Shown here: positions 1-64,000 of the stretch, piece by piece
Position numbering within the stretch: position 1 is the stretch's first letter
Layout: every line of letters begins with the position of its first letter
Source of the DNA: Heptranchias perlo
Lineage: Eukaryota
DNA: 64,000 nucleotides
Assembly (NCBI RefSeq): GCF_035084215.1
Contig: NC_090328.1
Span: forward strand, 45,198,001 to 45,262,000
Reading direction: 5' to 3'
Position numbers and translations under genes: made by a program
The notes under the pieces: generated by a model
Told to the model about the DNA's origin: nothing
Databases searched by the model: none
What the model saw: the letters and a program-made list of their open reading frames with translations, nothing else

Positions 1-480
1 TATTCAGCTGCCCATATCCTAACTCGTACCAAGTCACATTTACCCATCACCCCTATGGTCACTGACCTACATTGGTTCCTGATCCAGCAACACCTTGGTT
101 TTAAAATTCTCATCCTTGTTTTCAAATCCCTCCATGGCCTCACCCCTCCCTATCTCTAGCCTCCGCCAGCCCGACAACCCTCCAAGATCTCTGCGCTCCG
201 CCAATTCTGGCCTCTTGCACAGCCCCAATTTTCATCACTCCACCACTGGCAGCCGTGCAATCACCTCTCTAGGCCCTAAGCTCTAGAATTCCCTCCCTAA
301 ACCTCTCTACATCTCCCTCCCTCCTTTAAGACACTCCTTAAAACCTACCTCTTTAACCACCTGTCCCAATATCTCCTTACATGACTGTCAAATTTTGTTT
401 GATAACACCCCTGTGAAGCACCTTGGGACATTTTACTAATTTAAAAGGCACTATATAAATACAAGTGATAGTTATTGTTG
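1..480 (+). mobile_element. L2-clade LINE, 3' fragment with terminus
   Basis: L2 ORF2 C-terminal remnant (HITP..DLHW.L) followed by the 3' tail CTGTGAAGCACCTTGGG...GGCACTATATAAATACAAG and a degenerate (GTT)n, shared with the other L2 copies in the window. Confidence 0.85.
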
Positions 481-930
481 GTCAAAGAGGTAGGTTTTAA
501 TGGAGCAACTTAAAGGAGGAGAGTTTAGAGAGGGAATTCCAGAGTGTAGGACCTAGACAGCTGAAGGCACGGCCACCAACGGTGGAACAAAGGAAATAGG
601 GGATATGCAAGAGACCACAATTGGAAGAGCACAGAGGTCGCAGAGGGCTGGAGGAGGTTACAGAGATAGGGAGAAGCAAGGCCCTGTTGGGAGCTGAACA
701 CAAAGGTGAGATTTTTAAAAAACATGGCATTGCCAGAATGGGAGCCAACATAGGTCAGAAGGCACACAGATGATGGGTGAACAGAACTTGGTGCAAGTTA
801 GGACATGGGCAGCAGAGTTTTGGATGAGCTCAAGTTTACCATGGGTAGAAAGTAGGAGGCCAGCCAGCGGAGCATTTGAATAGTCGAATCTAGAGATAAC
901 AAAGGGTTTGAGCAGCAGCTGAGCTGAGGT
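481..930 (-). mobile_element. L2-clade LINE fragment, tail-to-tail with the previous copy
   Basis: Minus-strand translations SRFDYSNAPLAG..LELIQNSAAHVLT and GGRAFSCLGPTLWNSL are typical of the L2 ORF2 C-terminus. Confidence 0.85.
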
Positions 931-1485
931 TCCTGAATTGCTTTTGGACAGACAAAATTCATCCATGAACCAATAATTACTTTGACTTGTGTACTATACT
1001 TTGTTTTGATTACTTCTACCATGATCAATCATATACCTTGTACGGCTTATAAAACATCAGATCATCCTGAAAACAACCGTCACACTGGTAACTGTTTTGT
1101 CTATGAAGCGAAGGGAACGAGTGATAGCTCTCCAACACCTGCAGTAACATCCCTCCATTCCTACGTTATTGTATATATTACATTACAGGTAAGGTCTGTT
1201 ATCAAAAAAAAAACGTCACTCCTCTGCAGCTGAAAACAAATCACACACTTTGTTTGCAAATAACAAAAGGATATATTCGCTATTTATCTATTCGTAGATC
1301 CGAGTTCGTACTTCTAGACAATCACCGCATCCGCGCGACGTTCAACAGTGCCGCTCCTCGTGTATCGGATAGTGCATGGCACCAACAGCCGGAGCGGGTC
1401 CGGGTCATTAACCGTACTCGGATGAACCAGCACAGAAAGGGAAAAAAACACAGTGACAGCGATCTCTTGGCTCCGTAAGACTTAC

Positions 1486-1590
1486 ATACAACAGCCTGGC
1501 CTTGATATCCGTTCCTGTCTCTCAGGCTTAACAGCCTGTTTATAAACACGTCGCCCGGAGACGCACTGAAAGCGTCACTACCAACATCCG
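1486..1590 (-). other. candidate non-coding first exon of a divergent gene (possibly KIAA0825-like)
   Basis: Minus-strand donor GTAAGT at 1485-1480 inside the CpG island. Gene identity is inferred only from recalled head-to-head KIAA0825/SLF1 synteny in human; start is approximate. Confidence 0.3.
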
Positions 1591-1869
1591 GCTTGCACGT
1601 GAAATGCGTGAGCAGGTTATACTATTTTTTTTTGGGGGGGGGAGTGAAATTGATCGATTTTAAAAACAACGAACTTAATGGAAAATACAAAGATCTCAAA
1701 TTACTATTGGCACCTTAAATTTAATTGTAGTTAAAAAGTGATCCCGCGTTCTATTCCAATTATGGTATGTGTGTGTTTTTGTTACCACCGTGTAAAGTAG
1801 TCGAGGCGATAGAATAGTTGTTGGAAATTTAGCGCGAGGGGACTGGTTTAAATCTGCGCGCGAGGACCG

Positions 1870-1999
1870 GGTCAGGTGCGGACATTAACGGTAGTTGGAG
1901 CGAGCTCTCTGTGCCGCCACTCCGGTTGTTGACCTACAGAGTAATTAATAATAATCAGGTGTTGTCGCCAGTGGCAGCCGTGGCTACTTTACTGTTCGG
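1870..1999 (+). other. SLF1: candidate SLF1 non-coding exon 1 (5' UTR)
   Basis: Donor CGG|GTGAGA at 2000 at the island edge (alternative GTAACT at 2015). The next exon begins exactly at the ATG, so a non-coding exon 1 is required. TSS approximate. Confidence 0.5.
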
Positions 2000-3190
2000 G
2001 TGAGAAGAATTCGGGTAACTGACGGTACGAACATGAGGATGGCTTGTCCCTGCCCGCTATATGTGTGCTCATTGTAAAGGCAAAGGTAATGTTGTTCAGA
2101 GGCTTTTAGACCTTTACATACAATTCGCTTATAGTTTGTCTTTTTTTGTAGCCAGTAAAGTTCCCCCATGATCATGGAGGCACAAGCCTCTCCTCCGTTG
2201 TCCAGCTGAGTAGGACTGCTCTCACCTGATTCCACTCTTACCTATCGAATCGTAGCCAGAGAATCTCCTGCAATGGCTTCTCTTTCTGCCCATGCACCAT
2301 TACGTCTGGAGTCCCACAGGATCTAAGGATCTAGCCTTGGGGCCCCTTCTATTTCTCAGTGACATCTTCCAAAGATGTGTCAGGATCCACATGTATGTTG
2401 ATGATACCCGACTCTCTCATCCCACCACCGCCTCTGTGTGGTCAGCCTGCTCGTCTGACATCCAATCCTGCACGAGCCGCAGTTTGCTCCAGTTAAGCAG
2501 CAAGAAGATCGAAGTCGTTGTCTTCGGCCCCCGCCACAAACTTTGTTCCCTTGCCACCAATTCCACCGCTCTCCCCTGGCCACTGTCGGGCTGAACCAAA
2601 CTGTTTGCAACCTTTGCTTTCTAATTGAGCTGGATTTGTGCTTACAGCCCCATATCCTCTCTATCACAAAGACTGCCTACTTCCATCTGTGTAATATCTA
2701 CTGTCTCCACCACTGCCTCAGCCCTTCTGCTGCTGAAATCCTCATCAGTGCTATTGTTACCTCCAGACTCAATATTGCAATGCTCTCCTGGCTGGCCTAC
2801 TGTCTTCTACCCTCTATAAACTCTGCTGTCTGTATCCTAACTCGTACCAAGACCCATTCACCCATTACCCCTCTGCTTGCTGGCACACATTGACTCCCAG
2901 TCCACCAATGCCTTGAATTTAAAATTCTGATCCTTGTGTTCAAATCCCTCCATGGCTTTGCCCCTCCCTAACTCTGTAACCTCCTCCAGCTCTTAAATCC
3001 TACTCTGCGTTCCTCCAACCCTGGCCTCTTGTGCATCCCCCACTTCCTTTGCCCCACCATTGGCAGCTGTACCTTTAGCTGTCTCGGCCCCAAGGTCTAG
3101 AATTCCATCCCGATATCTCTGCCTCCCCTCCTTTTAAGAAGCACTTTAAAACCTACCTCTTTGACAAAGCTTTTGGTCACCTGTCCTATT

Positions 3191-4777
3191 GGGGCAAAAA
3201 TTGCTCGGAGCTGCGAACCAACAGTGCTCGCCACTTCGGGCACTTCCTCAAATAAGAAGTGGCGACTAGCCCAGCGTTAGTTGAAAACATAAAATTACAA
3301 AGAGATATTGATAGATTAGGTGAATGGGCAAAACTGTGGCAAATGGAATTCAATGTAGACAAATGTGAGGTCATCCACTTTGGATCAAAAAAGGATAGAA
3401 CAGGGTACTTTCTAAATGGTAAAAAGTTTAAAAACTGGATGTCCAAAGGGACATAGGGGTACAGGTACATACATCATTGAAGTGTCATGAACAGGTGCAG
3501 AAAATAATCAATAAGGCTAATGGAATGCTGGCCTTTATATCTAGAGTACAAGGGGGCAGAAGTTATGCTGCAGCTATACAAAACCCTGGTTAGACCGCAC
3601 CTGGAGTACTGTGAGCAGTTCTGGGCACCGCACCTTTGGAAGGACATATTGGCCTTGGAGGGAGTTCAGCGTAGATTTACTGGAATGATACCCGGACTTC
3701 AAGGGTTAAGATATGAGGAGAGAGTACACAAATTGGGGTTGTATTCTCTAGAGTTTCGAAGGTTAAGGGGTGATCTGATCGAAGTTTATAAGATATTAAG
3801 GGGAACGGATAGGGTGGATAGAGAGAAACTATTTCCGCTGGTTGGGGATTCTAGGAGTAGGGGGGCACAGTCTAAAAATTAGAGCCAGACCTTTCAGGAG
3901 TGAGATTAGAAAACATTTCTACACGGAAAGGTTATAGAAGTTTGGAACTCTCTTCCGCAAACGGCAATTAATACTAGCTCAAATACTAAATTTAAATGTG
4001 AGATAGATAGCTTTTTGGCAGCCAAAGATATTAAGGGATATGGGCCAAAGGCCGGTATATGGGGCTAGATCACAGATCAGCCATGATCTTATCAAATGGC
4101 GGAGCAGGCACGAGGGGCAGAATGGCCTACTCCTGTTCCTATGTTCCTAAGTGATAGGCTCACTCTCCCCTTGACCAATCAGATTGCAGCATTTTTGACA
4201 AGCTGAGAAACTGTTTCTGCAGGCTTCGAATGTATAAACCAGGAAGTGAAAGGTGCAACATTAAAATCATTGTAAAAGCAGTAATAGACTGGGGGGAGAA
4301 AAAGAGAGGGTAAGAAATAATTGAATTAAATAAGAGACACAAGGGAAAAGTTTTTTTTCTTAAAAAAATTAAATTATTTTTTGAAGATTTCTTTTAATGA
4401 CCAAAAGCTATTAAAATAAGGAGTAATGCGACTCCACGTTTTCAAGAGTTAATTTTTAGTTGTTTGGCAGTTATTAAGACTTACTGCGCTATTGAAACTT
4501 AGTTTAGACCTGGTATTTTTAAGCCTACCTGTTTTGTGGTGTAATTAGTTACTTTCCAGATGAGCAAGTTGGCACTTTTTTAATGATTTCACTGATTGCA
4601 GCCAGCACTATACTTTGTATTCACAGCTGTCATATCGTCGGCGAACCAGTAGGAGCCAGTTCCAGATTCCCACGTTTTACTGTGCATGTGCGAACGCCGG
4701 AACTTGCTACTCCATTTCGCCACTGACAACGGGGAGTGCTGTTGAGCTCACCGTTCTTTCCAAGCAGTTTCTGCCCT
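3191..4777. mobile_element. non-autonomous TIR DNA element (MITE), interrupted by a CR1
   Basis: Imperfect 19-bp TIRs GGGGCAAAAATTGCTCGGA / TCCAAGCAGTTTCTGCCCT (15/19). Internal blocks are collinear with the element at 54587-55340. Confidence 0.7.
3278..4150 (+). mobile_element. CR1 LINE, 5'-truncated young copy
   Basis: [30 protein letters not shown] and LYKTLVRPHLEYCEQFWAP; tail GGCCTACTCCTGTTCCTATGTTCCTA. Near-identical to 29929-30810 (-). Confidence 0.92.
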
Positions 4778-4947
4778 AATGTCTCCTTCTTTGGCTGGCT
4801 GTCAATTTTTATCTGATTACGCTTCGATGAAGCACCTTGGGATGTTTTGCTACTTTAAAGATGCTGTTTGAATATAAGTTGTTGCTTCTGTTGTTCCTGG
4901 CCAAGCTCCTTTCTAAATTAAAAAGGGAAAATGAAAATATTTGAAAT

Positions 4948-5070
4948 TAAAAACAAAAAATGCTGGAAATACACAGCAGGTCAGTCAGTCTACCTGTGAA
5001 GAGAAAAGAGGTAATGACATTTTGACTGCATCAGAAAACTGAAAAATGAAGAATTTTCTGTTTTTATTTT
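4948..5070. repeat. fragment of an elasmobranch fold-back repeat (possibly Penelope-terminus derived)
   Basis: AAAATGCTGGAAATACACAGCAGGTCAG...ATTTTCTGTTTTTATTT; related to 40905-41077. Confidence 0.5.
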
Positions 5071-5529
5071 GTAAAATGATGTTTACATAATTACTGGAAA
5101 ACTGCTTGTTTTAAGAGAGTGATCTATAGCATTGTATTTATTAATATGCATTTGATTTCACTCCTTTAGTGGACATGATTTTTAATCGTCATTCCTAGTT
5201 GCTACAAGAACAACATCACATGTAACAACTGAGAATGACTATTTAAAAATCAAATTCCCATAGGATCAGATTACAGCCAACACTCCAGCTTGTGTAGGGT
5301 CAATAATGTGTCAAATGCATGTCTTTTATAGAGATGCCATACAATAAATAAACTTCTTAAAGCTTTTTGAAATTAAATTTAAACTGCAAGTTTTATTTTA
5401 CTCAGGTCTTAAGCTTTTGGCAAAAATCTGTATTTGTTCAGAGTATGATAATTCTATTATTGATTTGTTCAATTAATATCTTGCTTTGCTGTGCCAAAAT
5501 ATGATGTGGTGCTTCACAGTAATTAATTT

Positions 5530-8500
5530 TGTTTATTATTCATTCATGGGATGTAGGCGTCGCTGACAAGGCCTGTATTTATTACCCATCCCTAATTGCC
5601 CTTGAGATGATGGTGGTGAGCCGCCTTCTTGAACTGCTGCAGTCTGTGTGGTGAAGGTTCTCCCACAGTGCTGTTAGGTAGGGAGTTCCAGAATTTTGAC
5701 CCAGCGACGATGAAGGAACGGCGATTATATTTCCAAGTCGAGATGGTGTGTGACTTTGAGGGGAATGTGCAGGTGGCGTTGTTCCCATGTGCCTGCTGCC
5801 CTTGTCCTTCTAGGTGGTAGAGGTCGCGGGTTTGGGAGGTGCTGTCGAAGAAGCCTTGGCGAGTTGCTGCAGTGCATCCTGTGGATGGTACACACTGCAG
5901 CCACGGTGCGTCATGGTGAAGGGAGTGAACGTTTAGGGTGGTGGATGGGGTGCCAATCAAGTGGGCTGCTTTGTCCTGGATGGTGTCGAGCTTCTTGCAG
6001 TTGCACTCATCCAGGCAAGCGGAGAGTATTCCATCCTGACTTGTGCCTTGTAAATGGTGGAAAGGCTTTGGGGAGTCAGGAGGTGAGTCACTCGCCACAG
6101 AATACCCAACCTCTGACCTGCTCTTGGAGCCACAGTATTTATGTGGCTGGTCCAGTTAAGTTTGTGGTCAATGGTGACCCCCAGGATATTGATGGTGGGG
6201 GATTCGGCGATGGTAATGCCATTGAATGTCATGGGGAGGTGGTTAGACTCTCTTGGAGATGGTCATTGCCTGGCATGAATGTTACTTGCCACTTATGAGC
6301 CCAAGCCTGGATGTTGTCCAGGTCTTGCTGCATGTGGGTACGGACTGCTTCGTTATCTGAGGGGTTGCGAATGGAACTGAATGCTGTGCAATCATCAGCG
6401 AATATCCCCATTTCTGACCTTATGATGGAGGGAAGGTCATTGATGAAGCAACTGAAGATGGTTGGGCCGAGGACACTGCCCTGAGGAACTCCTGCAGCAA
6501 TGTCCTGGGGCTGAGATGATTGGCCTCCAACAACCACTACCATCTTCCTTTGTGCTTGGTATGACTCCAGCCACTGGAGAGATTTCCCATTGACTTCAAT
6601 TTTAGTAGGACATCAATTTTAGTTGGGCTTCTTGGTGCCACACTCTGTCAAATGCTACCTTGATGTCAAGGGCAGTCATTCTCACCTCACCTCTGGAATT
6701 CAGCTCTTCTGTCCATGTTTGGACCAAGGCTGTAATGAGGTCTGGAGCCGAGTGGTCCTGGCGGAACCCAAACTGAGCATCGGTGAGCAGGTTATTGGTG
6801 AGTAAGTGCCGCTTGATAGCACTGTCGACGACCCCTTCCATCACTTTGTTGATGATTGAGAGCAGACTGGTGGAGTGGTAATTGGCCTGATTGGATTTGT
6901 CCTGCTTTTTGTGGACAGGACATACCTGGGCAATTTTCCACATTGTCGGGTAGATGCCAATGTTGTAGCTGTACTGGAACAGTTTGGCCTGAGGCGCGGT
7001 TAGTTCTGGAGCACAAATCTTCAGCACTACAGCCAGGATGTTGTCGGGGCCCATAGCCTTTGCTGTATCCAGTACACTCGGCTGTTTCTTGATATCACGT
7101 GGAGTGAATCGAATTGGCTGAAGAATGACTTCTGTGATGGTGGGGATATCGGGAGGAGGCCGAGATGGATCATCTACTCGGCACTTCTGGCTGAAGATGG
7201 GTGCAAATGCTTCAGCCTTGTCTTTTGCACTCATGTGCTGGACTCCGCCATCATTGAGGATGGGGATGTTTGCAGAGCCTCCTCCTCCCGTTAGTTATTT
7301 AATTGTCCACCACCATTCACGACTGGATGTGGCAGGACTGCAGAACTTTGATCTGATCCAGTGGTTGTGAAATCGCTTAGCTCTGTCTGTAGCATGTTGC
7401 TTCCGCTGTTTAGCATGCATGTCGTCCTGAGTTATAGCTTCACCAGATTGGCACCTAATTTTTAGTGTACGCCTGGTGCTGCTCTTCTACACTCCTCGAA
7501 CCAGGATTGATCCCCTGGCTTGTTGGTAATGGTAGAGTGAGGAATATGCCGGGCCATGAGGTTACAGATTGTGCTGGAATACAATTCTGCTGCTGGCCCA
7601 CAGCGCCTCATGGATGCCCAGTTTTGAGCTGCTAGATCTGTTCTGAATCTATCCCATTCAGCACAGTGATAGTGCCACTCAACACATGGGATGGTGTCCT
7701 CAGTGTGAAGACTGGACTTCTTCTCCATGAGGACTGTGCGGTGGTCGCTTCTACCAATACTGTCATAGACAGATGCATCTGCGACAGGTAGATTGGTGAG
7801 GACGAGGTCAAGTAGGTTTTTCCCTCGTGTTGGTTCGCTCACGACCTGCCGCAGGCCCAATCTGGCAGCTATGTCCTTCAGGGCTCGGTCAGTAGTGGTG
7901 CTACCGAGCCACTCTTGGTGGTGGACATTGAAGTCCCCCATCCAGAGTACATTCTGTGCCCTTGCTACCCTCAGTGCTTCCTCCAAGTGGCACTCGACAT
8001 GGAGGAGGACAGATTCACCAGCTGAGGGAGGACGGTAGGTGGTAATCAGCAGGAGGTTTCCTTGCCCATGTTTTGCCTGATGACATGAGATTTCATGGGG
8101 TCCGGAGTTGATGTTGAGGACTCCCAGGGCCACTCCCTCCTGACTGTATATCACTGTACCGTCACCTCTGGTGGGTCCGTCCTGTGGGACAGGACATACC
8201 CAGGGATGGTGATGGAAGAGTCTAGGACGTTGGCTGAAAGGTATGATTCTGTGAGTATGGCTATGTCAGGCTGTTGCTTGACTAGTCTGTGGGATAGCTC
8301 TCCCAATTTTGGCACAAGTCCCCAGATGTTAGTGAGGTGGGCTTTGCAGGGTCGACTGGGCTTGGTCGTGTCCGGTGCCTCGTGATCCGATGCCGGGTGG
8401 TCCGTCCGGTTTTATTCTTATTGTGACTTTCTGTAGCGGGATTGTAGAATTTAGTGGCTTGCTTAGGTCATTTCAGAATCAACCACATTGCTGTGGGCCT

Positions 8501-8758
8501 GGAGTCACATACAGGCTAGACCGGGTAAGGATGACAAGTTTCCTTCCCTAAAGGACATTAGTGAACCAGATGGGTTTTTACGACAATCTGGTAGTTTCAT
8601 GGTCACTATTACTGATACTATTTTTTTATTCCAGATTTTATTTAATTGAATTTAAATTCCCCAGTTGCCGTGGTGGGATTTGAACTCATGATTCCGGATT
8701 ATTAGTCCAGGCCTTTGGATTACTAGTCCAGTAACATAGCCACTATGCTACCGTACCC
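5530..8758 (-). mobile_element. full-length single-ORF CR1-group (Zenon-like) LINE with tRNA-derived 5' head; ORF disrupted
   Basis: APE domain (LTNIWGL..PDIAILTESYL, MGDFNVHH, NLLDLVLTN, SDH) and RT ([26 protein letters not shown]). The C-terminus ends at 5592, followed by a short hairpin 3' UTR and an A-rich tail. A box 8750-8740, B box 8687-8676. No ORF1. Confidence 0.9.
8660..8758 (-). promoter_or_regulatory. tRNA-derived internal Pol III promoter (A and B boxes) heading the LINE
   Basis: Sense strand reads GGGTACGG-TAGCATAGTGG-...-GAGTTCAAATCC-CACC, with a duplicated anticodon-arm-like CTGGACTA(G/A)TAATCC between the boxes. Confidence 0.8.
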
Positions 8759-8774
8759 AGTTACATTGAGTTAC

Positions 8775-8965
8775 ACCAAAACTACAGCACAAAAACAGGC
8801 CATTCGGCCTAACTGGTCTATGCTGGCGATTATGCTTCACACACGCCTCCTCTCCCTACTTCATCTAACTTTATCAGCATACTCTTCTATTCCTTTCTCC
8901 CTCGTGTGCTTATCTAGCTTTCCCCAAATGTATCCATGCTATTTGCCTCAACATCATTGCAGGTA
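8775..8965 (-). mobile_element. CR1 3'-end fragment
   Basis: TACAGCACAAAAACAGGCCATTCGGCC is the reverse complement of the CR1 3' hairpin/tail; a similar fragment lies at ~52550-52640. Confidence 0.6.
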
Positions 8966-9146
8966 AAGTATCTTTCCCCTGCCCTCCCCCGTGTTTTGGA
9001 CTTGGCTGATAGCAATTTGCAATGGTAAATGTTGACAGAAAAACATAACCAAAAATCCTGACAATGGCAAGTCATGTTTGTGGACATGGAGTGTGTGCTC
9101 AATGCTAGATTTTTAATACAATATATATCTGTATCTTATTAAGTTT

Positions 9147-9550
9147 CAGTCTTGGCTCAATGGTAGCACTTCACCTGAGCCAGAAGGTCATAGGTTCAAG
9201 CCCCACTCCAGGATTTGAGCACATAATCTAGGTTGACATCTCAGTGCTGTAGTGAGGGAGTAGTGCACAATTGGAGGTGACATCTTTCTGGATAGACGCT
9301 TAAACCATCTGCCCTTTCAGATGGATATAAAGCTTCCCACAACACTAATCATGGGAGTTCTCTCAAACAGATTAACTGATCAATCATCTCGTTGCTGTAT
9401 GTGAGGCCTTGCTGTGTGAAAATTGGCTGCTGTGTTTGCCTACAAAACAATTGTGCCTACACTTCAAAAGTAATTAATTAGCTGTAAAGCACTATGGGGC
9501 ATCCCGAGGATGTGAAAGACACTAGATAATTGCAAGTTCCTTCTTCTTTA
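9147..9550 (+). mobile_element. Deu-domain tRNA SINE (SacSINE1-like) with L2-type tail
   Basis: A box TGGCTCAATGG, B box GGTTCAAGCC, Deu core (TGAGGGAG..GGAGGTG..CTTT..GGAT.GACG.TTAAACC; GCTGTGTGAAAATTGGCTGC) and tail GCTGTAAAGCACTATGGGG..TGCAAGTT. Confidence 0.75.
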
Positions 9551-10106
9551 TTAAAAATCTTCTGTCTGTATACATTTCATGTCTGCAAAACCTTGCTCCT
9601 GTTGCCATGCTTTAATCACACCATTTTTGTCAACTTTTTTTCCATTCTAAATGTGGACACAAGAATTTATAGTGAAAACTACCTACATAAACTTGTCACG
9701 CTATAAATGTATCCTTCCACCAGTGGTGGCACTTTATTGCCTCTGCCTGTACAGCAACGAAACTCATACTCCAACTGACTGTAAAGTATTAAGCAAAAAT
9801 ATGAACAGAATGTATGATTTTTAAAATATGGAATAAGCAATTTTTAATAGTAAAAATCTATCTGTGAAGCTTATTAAAAATTTTAAATCTCCACACCTTG
9901 GTACAATTGCCCTCTAACCCCACTTTACCTGGAGATTACACTTGGTTCTGATTCCTGTGCAATGCCACAAGAGGTAGACGAGTTGTATGTGTTTGTTTTT
10001 TTTAATATATCCTTCCCCAACAAAAAAAATTGCGCTGTGATGCTAGGAGTTCACAAGAAGAATAAATGTGATCTTATGCACTGCTAACTATAATTTTCTT
10101 ACACAG

Positions 10107-10220
10107 ATGGCTGGACTAGTACAGAAACCTACAATACAGTTGACGGGATTCAAACATCCTGAAAAAGGGACCCTTGTTAAATTACTTATTCAGCTAGACT
10201 GCATTTATTTTTGTGAACTG
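10107..10220 (+). CDS. SLF1: SLF1 exon 2, first coding exon (MAGLVQKPTIQLTGFK...DCIYFCEL), BRCT1 start
   Basis: Branch point CTAAC, acceptor TTTTCTTACACAG|ATG, donor CTG|GTAAGT; 114 nt, phase 0. Matches recalled human N-terminus (IQMTGFK..EK..LVKLL..LDC). Confidence 0.92.
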
Positions 10221-10434
10221 GTAAGTCCTAAGTGATTAGATTAAATGGTAATGGAAACTGTATCTTTTAGCTGGTCTAATTAAACAACATTTAAAAAAAG
10301 AAATTTATTTTCTTTTTTCAGACGTCCATTGGTAACTGGAGTACAGTACTTTTAGTTTTCTTTCTCTTGTCCTCTTAGTTTCAATTGGCTAACTAACATA
10401 GCTCTATACATACCATTCATGTTTAACCAATGCA

Positions 10435-10795
10435 CAAGAAAAAGTAAATTACGATTATATAGCACCGTTTGCTCTCAGGGCGTTTCAATTCTTCATCCAG
10501 TGAGTTGCTTTTCTAAATGTCAGATGTCGCAGCCAATTTGTGCATGGCAAAGTTCCATGAACAGCAAATGAAATAAAGAACTAATTTACCTGTTTCCAAT
10601 GTTGGTTGATTGAGGAACAACAGGAAAGCATCCTACACTTCTTCGGATAGTGCCATAGAACCTTTTACGTTGGCTAAACTGGCAGACAGAGGCCTCAGTT
10701 CAGTGTCTCATCGGAAAGATGGCACCTCTATGAACGCAGCATTTCCTAAGTGTTGCACTGAAGTGTTAGCCTAGATTATGTGCTGAAGTCCTGTC
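10435..10795 (-). mobile_element. Deu-domain SINE
   Basis: Reverse complement of the Deu core (GCAGCCAATTTGTGCA; CTCATCGGAAAGATGGCACCTC; AGCCTAGATTATGTGCT). Confidence 0.7.
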
Positions 10796-10809
10796 ATGGC
10801 CCAAAGGTG

Positions 10810-12840
10810 ACACCTAGAGAAATTAGGAGAGGCGGCTAAAGGCACAGTTGAAGAGGTATGTTTTTAGGAAGTGATTCAGGAATTGTTGTAGATAGTGGAG
10901 GACAAACGATTGAAGGCTCTGCTACAGATGGTGTTGAAGGAGCAGGGGTGAGTGGGACTTTGTGCAGTATAGGATGTAGACACTGGAGTTTTGGGTAAAT
11001 TGCAGTTCATCTGTGCCCATCTTGCCCGCAACACAATCAGGTTTCCGCAGCACTGAAAAGGCCCTTATCAGTCACGTGACATCCTATGTGACTGTGACCA
11101 TGGTAAACTATCCCACTCATCCTTCTCGACTGTCTGCAGCCTTTGACACAAGTGACCACGCCACCCTCCTCCAATACCTCTCCTCCGTCGTCCAGCTGGG
11201 TGGGACTGCCCTCGCCTGGTTCCTTTCTTATCTATCCATTCATAGCCAGAGCATCAACTGCAATGGCTTCTCTGCCCACTCCCGCACCATTACCTCGAGT
11301 CCCCCAAGGAAGTGATCCTTGGCCCCCTCCGATTTCTTATTTACATGCTGCCCTTCGACAACACCATCAGAAAACATGAAGTCAGGTTCCACGTGTACAC
11401 TGACGACACCCAGCTCTACCTCACCACCACCTCTCTTGACCTCTCCACTGTCTGATTTGTCACACTGCTTGTCTGACATCCAGTGTTGGATGAGCAAAAA
11501 TTTCCTCCGACTAAATATTGGGACGACCGAAGCCATTGTCTTCGGTCCCCATCACAAACTTTGTTCCCCAGCCACCGGCTCCATCGCTCTCCCTGGCCGC
11601 TGTCTGAGGCTCAACCAGACTGTTCGCAACCGTAGCATCCTAATTGATCCTGATGAGCTTCTGACCACATCTGCTCTGTCACCAAGACCGCCTACCTCCG
11701 CAACATCGCCCGTCTCCGCCCCTACCTCAGCTCATCTGCTGCTGAAACAGTCAGCCATGCCTTTGTTACTTCTAGACTTGACTATTCCAATGCGCCCCTG
11801 GTTGGCCTCCCATTGTCCACCCTCCGTAAACTTGAGCTTATCCAAAACTCTGCTGCCCATATCCTAACTCGCACCAAATCCTGTTCACCCATCACCCCTG
11901 TGCTCCCTGACCTTCACTGGCTCCTGGTCCACCAACGTCCCGAATTTTAAAAAATTCTCACTTTTCAAATCCCTCCATGGTCTCTACCTTCCTATATCCT
12001 TCTGAAATTGCTGCGCTCTTCCAATTCTGGCTTCTTGTGCATCCCCGATTTTAATTGCTCCACCATTGGCGGCTGTGCCTTCAGCTGCCTAGGCCCTACG
12101 TTCTGGAATTCCCTCCTTAAACCTCTCCACATCTCTATCTCCCTCTCGTTCTTTAAGATGCTCCTTAAAACCTACCTCTTTGATCAAGCTTTTGGTCACC
12201 TGTCCTGATATCTCATGTGACTCGGTGTCAAATTTTGTTTGATGATGCTCCTGTGAAGTACCTTGGCGTTTTACTACATTAAGGCGTCAAATAAATGCAA
12301 GTTGTTAATGGAGGGTAGAGGGAGCAAGTGAGGAACCGTTAGAAAATTCAAATCTGGAGGTGATGCTCATGAATGGGTGTTTGAGTGGCAATGCGTGGAG
12401 GGGTAAGATGGAGATGGGTAATGTTAGAGGTAGGGCAATATTGGTGATGGGCTGGATGATGGGTTTGAGACTCGGCTCAAGTTTCAGCAGGACTCCAAGA
12501 TATGTACACTCTAGTGGAGCTTAAGCAGTAAACCAGGAAGAGTGATGGCATCAGAGCTATGGCAGTGTTGTTTGAAGGATTTGAACAGATTAGGTTTCGT
12601 CTTGTTAGTGTTGAGCTGCAGAAAGTTCCAGCTCATCCAAAATATGATGTTGGACAGGTAGTTAGACTGCAAGTGACATTTGTGGAATCAAGGATAGTGG
12701 TGGAGGTAAAGCTGGATCTCATCAGACACCTAATGAAAGCTTGTGGATGACTGCAACGTGTAGATGAGGAATAGGAGGGGACCAATGACTGAACCTTGGG
12801 GCACACCAGAGGTGACCATGTGATCATTTGAGGAGAAGCC
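10810..12840 (-). mobile_element. old L2 LINE, split by a younger L2 at 11013-12306
   Basis: Degenerate minus-strand L2 sequence on both sides of the insertion; RT remnant (GVPQG-like) near 12790. Confidence 0.6.
11013..12306 (+). mobile_element. L2 LINE, 5'-truncated
   Basis: QSGFR..STEKAL and LSAAFDT.DH motifs, then the L2 3' terminus GTGAAGTACCTTGG..ATAAATGCAAGTTGTT. Confidence 0.88.
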
Positions 12841-13385
12841 ATTTAAGCATTTCCGTAAGATGATTTGAAGGGCTTTTGTGGTAGTTGTGTACAGCTCTTG
12901 TATTGTGACCTGGTTCTGATTAGCTTATGAATGTAAGTGAAATAACTATTTATAGCAACTTCTTAGGTTGTTTTGTGTGTTATCTGAGCAACTCTAGGTC
13001 TCCCTCCTTCTAACAATTAACTTGCAAGCTGTTGAGTCTTCAGAATATTTTGCGTTCAGCTTCCCATTAAGTATTATTTTGGGATTTAAAAATGCCATAT
13101 ATTTAGTTTATTAATATGTACCTGACACATCTTCAGAAGGACATTCAGATGTCTAATGCAAGTCAAACCCACACCCATATTCACTTTTTAATATAATTTT
13201 ATATTGAGAATGCTTCTGTTTATTGCGGTCTGCATTCGGTCCTTTGAAAATTAACATTGGAAAAACTTCACGAAGGATGTGTTTACCGACTTATTTTTGC
13301 CTAAAGTGAGATTCGATTTCCTTCTCAAACATTAGACACTAATATCTATATGGAATTCTCATTTTGATCAATGTAAAATGACAGA

Positions 13386-15150
13386 TTTTTTTTTATTCGT
13401 TCATGGGATGTGGGCGTCGCTGGCAAGGCCAGCATTTATTGCCCATCCCTAATTGCCCTTGAGAAGGTGGTGGTGAACCGCAGCAGTCCGTGTGGTGAAG
13501 GTTTTCCCACAGTGCTGTTAGGAAGAGAGTTCCAGGATTTTGACCCAGCGACGATGAAGGAACGGCGATATATTTCCAAATCGGGATGGTGTGTGACTTG
13601 GAGGGGAATGTGCAGGTGGTGTTGTTCCCATGTGCCTGCTGCTCTTGTCCTTCTAGGTGGTAGAGGTCGCGGATTTGGGAGGTGCTGTCGAAGAAGCCTT
13701 GGCGAATTGCTGCAGTGCATCTTGTAGATGGTACACACTGCAGCCGCGGTGCATCTTGTAGATGGTACACACTGCAGCCGCGGTGCATCTTGTAGATGGT
13801 ACACATTGCAGCCGCGGTGCATCTTGTAGATGGTACACACTGCAGCCGCGGTGCATCTTGTAGATGGTACACACTGCAGCCGCGGTGTGCGGTGGTGAAG
13901 GGAGTGAATGTTTAGGGTGGTGGATGGGATGCCAATCAAGCGGGCTGCTTTGTCCTGGATGGTGTCGAGCTTCTCGAGTGTTGTTGCAGTTGCACTCATC
14001 CAGGCAAGTGGAGAGTATTCCATCACACTCCTGACATGTGCCTTGTAGATGGTGGAAAGGCTTTGGGGAGTCACGAGATGAGTCACTCACCGCAGAATAC
14101 CCAGCCTCTGACCTGCTCTTGTAGCCACAGTATCTATATGGCTGGTCCAGTTAAGTTTGTGGTCAATGGTGACCCCCAGGATGTTGATGGTGGGGAATTT
14201 GGCGATGGTAATGCCGTTGAATGTCAAGGGGAGGGGGTTAGACTCTCTCTTGTTGGAGATGGTCATTGCCTGGCACTTGTCTGACGCGAATGTTACTTGC
14301 CACTTATGAGCCCAAGCCTGGATGTTGTCCAGGTCTTGCTGCACGCGGGCTCGGACTGCTTCATTATCTGAGGGGTTGTGAATGGAACTGAACACTGTGC
14401 AATCATCAGCGAACATCCCCATTTCTGACCTTATGATGGAGAGGTCATTGATGAAGCAGCTGAAGATGGTTGGGCCTAGGACACTGCCTTGAGGAATTCC
14501 TGCAGCAATGTCCTGGGGCTGAGATGATTGGCCTTCAACAACCACAACCATCTTCCTTTGTGCTAGGTATGACTCCAGCCACTGGAGAGTTTTCCCCCTG
14601 ATTCCCATTGACTTCAATTTTACTAGGGCTGCTTGGTGCCACACTCGGTCAAATGCTGCCTTGATGTCAAGGGCAGGAACTCTCACCTCACCTCTGGAAT
14701 TCAGCTCTTTTGTCCATGTTTGGACCAAGGCTGTAATGAGGTCTGGAGCCGAGTGGTCCTGGCGGAACCCAAACTGAGCATCGGTGAGCAGGTCATTGGT
14801 GAGTAAGTGCCGCTTGATAGCACTGTCGACGACACCTTCCATTACTTTGCTGATGATTGAGAGTAGACTGATGGGGTGGTAATTGGGCGGATTAGATTTG
14901 TCCTGCTTTTTGTGGACAGGACATACCTGGGCAATTTTCCACACTGTCGGGTAGATGCCAGTGTTGTAGCTGTACTGGAACATCTTAGCTAGGGGCGCAG
15001 CTAGTTCTGGCGCACAAGCCTTCAGCACTATAGCCGGGATGTTGTCGGGGCCGATAGCCTTTGCTGTATCCAGTGCACTCAGCCGTTTCTTGATATCGCG
15101 TGGAGCGAATCGAATTGGCTGAAGACTGGCTTCTGTGATGGTGGGGATAT
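13386..15150 (-). mobile_element. Zenon-like CR1-group LINE, 5'-truncated, RT largely intact
   Basis: Same family as 5530-8758. The RT reads open from 15150 to 14087 ([15 protein letters not shown]); poly-A tail at 13386-13394. Confidence 0.92.
13715..13884. repeat. 34-bp minisatellite, 5 tandem copies, inside the LINE
   Basis: Unit GTGCATCTTGTAGATGGTACACACTGCAGCCGCG; four identical copies and one with a single substitution; no spacers. Confidence 0.95.
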
Positions 15151-15433
15151 CTATCTTAGCCTTGAATATATTCAATGACTCAGCATCCACAGCCCTCTGG
15201 GGTAGAGAATTCCAAAGATTTATAACCCTCTGCGTGAAGAAATTCCTCCTCATCTCAGTCTTAAATGGCTGACCCCTTATCCTGCTACTTTGCCCCCTAG
15301 TTCTAGGCTCTCCAGCCATGGGAAACAACCTCTCAGCATCTACCCTGTCAAACCCCCTCATAATCTTATGTTTCAATTCGATCACCTCTCATTCTTCTAA
15401 ACTCCAGAGAGTATAGGCCCATTCTACTCAACC
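15151..15433 (-). mobile_element. CR1 ORF2 C-terminal fragment fused 5' of the Zenon-like copy
   Basis: KIMRGFDRVDAERLFP..RRNFFTQRVINLWNSLP; near-identical to 36000-36272. Confidence 0.88.
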
Positions 15434-16159
15434 TTGCAATAGCTGCTCTCTGGTTATAACTTTGACTTTCAATACAGTTTAGTAATGAATGTAAGACTGG
15501 TTTGGTCACAAAGATAAAAGTCTTGATTTAAATTGCATGTATTGTAGGGGTCAGATTTCTCGCTGACAACTGTGTGTGTTCAACAGTGGTCTGTTATCTC
15601 TACAAATAAGTACATGTTGGGAAGTGATCGTTTTAGTGGGGAAAAGTTCAAGTGCCAAAATGTTTCACTGTGTCGTCAAGCGTCCGTGCTGCGGAATGAA
15701 GGTACGTGGTCTGCCTCGTGGTCTTGGCTATAATGCTTCTGTGGGGTACTCAGCAGAACATGATAAATGAAATTTAGCACTGTTATAAATAATTGCATGT
15801 GGTCAAAAGAATTGTCATACATACACCATGAATGGAATTGAATTAGCACACAGAAATTTAGGATAAATAAAAAGGGAAAAAAAATTGCAGATGCCACTTT
15901 CATGCCAATGTTTAGCAGTTGGATGCTAAGATAGGAGCGTTAAGGTCCTTGAGGAACTAGCTAGAATGGGCTAGAAGTCCTTTTTTAAAATCGATCGGAT
16001 TTCTTGTGTTCTAATAAGGGTATACGACCTCAAAAAAAATAATTAATTTTGTACCTAAAGTTATCGTTTGGAACACTTTTTAATAGAAAAAAGTCCTGAA
16101 TTATGAGGTCTGCAGAATGGCTTTTTAACTAAAAGTATTTTGTTTTCCTTTAAAACTAG

Positions 16160-16238
16160 GAATATAAGCAACAGTGCACTCATATGATAGCAAATAAACC
16201 AAGCCAAAGTGAGAAATTTTTAGCAGCTTGTGCTGCAG
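16160..16238 (+). CDS. SLF1: SLF1 exon 3 (EYKQQCTHMIANKPSQSEKFLAACAAG)
   Basis: CTAG|GAA acceptor, CAG|GTGAGT donor; 79 nt, phase 0 to 1. BRCT motif CTH.I...SEKFLAACAAG. Confidence 0.95.
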
Positions 16239-16684
16239 GTGAGTAGACACATTCCATATTGACCTTGCTTGAATCAAAATAAGCTTGTTTGTGTTGGGTG
16301 AAAAAATAATTTCTTATTGCAACTAGAATATAGCCAGCCTTATGCACTGTAAATAAACATGCACATTTATTTTATCCCCTGGGATAGCAAATTAGTTATT
16401 ACAGCATGAGCTTGTGCTGCAACAGCTGATTTGCTGCCACAAGGGATCTGGTAGGAAGATTACTGCTGCTGTGCCTTCTGCTGCTCTTGTCTTTGCTTTT
16501 CATGGATGCACCTCTTACCTGACGTTGCTACTTCACCCTGAGAATCAACTCCGTGTCCTGTAAGTGAAAATTTGTGGTCTTGAAATAGATCAGGAATTAC
16601 TGCCCTCAGCACAGTGTCCATTTTTGGAGCAAAGCAGCAGTGTCTGGTATATATTGCAGCCAGTACCAGTACTGATAAGATCAT

Positions 16685-16900
16685 CAGGGAGGGATAATGT
16701 CTCTGACCCGAGATAGTTAGAGGGGCATAGTTCCTCTGAACCATTAGGGGAGGGGCTAGAGGGAGAATGTACAATAGTGAACTGGAGGGATTAGAAAGGG
16801 GAGTACATCTGTGAGCTGGGGAGGTTAGAAGTGATGAGTGCCTCTGAACCATAGCTGGGGGAGAATGTCTCTTGAATTGAGGGGAGGGTTGGGGAGGACA
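16685..16900. repeat. degenerate G-rich tandem repeat
   Basis: Recurrent (C/T)CTCTGAACCAT/GTCTCTGA and GGGG(A)G segments at ~35-40 nt spacing. Confidence 0.4.
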
Positions 16901-17076
16901 GTACTTTTGTGAACTGTATCTTGAGAAACGACCTATAAATCACTAAACTTTACTACTTTCCTTTTAGTTATCTTTTTAATGATGCCGTAATAGATATAAG
17001 GAGCTGACATAAATCCATTATCCCTACCCAGACTTTTGTTTGTTTATTTTCTCTTTCTCTTCCCCTTTCATTTTAG

Positions 17077-17317
17077 GAAAGTGGGTCTTAACTAAAGATT
17101 ACATCATTGACAGTGCTAAAAATGGCAGGTGGCTCAATGAAATCCAGTACGAGTGGGGATACAAAATCCAACGTAATTCACAGTATCCTATTCCAATGGA
17201 TTCTGTACCAAAGATATGGCGAGAGGAGCTGGCCCGTTCTGGTACACCAGGAGTGTTTCACAACTGGAAAGTAGTGCTTCTGATCAGTAATGATACAAGA
17301 AGAGCTATTTTCAAAAG
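17077..17317 (+). CDS. SLF1: SLF1 exon 4 (GKWVLTKDYIIDSAKNGRWLNEIQYEWG...FHNWKVVLL...FKR)
   Basis: Long pyrimidine tract TTTTAG|GA, donor AAG|GTACTG; 241 nt, phase 1 to 2. Strong match to recalled human KWILTKDYIIHSAKSGRWLDE..YEWGYKI. Confidence 0.96.
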
Positions 17318-17904
17318 GTACTGTTCAGAAGGGTCATTACTAGTAGATTATACTTAATGTTTCCATGTCCTGTAATATTTGTTTAAATTATTCTGGGGTG
17401 ACTGATCACTTTTTTATATTCCACGGGTTTGCTGATTTGTCGTTATGAATTGAGATATGCTGTCATGTAAACTACACATAGCAAAATCTATTGAAAAAGT
17501 GATAGTTCAGCCAGAGATGAGCAAACAAACACTGAAAATATGTGGAAAAATACAAGTACAACTTGTTTCTCAAATTTATTTAAAATTGCAAAAAAAAAGT
17601 GTATATCTCTTGAAATTTTCACAAAAAAACTTGATATTCTGGCAAATGTTTTTGTGGTTTTTTTGTTTTACCCCTTGAAGAGGCCTGGTTATCAAGGTCC
17701 GAAGGAACCATCAGGAAATGGCTGTCTTTGTTCTTTAGATGCCATTTGTTCATCCGTAGGTTCCTTATCTTTTTGGCTGTGAATTTTGCTATTTGGTGCA
17801 AATATCATTGATAAATCAGGAGCATGCGTGACATAATTTGCATGTATGACCCCTTCAGGTGTGACTGTGTTGCATTTAAATATGTGTGCGTATGTATGTT
17901 ATCT

Positions 17905-20900
17905 ATATATAACAATAACAACAACAACTTGCATTTATATAGCACCTTTTTAATATAGGAAAGTGTCCCTAGGCACTTCACCACGACATAATCAGACAAA
18001 AATGTCAAAGCACGAGATAATAGATGGGATGATCAAAAGTTTGGTCAAAGAGATGGGTTTAAAGGAGGGGGAGGGGGGAGTTAAAGAGAGAATTACAGAG
18101 TGCGGGGCATAGGCAGCTGAAGGGAAGGATGCATGAAGCCAGAGTCAGAAGAACAGAGTTCTAGTGGGTTATATGGGATGGAGAAGGTTACAGTGATAGG
18201 GTAGGATGAGGCCATAAAGGGGTTTAAACATAAAGGATGAAAGTTTAAAATTGGAGGCGTTGCGATAACCGGGAGACGACGTAGATCAGCAAGAACAGGA
18301 ATGATAGGTGTGTGGTACTTGATGTTGGATTCGGGCAATAGAGTTTTGGATGAGCCAAAGTTTAGAGGATGGAGGATGTCAGGCTGGCCAGAAGACCATT
18401 GGAGTAGTTGAGTCTGGAGGTGACAAAGGCATGGATCAGAGTTTCATTAGCAGGTACGCTGAGGCAAAGGCAGGTGATGTTAACAGAGGTGAAAGTAGGA
18501 GCCTTTGTGATGAAGAGGATAGAGCTGGAAGCCCCTCTCGGTCAAATACAATGTCCAAGGTTGTGAATGGTCTGGTTCAACCTGAGACAGTGACTGGAGA
18601 GGGGAATGGAATCACTAGCAAGCATATAGAGTCTGTGGCAGGGGCTGAAAATGATGGCTTTAGTCTTCCCAGAGTTTAACTGGATGAAGTTAAGGCTCAT
18701 CTGGGGGGGTGGGGGGGAGCTAATAGTTAATAGTTTTGGGCCAGGAAGGAAGCTATTATCGGAAATGCTTTGGCTACAATTTGATAGGTAAGAGTGGAAT
18801 CAAGCAAGGGCAGTCCCACTGAGCTGGACAACGGAGGAGGGGCTTTGAAGGAGGATGATGCGATTGATCGTGTAAAAGGCTGCAGAGAGGTTGAGGAGGA
18901 CAAGGAGGGAAAATGCACCACAGTCACGGGATGTCATTTATGACTTTGATTAGGGCTGTTGCAGTGCTTTGACGGATGGAAACCTGATTGTATGGATCCA
19001 AACGGGGAGTTGCAGGAAAGATAGGCATGGACAACACGTTCAAGGTTGACGATGGGGCGGTAGTTTTTGCAAGAACAGAGGGGTTGAGGGTGGATTCTTT
19101 GAGAAGGAGTGTGGTAATGGCTGTTTTGAAAAGGAAGGGTACAGTACCCAAGGAGAGGGGACCATTTATAATGTCAGTTAACATGGTGGTGAGGAATGGA
19201 AGCTGGGTGGTCTGCAATTTAGTGGGAATGGAGTCAAGGGAGAAGGAGGTGAGTCTCAAGGACAAGATAAGCCCATCAAAGGCATGAAAGGAGATAACAA
19301 AACTAGGGGAAGATGCAGGTTATGGGAAAGGGCAGCGAGGAGCCTGGGGAGAGGTTTGGCTTGATGGACAGTGGAAAAGGAGGGAAGCAGCAGAGGCAGC
19401 TCAAGAGATTGTCACGAGCACCGAGACCAAGAAGTCCATGATGTGAGAATGCAGGGAAGAGGGATTTAAGTAGTCGGTTGTAAGTAGAGAAAAGAAGTCA
19501 GCTGTTACCTTTTATTCTCCAGGATAATCCTGGAGACGTGGGTGGTTTTGGCAGAGGAAACTGAGGTCTGATGATGCTTGTTGTGGTCCAGTCAGATCTG
19601 GTGATCATAGAAAATGGCTTCCTTCTGTGCCGTAATTCGGCCCATCATGTCCGTGCCAGCTGAACAAGAGCTATCCAGCTTAATCCCACATTCCAGCACT
19701 TGGTCCGTAACCCTGTAGGTTACAGCACTTCAAGTGCACATTCAAGTACTTTTTAAATGAGTTGAGGGTTTTTGTCTCAGGCAGTGAGTTCCATACCCCA
19801 CTGGTGAAAAAATTTCTCCTCAGCTCCCCTCTAATCCTTCGACCAATTACTTTAAATCTATGCCCCCCTGGTCACTGACCCCTCTTCAAAGGGAAATAGG
19901 TCCTCCCTATCCCTATCTAGTCCCATCATAATTTTACATATCTCAATTAAATCTCCCCTCAGCATCCTTTGTTCCAAAATAAACAACCCCAACCTATCCA
20001 ATCTTTTCTCATAGCTAAAATTCTCCAGCCCTGGCAACATCCTCGTAAGTATCCTCTGTATCCTCTGTATCCTCTGTACCCTCTACATTGCAATCGCAGC
20101 TTTCCTGTAATGTGGTGACCAGAACTGTACACAGTACTCAAGCTGTGGCCTAACCAATGTTTTATACAGTTCTAGCATAACTTCCCTGCTCTTACATTCT
20201 ATGCCTCGGCTAATAAAGGAAAGTATCCCGTGTGCCTTTTTAACCACCTTATCTACCTGTCCTGCTACCTTCAGGGATCTGTGGACATGCATTCCAAGGT
20301 CCCTTTGTTCCTCTACAGTATCCTCCCATTTATTGTGTACTCCCTTGCTTTGTTTGCCCTCCCCAAATGCATTACCTCATACTTCTTCGGATTGAATTTA
20401 ATTTGCCACTCTTCTGCCCACCTGACCAGTCCATTGATATTGTCCTGCAGTCTACAGCTTTCCTGCTCACTATCAACCACAAGGCCAATTTTTGTATCAT
20501 CTGCAAACTTGTTGATTAAGCCCCCCACATTCAAGTCCAAATCAGTAATATATACCACAAAAAGCAAGGGACCTAGTACTGAGCCTTGCGGAACCCCACT
20601 GGAAACAGTCTTCCAGTCACAAAAACACCCGTCAACCATTACCTTTTGCTTCCTGCCACTGAGCTAATTTTAGATCCAACTAGCCACTTTCCCTTGGATC
20701 CCATGGGCTTTTACTTTTTTGACCAGTCTGCAATGTGGGACCTTGTCAAAAGCCTTGCTAAAATCCATCAAACGCATTACCCTCATCAACCCTCCTTGTT
20801 ACCTGCTGAAAAAATTAAATCAAGTTCGTCAGACACGACCTTCCCTTAATAAATCCATGCTGATTTGGTGATGGATGACTAAACCAGTTGTGTCCCAGAT

Positions 20901-21300
20901 ATGCTTAAGCCTGCGCCCCTTGAACTTGAGAGAGCAAAGATGGGGAAAAGATCAGGATGGCAGAGAACAAAGGCTTTACTTGGGGACAAGGGCATCAAAG
21001 GTGGAGGTGAGGGGAGTGGTTGAGAAGATTGACAGCTGCAGAAGCGTTGTGGTGATTGGGAGGCCACAGGCCAGGCGGACACAGATCGTAGGGCTACGCG
21101 GGTGGTGGAGATACAAGAAAGTGGTTGGAGATCACCTTGTCGACAACCGAGATAAGAAGAGTAGGGAGGCCACCTATTTATGGATGTGTAGGTCTCTCTC
21201 TATCTCGTGGTTTTGGAGGTCCCAGCAGACAGTTTGGAGCATTAGTGGTTGCTGGATTCTGGCAGTAGTGGGGAACAGCATCTAAGACCCTTGTGGGCCC
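17905..21300 (-). mobile_element. long L2 LINE remnant, split by a CR1 at 19606-20861
   Basis: Tail (AAC)n-TTGCATTTATATAGCACC at 17905-17948; RT region LDSIPTKL..IINGPLS.GTVP..FKTAI.T.LLK. The L2 sequence continues after the CR1. Confidence 0.8.
19606..20861 (-). mobile_element. CR1 LINE, 5'-truncated, with 11-bp TSD
   Basis: [21 protein letters not shown] and LYKTLVRPQLEYCVQFWSP. Flanked by GATCTGGTGAT (19595-19605) and GATTTGGTGAT (20862-20872). Confidence 0.9.
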
Positions 21301-22454
21301 AGGAGACATGTCTTCTGATATGCATGATTGGTGAATTTGCTGACTTTTACAATCTTTAATAAACATAAATTTCCAAATGACCTCAAAACACTGAAATCTC
21401 ATTGGTTTGTAATTTTCAAGTTTTTAATATTTAAAAAAAATCATGAGCCTCAAATGATTCACGAGATTTTTTAACTAAATACATACAACCAAAAGTGGTG
21501 AGTGATTTGTTTTCTTTTAACCAGCAACAAAAAAATGAATAGCTGTTACTATTCTCACTTTTTTTACATATAAAAGCTGTTGGTATTCACATGTGCTGTT
21601 TTTCTGGGGGGAGTTCATAATAGAGAAGCACAATTTTTAATAAATTTATATAAATTCTCCATTTGCATGAAATAAAAGTTTTGAGTATTCAATCTTAAAC
21701 TCTTTTTAGATAAAGCAAAAGAGGGGTTGAGAAGATGCATCATTCCATCTGCCAATTTCTGTTAATGCACAGATTGCATTCTGAAAAATTCTGCAAACTG
21801 CACCTGCTGAAAATGCACAGATATGACTGAAATCTATCCCTTGTCTATGTTGAGGTAAAAATATCCAGTTGAAGCTCAGCCTTTGAGACAGGTTTAGACC
21901 TTCTAATAAAGGCATTAAAAGGCACAAGACGAATCAATAGTTAAATGTAATCAAGCTATTGTGAAAAATATTAATTTTTTGAACTTATTTTGTTTTGACC
22001 CTTATTTTGGAAATTAAAAATTAGAGAAAAATTGGCAGATGAAAAATATTTGCATATAAAGGTTGTTAATTTTGCTTCACAACACCAAGTGGCCAGAACC
22101 TGGAACTACAGTAACAGGCTTCATTTTTAATTGTAAAATCCTATTAAAAAAATGATAGGGCAGGTGTCAGAAGATATGGGCACAATCAATATTGAAAAAC
22201 TTCTTGGCAATGGCATAGTACATCTGAAGAGAATTGGGGCATTTTTCTACCTTAAAGATGCTATATAAATGCAAGTTGTTTTAACTTCTACCTCAAACAT
22301 TTTTTTTGCCTTAAATGTTTCTAATCTCTCTCTAGCCTGTTTTTTGCTTGTATGCTGTGCAATTTTGTGTGTTTTGGGAATTCAAAGATTTAATTGTAAG
22401 TGACTGGTCAACTAGTTAGCTATAATAGCTTATATTTGGGTATGCCCTTTGATT

Positions 22455-23150
22455 CATGAAATTTTATGGCTCAGAATTTGGCCTGTTATGTCTGTGCTGG
22501 CTCTTTGAAAGACCTAGCCACTTAATTCCATTCCCCTGCCCTTTCCTGATAGCCTTTTTAATTTTTTTTCAAATATTTATCAACTTCCCTTTTAAAAAAA
22601 AGTATTATGGATTCTGCTTCCACCACTGTTTTGGGTAGGATATTCTATGACCTAGCAAACCAATTTCACTTAACCTCTCTTTCATTCTTTTGCTGATGAT
22701 ATTAAATTTATCGCCTCTCATTTCCGACTCATCAATCAGTACAAAATAGTTTTTCCCTATGAGGGATTATCAAAACTACTCATAATTTTGAACACCTCTA
22801 TTGGATCTCCTCTTAACCTGCTTTTCTTTAATGTAAGGAGCCCCAGTTTCTCTAGTGTCTTCTCATAACTAAAATCTTTCATCTCTGGTATCATTTTAGT
22901 GAATCTCTTCTGTACCATCTCCATGATCTTGCCATCCTTCTTAAAGTAAGGTGCCAAAAAATTGGGCACAATATTTTAATTGGAGCCAAACCAATGATTT
23001 TTCTAGGTTTAGCATTACCTCTTTGCTTTTGTTCTCTGCCACTGTTTATAAAACCTAGAATCCCAAACGCTTTTTTTTGCTGCTTTATCTACTTGTCCTA
23101 CAGATTTCTGTATCTGAACCCATAAATGTGTCTGTTCCTCTCTTCTAACC
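22455..23150 (-). mobile_element. old CR1 3' fragment
   Basis: VQKRFTKMIPEMKDFSYEKTLEKLGL..RLRGD.IEVFKIM. Confidence 0.8.
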
Positions 23151-23508
23151 TGTCCTGAAATTGTTTAGAGCCCTCTTCACAGTTTAAAGCACTCCCTATT
23201 TTTGTGTCATCTGCGATTTTGGTATTATGTCCATCCAAGTCCAGACACCAGTGTTTACATCCCTTTTTAAGCAGAAATCCCAGTCAGGAACCATGTCAGA
23301 CAGAAGCCCTTCAATTAGCAGTTGTTGCTGGTTCATTTTTGGGGTGTTGGGACGATGGAGTAGTTGTCCATGTAGCGCATTCCTTAGGGAAGTGGGTAGG
23401 GGAGTTAAATGACTGCAAAAAGTCACACTGTGGGTGTAAATTCAGTTTTATTTGAAGATGCACACTTTCAGTTAGAATGTATTTGAAAACTGCTTTTCTT
23501 TTGTTAAG

Positions 23509-23671
23509 AGTCCTGCGTGCTGGAAAAGCAACAGTGTATCATCGACCAAGAACAAGTTACGAAATTACACATGTATTAACAGAAAACAGGAATTACACTA
23601 TGGAGAGGCTAAAAAATACATACAAGGCACCTTACTTTCCTGTAGAGTACATTGGACAACTCATATTGAAG
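23509..23671 (+). CDS. SLF1: SLF1 exon 5 (RVLRAGKATVY...ITHVL...KAPYFPVEYIGQLILK), end of BRCT2
   Basis: TTTTGTTAAG|AG acceptor, AAG|GTAACC donor; 163 nt, phase 2 to 0. Confidence 0.94.
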
Positions 23672-24129
23672 GTAACCCACCACTTTTTTAAACTAAAAGT
23701 TTTGTTGCTGCAACAGACAGGTAACATTGTGTGATGCGATAAGAGAAACTGGTCTTCTGAGACTACTAACCATAGGCATGACTAGGCCAATTGCATTGCT
23801 AAATCCTAAAAGATTCAAATTCTGTGTAAAGCCAATTTTGTGGATGGTTTTCACAAGGCCATAACGATTTCTATTAGATAGGTGTTGGTCTCGTTTTTGG
23901 AACCCATTATGGGGTCAGTACTGTAATGGCTTGGATCTGGGTGGAAAAATTTCCCTTGGTATAGTGACTCCTTCAATTCGGAAGCCTCCACTGGCATTTG
24001 GGTAACAGTAACCTAATTGTTCTCAATGTGGAATTATCTTTGCACTTTGTTTTCAGAACTTCCGAAATAGCCTGGTTGTAGGAAAAGGGAGAAATTATTT
24101 CTTCTGTCGAGTTGAGATCTTGTCCCTTG

Positions 24130-25525
24130 AGAATCTACAGGTCAGTGAGCCTAACATCAGTGGTAGGAAAATTATTGGAAAAAATTCTGAAGGACAAAAT
24201 TAGTCTCCACTTGGAGAAGCAAGGATTAATCAGGGATAGTCAACATGGCTTTGTCGAGGGAAGATCATGTCTGACTAATTTGATTGAATTTTTTGAGGGG
24301 GTGACTAGGCGTGTGGATGAGGGTAACGCAGTGGATGTGGTATACATGGATTTCAGTAAGGCCTTCGATAAAGTCCCGCACAGGAGACTGGTCAAGAAGG
24401 TACGAGCCCATGGAATCCAGGGTGCCTTGGCACCTTGGATACAAAACTGGCTTAGTGGCAGAAGGCAGAGGGTGATGGTCGAAGGTTGTTTTTGTGACTG
24501 GAAGCCTGTGGCCAGTGGGGTATCACAGGGATCGGTGCTGGGTCCCTTGCTGTTTGTGGTCTACATTAATGACTTGGATATGAATGTAAAAGGTATGATC
24601 AGTAAGTTCGCTGATGATACAAAAATTGGTAGGGTGGTAAATAGCGAGGAGGATAGCCTCAGTCTGCAGGACGATATAGATGGGTTGGTCAGATGGGCAG
24701 AACAGTGGCAAATGGAATTTAACCCGGAAAAGTGAGAGGTGATGCACTTTGGAGGGACTAACAAGGCAAGGGAATACACAATGAATGGGAGGACCCTAGG
24801 CAAGACAGAGGGTCAGAGGGATCTTGGTGTGCAAGTTCACAGATCCCTGAAGGCGGCGGAACAGGTAGATAAGGTGGTAAAGAAGGCATATGGGATACTT
24901 GCCTTTATTAGCCGAGGCATAGAATATAAGAGCAAGGAGGTTATGATGGAGCTGTATAAAACACTGGTTAGGCCGCAGCTGAAGTACTGTGTGCAGTTCT
25001 GGTCGCCACACTACAGGAAGGATGTGATCGCTTTGGAGAGGGTGCAGAGGAGATTCACCAGGATGTTACCAGGGCTGGAGCGCTTCAGCTATGAAGAGAG
25101 ACTGGGAAGATTGGGTTTGTTTTCCTTGGAGCAGAGGAGGCTGAGGGGGGGACATGATTGAGGTGTACAAAATTATGAGGGGCACAGATAGGATGGATAC
25201 TAAGGTGCTTTTTCCCTTCGTTGAGGGTTCTATAACAAGGGGACATAGATTCAAGGTAAAAGGCGGGAGGTTTAGAGGGGATTTGAGAGAGAACTTTTTC
25301 ACCCAGAGGATGGTTGGAGTCTGGAACTCACTGTCTGAAAGGGTTGTGGAGGCAGGAACCCTCAACATTCAAGAAGCATTTGGATGAGCACTTGAAATGC
25401 CATAGCATACAAGGCTACGGACCAAATGCTGGAATATGGGATTAGAGTAGACAGGGCTGATGGCCGGTGCGGACACGATGGGCCGAAGGGCCTCTATCCG
25501 TGCTGTATAACTCTGACTCTATGAA
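24130..25525 (+). mobile_element. CR1 LINE, young 5'-truncated copy (RT core plus 3' tail)
   Basis: SQHGF..GRSCLTNLIEFF, YMDFSKAFDKVPH, QGSVLGP, KFADDTK; few disruptions; tail TGCTGTATAACTCTGACTCTATGA. Confidence 0.93.
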
Positions 25526-26559
25526 TCAACTTGGTTAGAAGGTTGTGAAACAACTGTAGTTCTGTATTTGCAACAGATAGTAATGTAATCTCTAGACAGC
25601 TGTCTGAGCTTGGAAAATGTGAAGGAGAGCCCTCCTCTGCAACATCTATTCATGCAAGTGAAGTCCTGTCTGCTGAGCTAAATGGCTTACTATTCTACTG
25701 GCCTATTCTGAAGGCCAAAGTACTTGTAAGGATAGCCTCAGACTTAAACTGTGAAAAACACCAAACTGTATTATGGATTATATCCTTTCAAGCTTGGAGT
25801 TGCTTCTTGAGTGTTTTGAGCTAGCACACTAGTACTGATGATTGCAGGCCTTCACTGATGTGGACTGTGGTATGTGCAAGTTGAGTAATTAATTAAGTGT
25901 CACACAAGAAGCAAAATGGCCATCATTTTTTTTTCCTATATTGTAATGATACCTGCTAAATATACCCAATGTCAAGACATGTACCTCATCTTGTTGCACC
26001 ATGAGCAACTTCGATTCCACTACAATTCTTTCAGTGAATTCAGCTTACTATTAAAGCTGATTATTTTTTAATAGTACGTTTCTCGGGAATGAAGATTGTG
26101 GTGAGTGTAATAATTTCAAATAAAAAGTAGTAGGGAGAAAAGAACACAGCTTCATAAAGCATTGTTGATATAAGAATAAAATAGCTCTGATTTCTCCTCT
26201 GAACAGTTTAGTATTGGCACAAATATAAGTGTCTCATTGATTATTATTGGTCCAGTTTGCTCAATTCTTATGCCCTGTCTGTGCTTAGACCAAGAGCAAT
26301 GATCTGATATTCGTCTCTCAAATAAATCACCTGATTTGTGAAATGGTTTCAACACTAGAAGCATCAGCCTAAATAGATGGAGGACTGCCATGGAAAGTAA
26401 AAATTCTAGTGACCATGTTAGGGCACTAGAATTCAGTTTTTTTTTACTGCACTTGCTTTCAAACGTTCAAAGTCTAAAAATTACTATTTTAGCATATTTT
26501 AGAGGGGTGGAAAGAAACTACATTGAGCTGGCTGACTCATGTACCACATAACAGACATG

Positions 26560-27676
26560 TAAGCAAAATTAAAGCTCATGGGATTAAAGGGATGGTGGCA
26601 GCATGGTTACAAAATTGGCTACAGGACAGAGAGCAGTGGTGACAGTTGTTTTTCAGAATGGAAGGAAGTATACAGGGGTCGGTATTAGGATCATTGCTTT
26701 TTATGATATATATATTAATGACCTAGACTTATATATACAGGGTATCGTTTCAAAGTTTGCAGATGACATGAAACTCAGAAATGTAGTAAACAATGTGGAG
26801 GATATTAACAGACTTCAAGAGGACATAGACTGGTGAAATGGGCAGAGATGTGGCAGATGAAATTTAATGCAGAGAAGTGTGAAGTGATACATTTTGGTAG
26901 GAAGAATTCTGAGGTGAGGTTATACAAACTAAATGGTACAATTTTAAAGGGGGCACAGGAACAGAGAGACCTGGGTTGTATGTACACAAATCTTCGGTGG
27001 CAGGACAAGTTGAGAAGGCTGTTTTTTTAAACAAAAAGCATATGACATCTTGGGTTTTATTAATAGAGGCATTAAATGCAAAAACAAGGAAGTTATGCTA
27101 AACCTCTAAAACACTGGTTAGGCCTCAGCTGGAGTATTATGTTCAATTCTGGGCACCACACTTTGGGAATGATGTCAAGGCTTTAGAGAGGGTGGAGAAG
27201 AGATTTACTAAAATGGTACCAGGGATGAGGGACTTCAGTTTTGTGGAGAGACTGGAGAAGCTGGGGTTGTTCTCCTTAAAGCAGAGAAGGATAAGAGGAG
27301 ATTTGATAGAGGTGTTCAAAATCATGAAGGGTTTTGATGGAGTAAATTAGGAGAAACTGTTTCCAGTGGCAGAAGAGTCTGTAATCAGTGGACCCAGATT
27401 TAAGGTGATTGGCAAAAGAACCAGAGGTGACATGAAACTTTTTTTTTTAAGAGTTGTAATGATCTGGCGTGTACTGCCTGAAAGGGTGGTGGAAGCAGAT
27501 TCAATAATATATTTCAAAAGGGAATTGGATAAATACTCAAAGGGGGGAAAAAATTTACAGGGCTATGGGGAAAGAGCAGGGGAGTGGGACTAATTGGATA
27601 GCTCTTTCAAAGAGCTGGCACAGGCATGATGGGCCAAATGGCCGCCTTCTGTGCTGTAACATACTATGATACTATG
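26560..27676 (+). mobile_element. CR1 LINE 3' part, degenerate
   Basis: SKFADD, WQMKFNAEKCEVIHFG; CR1 tail GGCCGCCTTCTGTGCTGTAACATACTATGATACTATG. Confidence 0.85.
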
Positions 27677-28169
27677 TTTGTTGATATAAGCAGATACTGG
27701 AAAAGTTTTTTTTCTATTCATTTTTTGAGCAGATTGCAAGATGCAATGTAATGTGGAAGGTGTGCTCATGGAACAGCATTGGTAGTTTTGCAGTGAATTC
27801 TGAGCCTAAGTTATATAACCATATTGGCTGATGTGAAAGTGGTTAGCAGTATACAAGAGAGGTATAATAAAAATAGAAACTTGTATTACTGTGCTTGTTT
27901 AAATTCTGATTTAGCCAGTCTGCGGCTGCTGTGGTTATGGTTATGTCACAAAATTGCCGACCTGATGATAGTGGGATGTGTGAATGCAGAAGGCTAGCTT
28001 TTATCTGCTGTTTAATTAAGATGCTGGGCTAAAGTATGAATTTATGCACGGTACATGAGATGATGGCTGAAACTGGCTTTCATTTAGTGCATGAGTCAGC
28101 TCCCTTTTTAGACTAAACCTGTCTTTTTTTTTTCCTGGTAGCAGAATTATGTAGTTTTTCGAGCCTGAC

Positions 28170-28232
28170 TTTTTAATTCATTCTCAGGATGTGGGCGTCA
28201 CTGGCAAGGCCAGCATTTATTAATGCCAATCT
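28170..28232 (-). mobile_element. 3'-tail-only fragment of the Zenon-like LINE family
   Basis: GGATGTGGGCGTCACTGGCAAGGCCAGCATTTATT matches 13406-13440. Confidence 0.75.
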
Positions 28233-28826
28233 CCCAGAATTTGAACTAAACAAGTACCATTGTAAAAGCAGCATTATAACTGAATATTTTGTAATATGTT
28301 TTAGATGGTTTTGCATCATTGTTGCATGTTGAAGTAATATTGTTCCTTTTGATTTGCAATGTGGCATTCTAACAAATTTGGGCTCTTGTAAACTGGAAGC
28401 TTTTTACTGCTGATGGAGCTGATACCTGGAGAGAGAGTTCATCTGAACAGTCCTTTTTGGAGGAAGGGGGACTTTTTCACTTGCACAGTAATTTGACAGT
28501 GCCAAGCTGAAAGAGAAAACTTGGTTTGCAACAATTAATCTAGAAGCTTTGCCCAGCAGAACTCAGTGATTGTCTTCTAATCTTCTGAAGACTATTTTCC
28601 AAGTTCTGCTGATGAGAAGGGTAAACTGAACCCTTGTGGAGTGTTACACAAACTTTTGTATGTGCTTATCCTATTTTGTAGTATAGGCATTGTACATCAC
28701 TGTTAACTAATTTGCCGACAAATATTCCAATAATTTTAGTCTACAGTAGTCTGGTGCTGTGATATTTCTGCTTTCCACCTGGATTGATTAGTAGCAATTC
28801 TAAGTACATTCTAACACAACGCAACT

Positions 28827-29090
28827 TCATAGAATGGTTACAGCACAGAGTAGGCGTTCGAGCCCGTGCTGTCTTTGTAAGAGCAATCCAGTTGGTCCCA
28901 TTCCTCTGCTCTTTCCCCAAAGCCCTGCAAAATGTTTTCCCTTCAAATATTTATCCAATTCCTTTTTGAAAACCACAATCCAATATTTCCACCACCCTTT
29001 CAGGCAACGCATTCCAGATCATAACTACTTGCTGCATAAAAAAGTTTATCCTCATGTCGCTTTTGGTTCTTTTGCCAATCACCTTAAAAT
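28827..29090 (-). mobile_element. CR1 3'-end fragment
   Basis: TCATAGAATGGTTACAGCACAG... terminus and FKKELDKYLKGK. Confidence 0.8.
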
Positions 29091-29347
29091 TTTACTGCTG
29101 TTGGATTAATTCTGTAGACAGTGTCTGCCTCTGTGAGGCCAAATCTGGTAAGAAGCATACATCCTGTTCGTAGGGACCAGGTTTGCTCATGTTAAGCACT
29201 ATACAAACATTGAAAAAGAAAAGTTCTTTTAAAACAAGGGCTGTAAAAGAGAGGAAAAAATAATAGGCTCAAGTAACATAAGAATTTGTTTACAACTTAT
29301 TTAAGGCAATTTCTAGTTTTGTAATAATTCAGTTTTTTGATTTGCAG

Positions 29348-29590
29348 CCTCCTCTTTGTTCAGAAATGTCTAATGATGCTCTTAAGATCTCAAATGTGAA
29401 TATTCTGGATGATGTTCACATATCCTCAAGTTCTTTCCTGGATGCAACGTTGAATGTTACACAGGCCTTGCAGCCGAACACCCTCTTTTTCCAGGAAATA
29501 AAACCTGAGGTGTCCTCTGTCTTCATTACATCAAATATCCAGAGTGACACATTTAAACACAGACTTCAGATGTGCCTTAGTTCACCTGAG
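29348..29590 (+). CDS. SLF1: SLF1 exon 6 (PPLCSEMSND...SDTFKHRLQMCLSSPE), linker
   Basis: TTTGATTTGCAG|CCT acceptor, GAG|GTAAGG donor; 243 nt open, phase 0 to 0. Weak similarity to the recalled human ...IKNTLRKHIYRAQ unit. Confidence 0.8.
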
Positions 29591-29669
29591 GTAAGGAAGC
29601 AAAGATGTTTCCAAAGATCATGTGCAGTAACATCTCTTAATTGCAATAAAGAAATATTCTTCACTAACA

Positions 29670-32600
29670 TGATGGTTTTTTTGGGTGAAAATAAATTCAC
29701 ATCTAATCTGTGGTAAAGTAAAAGATGCAGTTTATTAAAACAGAGCTCTGGGAGAAGGGTCTCTGACCCCACGGTCTGTGCGAGCACCTTCTCCCCGATC
29801 AACAAAATTCACAAGCTTATATACAGTACAAGACTGGAGCACACCGATAGCCGTTACTATATTACTTATTCCTTAGCCAATCTGGCTCCGTGGCAACATT
29901 CAAAAACAACCTAATTATAACTTTACATAGTAACCGGAGTAGGCCATTTAGCCCCTCGTGCCTGCTCCGCCATTTGATAAGATCATGGCTGATCTGTGAT
30001 CTAACTCCATATACCTGCCTTTGGCCCATATCCCTTAATACCTTTGTTTGCCAAAAAGCTATCTATCTCAGATTTAAATTTAGCAATTGAGCTAGTATCA
30101 ATTGCCGTTTACGGAAGAGTTCCAAACTTCTACAACCCTTTGTGTGTAGAAATGTTTTCTAATCTCGCTCCTGAAAGGTCTGGCTCTATAATTTTTAGAC
30201 TGTGCCCCCCCCCCACCGATTCCTAAAATCCCCAACCAGCAGAAATAGTTTCTCTCTATCCACCCTATCTGTTCCCCTTAATATCTTATAAACTTCGATC
30301 AGATCACCCCTTAACCTTCGAAACTCTAGAGAATACAACCCCAATTTCTGTAATCTCTCCTCGTAACTTAACCGTTGAAGTCCGGGTATCATTCTAGTAA
30401 ACCTACGCTGCACTCCCTCCAAGGCTAATATGTCCTTCCGAAGGTGCGGTGCCCAGAAATGCTCACAGTACTCCAGGTGCGGTCTAACCAGGGTTTTGTA
30501 TAGCTGCAGCATAACTTCTGCCCCCTTGTACTCCAGTCCTCTAGATATAAAGGCCAACATTCCATTTGCCGCCTTGATTATTTTCTGCACCTGTTCATGA
30601 CACTTCAATGATCTATGTACCTGTACCCCTATGTCCCTTTGGACATCCACTGTTTTTAACTTTTTACCATTTAGAAAGTACCCTGTTCTATCCTTTTTTG
30701 ATCCAAAGTGGATGACCTCACATTTGTCTACATTGAATTCCATTTGCCACAGTTTTGCCTATTCACCTAATCTATCAATATCTCTTTGTAATTTTATGTT
30801 TTCATCTACACTGCTTACAATGCCACCAATCTTTGTGTCATCGGCAAACTTAGATATGAGACTTTCTATGCCTTCATCTGAGTCGTTAATAAATATTGTG
30901 AATAATTGAGGCCCCAAGACAGATCCCTGCGAGACTCCACTAGTCACATCCTGCCAATGTGAGTCCCTACTCTCTGTCGCCTTTCGCTCAGCCAACTTCC
31001 TAACCAAGTCCGTACTTTTCGCACGATTCCATGGGCTTCTATCTTAGCTAACAGTCTCTTATGTGGGACCTTATCAAATGCCTTCTGGAAGTCCATATAA
31101 ATAACATCCATTGACATTCCCCTGTCCACTACTTTAGTCACCTCTTCAAAAAATTCAATCAGGTTTGTCAGGCACGACCTACCTTTCACAAATCCATCTG
31201 GCTCTCTCTGATTAACTGAAAATTCTCGGTGTTCAGTCACCCTATCCTTAATTATAGACTCCAGCATTTTCCACACAACAGATGTTAGGCTAACTGGTCT
31301 ATAATTCCCCGGTTTCCCTCTCTCTCCTTTCTTAAAAAGCAGAGTGATATGTGCAATTTTCCAATCTAGAGGGACAGTTCCTGAATCTGGAGAACTTTGA
31401 AAGATTATAGTTAGGGCATCTGCAATGTGTTCACCTACTTCCTTTAAAACACTGGGATGGAAACCATCTGGTCCTGGGGATTTGTCACTCTTTAGTGCTA
31501 TTATTTTCTTCATTACTGTTGCTTTACTTATGTTAATTTTATCAAGTCCCTGTCCCCGATTCAATATAAGTTTTCTTGGGATTTCCGGCATGCTATCCTC
31601 TTTTTCGACTGTAAATACTGACGCAAAGTAATTGTTCAACATGTCCGCCATTTCCCCATTGTCAATGACAATATGCCCACTTTCAGTTTTTAAGGGGCCA
31701 ACACTGATCCTGACCACCCTCTTTTTTCCTAATATAACTATAAAAGTTCTTCGTATTGGTTTTGATATCCCTTGCGGGTTTCTTTTCATATTCTCTTTTT
31801 GTAGCCCTTACTATCTGTTTTGTGACCCTTTGTTGATCTTTGTATCTTTCCCATTCGCCAGGATCTGTGCCATTTTTTGCCTTTTTGTATGCCCTTTCCT
31901 TATGTCTTATACTGTCCCTTACCTCTTCAGTCGTCCATGGCTGTTTTTTTTGGCAAGTAGAGTTCTTGCCCCTTGGGTATAAACCGATTCTGTATCACAT
32001 TAAATGTTTCTTTAAACATTTCCCACTGATCATCTGTCGTTTTACCCATTAACAGATTTTCCCAGTTTACTGTGGACAGTCTCTGTCTCATCCCATTGAA
32101 GTCGGCCTTGCCCAAGTCTAGAATCTTAGCAACTGATTCACTTTTTTCCCTTTCAAACACTACATTGAACTCGATCATGTTATCACTATTGGATAGATGT
32201 TCATGCACAGTTAAGCCGTTAACTAAATCTGGTTCATTACTCATTACTAAATCTAGTATGGCTTGCCCCCTTGTTGCCTCTAGGACATACTGCTGCAGAA
32301 AACTATCCCGGACACACTCAAGAAATTCACTACCTTTCTGAGTTGCTAGTCTGCTTTCCCCAATCTATGTGAAGGTTAAAGTCCCCCATTAAGACCACTA
32401 TGCCTTTCTTCCACGCTTGTCCAATCTCTGCATTTATACAATCTAGCACTTCAGAGCTGCTGCCAGGGGTCCTATACACAACTCCCACTATAGTCTTAGA
32501 TCCTTTCCTATTTCTCAATTCAACCCATAAGGTCTCTGTTGGCTGCTTACCTCTCGTTATATCCCCCTTTATCATTGAAGTGATTTCATCTCTAATCATT

Positions 32601-34020
32601 AAGGCTACTCCTCCCCCTCTTCCATTTTTCCTATCTCTCCTGTAGACCTTATAACCTGGTATGTTTAGTTCCCAATCCTGACCATCCTGTAGCCAAGTCT
32701 CAGTAATAGCTATCATGTCATACCCTCCCATTTGAATTTGAACCTGTAGTTCATTTAATTTATTCCTTATACTCCATGCATTTGTATATAGAACTCTTAG
32801 TTGGGCCACACACCCTAGCCTGACCTTCAGCTTTGGTGGGTTAATCGCCTTACGCCTTCTAGTTTTTACTTTATCTGTCGTGCCTAAAGTACACTTTCTT
32901 TCCGCTGCTCTACGCTTTTCCCTTTCACTTGTTCTTGAACAACTGTTTGTACTATTTGTATTGTAAATTTCCCCTGGGTCTTCCCCTCTCTTTCCTGCTC
33001 TCAACTTTATTCCCTTCTGACTCCTCGCTCGGGTTCCAATCCCCCTGCCACTCTAGTTTAAATCTTCCCCAACAGCACTAACAAACACCCCCGCGAGGAC
33101 GTTAGTCCTGGTCCTGCTAGGGTGTAACCCGTCCCGCTTGTACAGGTCCCACCTTCCCCAGAACCGGTCCCAATGTCCCAGGAATCTAAATCCCTCCCTC
33201 CTACACCATCCCTGCAGCCACGCATTCATCCTGTCTATTCTCCTGTTCCTATACTCACTAGCACGTGGCACTGGTAGTAATCCTGAGATCACTACCTTTG
33301 AAGTCCTGCTTTTTAATTTATCTCCTAACTCCTTAAATTCACCTTGCAGGTCCTCATCCCTTTTTTCACATAAGTCGTTGGTACCGATATGGACCACGAC
33401 TACTGGCTGTTCACCCTCCCCCCTCCAGAATGCCCTGCAGCCGCTCCGTGACATCCTTGACCCTAGCACCAGGGAGGCAACATACCATCCTGGAGTCATG
33501 TTTGCGGCCGCAGAAACGCCTATCTGTTCCCCTTACAATTGAATCCCCTATCACTATAGCCCTGCCACTCTTCTTCCTCTCCTCCTGTGCAGCAGAGCCA
33601 CCCGTGGTGCCCCGAACCTGGCTCTTGCTGCTTTCCCCTGATAAGCCATCTCCCCCAACAGTATCCAAAGCAGAATATCTGTTTGAGAGGGAGATGGCCC
33701 CAGGGGACTCCTGCTCTACCTGCCTAGTCCTTTTACTCTGCCTGGCGGTCACCCATTTCCTTTCACCCATTTCCTTTACATTGTTAGCTAAGCCTCTTCT
33801 TTTAGTTCTGTCTTTTATCTAAGTTTGTCCAGTTATCTGGACAGTAGGGTCCATTTCTGCTGTATCGTGGCTTTGGCCGATCTGAGTCAGTGACTCGTGA
33901 TTGGACATGGCTCAAAGGTTAATCAAATGTACCCTGCATACACCCGTGTGACAGTTGCTACTTCGTAACCCGATTGTGCTGCAAATTTTAACAGTTATTG
34001 CAGCTTCTCATATCTCCACA
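29670..34020 (-). mobile_element. probable ERV-type solo LTR (~0.5 kb; segments ~29670-29928 and 33782-34020) split by a CR1
   Basis: Minus strand starts TGTGGAGA at 34020, then CCAAT-type box, TATATAAG (29823-29816), R-region hairpin and AATAAA (29736-29731). It ends in CA at 29709 or 29670. No clean TSD found. Confidence 0.6.
29929..33773 (-). mobile_element. near-full-length CR1 LINE: ORF1 (SGNH esterase) plus ORF2 (APE-RT), frameshifted
   Basis: ORF1 motifs IVIGDSIVR, HIGTND, DGLHP. ORF2 motifs YTNAWSIRNK, AITETWL, MGDFN, YMDFQKAFDKVPH, FADD. 8-bp TSD CTTTACAT at 29921-29928 and 33774-33781. Confidence 0.95.
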
Positions 34021-34230
34021 TGCTTAATCACTTTTGTAGTTCAGTTTCTGACCATATGTTCCATTTGTGTTTTTTTTTAAAACTAGTCTCAACTGAAACT
34101 AGGTTGTCATGCTGTGTCGCTCGACTGCAACATTCAGCTGGTTCAAATCCCAACCCTTCAGTTTCAAAATTTTGGGTGGTGGGAGGATGGTACTTTTGAT
34201 GCCTTTTTTACGTTCCTTTTTTTACCCTAG

Positions 34231-34302
34231 GCAATACGAAGCAAGTATGTACCATCGGGTACAGGATGCTGTTTATATACTCCAACTACTAGGCACCATC
34301 AG
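34231..34302 (+). CDS. SLF1: SLF1 exon 7 (AIRSKYVPSGTGCCLYTPTTRHHQ)
   Basis: Strong tract TTCCTTTTTTTACCCTAG|GCA, donor CAG|GTATGC; 72 nt, phase 0. Start resembles recalled human AVRYN. Confidence 0.78.
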
Positions 34303-35339
34303 GTATGCTGATTTAAATTTGTGCTGTGAATGTTATAAACCTCTGTATGGTGTTCTATATGTTGCAATATCTTACTTTTTAAAAAAAAAATTCATATTGG
34401 AGAATAACCAGAAAAAACAAGGACCAATGATTAATTGTACCCGTTTATGGTGTTTTCTTTTTAATGTTCACTTTTCTTGTGTTCACAGCAAAGTGCAGTT
34501 CATTTAAGACATTTTTATCACTTTCTACGCACTAAAGAAATCTTTGCAGAAGCCATCTCACAATTTTCCACAATATATTAGCCGTTCTCAAATTTCATAT
34601 GAAAAAGTATATAATCTATAATAAAAAGATTTAACAGATTGAAACTAGATGGGGATTGCTTCCAACATAGTTTATGTTAGATTATGAACGTTACAGCAAT
34701 AGTACAATGTTGTGACAGAATTGAGTATTAAAGAGAAGCTAACAAGACAAACAGCTAAGTATCTCGGTCACTCCACTGTGAATTTCCCCTGGTAGAGAGG
34801 CAAAGCACCTAAAGTTTCCCTGGCCTTGGGAAAAGCTGTGAAAAAAGATTCCATTCTTAAACGTCAAGGCCTATTGCCAAATAGGCTACCAGGAGTGGGC
34901 CTTTAATCTCTTATCTATTCAGAATACGACAACTCTGAAGGATGAATATTAGCATAGAAACGGTGTGCTCCTGATTAATGTTGCCCATTATATGTAACAG
35001 TTGGCTATCAGAATGTCTCATCCATTCTGATGTTTCTATAAGATGTAGGGCAAAATGGGATTCAGCAGTTCTCTGTGCTCTTAATACTCCAAGTAGTAAG
35101 TTAGGAGAGAGTTAATCTCGTAGCGCTTGTGCAGAGTAGAAAGATCTCATTAGGTGCACCTTGGGATCCAATTGCTGGATTCACTCATCCATCTATCTTT
35201 CTGGATGCAAGGGCTTCCCTGTTCAAGGCAATAATACTGCTACATAGCTTTGGCACTTCCTCATACATTCCATTATCTTCTAGAAACTAGAATTAAATAC
35301 TGCCAATCTTAAAATGTTAGATTTTATAAGTAGGGGCAT

Positions 35340-36357
35340 ATAGTAAGAGTAAAAAATGATTTTATATAAAACATTCTTTGGTTAGAGTACTGTGTACAGT
35401 TTTGGATTCCCCCATTAAATAAAGGACATTCAGGATACGTTCACCAAGCTGATAAGGATGGGAAATAATAATTGAGGAGAAACTTGAAATCTGGGACTAT
35501 TTCCACTGCAGCAGGGAAGGCCAAGAGGAAATTTAATAGGGGTTTTTAATATTATGAAGAGCTTTGATAAAGTGAATATATAAGATTACATTTTCTACAG
35601 GAGTCAGTGATAATTTTAAATTTATCATTTAAATTTACAACTCATCACAGTAGGGAGAGAGGTTAGGAAAAACTCCTTTACACAGAGGGTTGTAGAATAC
35701 GGAATGATTTGTCACAGGGACTGGTTGAGGCAGAGACTGTCATACTTTTAAGGAGAAATTGGATAAATGCTTGAAGCAAAGAAAGATACAAGGCTATGGG
35801 GAGAGAGCAGCGAGTGGAATTAATTTTGGAGTGCTCTTGCTAGGACCCAGCGCAGACGAAGTGGGCATAAGAACATAAGAAATAGGAGCAGGAGTAGGCC
35901 ACACGGCCCCTCGAGCCTGCTCCGCCATTCAATCAGATAATGGCTGATCTTCGACCTCAACTCCACTTTCCTGCCCTTGATTCCCCTAGAGTCCAGAAAT
36001 CTGTCTATCTCAGCCTTGAATATATTCAATGACTCTGGGGTAAAGAATTCCAAAGATTCACAACCCTCTGAGTGAAGAAATTCCTCCTCATCTCAGTCTT
36101 GAATGGCTGACCCCTTATCCTGCTACTCTGCCCCCTAGTTCTAGACTCTCCAGCCATGGGAAACGACCTCTCAGCATCTACCCTGTCAAGCCCCCTCATA
36201 ATCTTGTGTTTCAATGAGATCACCTCTCATTCTTCTAAACTCGAGAAAGTATAGGCCCATTCTACTCAACCTCTCTTCGTAGGACAACCCTCTCATCCCA
36301 GGAATTAATCTAGCAGAACAGATTAATTCCATGCTGTAAACCTCTATGGTTCTATCT
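35340..36357 (+). mobile_element. old CR1 3' fragment, split by a younger CR1
   Basis: Degenerate CR1 C-terminus 35340-35865; tail resumes ATGCTGTAAACCTCTATGGTTCTAT at ~36330. Confidence 0.7.
35866..36312 (-). mobile_element. young CR1 3' fragment
   Basis: Tail CATAAGAACATAAGAAATAGGAGCAGGAGTAGGCC; RRNFFTQRVVNLWNSLP. Confidence 0.9.
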
Positions 36358-36952
36358 GCTTAACCTCCTTGGGAGTATATCATGGTCTTTATATATACAG
36401 AAAAATCTTTACTGCCAATACATAGTGTGAAACTCAGTAATATCATGCAACTTTTTCAAATGGTGCAATTTTATTGTATTATGTGGAGCATTCTGGATGT
36501 TCTGATTTTCTGTCAGCTGAACTGACATTGTTTGAATCAGTACATTTTATTTATATACTGCAAAATGCTTATTCTGAAATTTCTAATTTTATGAATTTGA
36601 CCTATTTTTTAAGATGTGCACAGCATGTGTTTATTAATAACTTGTCTACTGAGTGAATATGTAATAGACACTTCATGAAATGAATAGTATTGATGATCTG
36701 AAGAAACTTATTTTTTAAAAAATGTATATTGGCATGGGGCATGGTGAAAACAGTGTCAGCATCCCAACCAGATAGTAGTGAGTTCAATAGTGTCTCAGTT
36801 GAAATTACTGTTTCATGTTATCTTCCAAGTTGAGTTGCTGATGTACTCTCACTCTGGAATGACCATCACCACGTTCTTTTCTGACTGAGTTCATTTGGAT
36901 TTAGTTTGAATACTTGAACATGTTGTCAATCTAAAAAAATTTCTGCTTGCAG

Positions 36953-37114
36953 ATTCAAGCAATGATGTTCCCTGGAGTTACAATTAATAGAATAGAAGGT
37001 ATTTTGGAAGGGCAATTCTATATGGAAGCATTGAAGGAAATACGCTTCCACTTGTCATCCAAATTTTTTCCACCTGCACATCTTCTGCAGTCTCTTTTGC
37101 AACAGATTCTGGAG
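36953..37114 (+). CDS. SLF1: SLF1 exon 8 (IQAMMFPGVTINRIEGILEGQFYMEALKE...FFPPAHLLQSLLQQILE)
   Basis: TTCTGCTTGCAG|ATT, GAG|GTGAGT; 162 nt, phase 0. Matches recalled FP...N.IE..IEG.F..EA..E..PP..LH.LL. Confidence 0.92.
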
Positions 37115-37404
37115 GTGAGTTGAAAAGCTTCAGTGCTTAATTAAATTTCTTCATCTCTAACTGTTATTTTTTTCTTTTGGTGGGGAATGTATAACCAGTT
37201 TCAACTAGCTTCGAGTTGTGGGTGCCACCAGCATGTGAAAGTTTTGCACAGCTGAATGGCTATTACACATGAGCCATTTCAAAAATAAAGACATATTTGT
37301 TCTTTTCACTTAACTGTCTCCAATTGCCTATCCCAGTTTTAACAGAATGCAGAAAGACTTGCAGATAACTCTTGCTTTTGGGCATCAAAGTCAGACAGAA
37401 AAAA

Positions 37405-37685
37405 AATTAGCTCTTCAGATGGATTTAAAAGATGACATGGTACTATTCGAAGAAAGCTGGGAGCTCTGCTGGTATTCAGGGCAATGTTCCTCCTTCAACC
37501 AAAACCATGAAAAGCAGAGTAGTTGGTCATTCAATTATTTTTTGCTGTTTGTAGGACTTTGCTATGTGCATATTAGTTCCTGCATTTGCCTATGTAACAG
37601 CCACTGTGCCTCAAAGTAATTCATTGGTTGTGAAGAGCTTTATAATGTCTTGAGGATATAATGAGGCATTGTATTCTTTCTTTCT
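37405..37685 (+). mobile_element. Deu-domain SINE, 3' half
   Basis: GATGGATTTAAAAGATGACATGGTACTATTCGAAGA...AAAGTAATTCATTGGTTGTGAAG. Confidence 0.65.
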
Positions 37686-37733
37686 ATTAGTGGAAAAATG
37701 ACTTTTTATAGTATAATGTGTGTATGAGAGATT

Positions 37734-38965
37734 ATCATAGAATAGAATCATAGAATGGTTACAGCACGGAAAGAGGCCATTGGGTCCATCGAGTCCATGT
37801 CAGCTCTCCAAGAGCAATCCAGCTAGTCCTACTCCCCCACCCTTTCCCCGTAGCCCTGCAAATTTTTTCCCTTCAAGTACTTATCCAATTCCCTTTTGAA
37901 AGCCACGATTGAATCTGCCTCCACCACCCCCTCAGGCAGTGCATTCCAGATCATAACCACTCGCTGTGTAAAAAAAAGTTTTTCCTCATGTCACCTTTGG
38001 TTCATTTGCCGATTACCTTAAAACTATGTCCTCTGGTTCTTAACCCTTCTGCCAATGGGAACAGTTTCTCTCTATCTACTCTGTCTAGACCCTTCATGAT
38101 TTTGAATACCTCTATCAAATCTGCTCTCAACCTTCTCTGCTCTAAGGAGAACAACCCTTCTCCAGTCTATCCATGTAACTAAAGTCCTTCATCCCTGGAA
38201 CCATTCTGATAAATCTCTTCTGCGCCCTCCAAGGCCTTCACATCCTTCCTAAAGTGCAGTACCCAGAATTGGACACAATACTCCAGTTGTGGCCGAACCA
38301 GTGTTTTATAAAGGTTCATCATAACTTCCTTGCTTTTGTACTGTATGCCTCCAGTCTGAAAAACAAACGTTCACCACTACTGTTTCCTGTCACTTAGCCA
38401 ATTTCATATCCGTGCTGCCATTGCCCCTTTTATTCCATGGGCTTCAACTTTGACGACAAGCCTATTATGCGGCATTTATCAAACGCCTTCTGGATGTCCA
38501 TATACACTACATCAACCGCATTGCCCTCATCGACCCTCTCTTACCTCATCAAAGAACTCAATCAAGTTAGTTAAACACGATTTGCCTTTAACAAATCCAT
38601 GCTGGCTTCCCTTAATTAATCCACACTTGTCCAAGTGACTTAATTTTGTCCCAATTATCATTTCTAAAAGTTTCTCCACCACTGAGGTTAAACTGACTGG
38701 CCTATAGTTGCTGGGTTTATCCTTGCACCCTTTTTGGAAGAAGGGTGTAAAATTTGCAATTCTCCAGTCCTCTGGCACCACCCCTGTATCTAAGGATGAT
38801 TGGAAGATTATGGCCAGTACCTCTGCAATTTCCACCCTTACTTCCCTCAGCAACCTAGGATGCATCCCATCTGGACTGGGAGTGACTTATCTACTTTAAC
38901 TACAGCCAGCCTTTCTAGTACCTCCTCTTTATCAAATTTTAGCCCATCCAGTATCTCAACTACCC
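37734..38965 (-). mobile_element. CR1 LINE with internal deletion
   Basis: Tail ATCATAGAATAGAATCATAGAATGG; VVPEDWRIAN..NYRPVSLTSVV..SQHGFVKGKSCLTNLIEFF. Confidence 0.88.
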
Positions 38966-39094
38966 AGATTAGGTGATACTGTGGCTCTATCTCTTAGGGG
39001 CTCTGTTCAAATCCAGATTATACTGTTGGGCTGCAAGTTTGCTGTATTCTTGAGATGCAGCAATGCTAACAAAGCTGCATTTATTGTCCCTCCA

Positions 39095-39550
39095 TAGCTT
39101 TCCTGGCCAGCCCTCCCACCTTGTACCCTCCGTAAACTTGAGTTCATCAAAAACTCTGCTGCCCGTACCCTAACTCACACCAAGTCCTGTTCACCCATCA
39201 CCCCTTTGCTTACTGACCTACATTGGCTCCCAGTCTGGCAACACCTTGATTTAACATTCTCATCCTTGTTTTCAACCCTCTGATCTTGGCGCTCTTCCAA
39301 TTCTGGCCTCTTGCACATCCCTAATTTTCTTTGCTCCACCATTAGCAGCTGTGCCTTCAGCTGCCTAGGCCCTAAGCTCTGGAATTCCCTCCCTTATCTA
39401 TATCTATCAAGACCTACCTCATTGACCAAGCTTTTGGTCACCTGACCTAATATCTTTGTGGCTCGATGTAAAATTTTGTTTGATAATCACTCCCGTGAAG
39501 CTCCTTGGGATGTTTTACTACATTAAAGACGCTATATAAATGCAAGTTGT
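39095..39550 (+). mobile_element. L2 3' fragment with terminus
   Basis: L2 C-terminus and tail GACGCTATATAAATGCAAGTTG. Confidence 0.85.
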
Positions 39551-39552
39551 CA

Positions 39553-40860
39553 TTAGTTGCCCTGAGAAGATGATAATCGGCCTTCTCCTTATGCTGATGC
39601 ATCCATGGTGTTAAGTAGCAATGACAATGAAGGAATGGCAATATATGTCCAAGTCAGGATGCTGTGTGACTAGGAGGGGAACTTGGAGTTGATGGTGTTG
39701 CCATGTTCTTTCTTGACCCTCTTGATGGTAGGTGCTGGGAGGAGTTTTCGAAATAAGCTTGGTGAGTTGCTACAGTGAATCTGGTAGATAGTACATACTG
39801 CAGCCGCAGTGCACAAGTGGTGGAAGGAATGGATATTATGTTTAGTGGCAAAGGTGCTGATCAAGCTGCCTCCTTTACCCAGAATGCTGTCAAGCTTTGA
39901 GTGATACAGCTGTATCCATCCAAGTGAATGCTGAGAATTCCTTTATATTTGAGTCTTGCAAATGATGGAGAGTCTTTGAAAGCTCAAGAGGTGAGCCTGT
40001 CTTTGCAAAATACCATGCTCTGCCCTGCCCTGCTCTTCACGTTCTCCATAACATCACCCATCTCTGTCCATGGATCAGCCCATGTGCTGCTGAAACCCTC
40101 ATCTAGGCTTTATCTCCACTTATCTATTCCAGTGCTCCAATAGCTAAATTCCCATCTTCCACCCTCATCCAAAACCCTGCTGCCCATATCCCAACTGGCG
40201 TCAAGTCCTACACATCCATCACCCCTGTGCTCGTTGATCCACATCAGCTCGCAGTCCACCAGTTACTCAATTTTTAAATTCTCATCCTCGTGTTCAAATC
40301 CCTTCATGGTCTCGCCCCTACCTATCTCTGTGACCTCCTCCAGCCCTACAACCCTCCAAGAACTTTGTTCCTCTAACTCTAACGTCTTGTGCATCCCTCA
40401 CTTCCTTCGCCCCACCACTGGCGGCTGTGCTTTCAGCCGCCTAGGCCTAAGCTCTGGAATTCCCTCAAACATCTCCACCTCTCTCTCCTTAAAACCTACC
40501 TCTTTGACCAAGCTTTTAGTCACCCATCCTAATATCTTTCTTTAGCTCTGTGTCAGTTTTTGTCTGATTATGCTAAAAGGTGCTATATAAATGCAAGTTG
40601 TTGATATTATGGCTGGTCTAGTTGCGTTTCTGGTCATTGGTCTCCCATTCCCCGGGATGTTGATGATGGAGGAGTCAGTGATGCATTTGAAGGTTGGGAG
40701 AGGTGATTGGATTTTATCTTGGAGATGGTCATTGCGTGCCACTTACATGGCGCAAAAGCTACCTGCCACTTGTCCACCCCTGCCTGGATGTAGTGCTGGT
40801 GTTGCTGTGAACTGACATAGGCTGCTTCATTATCGGAGGAGTTGTGATTGGAGCTTAACA
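39553..40860 (-). mobile_element. old Zenon-like LINE fragment, split by an L2 (40030-40603)
   Basis: Degenerate homology to 5590-6380 on both sides (AAAVCTIY.IHCSNSP; DNEAA; DKWQVAFAPCK). Confidence 0.7.
40030..40603 (+). mobile_element. L2 3' fragment
   Basis: GGCAFSRLG..; tail GGTGCTATATAAATGCAAGTTGTTG. Confidence 0.85.
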
Positions 40861-40904
40861 CTAGAATAGTCAGTTGAGTATAAAGAGCGGCTAATTATTT
40901 GTAA

Positions 40905-41077
40905 AACAAAAATAAAAAAACTACAAATGCTGAAAATCTCAAATAAAACTCCTGTGAATACACCGCAGGTTAGTCAGCAAGAGAAAAGACATGTTATTGG
41001 CATTAATGGCCTGTCCTTTTCTCTTTACAAATATTAACTGACCTGCTATATACTTTTAGCATTTTCTGTCATTATTT
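40905..41077. repeat. palindromic fold-back repeat
   Basis: Inverted arms GCAGGTTAGTCAGCA / TATTAACTGACCTGC and AGAGAAAAGACA / TGTCCTTTTCTCT. Confidence 0.6.
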
Positions 41078-41191
41078 GAAAAGTTTGACACTAAAGACTT
41101 GTATGGTCAAAAAAAATGATATACGTTCCATTCAAATGGTGTAATACTGCCAGGTATCCACTAAACAAAAGCCATTTTGTTTTCATGGTAG

Positions 41192-41358
41192 GGTAACGTA
41201 GACATGGGTTTCTTGCACGAGTTCATCAGCATTATGCAAACTCTAGTTCTTAATCATCCACCCTGGCAACAGTCTTCGATAGTGAGTTACTATATGGGGA
41301 TTCTTCAGTGCTCCAATTGTGAGAAAGGAAGCTTGTTTCTTTTGGAGTCACTTGCAAG
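41192..41358 (+). CDS. SLF1: SLF1 exon 9 (GNVDMGFLHEF...NHPPWQQSSIVSYYMGILQCSNCEKGSLFLLESLAR)
   Basis: TTTTCATGGTAG|GGT, AAG|GTAAGA; 167 nt, phase 0 to 2. Conserved HPPW..YY...QC..C.KG. Confidence 0.93.
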
Positions 41359-41914
41359 GTAAGAAAATTGTGACTGTGTAAATACCAGGATTGACAGTAT
41401 TTTTCACATGATGACTACTGCACAATTTTCTTCATTTTAAGGCTGCTCCCTTAGCTTTGTTGAAAGATGTAGGTTCTCTTCAAGAACAAAAAAGTTCGTA
41501 ACTGCTCTTAAACAACGCGCAACATTACAGGTTCAACACTGAAATGCTGGAAAAGTCTTGGTAGTAATACTTGCACTTGACTATCTGTTGGTAACTCCCG
41601 CCCCAGCAATATTTTTATGTATTTAATGTTCATATTATCACCGAAGTTTGTTAAAGTGACTTTACTTTGCTAGCGAAAGCTTTTTATGATTTCAACCTGT
41701 GTATGTTCAGCTCTTTTACGAAGTCCAATACCTAGAAGCCAGTTTTCTCCATTGTTGGTACTCAATTTCAATTAAGAATCTGTTTTAATAACTTACAAGA
41801 TGTTAAAACTAATCAATCCTTTCTAATGGCTTTTTATTTAAAAAATTAGGTGAGAACCAATTAAGTCCAAATCATATTGGTTGTATATTCCACCCTTTGC
41901 CAGTGTTGAGGCTG

Positions 41915-42250
41915 AGCAGATTTAATAGAGATTTTAAAAATTATGAAGGGTTTTGATAGTGAATAGGGAGAGAGTATTTCATCTGCGTGAGGAGTCAGTG
42001 ATTGAGGGGGTCATCAACTTAAAATTGTAACTAACAGCAAGGAAAGAAATTAGGAGAAATTTATTTATGCAGAGAGCTTTTTATTGGACCAATGCATCTG
42101 GTCAGAGAAAATTGGATAAATATCTGAAGCGCAGGAACCTCCAGGGTTATGGGGAGAGCACAGGGCATTGGTATTAGTTTGGGATTGTTCTATCAAAGAG
42201 CCTGTACAAACATGATTGGCTAAATGGCCTCATTCTCTGCTGTAAAGTAT
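41915..42250 (+). mobile_element. old CR1 3' fragment
   Basis: GATTTAATAGAG..ATTATGAAGGGTTTTGATAG ... AAATGGCCTCATTCTCTGCTGTAA. Confidence 0.7.
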
Positions 42251-42297
42251 GAAAACTTCACTCCAGCTTTTTCCACGAACATTAATGAAAGGAGGAA

Positions 42298-42430
42298 AAT
42301 TTGTGCAAATTGGCTGCCGCGTTTCCCTATGTAATAACAGGAACTATCCTCCATAAGTACTTAATTGGCTGTGAAGTGCCTTGGGGCAATCCAGAGGTCA
42401 TGAAAGGCACTATATAAATACATTTTTTTT
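42298..42430 (+). mobile_element. DeuSINE 3' tail fragment
   Basis: GTGCAAATTGGCTGCCGCGTTTCCC...TGAAAGGCACTATATAAAT. Confidence 0.7.
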
Positions 42431-44498
42431 TTCTTTTTTAGTCAACATTGTTTTTAATATTAGTACAATGCCGGACAAACTATCTGATGTCAGATCTCAA
42501 ATTTGGGTCTCCTGGTTCCTGTAAGAAGTTGCAGAAATGCAGAATTTCTCTTGCATTTCTCCGAATCTATTGAGCTCCTCTATGAAAAGCCTTTTTTAAG
42601 GGTTGTTGCAATATGGGCTAAACATTCACATGAACCTATGGACTTTTTTTCATAATCTGTATAGATTATCTTTTGCCTACATTGGGTATGGACTGAATTC
42701 AAAAAAGAAATAAGTTTATACCCCGGTTAAGAGTTTAAAAAGGTAGTTTGGTTACAGGTGGGTGATTAGACATTTTTGCTCTTCAACTGAAACAGCATGC
42801 AGTTGTATGAATTTCCCCATTGCTAATTGCAGAAGAACTGTGCTCTAACCCAGATTTTTATAGCTAATGTTGAAAGGCCGATATTTGTAGGAGCATTTAA
42901 GAATCGTGAGAACTGGGTGACCAGCTGAAACAAAATGGCACGTACACTTGTTACAAATATTTGAGGGATGAGGTGGACTGGCTATGTGAAAGGAATGAAA
43001 AATTGACAAACAAGGATTCTGAATGATTACATCAGGGAAGAGGAAGACTAGGAGGGGGAAGTTAGGTGGATAGTGGAAAGGATGAACCTGAAAGGATGAG
43101 AAAACCATAAAACAAACCTTGAACCTAGCTAGATAGCTCTGATTATCATGATTGCTTACATAGGGTTTAATATCTGGTTTACATTAACAGATTTCTAACT
43201 ACAGCTTCAAATTACTGCTGAGGTGCTACTACTAGCTCCAGAGATAGTGGTTTTCTTGGGCTCATCCTGAAGCAGCACTAGTTGCCCTTTCTGGGTCTTC
43301 CCTAGCCATTAAAGGAAAAGCTGTAGTTGGAAATAAGTCACAATTTCCAACTTTAAAAAAAAAATTACACGTAGCAACTTGCACAGTTATTGGTGTTACT
43401 GCTGTGGGATCTGCCTGCAATGCAAATAGTCAGATTCCATAGCAGTAGGATCTCCAACATGTTCAGAACCACTTCTACTTAATATAAAAGGAACTTAATT
43501 TGCAGAGCATTAAGCAGAAATCTTTGCTTAAAGTGGCTATGTTAGTGTTATAAAAATGAGCTTACAGTGGTATTTATACATGCTATATTTACATTTTTTT
43601 GTTATTTGTTGCCATTACACACAAATCTTTAATCTATTTGAAGTGTACTTTATTGAAACCTTAATGCCTTGTTGACTTACACAGAACATGTGTGTATGGA
43701 ATTCTGTCATATTGTCCTGAGGACACAACATTGTTTTGCTAATTGTAACCTAATCATACCAAGATAAAATCACCATTTTACCGCTATATATAGAGTACAA
43801 AAAATTGTGACCATTTCTGTATAATATGAAGACCCATGAAAACACCTTCAATTTTTAATCACTTTGCACTATTTTTAAGAAAAGTACAAAAATGTCAACT
43901 AGGAAAGTGTCGACGGACTGCGACAATAGTATTAACAAAATTATCAATAACCAGTGGCAGAGTAGGTCTACAGAGTGCTTCTTTTGGAACGTGAAGTCTG
44001 GTGCTGGAAAAATTCAAGGCAAATAAAATAACAACGTTGATACTGGATTATGGGTATATGCAATTGTAAAATATACCCAGCAATGTGTCACCACTAATGC
44101 TGCATTCTTTTAACCTCCAATAAAGATAACAGAAAAACATTTGTTAATGCTGAAGGAACTTTGTTTTGTTGAGTACAAAATAAATTGCAAAATTCTTTTG
44201 CGTCCTATGTTTGTGAATTGGATTAACTTTAAAATTAATTTCCCTCATTTCCGCTTGAAGGGAATTATATTTAACATTTTACAAATATTGCTTACATTTA
44301 TTAAATTCTGAACAGAAAATTGCACTTTTAGAAAATGTAGCAAAAAATATCTCCATGTAATCTGAATCTGTAATTAACTTGAAGGCTTTGTTGTAACAGG
44401 AAACCAAGTCGCTGTAAGCAGTTCTGTTCTGTTTCTTTAAAAATACTTTCTTCTGCCATCCACTAATTTATAAATTAACTTTTAATTTGGAATCTTAG

Positions 44499-44639
44499 AT
44501 CCTGTGTTTATGATGAAGAACCTTGTCATCAGCCATCAAATCGAGAGCTGTCCATTTCAGAACTGAAGCCACTTTATAGATCACTATTAAAGTACTTCTT
44601 TGACCTGTTTGAGGCTGAACTAGAGGCTTTAAATAAAAG
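44499..44639 (+). CDS. SLF1: SLF1 exon 10 (SCVYDEEPCHQ...LLKYFFDLFEAELEALNK)
   Basis: ATCTTAG|AT, AAG|GTAATT; 141 nt, phase 2 to 2. Matches recalled SCLFNE.FCHQ..LLKFFFNL.E.E. Confidence 0.92.
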
Positions 44640-44744
44640 GTAATTTGGGATGAACTGTATAATGGGGCTGGGGCTTTGCCTTTGCTACGGGATCTTGCCG
44701 AGTGTGTGATTTTTGCAAACACCAGTGGGGATGTGAATTGTTAA

Positions 44745-45710
44745 CTTGGATTCTCTGGTAGTACTCTGGGTTAGAACAACAACAACTACTTGCATTTATA
44801 TAGCGCCTTTAACGTAGTTAAACGTCCTAAGGCGCTTCACAGGAGCGATTATCAAACAAAATTTTACACCGAGCCACATGAGATATTAGGACAGGTGACC
44901 AAAAGCACTGTAAAAGAGGTAGGTTTTAAGGAGCAAATTAAAGGAAGAGAGAGAGAGAGAGACGGGCAGAGAGGTTTGGGGGAAAATTAGAGTTTAAGAC
45001 TAGGCAGCTAAAGGCACAGCCGACAATGGTGGAGCGATTAAAATCAGCGATGCGCAAGAGGCAAGAATTGGTGGAGCGCAGAGATCTGAGGGTTGTAGGG
45101 CTGGAGGAGGTTACAGGGATAGGGAGGGACGAGGTCATGGAGGGATTTGAAAACAAGGATAAGAATTTTAAAATCGAAGCGTTCCCGGACCAGGAGCCAA
45201 TGTAGGTCAGCGAACACAGGGGTGATGGGTGAATGGGACTTGGTGCGAGTTAGGATACAGGTAGCAGAGTTTTGGTTGAGCTCAAGTTTATGGAGGGTGG
45301 AAGATGCGAGGCCGGCCAGGAGAGCATTGGAATAGTAAAGTCCAGAGGTAACAAAGGCATAGATGAGGGTTTCAGCAGCAGATGAGCTGAGGCAGGGGTG
45401 GAACTTTGTGGTTTGAGCCCCATACAAGACTTGTGCAAGTAATCTAGGCTAACACTCCAGTATAATACTGAGGGAAAGGTTTATTGTTAGAAGTGCCATC
45501 CTTTGAATGAGATGTTAGAAACGGAAGTCCTGTCTGCTTGGGTTGTTAAAATTCCCATAGCACTACTCATAGAGCAGGGTGTTCTACTGGTTAACATTCC
45601 TCTGTCAACTAATACCCACCAAAACACAGATGAACTGTGGGAGATTGCTAGTGCAGGTAATTCATCATGGAATGTATTTTGACATGGTAATGCACTGTAT
45701 AAATTAAAGT
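44745..45710 (+). mobile_element. Deu-domain SINE split by an L2 (44778-45400)
   Basis: Degenerate head at 44745-44777; B box and Deu core resume at ~45401. Confidence 0.55.
44778..45400 (-). mobile_element. young L2 3' fragment
   Basis: (AAC)n TTGCATTTATATAGCGCC tail; AETLIYAFVTSGLYYSNALLAG..DLHWL.V.ERFDFKIL. Confidence 0.9.
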
Positions 45711-45877
45711 ATCATAGCAGTGAGAATAATGCTAATCTGAGTGTCATGAGAAGGGATATGTCAGACTCCTGCGTGGTCATACATTTAAGTTATTCCCATT
45801 ATCAAAAACTGACTCTGCTACAACTACTGAGATTGAGACGGTGTAAATGTATTTTGTCTTCTATTCCTGTGTAATAG

Positions 45878-46037
45878 CTGTAATGAAAACAAAAACTATG
45901 GATTTTCTCGTACCATACCTCCTTCTGTCCTTGCACAATTTTTCTTGGAATATTCTGATGTGATGACCAATCCTGTTGCTGTTTTATTGGATTGTGTTCT
46001 TCAAGCAACTAGAGCACTGGTTAGGAAACCAAACGAT
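45878..46037 (+). CDS. SLF1: SLF1 exon 11 (SCNENKNYGFSR...MTNPVAVLLDCVLQATRALVRKPND)
   Basis: TTCCTGTGTAATAG|C, GAT|GTGAGT; 160 nt, phase 2 to 0. Similar to recalled LTKPVNMLLEW...SND. Confidence 0.87.
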
Positions 46038-46514
46038 GTGAGTGATATTAATCAATTACAACAAATTACAGTTTGGTTTTCAAGTGGCTTCTTTATATCC
46101 AAGACATTGATCTGATACATTGTCTTGAAAGTATCTATGTAAATAATCTGGGTATTTTCTGTACATGTGGAGAATGTGAAATTAAATTGAATTTTGTGAA
46201 CTGTTATTGCATTTGCCAGATTACACCAAAAATTTATGACAATCACCAGTTGAATGTTTTATGCTTTTATCATAATTATGCAATCAGAATTCTGGATGGG
46301 GATGGAAAGAAATGCACTGAATAAACTGGCGATTGAGTTAGGACAGGTAGTGTATTCAACTCTCAATCTCTGAAGGATTAGGGACTAGTTTAGGCCCTTT
46401 TACTTAATGTGCATTAATGGCTTTAAAAAAGTGATTAATTTGAACTTGAACAACTAGCTGTCAATTGTCACTATACATTGGTTCATTTTATATTTTCTTG
46501 ATCTCCGTTTTCAG

Positions 46515-46662
46515 AAAGCTTTCTGTGAAACAGCCTTCACCTTGCATGGCATATTGGGAGTAGTTGTGGAATATCGGCTTTTGGTAAACAGACTACGTGG
46601 GAAATCCTTATCTGGCCGAGCTTGGGATGATTTACTGTTTTACATTCCTATATGTTGTCAAG
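46515..46662 (+). CDS. SLF1: SLF1 exon 12 (KAFCETAFTLHGILGVVVEY...WDDLLFYIPICCQ)
   Basis: CTCCGTTTTCAG|AAA, AAG|GTAATG; 148 nt, phase 0 to 1. Confidence 0.9.
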
Positions 46663-46701
46663 GTAATGGCAGATGTCAATATATTACTTTGCAACCCTGA
46701 A

Positions 46702-46796
46702 TCACCACCACCTTCTCAAGGGCAATTAGGGGTGGGCAATAAATGCTAGCCTTGCCAGCGACGCCCACGTCCCATGAACTAATTTTTTTTTAAAAA
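46702..46796 (+). mobile_element. 3'-tail-only fragment of the Zenon-like LINE family
   Basis: TCACCACCACCTTCTCAAGGGCAATTAGGG.TGGGCAATAAATGC...CGACGCCCAC.TCCCATGAA. Confidence 0.85.
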
Positions 46797-47058
46797 CCCA
46801 TTCTGAATTTATTTTCTCAACTTCCATACTGATTTTGTTAATTCACATTGATCATAAGTTCACCAAAGATGCTGCAGTTGAGAAACAGAACTGTGCACTG
46901 ACAGCTCCAAAGACACAATAATGTTGTAAAATAATTTAAAGATTAGGATAAAAAATCAGTTGTACTTTTTTTTATTGATTTGGTTTGGGAGTTGATGTGA
47001 ATCTGTTTTTCCAAAAACTGTGATCATAATGGAAACTTAGACTTGTGATTCCTTTCAG

Positions 47059-47204
47059 ATTACAATCAAGAGGAAATAGAGATGTTGATTAAATTGATAC
47101 CATCACCTTGGCTGCAAATGTTCACTGCACATGCTATCTATAAGCAGATATGTTCCAATAATGGCATCGAAATATCTGAAAATTCTTTCTCACTCCACCA
47201 AATT
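47059..47204 (+). CDS. SLF1: SLF1 exon 13 (DYNQEEIEMLIKLIPSPWLQMFTAHAIYKQIC...FSLHQI)
   Basis: TTCCTTTCAG|AT, ATT|GTGAGT; 146 nt, phase 1 to 0. Conserved S.WLQMF.A.A..K..C. Confidence 0.94.
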
Positions 47205-48049
47205 GTGAGTATTAGTTTTGTCCAAAGTCTGTTGCATAGAGTAAATCGTTTGAACTTGCCTTTTTCTGCCAAGCTGCAGTATTTATAACCTTTTTACCCC
47301 CTCCCCTCACATGGCCTATTCAATTTACAAGTTACGAAAACCATTGTATGACAACATTTGAAGAAATTCTGAAATGTATTTTTTACTGAGTCTTGGGCTT
47401 CCTTATATAGTCCAGTTAATATGTAACCATCCTCGTTTGGGGAAGAGTGGGAGTAGTTACTTTGTGATTTTTTGGTATTTCGTTCAGTGTTAGAAGGATT
47501 ATTTAATATGTTTTATAATTTGCTCACTGACTAGAATGTTAAATTTGGACTAGAGACTCATTTAGTTGTTGGACTTTGAGATTGCAATCTCAATCACCAC
47601 ACCTTTTTAAATAGTTAAATATAACTTGTAGAACATGTAAAGCAATTTGTTTTATAAAATTCCTTGTTTAACATCCTAAGTGTGGAATTGTTTAACCTAA
47701 TATAAATGGAAATAGTGACTCAGTATTTTTGTGTTGTATTACTCAGTATTGGTTACTATTACAAAAACATTGACTGACTGTTTAAAATGTATCTTTTGAT
47801 ATTCTAAGAGGAGTTAGTGAAATTAAAGCATGGTTATAGTATTGGATTGTCTTACTTGAGCAGCAGCTGTGTAGTAGAAATGCTCAGTTATACATGCAGA
47901 CAGAAGTGGCAAACAAGAAGAAAAAAGTACCTCTGGGTATGACCTTATATTAGATCAGTAGTGACTGACTTTTAGGGCAGATGCCATTCAAATCCCACTG
48001 AGGCGAGTGGACTGCAAACCTCATTGAATAAATTTTCCTGTCTTGATAG

Positions 48050-48192
48050 ATCTCTTCATATTTAATAGCCCTGGGGAGGCTAGGAAGTTGTAGGAAAGTG
48101 ATGGTGAAGGACCCCAAGGGAAAGAAGATGGGACAGTGGCCTTGGCCTGAACCTTTGAGGCCGTCACTTGCTTCTGCCTGTCACCAGTTAAA
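48050..48192 (+). CDS. SLF1: SLF1 exon 14 (ISSYLIALGRLG...KKMGQWPWPEPLRPSLASACHQLK)
   Basis: TTTTCCTGTCTTGATAG|ATC, AA|GTAAGT; 143 nt, phase 0 to 2. Matches recalled VYSYLPALG..KKIGQRP. Confidence 0.9.
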
Positions 48193-50852
48193 GTAAGTGG
48201 AAGCGCTGGCCATTCTAGCGTGAGTAATTCTTACAACATCACTGCTTTAAAGTGACTTCTGGGAAAGCTGTTGGACTGAAATGGTTCATAGCCTTTTGGT
48301 GACCTGTATTTTGTTGCCAACTAATCGTAGTCAGTGGCAGAAAGCCAATTTTTTTCTTTTGAATGGCTTGGCATCAAATGCAGAAAACAACTGTCGTCAT
48401 GTAAAAGTGTAAATGTATGAGTTTTCATTTTATGGATTTGATTGCCTCTGCTATTTAGTAACGCATGGACTTTATGCTGTATTAAATTGTAACATCATTG
48501 TGGGAAAGTGATTTGTTCAACTAGTATTTAGTTAAGCTTGATGGGTAATTGCAACTTAACTGGCTTCAAAAGTCATATTTAAAAGCCTATCATAAATTTT
48601 AAAATCCATATTTTATATTCTAAAAATGTTATGTTGAGGTTGGTAAATTACAAGGTATGCAGATAGGGAGTACAAATTATATCATCTGAACTTTGATTAA
48701 AAACCTTCGTTCTTTATACTTATTTATATATTATGTACAGTTAGCTTTTTTGCAAATTCAAGAAATAAGTAAACTTAATAAAATGTACATACTGCCTCAG
48801 GTTGCTGCCTTGTAGATAACCTCGAGGAATGTTAACCTTAAAAGTGGCCACTGCATGAGATGAGAGTCTTGACTTTCCTTGGTGTTCCATCCTATCAGGG
48901 AGCAACACAGAGACACTCCTATCCAATTTATGAACCATTTGGTAATAACTTTCCCTAAAGCTTTGTTATCTTAAAATCAAGGGTGAAGGCCTTTCCTGTT
49001 TGAAGGGGATTTCCCTGTGTATGTTAGCTAATACTTCCTTCAGTAGAATATGAGGTATCCAACAAAACTGTTATAGGCCAATGCAATTCAGAAACAACCT
49101 TAGCTTGAAGGATATATGTATAACAAACAAAGTAAGTCATATCATACCACCTGCATGTGCATTTCACCAATCCTTTGCGCCAGGACACAAAAGGACAAGG
49201 AAATATCCTAAATTTAAAAATGTACGCTCACAATATAAATTTTAAAAAGGTCCTGACATTAATTTGCTCAAGTACCGTTGAGGAACAACCTGAGACACAA
49301 AAAAAAATGCAAGTTTTAAAAGATGCAAGTTCCAGGTGTCTTTTTGCTGCACCTCAACATTGAGTTGTTCCCCACACCATAGGCTATACAGTCTACTCTT
49401 CAAAGTTTTATATTGTTCAAAAAAATTTGAATTATCCAATACTTCGAGTTAAGCCATTTGAATAAAACATTACAGGAGGAATTTTTGCAATTTCAGTTTG
49501 AATTAGGAAACTGAATGAACAGTAGTCGGGAGTCAAAACAGAGTAGTACCAATGTGGGGACTCGGCAAGTTCAGAAAATCCAATCTAGGTCTCAAAGTTT
49601 CAAGTGCTAATTATTGTACCAATGGACAAAATACTTTCATTAAGTGTTCAAAGTAGAAATTTTCCTAAGCAAATAAAGAAAATAAGCTACTACTATCACC
49701 ACAAAAGTTTGTAATAGCCCCTGACTAACTGAGGGCAATGCCATGAAGAATCCACTGGTAATACAAGAAAAATTGCGTATTTCCTATCATGTGCCACACA
49801 TCCTGTGTAGCACTTTGGCAATATGCTATGTATCATGTGCTGATTTCTGTGTTACATTTGGATTTGATATTTGTAAAACAACAGGTCACCTCTGTCAGAT
49901 GCCTGGTGCTCATGTTTGGCTCTAAGGCTATCTGTGTGCTCTTGGGGCATCCCTGAGCAATGCAATGGACGGCCCTTTCATAGATTTGTCTGCCGCCCTA
50001 CCCTGCCTGATCTTGTTTCCGGCCCAGCGCATGCTGATCCATTCTGGATGGTTTTCAGTGCTGATTTTGCTTTATAATGTTTTTGCAAATGGAAATTTCA
50101 ACTCCTGTCAGCAAATACTGCATGCGTTGTTGAAAACTACTTTCAAGCCGGGAATGTGCCTGAGGGGTTGGAGACAGGACTCATGGGTGGTGCAGTAATT
50201 CTCTGCTTGCCTCCACCTTGTGCTGCAGAACCCAGAGAACTTTGTGAGTTCAAATCAATATTCCCACCCATCTCCAGTTATGCCATATCCTAACCCCTTC
50301 CCACTGCTACTAAATGTGCAGTATTTACTTTGAACCTGGTACATATTGCTTACCATCTTGCTGAAGAAGTTAGAGAAAAATTGACCACATAAGTAAGGGA
50401 ATATATAATAATCAGGGCCACTGAAATGCAGTTTTCACAGAATTGTATCCGAAAACACTGGTAAAAATTCCAGAAAACCATTTAATGAAAACAAGTTGAT
50501 ATTCAGTCACTGTAAATCAGTGGTTCTGATAATACAGGACATAACACCCATATGCCATAAAACCACATATCCTCTGGCTTAAATGTGAGCAGCACCATGG
50601 CAGATCTGCTAGTACACAATACAGTTTTAATAATTTTATCAATAATATTTCAGGAGATATTGGATTGCCAAATTTCTCGCTGGTGCTTCATAAAAATTAG
50701 ACCTCCCATTAATGCTGCATTAATATCAGTGTGTTTTTGCATCAGTACTAATCCTATATGAATGTTTATATTTATATGTCAATATTATCTATACTTTGTG
50801 ATGCTTTATATATAAAAGAATTTTAACAATGGGTTTTATATTTTTTTTCTAG

Positions 50853-50941
50853 GGAGCAGAATCTTCCATTAGTGGCAAAGAGGTATTCTTCTCTAAAAGC
50901 TAAGGAAGCCAAAACTGGATCCAGTAAAATAAATCTGAAGG
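50853..50941 (+). CDS. SLF1: SLF1 exon 15 (EQNLPLVAKRYSSLKAKEAKTGSSKINLKG), just before the ankyrin repeats
   Basis: TTTTTTTTCTAG|G, AGG|GTAAGA; 89 nt, phase 2 to 1. K.NLKG precedes ETALH in recalled human SLF1. Confidence 0.88.
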
Positions 50942-51159
50942 GTAAGAACTTAATTATTCAACTAGAAATTAAGTATCGGCAGGCTGTTCCGTTCTGGAGG
51001 CACCACAGCTAAATTTCACCCTGCCCTTGCGTGATGCTCATATACACTTCCAGCAGGGGTCAATTACGAGCAGGTGCCCTGGCTCATTTACTTTTCTTCC
51101 ATAGCCACAGGCACTGGCAGCAGCAGTTTGCAGAGTTCCTGTTCTGTCTTGAGCTAAAA

Positions 51160-51555
51160 AGATTTAAGGTTAAGGGGAGATTTGATAGAGGTGTTCAAAA
51201 TCATGAATGGTTTTGACAAAGTAAATAAGGAGAAACTGTTTCCAGTGGCAGAAGGGTCAGTAACCAGAGGACACAGATTTATGGTGATGGGCAAATGTGC
51301 CTGGGGCGACGTGAGGAAACATTTTTTTCAAGCAGCGAGTTGTAATGATCTGGAATGCACCGCCTGAAAGGGTGGTGGAAGCAGATTCAATAGTAACTTT
51401 CAAAAAGGAATTGGATAAATACTTAAAGGGGGGAAAAAAATTTACAGGGCTATTTGGAAAGAGTGAGGAATGAGACTAATTGGATAGCTCTTTCAAAGAA
51501 CAAGCACAGGTACGATGGGCCGAATGGCCACCTCCTGTGCTGCACCTACTACGAT
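51160..51555 (+). mobile_element. CR1 3' fragment
   Basis: LRGDLIEVFKIMNGFDKVNKEKLFP..TRGHRF; tail GGGCCGAATGGCC..TGTGCTG. Confidence 0.85.
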
Positions 51556-53799
51556 ATTTATTATTTACTCTGCACTGAAGAATCGGATGCAGAAATACTA
51601 TTTATTAAATTTGCATGCTTATCTGTGTGTCTTGGTCACATCTTGGATTCTTAAATTTTTTTAAATTTCTTCCCTCATTTCCCCCCCCCCCCCCCCCACA
51701 ATTAATTTTCAGGAAGCAGATTTTAACTATGAATCCCACGATTTAAAGTCTTCAAAAACAGGGCTGTTAAAAAGATCCTGGGGCAATAATTGCTCATTTA
51801 CCACTGCCACATAAAATTGTTCATGGAGCAGCTCAATTATTTGTCATCTTTTCCAACTTTTTAACAGCTTGAGAGGGCAATATCTTGTTTCACTTAATTT
51901 TTATTTCACTTAGCACTGATTAGTCCATCTACCACTTTTCTGTAATCTGATGGGTGACCTGGGCCAATCAGATTTCATAAAAACAGAAACAGTGAGGAAT
52001 TTCAATGTTTTAATATGGATTATTAGGTTAGCCATTTATGTTACTGGAGCAGACCTTAAAGATGCCGCATTTGAAGATTTCAACAGCAAAATGTTTGTTC
52101 CCAAGCTTACTGTATTAGCTGTTCTAAACTATAAAACACAGTAATGCGGGGTGATTTTGATCTACATGATTTAAAAATCTCACATCTAGCAGGTCCGTTC
52201 CATTCTAATATGTTACACATGCAAATTCTATGTCACACTTGCACTTGATTGGTTTAAATAGCATAATCTCAAAGGCAAAATCACAAGTGCCAAATTAGGA
52301 AATGTACCAATGAAGAATTAACAAACAGGTACACAATCTACCAACAGTGAATCGCTACCAATGGGGAAACAGTGAAATTACTCAAAATAATTTTGAAAAT
52401 GTTTTCAGCTGTCATCTCGTGGACATCATTTGCATAACGTTTGTAACATAAACACAAGAGCTGGAATGCTATAAACTTACTCATAACTTTATCCAGAAAT
52501 CCATCCAGTAAGCTCCTCCCACCCCCCAGAAGCTTGCCGTCTTTCAGAGTACATAGAATATATAGCACAGAAACAAGCCATTTTGCCCAACTGGTCTACG
52601 CCAATGTTTATGCTCCACACGAGCCTCTGCTGACACTATTTACTTATTTACACTATTTACATCAACATAGAGTAGTTTTATATTTCTTGGCAGTGTTTTA
52701 TTTCTATTAAAAACCCAGATCCTAAATGAATGTGACAGTCTGCCTATTTTATGTTCTAGACAAGAAACTGCTATAATCTATCTCAGAAAACCTTTGATAG
52801 GAAATGATTTGTATTATTTTGGATTTAAAACATTATGTTTTATACTTCTAACCATGAAGGAAATCTGGAGGCACCCAAGGCAAAATATTAATGTTTAAAA
52901 CTGTGGTTGAAATTGAAAGAAAAACTGCTGGTTAAAAGAGGCACCCAAATATACTTCAGTTTATGTAATAGAGGTTAGATAAATGTAAATTTTATTATGT
53001 ATCTGACATTTGGATTCCTGAGAAAATGTCTTTTTATGAATGTGGCACTCAGTTCATCTGCCATCCTTATTCTAATGCCAGCTATAGCTTATCCAGCTCT
53101 ACTGCAAGAAGGTTGAGTGTTTGGGCTAAATTTCTAATCATACATAGTTAATTGGCCAGAAAATCTAACCCATAGTGGTATTAAAGTTTTAAACGGAGTG
53201 GGGTTGAAGAGAGAAACTTTAATTTAGAAATGCCCTGACTTAGTCAATTTGCAAGATAGATTTTTTTTAAATTTGAGAATTACCACTCATTCAGATTACT
53301 AGTTTGTATGTATGCTGAGCATGCCTTCAGGTTATAACACCTGGCTAGTCCTCTGATTTGAAAAGAAGGTTTGGCTTCTCCAATGAACAAATGGTTTGAA
53401 TTACCGCATAACTTGAAGTTTGTGCATTTGATTTGCAAACTTCTAGGAAACAAATGATATATGCTTGGTACACTTTAGAAATATTTGGAAAGAAGATCAA
53501 ATGTGAATGAATTCTAATGAAATGCTGCTTCTCTTGTACTATGTCAGCAAGGAAAAGCCATCTTTTTGAATGCTTGTATTTTCTTCCCTACTTTTCCCAA
53601 TTTCTTTCACCCCCCCCCACCAATCTTCAAAAAAGAGCTCACTCCTGCTTAGATACAGTTCCTTGGATGCAAGTCACCCTTCAGCATCTTGCCTGAGTGG
53701 CTATTATCGACTGCTGGAGAGTGAGTTTCACCTAATTTCTGTACATGAGCATTTTCAAGCAGGAATGACTGGGTAGTGATTGTTGGGAAGCCCTGGCTG

Positions 53800-54325
53800 A
53801 TTTTTTTCATCCATTGTCTTCATCTCTTCTAGGTTTAATTTCCCTAACCCCTTCCCTGCTTAAACACTGCACATGATTCAACTGATCCAAAATGCCGCAG
53901 CCCACTTCCTTGTCCTCTCCATGCTCCGCTGGCTTCCTGTGCACCACTGAGTTAACTTCAATATTCTGATCCTCCCTTTCAGATTCTTGCATTGCCTTGT
54001 CCTACCCTTCTTTCATACTCTTCTGCTTTACATCCCACACACACCCTCTGCTTGTCTAACATCGGATTTCTGTTGGTTCCCTTCTTCCGCCTCTCCATTA
54101 TTGGTAACTGCTCATCCAGCCATTGTGCTGCTACCCTCTTGGAATTCTCTGCCTAGTGCATACACTGCCTTGACACCTCCCTGCTTTCAGAAACTGCCTT
54201 AAAGCCCTTCTCTTTGTGCGTTTGGTCCTCCACCCTAACCCTCTCTTTTGCTGTGCTTCAACAATTTATTTTCTTCCTTAATGTGAAATGCTTCCTGCCT
54301 GTGAGGAATGCTATGGAAATCAAAG
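53800..54325 (+). mobile_element. old L2 3' fragment
   Basis: Degenerate CAACTGATCCAAAATGCCGCAGCCC..CTCTTGGAATTCTCTGCC..GTGAAATGCTT. Confidence 0.6.
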
Positions 54326-54586
54326 ATATTTTCTATGTTCAATATATACTGCATTTGTATTTCATTATTCCATAGATTTACATTTTTGGGAAAATAATAC
54401 TATTGAAATAAAAGTAATTCTGAAATTACTTTGAAGACTAAAGCTATTATGTCATAATTGTATAATATCATGAGGGTATAAAGAAAGTTTGTTCTAAAGC
54501 AGAACTGTAATGAATTTAGTGCATATTGGAATTGTTTTACAGTTAAAGCAAAATTGCATGTCAGTTGAGACAATCTAGTATATAAT

Positions 54587-55340
54587 GGCCTGGATTTTGC
54601 TCTGAGCGGCAAACGAACGGCGCACGCTGCTCATTAGATTTGAACTTACCCGCAAACTATCTACGGGCTTTTGGACAGCAACTTGCTGTAATGGGGAGCT
54701 GAAAAAAGTGCATGTCCTCTCCCGGGCACCTGTGAGCTGTGTGAACAGGGCAAGGAACTGTCTATCCCCTTAACCAATCAGATTGAAGAATCGTTAATGA
54801 ACAACGCAGACACAGAACCAGGAAGTGTAAGTTTGAAAAGTAAAATCAGGTACAGGAAGCAAAATAAAGAGAGGGTAAGAAATATTGAATTAAAAGACAT
54901 AAGAGCCAGAAAGAAAAAAAAATTGACTTTTTTTTAAAAAGACCAATAACAATTAAAATGTGAAGGATTGAGACTCCACACTTGTAAAAGTAAAGTTTCA
55001 GTGCCAGGGGTGGTGGTTGGTGGTCATTAAGACTTATCACACCATTAACATTTTAGTTAGACTTAAAAAAAAAAGACACATCTTTTTCTGGCACAAATAA
55101 TTTGTTTCCAACTGGGCAGGAGAGGAACTTTGTGCCATCGCAGCCATTTCAACGGGGAGCCAGCTGGCGAGATCTCCTTCCCACGAAACCTCTGGACGAG
55201 CAGGGCATCTGGTAGAGGAACTTCTGAATTTCTGTGTTTAATTGCGCATGCTCTGTTGCCGGAAGTTCCTCTACCATTTGCACTGAAACAATGGTGAGCG
55301 CTGTTAGGCTCACCATTATTTTTAGAGCAAATTCCGGGCC
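54587..55340. mobile_element. intact 754-bp MITE with 17-bp TIRs
   Basis: GGCCTGGATTTTGCTCT (54587-54603) / AGAGCAAATTCCGGGCC (55324-55340), 15/17 match; no ORF; homologous to 3191-4777. Confidence 0.8.
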
Positions 55341-55769
55341 TATGTTATTGCTTTTCTACATGCACCATTCGCTTCAACTTTTGACAGTTCTGTGTAACAT
55401 TTTGTAAATCTTTCAGCTTTGGAAGTCTAGATGTTTTTTTTTAAAAAGAAAAACATTTTTCTATTGCAGTACTGTACATGATTGACATTTCCACTACCAA
55501 GCTCTGAGGAGCAACATATTACTGATAGCCTGTAATGTTCAGAGTACCCCTTTGTCAACTGCAAAAAATGGGGACTGCAGAGTAAAACTAAATATACAAT
55601 ATAACAATTGTACTTCATAGAAAAATGAAGAGGAACTTGTATTAAAAACTCATCATTTACTTGATTTTCTGAAACCATGGGGGAATTGTAAACCCTCCCC
55701 CGGGAAAAGTGTGGGGGGGGGTTAAATTCTTAAAAATGGGAAACCAGACCCCAACCAGCCGCAAATGTT

Positions 55770-57920
55770 ATTCAATTAGTTCCATTCCCCTGCTCTTACC
55801 CCATAGCCTTGCAAATTTTTCCACTTCAAGTATTTATCCAATTCCCTTTTTGAAAGTTATTATTGAATCGGCTTCCACTACATTGTCAGGCAGTGCATTC
55901 TAGATCATCATAACTCGATGCGTTAAAAAAATTTCTCCCCTTCTCACCTGGTTCTTTTGCCAATTACCTTAAATGTCCAGTGTCCTCTGATTACCAACCC
56001 TTCTGCCACTGGAAACAGTTTCTCCGTATTTACTCTAGTAAAACCTTTCATGATTTTGAACACCTCTATTAAATCTCCCTATAACCTTCTCTGCCCTAAA
56101 GAGAACAGCCCCAGCTTCTCCAGTCTCCATATAACTGAAGTCCCTCATCCCTGGTACCAATCTAGTAAATCTCTTCTGCACCCTCTGTAAGGCCTTGGAT
56201 GTCCTTCGTAGAGTGTGGTGCCCAGAATTGAACACAATACTCCAGCTGAGGCCTAACCAGTCTTTTACAAAGCTTTAGATAACTTCCTTGCTGTTGTATT
56301 CTTATGCCTCTGTGTTTATAAAGCCAAAGATACCACATGCTTTTTTAACAGCCTTCTCAACTTGTCCTGCCACCTTCAAAGATTTGTGTACATAGACTCC
56401 CAGGTCTCTGCCCCTGCACCCACTTTAAAATTGTACCATTTAATTTATATTGCCTCTCCTCATTCTTCCTACCAAAATGCATCAATTCACACTTGTGTTA
56501 AATTGCATCTGTCATGTGTCTGCCCATTTCACCAGTCGATATGTCCTCCTGAAATCTGCTACTATCCTCCTCACTGTTTATTACATTTCTGAGTATTATG
56601 TCATCTGCAAACTTCAAAATTATGCCCTGTATACCTGAGTCGAGGTCATTAATATACATCAAAAAAGAGCAATGGTCCTAATACTGACCCCTGGGGAACT
56701 CCACTATATATTTCCCTCCAGTCTGAAAAACAACCGTTCACCACTACTCTGCATTCTGTCTCTTAGCCAATTTTGTATCCATGCTGCCACTGCTGCTTTA
56801 ATCCCATGGGCTTCAATTTTGCTAACAAGTCTATTAAGCGGTACTTTTATCAAACACCTTTTTGAAAGTCCATATACACATCAACTGCACTACCTTAATC
56901 AGCCCTCTCTGTTACTTCATCAAAGAACTCAATCAAGTTAGTCAAACATGATTTGCCTTTAACAAATCTGTGCTGACTTTCATTTTATTAACCCATATTT
57001 TTCCAAGTGACAATTAATTTTGTCTTGGATTATTGTCCCACCACCGACATTAGGGTGACTGGCCTATAATTGCTGGGTTCATCCCCCTCCCCTTTTTTGA
57101 ACAGGAATGTAACATTTGCAATCCTCCAGTCCTCTGGCACCGCTTCCATTACTAAGCGGGATTGGAAGATTGTGGCCAGAATCTCTGGTATCTCCACCCT
57201 TACTTCCCTCGGCAACCTAGGATGCATCCCATCCGGACCAAGTGACTTTTCTACTTGGAATCATAGAATGGTTACAGCACAGTAGGGGGCCATTCAGCCC
57301 ATGCCAGCTCTTTGTAAGAGTAACCCAGTTAGTCCCATTCCCCCGTTCTTTTCCAGTAGCTCCTGCAAATTTTTTCCCTTTGTGTATTTATCCAATTCCT
57401 TTTTGAAAGCCATGATTGAATCTCCTTCCACCACCCTTTCAGGCAGCGCATTCCAGATCATAACTACTTGCTGTGTTTAAAAAAAATAATAATTTTTCCT
57501 CATGTTGCCTTTTGGTTCTTTTGTCAATCACCTTACATCTGTGTCCTCTGGTTCTTGACCCTTCCGCCAATGGGAACAGTTTCTCTTTGTTTACTTTATC
57601 TAAACCCTTTATGATTTTGAACACTTCTATCAGATCTCTCAACTTTCTATGCTCTAAGTAGAACAACCCCAGCTGCTCCAGTCTATCCATGTAAGTGAAG
57701 TCCTTCATCCCTGGAACCATTCTAGTAAATCTTTTCTGCACCCTTGCTAAGGCCTTCGCATCCTTCCTAAAGTGTGGTGCCCAGAATTGTACTTTGAGCA
57801 CTCCAACCTTTTAAGAACCTCCCCTTTATCTATTTTTATCCTATCCAATTTCTCTACTACCTCCTCCTTTACTGTGACATAGGCAGCATCCTCTTTAGTG
57901 AAGACAGATGCAAAGTACTA
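55770..57920 (-). mobile_element. CR1 LINE remnant, split by a second CR1
   Basis: VQKRFTRLVPGMRDFSY and AVPEDWRIANVT..NYRPV; continues 57790-57920 after the nested copy. Confidence 0.85.
57257..57789 (-). mobile_element. nested CR1 3' fragment with short TSD
   Basis: Own tail GAATCATAGAATGGTTACAGCAC; QFWAPHFRKD; TACTT at 57252-57256 and 57790-57794. Confidence 0.85.
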
Positions 57921-60909
57921 TAATTTGATACAAGACAAATGTGAAATGAAGTAGAAAATTTAAAAGTTTGATTTTTTTTTTTAACTAAGCATTTCTGCAG
58001 TTATTAATAATAGGAGCCTGTTCTTCAGCAGTTGAATTTGTAGAAAAATTAGAAATGTAGTGCCGTGTTTTTAAAGTATGAGAATTAGTTCAAGCTACAT
58101 GTTCAAAAAAATGAAGCCTTTTACTGTTTATGAAACACAATGTCAATTCTGGTCATTTTTAATGCCAAGTTTATTTTTCAGCGTGACCAGATGAAATTGT
58201 TCTAGTGGAATACATCGTATTTCCAGACAAGTGTTAAAACTAAGCAATGATGAGCGATGAATACAGATTTTAAAAAATTAACATTTGAAAAATTGTCTTC
58301 TAGACATTCATTTTACAGCAGTTTTGTTTGTACAATTTGTGTTCAATTTTAATCCTCTGCATTAAGACAAAGGACACTTGTCCTATGCAGTTGGCAAAAT
58401 ATATGGTTGTGTAATCCATTTCTTAGTGGTATTTTTAGAAAGCAATGGATGCCTTTTCTGGAATTTTAATGAGGACATTTTTTCTACTATTTTAATTAAT
58501 AGATGTGGTAGTCTAGCTTGCTTAGTAAAGGCAGAGTTTGTAATTGGGTATTTAGCAAAAGGTAGGTCTGTGCACTTTATTGCTGCCCTCTTTTGTAAGA
58601 TTATAGATTTATCCTGTTCATATGATCTGACATCAGTGTTGCTTTGTGTTCAATAACAATTTTCTTTTTTGTGCTGGTCTGTTCTATTCTCTAGAGCTGC
58701 TGAGGTAGATTCACAGCAAAGCTAAACAATTGGCATCTTGAATATAACAAGTAAACTGACTTTTAGACCACCATTAAGTTAATCATAGTTTCTCCTGTGG
58801 TTTCTTGCCTTTGGGGAATTGCAATTTTTCTGTAAAACTCTATTACTTTTAGCAGCTGACTTTTCTGGTTGTATTTTTAAATAGGTGTTGATATTTGACT
58901 TGAATACTAATTTCTTACACTTGTTAAAGCATATTGTTTGCATGTTAATATGTAAGACTGTTGGACTAAATATTGGTGTTCCAACGCAGAGCAGAGCATT
59001 CGGACACGTGTTTATTTCATTGTGACATTTGTATTTTCTAATCTGGGTGAAGACTAGGTGCAATGAAGACTAGGCACTTGCTCATGGAGGACATAAAGGA
59101 ATCTGAGAACTGGTTTCTTCAAGCCACATTCCAACATTTCTCAATGCTCTGGTCAAGTGCAGCATTGGCCTGAACTTAGGAACAGGTCATTGACATCTCT
59201 AGCTTAGTGAGTCTGAAGAGAGATGGGGAGGCAATAGAATGTAACTTTCAAATCATTTTAAAAATAGGTTCATTTGTATATTATAATTGTCTAGCACGTC
59301 CTGTAAATATACCACACCAATAACAATCGTGGGGAATTGAGAGCAATTATATCAAAATGGACAATTTAACTGTTTCCTGAAAGTAAATGCTGGAAATTCA
59401 CATTGCCCTAACAATTTTTTGTGCTCGATACAGCTCAAACATTGGAGGGTGGGAAATACAGGGAACATGCAAAAATGTTAGATAACTAAAACTTTGAAGA
59501 GAGTAGCATGGGTGAGAGTAGCATGAAGTGAGATTTCAGAAGGATGACATCTTAGAAAAAATTCCAAGATATAAAACCCTTGCTTTTATACAATGGAAAA
59601 TTGAATAAATAGCAACATAAAGTCTGGACAACCTGCTTTAATCTTTTAATTACAGAAATGCTCTTCAACACTTGCAATGGTTTAATGTGTAATCTAAGAT
59701 CATTTTTCAGTAATCTTCATAGGTTAATGAATTTCTGTTGCTTTGTTTCAAAAGCAGTTATTCTACACACAAAGATTTGACTGCAGTATCTGTAGAGTGT
59801 GATGCCAACACAGGTCTGATGATATACTCCCCACACCACATACTGCGCTTAGGGGCAAAAGAACTCTATACATGCGTGTGTTTATATAAATGTGATACCT
59901 TTATTAAATCCTCCAGCTATAGTGGTAATGCGGTATCAACTTTGATTTTAAGCAGTTCTCAAATCTAAGGTTCTCTCCTGCCCCCTATTGGCTGTTTTGG
60001 ACCTGGTATATTGTTTCAAGCTAATAATCTGAATTCCTTTGCTCACCCATCCGTTCACAGTATTATGCATTTACCCTTTAGTCACAAAAGAAGTTCTACA
60101 TTAAATCCCATAGGTGTTTTATTTATCTGCAAAGCTAGGCAGCTAACATCAGGCCAATCCCTAGCCTTATTTCAATTGGTCAGTGATGTGGGTGCCAATA
60201 TCATACGAAGTCCTGCTTCTCAAAGGCAAATGGCAAAGTGCTGACAGATGTGTATTTTCCAGACCATTAACAAGAATAGGCAGTAGCTGTTTCAGTTGTC
60301 CTGTGGGAGGAGATCTACTGGTGTTTGTATTCATCAAGGTCTGCTGGCAACTGTACAGAGTGCAAGAGTCTTATCTGCATCTTTTACATTCTGTGCTTTA
60401 ACACTACCATGGTGGGAACGGGATCAGTTTACTGAGTTTTAAATGCAGTATAGGTTCGTAGTGCATATCAGCCTACGTTTTTCCTGCATGAGACGAGTAG
60501 CAACAAAGTTATGCTAAATTCTTCTCTTTGTACTTGATTTTAGTATTTTAATAAAGTTTCACAATATTAGTAACTCGGGCGTGCTACAAGGGCAAAGCCT
60601 TTATATTTGTACAATATTTTCAACCTCATTGAGACTTGCCATTTTGGGGGTCTCCTATCCTCCCAAGACACTCCAGTGACTTGGATTATGGAGGTGGGGC
60701 AACCTGTGTGCTTTACAGCATGGCGCTCTTGATTTTGATCACAGTTCAGGCAAGCCAGGGGAGTCTAATCCATTGATTTCCACTTTTTTATTGTGTCTAT
60801 GCAGCATCCCCAGATTAAGTATGGCATGTGTTACATACTCAGAATTTGAGTACTAAAGGAGGATATTTGTGAAACTCTGAGGGAGTTGGATGCGGGAACG
60901 ATTTGACAG

Positions 60910-62081
60910 ACAGTAAAGGCGAGGCTGAAGCGTTTGCAACCATCTTCAGCCAGAAGTGCCGAGTAGATGATCCATCTCTGCCTCCTCCCAATATCCCCAC
61001 CATCACAGAAGCCAGTCTTCAGCCAATTCGATTCACTCCACGTGATGTCAAGAAACTGCTGAGTGCACTGGATACAGCAAAGGCTATGGGCCCCGACAAC
61101 ATCCCGGCTGTAGTGCTGAAGACTTGTGCTCCAGAACTAGCTGCGCCTCTAGCCAAGCTGTTCCAGTACAGCTACAACACTGACATCTACCCGACAATGT
61201 GGAAAATTGCCCAGGCATATCCTGTCCACAAAAAGCAGGACAAATCCAATCCGGCCAATTACCACCCCATCAGTCTACTCTCAATCATCAGCAAAGTGAT
61301 GGAAGGTGTCATCGACAGTGCTATCAAGCGGCACTTACTCACCAATAACCTGCTCACCGATGCTCAGTTTGGGTTCCGCCAGGACCACTCTGCTCCAGAC
61401 CTCATTACAGCCTTGGTCCAAACATGGACAAAAAAGCTGAATTCCAGAGGTGAGGTGAGAGTGACTGCCCTTGACATCAAGGCAGCATTTGACCGAGTGT
61501 GGCACCAAGGAGCCCTAGTAAAATTGAAGACAATGGGAATCAGGGGGGTGGGGGAAGCTCTCCAATGGCTGAAGTCTTACCTAGCACAAAGGAAGATGGT
61601 AGTGGTTGTTGGAGGCCAATCATCTCAGCCCCAGGACATTGCTGCAGGAGTTCCTCAGGGCAGTGTCCTAGGCCCAACCATCTTCAGCTGCTTCATCAAT
61701 GTCCTTCCCTCCATCATAAGGTCAGAAATGGGGATGTTCGCTGATGATTGCAGTGTTCAGTTCCATTCGCAACCCCTCAGATAATGAAGCAGTCCGTGCC
61801 CGCATGCAGCAAGACCTGGACAACATCCAGGCTTGGACTGATAAGTGGCAAGTAACATTCGCGCCAGGCAATGACTATCTCCAACAAGAGAGTGTCTAAC
61901 CACCTCCCCTTGACATTTAACAGCATTACCATCGCCGAATTCCCCACCATCAACAAGCTGGGGGTCACCATTGACCAGCCATATAATACTGTGGCTCCAA
62001 GAGCAGGTCAGATTAGGGTTGGGCAATAAATGCTGCCCTCTCCATCAATGCCCACATCCCATGAACGAATTTTTTAAAAAA
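60910..62081 (+). mobile_element. Zenon-like LINE, 5'-truncated, with ~0.5-kb internal deletion
   Basis: 293-aa open RT segment ([28 protein letters not shown]); jumps at 62012/62013 from GAGCAGGTCAGA to the 3' tail. Confidence 0.92.
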
Positions 62082-62084
62082 GCA

Positions 62085-63060
62085 ATCAAATGTCGTCCCC
62101 ATATTCAAGAAGGGTGACCAGTCCATACCTGACAACCACAGTGCCATTAATCAACCTTCAGTTTTCTGATTATTGAGGAATGAATAATCAGGAATAGCGT
62201 ATGTGTATGAAAATAACCAAATAAATGATGGACAGCATTGCTTCAGAACAGATGGATCTCCCTGTACCTAAACTTTTGAGGAGGTGACATCCCAAGTTGA
62301 TGGGGAAAGCCATGTGACTTTTTCTAAATTACCTCACGAGAAGCTACTTTATAAATTATGTCCAGGGTTCCTGTTCCTTATATGGATAAATGAGCTGGCT
62401 TTGCAGGCCCTGTTTAAGGATAAATCTACAGCTAGTAAACTAGATGACATGGAGAAAGAAGGCAAGATTTTGGGGGGAAAAAAAAGGTTCAACCAAATTT
62501 GCCACTAGTCTGGCCAATGGCAAATTAAGTTTAATATGGATATAAATGCAAGATACTGCATATCGAAGGTAAGAATAGGAGACACATGTATTCCATTATT
62601 GGATTGAACTTGTGTGGGCAGGTTGATTCATTGCTTGCTGTGACCAAACGGTGCAAGCTGACATCCTTTGGAAGTTGAGATGAAGTTGTACAATGCCCTG
62701 ATCAGGCTGCATCTGACTTGACTTATTGGGTACATTTCTTGTCGTCAGCACATTTGGAGGCTGTCCAGACCATAGAGGTAGTACAGTGAGGAACAACAAG
62801 GCTAATCCCCAAGGTTTGAGGGATGAGCTATGAGAAATGATTTGAGAAGCTGGAGCTCTTCAATCTTGTAAAGAGACACTTGAGATGGAGCCTTTTGGAA
62901 ATGTATAAAATACATAAACGGGATAGAGAAATTAACCCTAGAATATGCCAGACAGCAAGACAAAAGGGCACAGATTCAATGTTGTGAAGGCCAAGTTTAG
63001 GATTAGGACAGGCACCCGGAAGTGTTTTGAATGGGCCTCATTTAAGAAATATAAGAAATT
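62085..63060 (+). mobile_element. old, highly degenerate CR1 remnant
   Basis: Traces of PIFKKG, FSKLPHEKLLYKL, QWQIKFN and SYE..LEKL.LF. Confidence 0.6.
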
Positions 63061-64000
63061 AGATTACTAACTGGTAAACAACCTTAGAACACATTTCTGA
63101 AAGCTTGATTTAAATCTAGCAGGGACTAAGCTACTTTTTTAGAAATTGGGATGCTATATGTAGTTTTTGCTATAATCGTTAATAACACCTGATAATGCTC
63201 TCTTCATTGCTGACCACTCAATTCTCCAATACATAGGCATTGAATCAGGACAAGTTACTTCTCATGAATGCAAAGGTGCAGGTATATTGTGTGTACAAAA
63301 CAAATGATTAGATGTTTATGGAATCAAATAGTCTTTACACTTGCATATGCCCTTGTCACCGATAGACATATTGGCCCAAACATGACTTTGTATTACAGCA
63401 ATGATAGCACACGACATTGTTCTGCTTTAACGTTCATGTGACAGATGTGGCACATTCCACAGAGGAATAAAGGCAGCTTGCAACTTTATTGAATTAGGAA
63501 ATAAAATGATATAGCTATCTTGGGCTGTATGAAGGGTGTAATAGCATTGGGTTTCAGATGCCTAAACTTTGTTTTGTTCTTAGACGTCTCTTGAGCTGTT
63601 CTGAACTCTAATATGTTCCAACTTTATAGCTCACACTGTCATCTCTGCCCATTCTGTGATTTGCAGGCCAATCATACTATATGTTTTGCATCACTGCAAA
63701 GCAGTTTTGGCTTTGCAGCCACACAAGCCATGCAGTATAACTGAAGCCAAACTGGTGTCTGTGGGTTTGTTTGACAGCTTGGGGACCACCAGATGAAGGA
63801 AGTCTTGCTTTACTTTAGGCCTGCTAACAATTGCAATGTAGCTGCGGTGTGAAGTGAATTTTTTAATTTGTAAGTTTAAAAAGTTCCCATGCAATCTCAT
63901 GGGACTGTTAGCAAATAGCTGACAGGATTGTCACTACTTCGCTTAAATTAAAAATTTAGTTGAAATTTTGATACCTGTTTGGTGTTCATGCTTTTAAGTA

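Follow-up and report, generated by a model that had tools for sequence, protein, structure and literature searches.

An apparently autonomous LINE family with a tRNA-derived head in Heptranchias perlo, a candidate for transcription by RNA polymerase III

The LINE copies of the window

The window is a 64,000-nt stretch of Heptranchias perlo contig NC_090328.1 (positions 45,198,001 to 45,262,000, forward strand), which holds several copies and fragments of one common LINE family (Table 1). Family nucleotide +1 corresponds to window position 8758, where the full-length copy begins with GGGTACGG; the A box and B box that the first-pass annotation had placed behind this start are confirmed. The copy differs from the family majority by 5.3% mismatches and many indels, and no frame in it stays free of stops for more than 267 codons; the earlier description of the element as protein-coding holds for the family majority, whose frame runs for 972 codons from nt 320 behind a 319-nt leader, and not for the window copy, which is broken. 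The part of the leader downstream of the head is taken by us to resemble the Deu domain of SacSINE1. The 3′ UTR of a sister copy (L035) gave a fold with a z of -2.3.

Table 1. Copies of the tRNA-headed LINE family and their parts, in window positions
Feature	Positions	Strand	Remarks
Full-length decayed tRNA-headed LINE copy	5530..8758	-	3.3-kb single-ORF family
tRNA-derived head	8663..8758	-	anticodon-arm-like segment duplicated
A box TAGCATAGTGG	8740..8750	-	reads 8750-8740
B box GAGTTCAAATCC	8676..8687	-	reads 8687-8676
SINE-body-like 5′ UTR	8448..8662	-	also in short forms; several short upstream ORFs
Broken APE endonuclease and reverse transcriptase ORF	5592..8443	-	
3′ UTR	5530..5591	-	AATAAA at 5583-5578, predicted stem-loop, TGAA-type end, short A-rich tail
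Young copy, 5′-truncated	13386..15151	-	family nt 1655-3301, internal tandem duplication
Young copy, 5′-truncated	60915..62070	+	internal deletion, family nt 1580-2702 and 3234-3292
Old-subfamily fragment, 5′ piece	40608..40862	-	73% to young majority
Old-subfamily fragment, 3′ piece	39623..40031	-	70% to young majority
Family 3′ tail fragment	46702..46783	+	isolated
Family 3′ tail fragment	28170..28221	-	isolated

The sense (minus) strand of the full-length copy carries no run of four or more T (T4) and 15 runs of four or more A; the two young partial copies also lack sense T4, and the ORF1-bearing CR1 at 29929-33773 is rich in them (eight counted), all as previously read. What had been taken for a single old decayed copy at 39553-40860 with two T4 proved to be two LINE pieces with one T4 each, split by a different abundant repeat (40030-40604), an insertion into the old fragment with three further T4 of its own. 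Three L2-like pieces at other loci contain 4, 3 and 0 T4 in 0.7-0.8 kb. In the minus-strand young copy, a unit of ~66 nt from the 3′ part of the ORF is tandemly duplicated at 13436-13911.

A fixed head joined to a protein under purifying selection

Copies were picked by ORF sequence alone to avoid bias toward the head. Among 58 such copies, 29 reach nt +1..+10, 29 are shorter and none has a different start; 18/29 of the APE-picked copies reach +1..+7 and 11/29 of the RT-picked copies reach +1..+10, while the shorter copies end at scattered points with no other common 5′ end. A search of the 3.25-Gb genome with the head-ORF junction, a biased pick with scoring limited to the best 40 of 8704 candidates, found the junction spanned in 39/39 other top matches; 38 of these have their start in +1..+11, and 27 are full-length copies. 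The 49 upstream flanks are unrelated except for one duplicate pair and one 26-bp match, and target-site duplications of at least 8 nt are scarce (3/39). The same junction is present in older subfamilies (76-85% identical); head, ORF and tail are all covered by contigs of four organisms, the junction is bridged in contigs of two of the further organisms, and the closest named protein match is from a shark. The first-pass annotation had allowed that the head might be a private SINE insertion on one copy; this is rejected because the junction occurs in unbiased picks and in old subfamilies, and the head is a family trait.

The base at +1 is G in 55/67 copies, and could be a fixed cap-derived base; at -1, G is found in 8/55 against a background of 18%, without an excess such as a cap might leave. 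The A box is intact in 46/54 copies, the B box in 44/54, and both together in 37/54. Between the old and young majority sequences, nt 1-82, which contain both boxes, differ at 1/82 positions, compared with 12/78 for nt 83-160 (Fisher p=0.001); the ORF start shows 12/114 changes, and the APE region is conserved too (13/570). Of eight copies scanned with ARAGORN, one (sister copy L060) has its head called as tRNA-Thr(AGT) and the other seven are not called tRNA; the Rfam tRNA match in the window head is weak (16 bits, below cut-off), and the fold of the head is no better than that of shuffles (z -0.45). What the copies show is a constrained head with a fixed place at +1, joined to a protein under purifying selection.

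Searches of relatives yielded little resembling the head. The family 5′ UTR has no credible match in 160 relative loci (without the closest relatives, P0001-P0006); Rfam on eight relative loci returned one tRNA only, antisense in the ORF start (L110:1966-2039, minus strand, 49.8 bits), and relaxed ARAGORN on relatives returned noise. A B-box regular expression, which tests the B box alone, matches 5/78 of the relatives’ upstream regions. A scan of viral contigs was empty.

Natural copies L035 and L040 have an APE endonuclease and a reverse transcriptase in one ORF (Pfam PF03372, PF14529 and PF00078), for which the best PDB match is L1 ORF2p; there is no ORF1, and the longest upstream ORF has 71 codons. 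Dispersal is of LINE type, with scattered copies, 5′ truncation and a fixed 3′ end. A quick tree, built without named Zenon or L2 RTs, groups the family with unnamed invertebrate-type and sponge elements in a clade of 33 rows that is rich in invertebrates (SH-aLRT 98) and separate from the genome’s ORF1-bearing CR1; a moth protein scores 243 bits against the family ORF and 108 bits against the genome’s CR1. The family is a single-ORF LINE, CR1-group-like. Non-CpG variants common to at least 4/65 copies comprise 64 synonymous and 55 non-synonymous changes, against 442 and 1241 for singletons, and the diagnostic changes of the youngest clade relative to older copies are 15 synonymous and 5 non-synonymous. 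These counts indicate that the ORF is under purifying selection along the source lineages and that the element is autonomous; some young copies are nearly intact, at 1.8-2% divergence with frames up to 909 codons.

Several observations concern other LINEs. In the relatives P0248 and P0004 (~40% identity) the APE domain is preceded by a basic leader, whose ATQ..NLA or MATK motifs are spaced much as in the leader of the present family, a marginal likeness; homology of the N-terminal leader to that of P0248 (P=0.03 for 1 of 8) is not established. A very young LINE with RT and zf-RVT domains and an intact 908-codon frame, presumably of the Tx1 clade, occurs at L326-L344 (G000 C9 at about 1.4-3.5 Mb, and elsewhere); most of its copies are 98.5-100% identical and many are clustered on one contig, which suggests a target preference or a repeated array. 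Eukaryotic LINE ORFs were also found in many prokaryotic genome bins (L345-L424), where they are probably host contamination.

The translation start of the family ORF is unusual. The leader contains eight AUGs, every one in a short upstream ORF, and the first AUG of the frame itself is codon 248, well inside the APE domain, with none before that domain. The AUG at nt 293 is in frame, but is rejected as a start as it is followed by TAG at codon 3 (40/79) and TAA at codon 9 (55/79); this TAA is present in 23/24 youngest-clade copies, and in the older subfamily the nt 293 triplet is GTG. GAG and CAG variants of the TAG in this frame are attributed to a general CTAG mutation hotspot. A -1 frameshift from the AUG at nt 276 is also rejected, as no slippery site common to all subfamilies was seen, judged by eye. 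As no AUG in the family is usable, a non-AUG start is required with either polymerase, and translation of the family ORF must be non-canonical. Re-initiation and IRES routes are discussed for LINE ORF2 in the cited part of PMC3894237.

The CTAG motif is hypermutable at family nt 299 (window about 8465) and at other sites, with T changed in 15.7% of copy-sites compared with 2.5% for CT[CGT] in this LINE. In CR1 copies L241-L260 the A of CTAG is changed in 12.4%; the hypermutability may be a genome-wide mutational signature.

Depletion of T runs and the choice of polymerase

The minimal Pol III terminators TTTT and TVTTT are known from HeLa data (PMC8466645, in the section cited), and the family majority contains neither. 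The first-pass annotation had proposed that selection purged terminators and had relied on the missing T4; the majority sequence does lack T4, but zero T4 is common in shuffles, being reached by 9.4% of dinucleotide shuffles of the window copy, and has a p of 0.10 under synonymous shuffling and of about 0.1 when the protein is kept and third positions are redrawn, so that it was set aside as too weak for proof. Shorter runs are more telling: TTT occurs 5 times against 12.1 expected under synonymous shuffling (p=0.003) and 16.4 under the redraw (p<0.001), and T4-or-TVTTT occurs 0 times against 4.9 under the redraw (p=0.002); about seven run statistics were taken under five nulls, and the TTT result still holds when roughly corrected for this, the rest being marginal. 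Runs of at least three A, C or G are not depleted in the family majority. Two controls from the same genome are not depleted under the redraw: the CR1 family (20 copies) has TTT 39 vs 39 and terminators 15 vs 17.5, with a T4 count that is itself slightly low (8 vs 12.5, p 0.04-0.10), and a composition-matched Tx1-type LINE (T content 0.206) has TTT 23 vs 17.7 and terminators 6 vs 7.2.

A further comparison is given by 127 related ORFs, which are the loci with frames of at least 500 codons among the 160 relative loci and are neither independent nor, for the most part, as T-poor; their TTT ratio is 0.99 at the median and never below 0.57, compared with 0.31 for the family, and T4 is present in 127/127. 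The three low-T ones are partly TTT-poor (ratios 0.57-0.74). Only one headless element, L106, both falls in the family’s clade on the tree and has its leader complete, and it carries 20 T4. Within the family the 3′ half is less depleted (TT 48 vs 50, TTT 3 vs 7.1). The old subfamily (88% identity in the 3′-most 1.4 kb) contains two TTT at different sites against 7.5 expected and no T4, while its one TVTTT leaves terminators at 1 vs 2.6, which is not significantly low in a noisy majority sequence; its A3 runs are likewise low under synonymous shuffling. Among changes to T, none of the 39 shared ones creates TTT, compared with 74/827 rare ones (p=0.03); for terminators there is no deficit (1/39 shared, 22/615 singletons). 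The 37 T4 in 260 kb of copies lie at scattered sites with 1-3 copies each, and the 27 full-length junction matches have no T4 in 18 cases and one in nine. The earlier proposal of terminator purging is retained in part: the wider terminator statistic, the controls and the conservation of the head support selection for compatibility with Pol III.

At the 3′ end, AATAAA lies about 40 nt before the A tail, and the first T4 beyond the element is found at a median of 166 nt (27 full-length loci, two of them without T4 in the flank examined). A T4-T9 run is present at the tail in 20/104 3′ ends, where the tail has passed from T-A9 to a near-symmetric T5A5 (e.g. L044, L058, L317 and two window tails), with few intermediates (five with T2-3). 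The tail run was rejected as a selected terminator as it has no age trend (p=0.77), is near-symmetric, and is matched by the same change at internal T|A borders; it is probably a DNA-level mutation hotspot.

Transcription by Pol III appears to be the best single account of the exact +1 start, the constraint on the head and the depletion of T runs; that the family is an autonomous LINE transcribed in this way from its tRNA-derived head is given an even chance. Pol III would start from the head and produce a 3.3-kb RNA acting both as template and as APE-RT message with a non-AUG start. Selection against terminators would let the polymerase traverse the whole 3.3 kb, with a T run in the tail or flank ending the transcript. 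The RNA would lack a cap, and ribosomes would reach its ORF through an IRES-like route or by re-initiating behind a short upstream ORF; the APE-RT protein would then bind the 3′ stem-loop and carry out target-primed reverse transcription. Such 3′-end binding and target-primed reverse transcription are established for LINEs; uncapped Pol III RNA is translated poorly.

The strongest competitor, considered clearly less probable, is that an internal Pol II promoter formed by the SINE-derived 5′ UTR uses the same +1 in an otherwise ordinary LINE, and that the low T runs stem from composition or other U-tract pressures. LINEs are by default Pol II products, and Pol III limits SINEs to 100-700 bp (PMC10886601, in the passages cited); zero T4 is unremarkable alone, low-T relatives are TT-poor as well, AATAAA precedes an A tail, and a protein under selection must be translated. 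However, a Pol II promoter leaves unexplained the constraint on nt 1-82 and a TTT ratio below those of the 127 relatives and both same-genome controls, and eight upstream AUGs with none usable in frame fit cap-scanning poorly. The translation problem would be eased if the roles were split, with Pol III RNA being reverse transcribed in the manner of a very long SINE and the protein coming from separate capped Pol II read-through RNAs of the same few source loci; this retains all the promoter and T-run evidence, avoids translation of uncapped RNA and suits the existence of internally deleted non-coding forms, but purifying selection in the source lineages points to cis-linkage and the missing AUG troubles a capped RNA too, making it an unlikely arrangement. 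If it is counted together with the scheme above, Pol III transcription in some form becomes somewhat better than an even bet on present sequence evidence. Slightly less likely again than split roles is that the head is a tRNA-like processing signal, at which an RNase P-type cut of host Pol II read-through gives the exact +1; unrelated flanks, the lack of an extra G and head conservation are accounted for, L060 still scores as a tRNA, and self-cleaving ribozymes have such a role in R2, RTE and Ingi (PMC5786205, in part), but this offers no reason for T-run depletion and sits poorly with a head that folds no better than shuffles and goes uncalled in most copies scanned.

Short forms and relation to known retroelements

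Short SINE-like forms of 395-465 bp join the first 315-340 nt of the family to its 3′ tail; this head-to-tail shape was seen at 27/30 loci in a search biased to it, and the joint is found in 4/4 organisms examined. Junctions vary from copy to copy and many retain the first ORF bases, which indicates that the short forms arose by repeated internal deletion of the headed LINE; splicing is rejected as a source, the junctions being heterogeneous and not GT-AG. Neither this origin nor the lack of an AUG start was part of the first-pass annotation. The short forms are assumed here to resemble SacSINE1.

The closest published counterparts are Deu-SINEs and lepidopteran LINEs. SacSINE1 and LmeSINE1, from cartilaginous fish and coelacanth, have a tRNA head, conserved body and LINE-type tail like the family (PMC5499810, PMC3747384), and reported Deu-SINE lengths of up to 463 bp match the short forms. 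Deu-SINEs are reported to be non-coding and to have only the tail in common with a partner LINE (L2-2_CM or CR1-4_DR-like; PMC5499810, PMC3747384); unlike them, the present family has the complete head and body at the 5′ end of a coding LINE, and its short forms have many junctions. A sequence-motif literature search for a published Deu domain gave nothing relevant. Lepidopteran CR1-Zenon and Persaeus share the single APE-RT ORF, the A tail and internally deleted non-autonomous derivatives; Persaeus carries the Zenon 5′ UTR, but is reported, in the part cited, without tRNA homology or a Pol III promoter (PMC6740152). CR1-Zenon-like LINEs are mentioned for the whale shark, with no description of structure in the portion cited (10.1101/443036).

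Other elements unite some of these traits. The tRNA-SINEs (SINE2) share the 5′ tRNA head with A and B boxes and the lack of an internal Pol III terminator, but are short and non-coding, as are only the deleted forms here. Bov-tA, SINE2-1_ACar and CoeSINE4 combine a tRNA head with LINE 5′ and 3′ parts, but are non-coding, and their RTE or Vingi partners are treated as headless Pol II elements in the passages cited (PMC5786205, PMC4494074); the first-pass annotation had cited SINE-like heads on autonomous RTE, Ingi and Vingi elements, whereas these passages show tRNA heads on non-coding bipartite derivatives. One of the two papers argues the converse of the case made here, ruling out Pol III where internal oligo-T is present (PMC4494074). 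The T+ SINEs B2, Dip and Ves have AATAAA before an A tail and a tail T run (PMC8466645, PMC10572872, in part), as some ends here do; they are short and non-coding, and the tail T run is absent from the family majority. The TRIMs Cassandra, Helenus and Ajax are non-SINE retroelements with small-RNA Pol III promoters, but are non-autonomous LTR elements of up to 1.3 kb that encode no protein (PMC10886601, in the passages cited). The literature search turned up no account of a tRNA-headed autonomous LINE, and subscription papers, Repbase and supplements outside that search may hold one; the architecture is real, and within the literature searched it is undescribed.

In the textbook split, LINEs are coding and made by Pol II, and SINEs are short, non-coding and made by Pol III. 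If the present reading is true, Pol III makes a 3.3-kb message and such RNA is translatable, and a long-lived and successful family of both kinds breaks the split. It is tentatively considered, as a whole reading that is possible but rather doubtful, that shark Deu-SINEs are deletion products of such a LINE; if so, a long-unexplained conserved SINE domain would gain a function. The family offers a direct test of the function of the conserved SINE body domain, and such a test is feasible because young, nearly intact copies exist.
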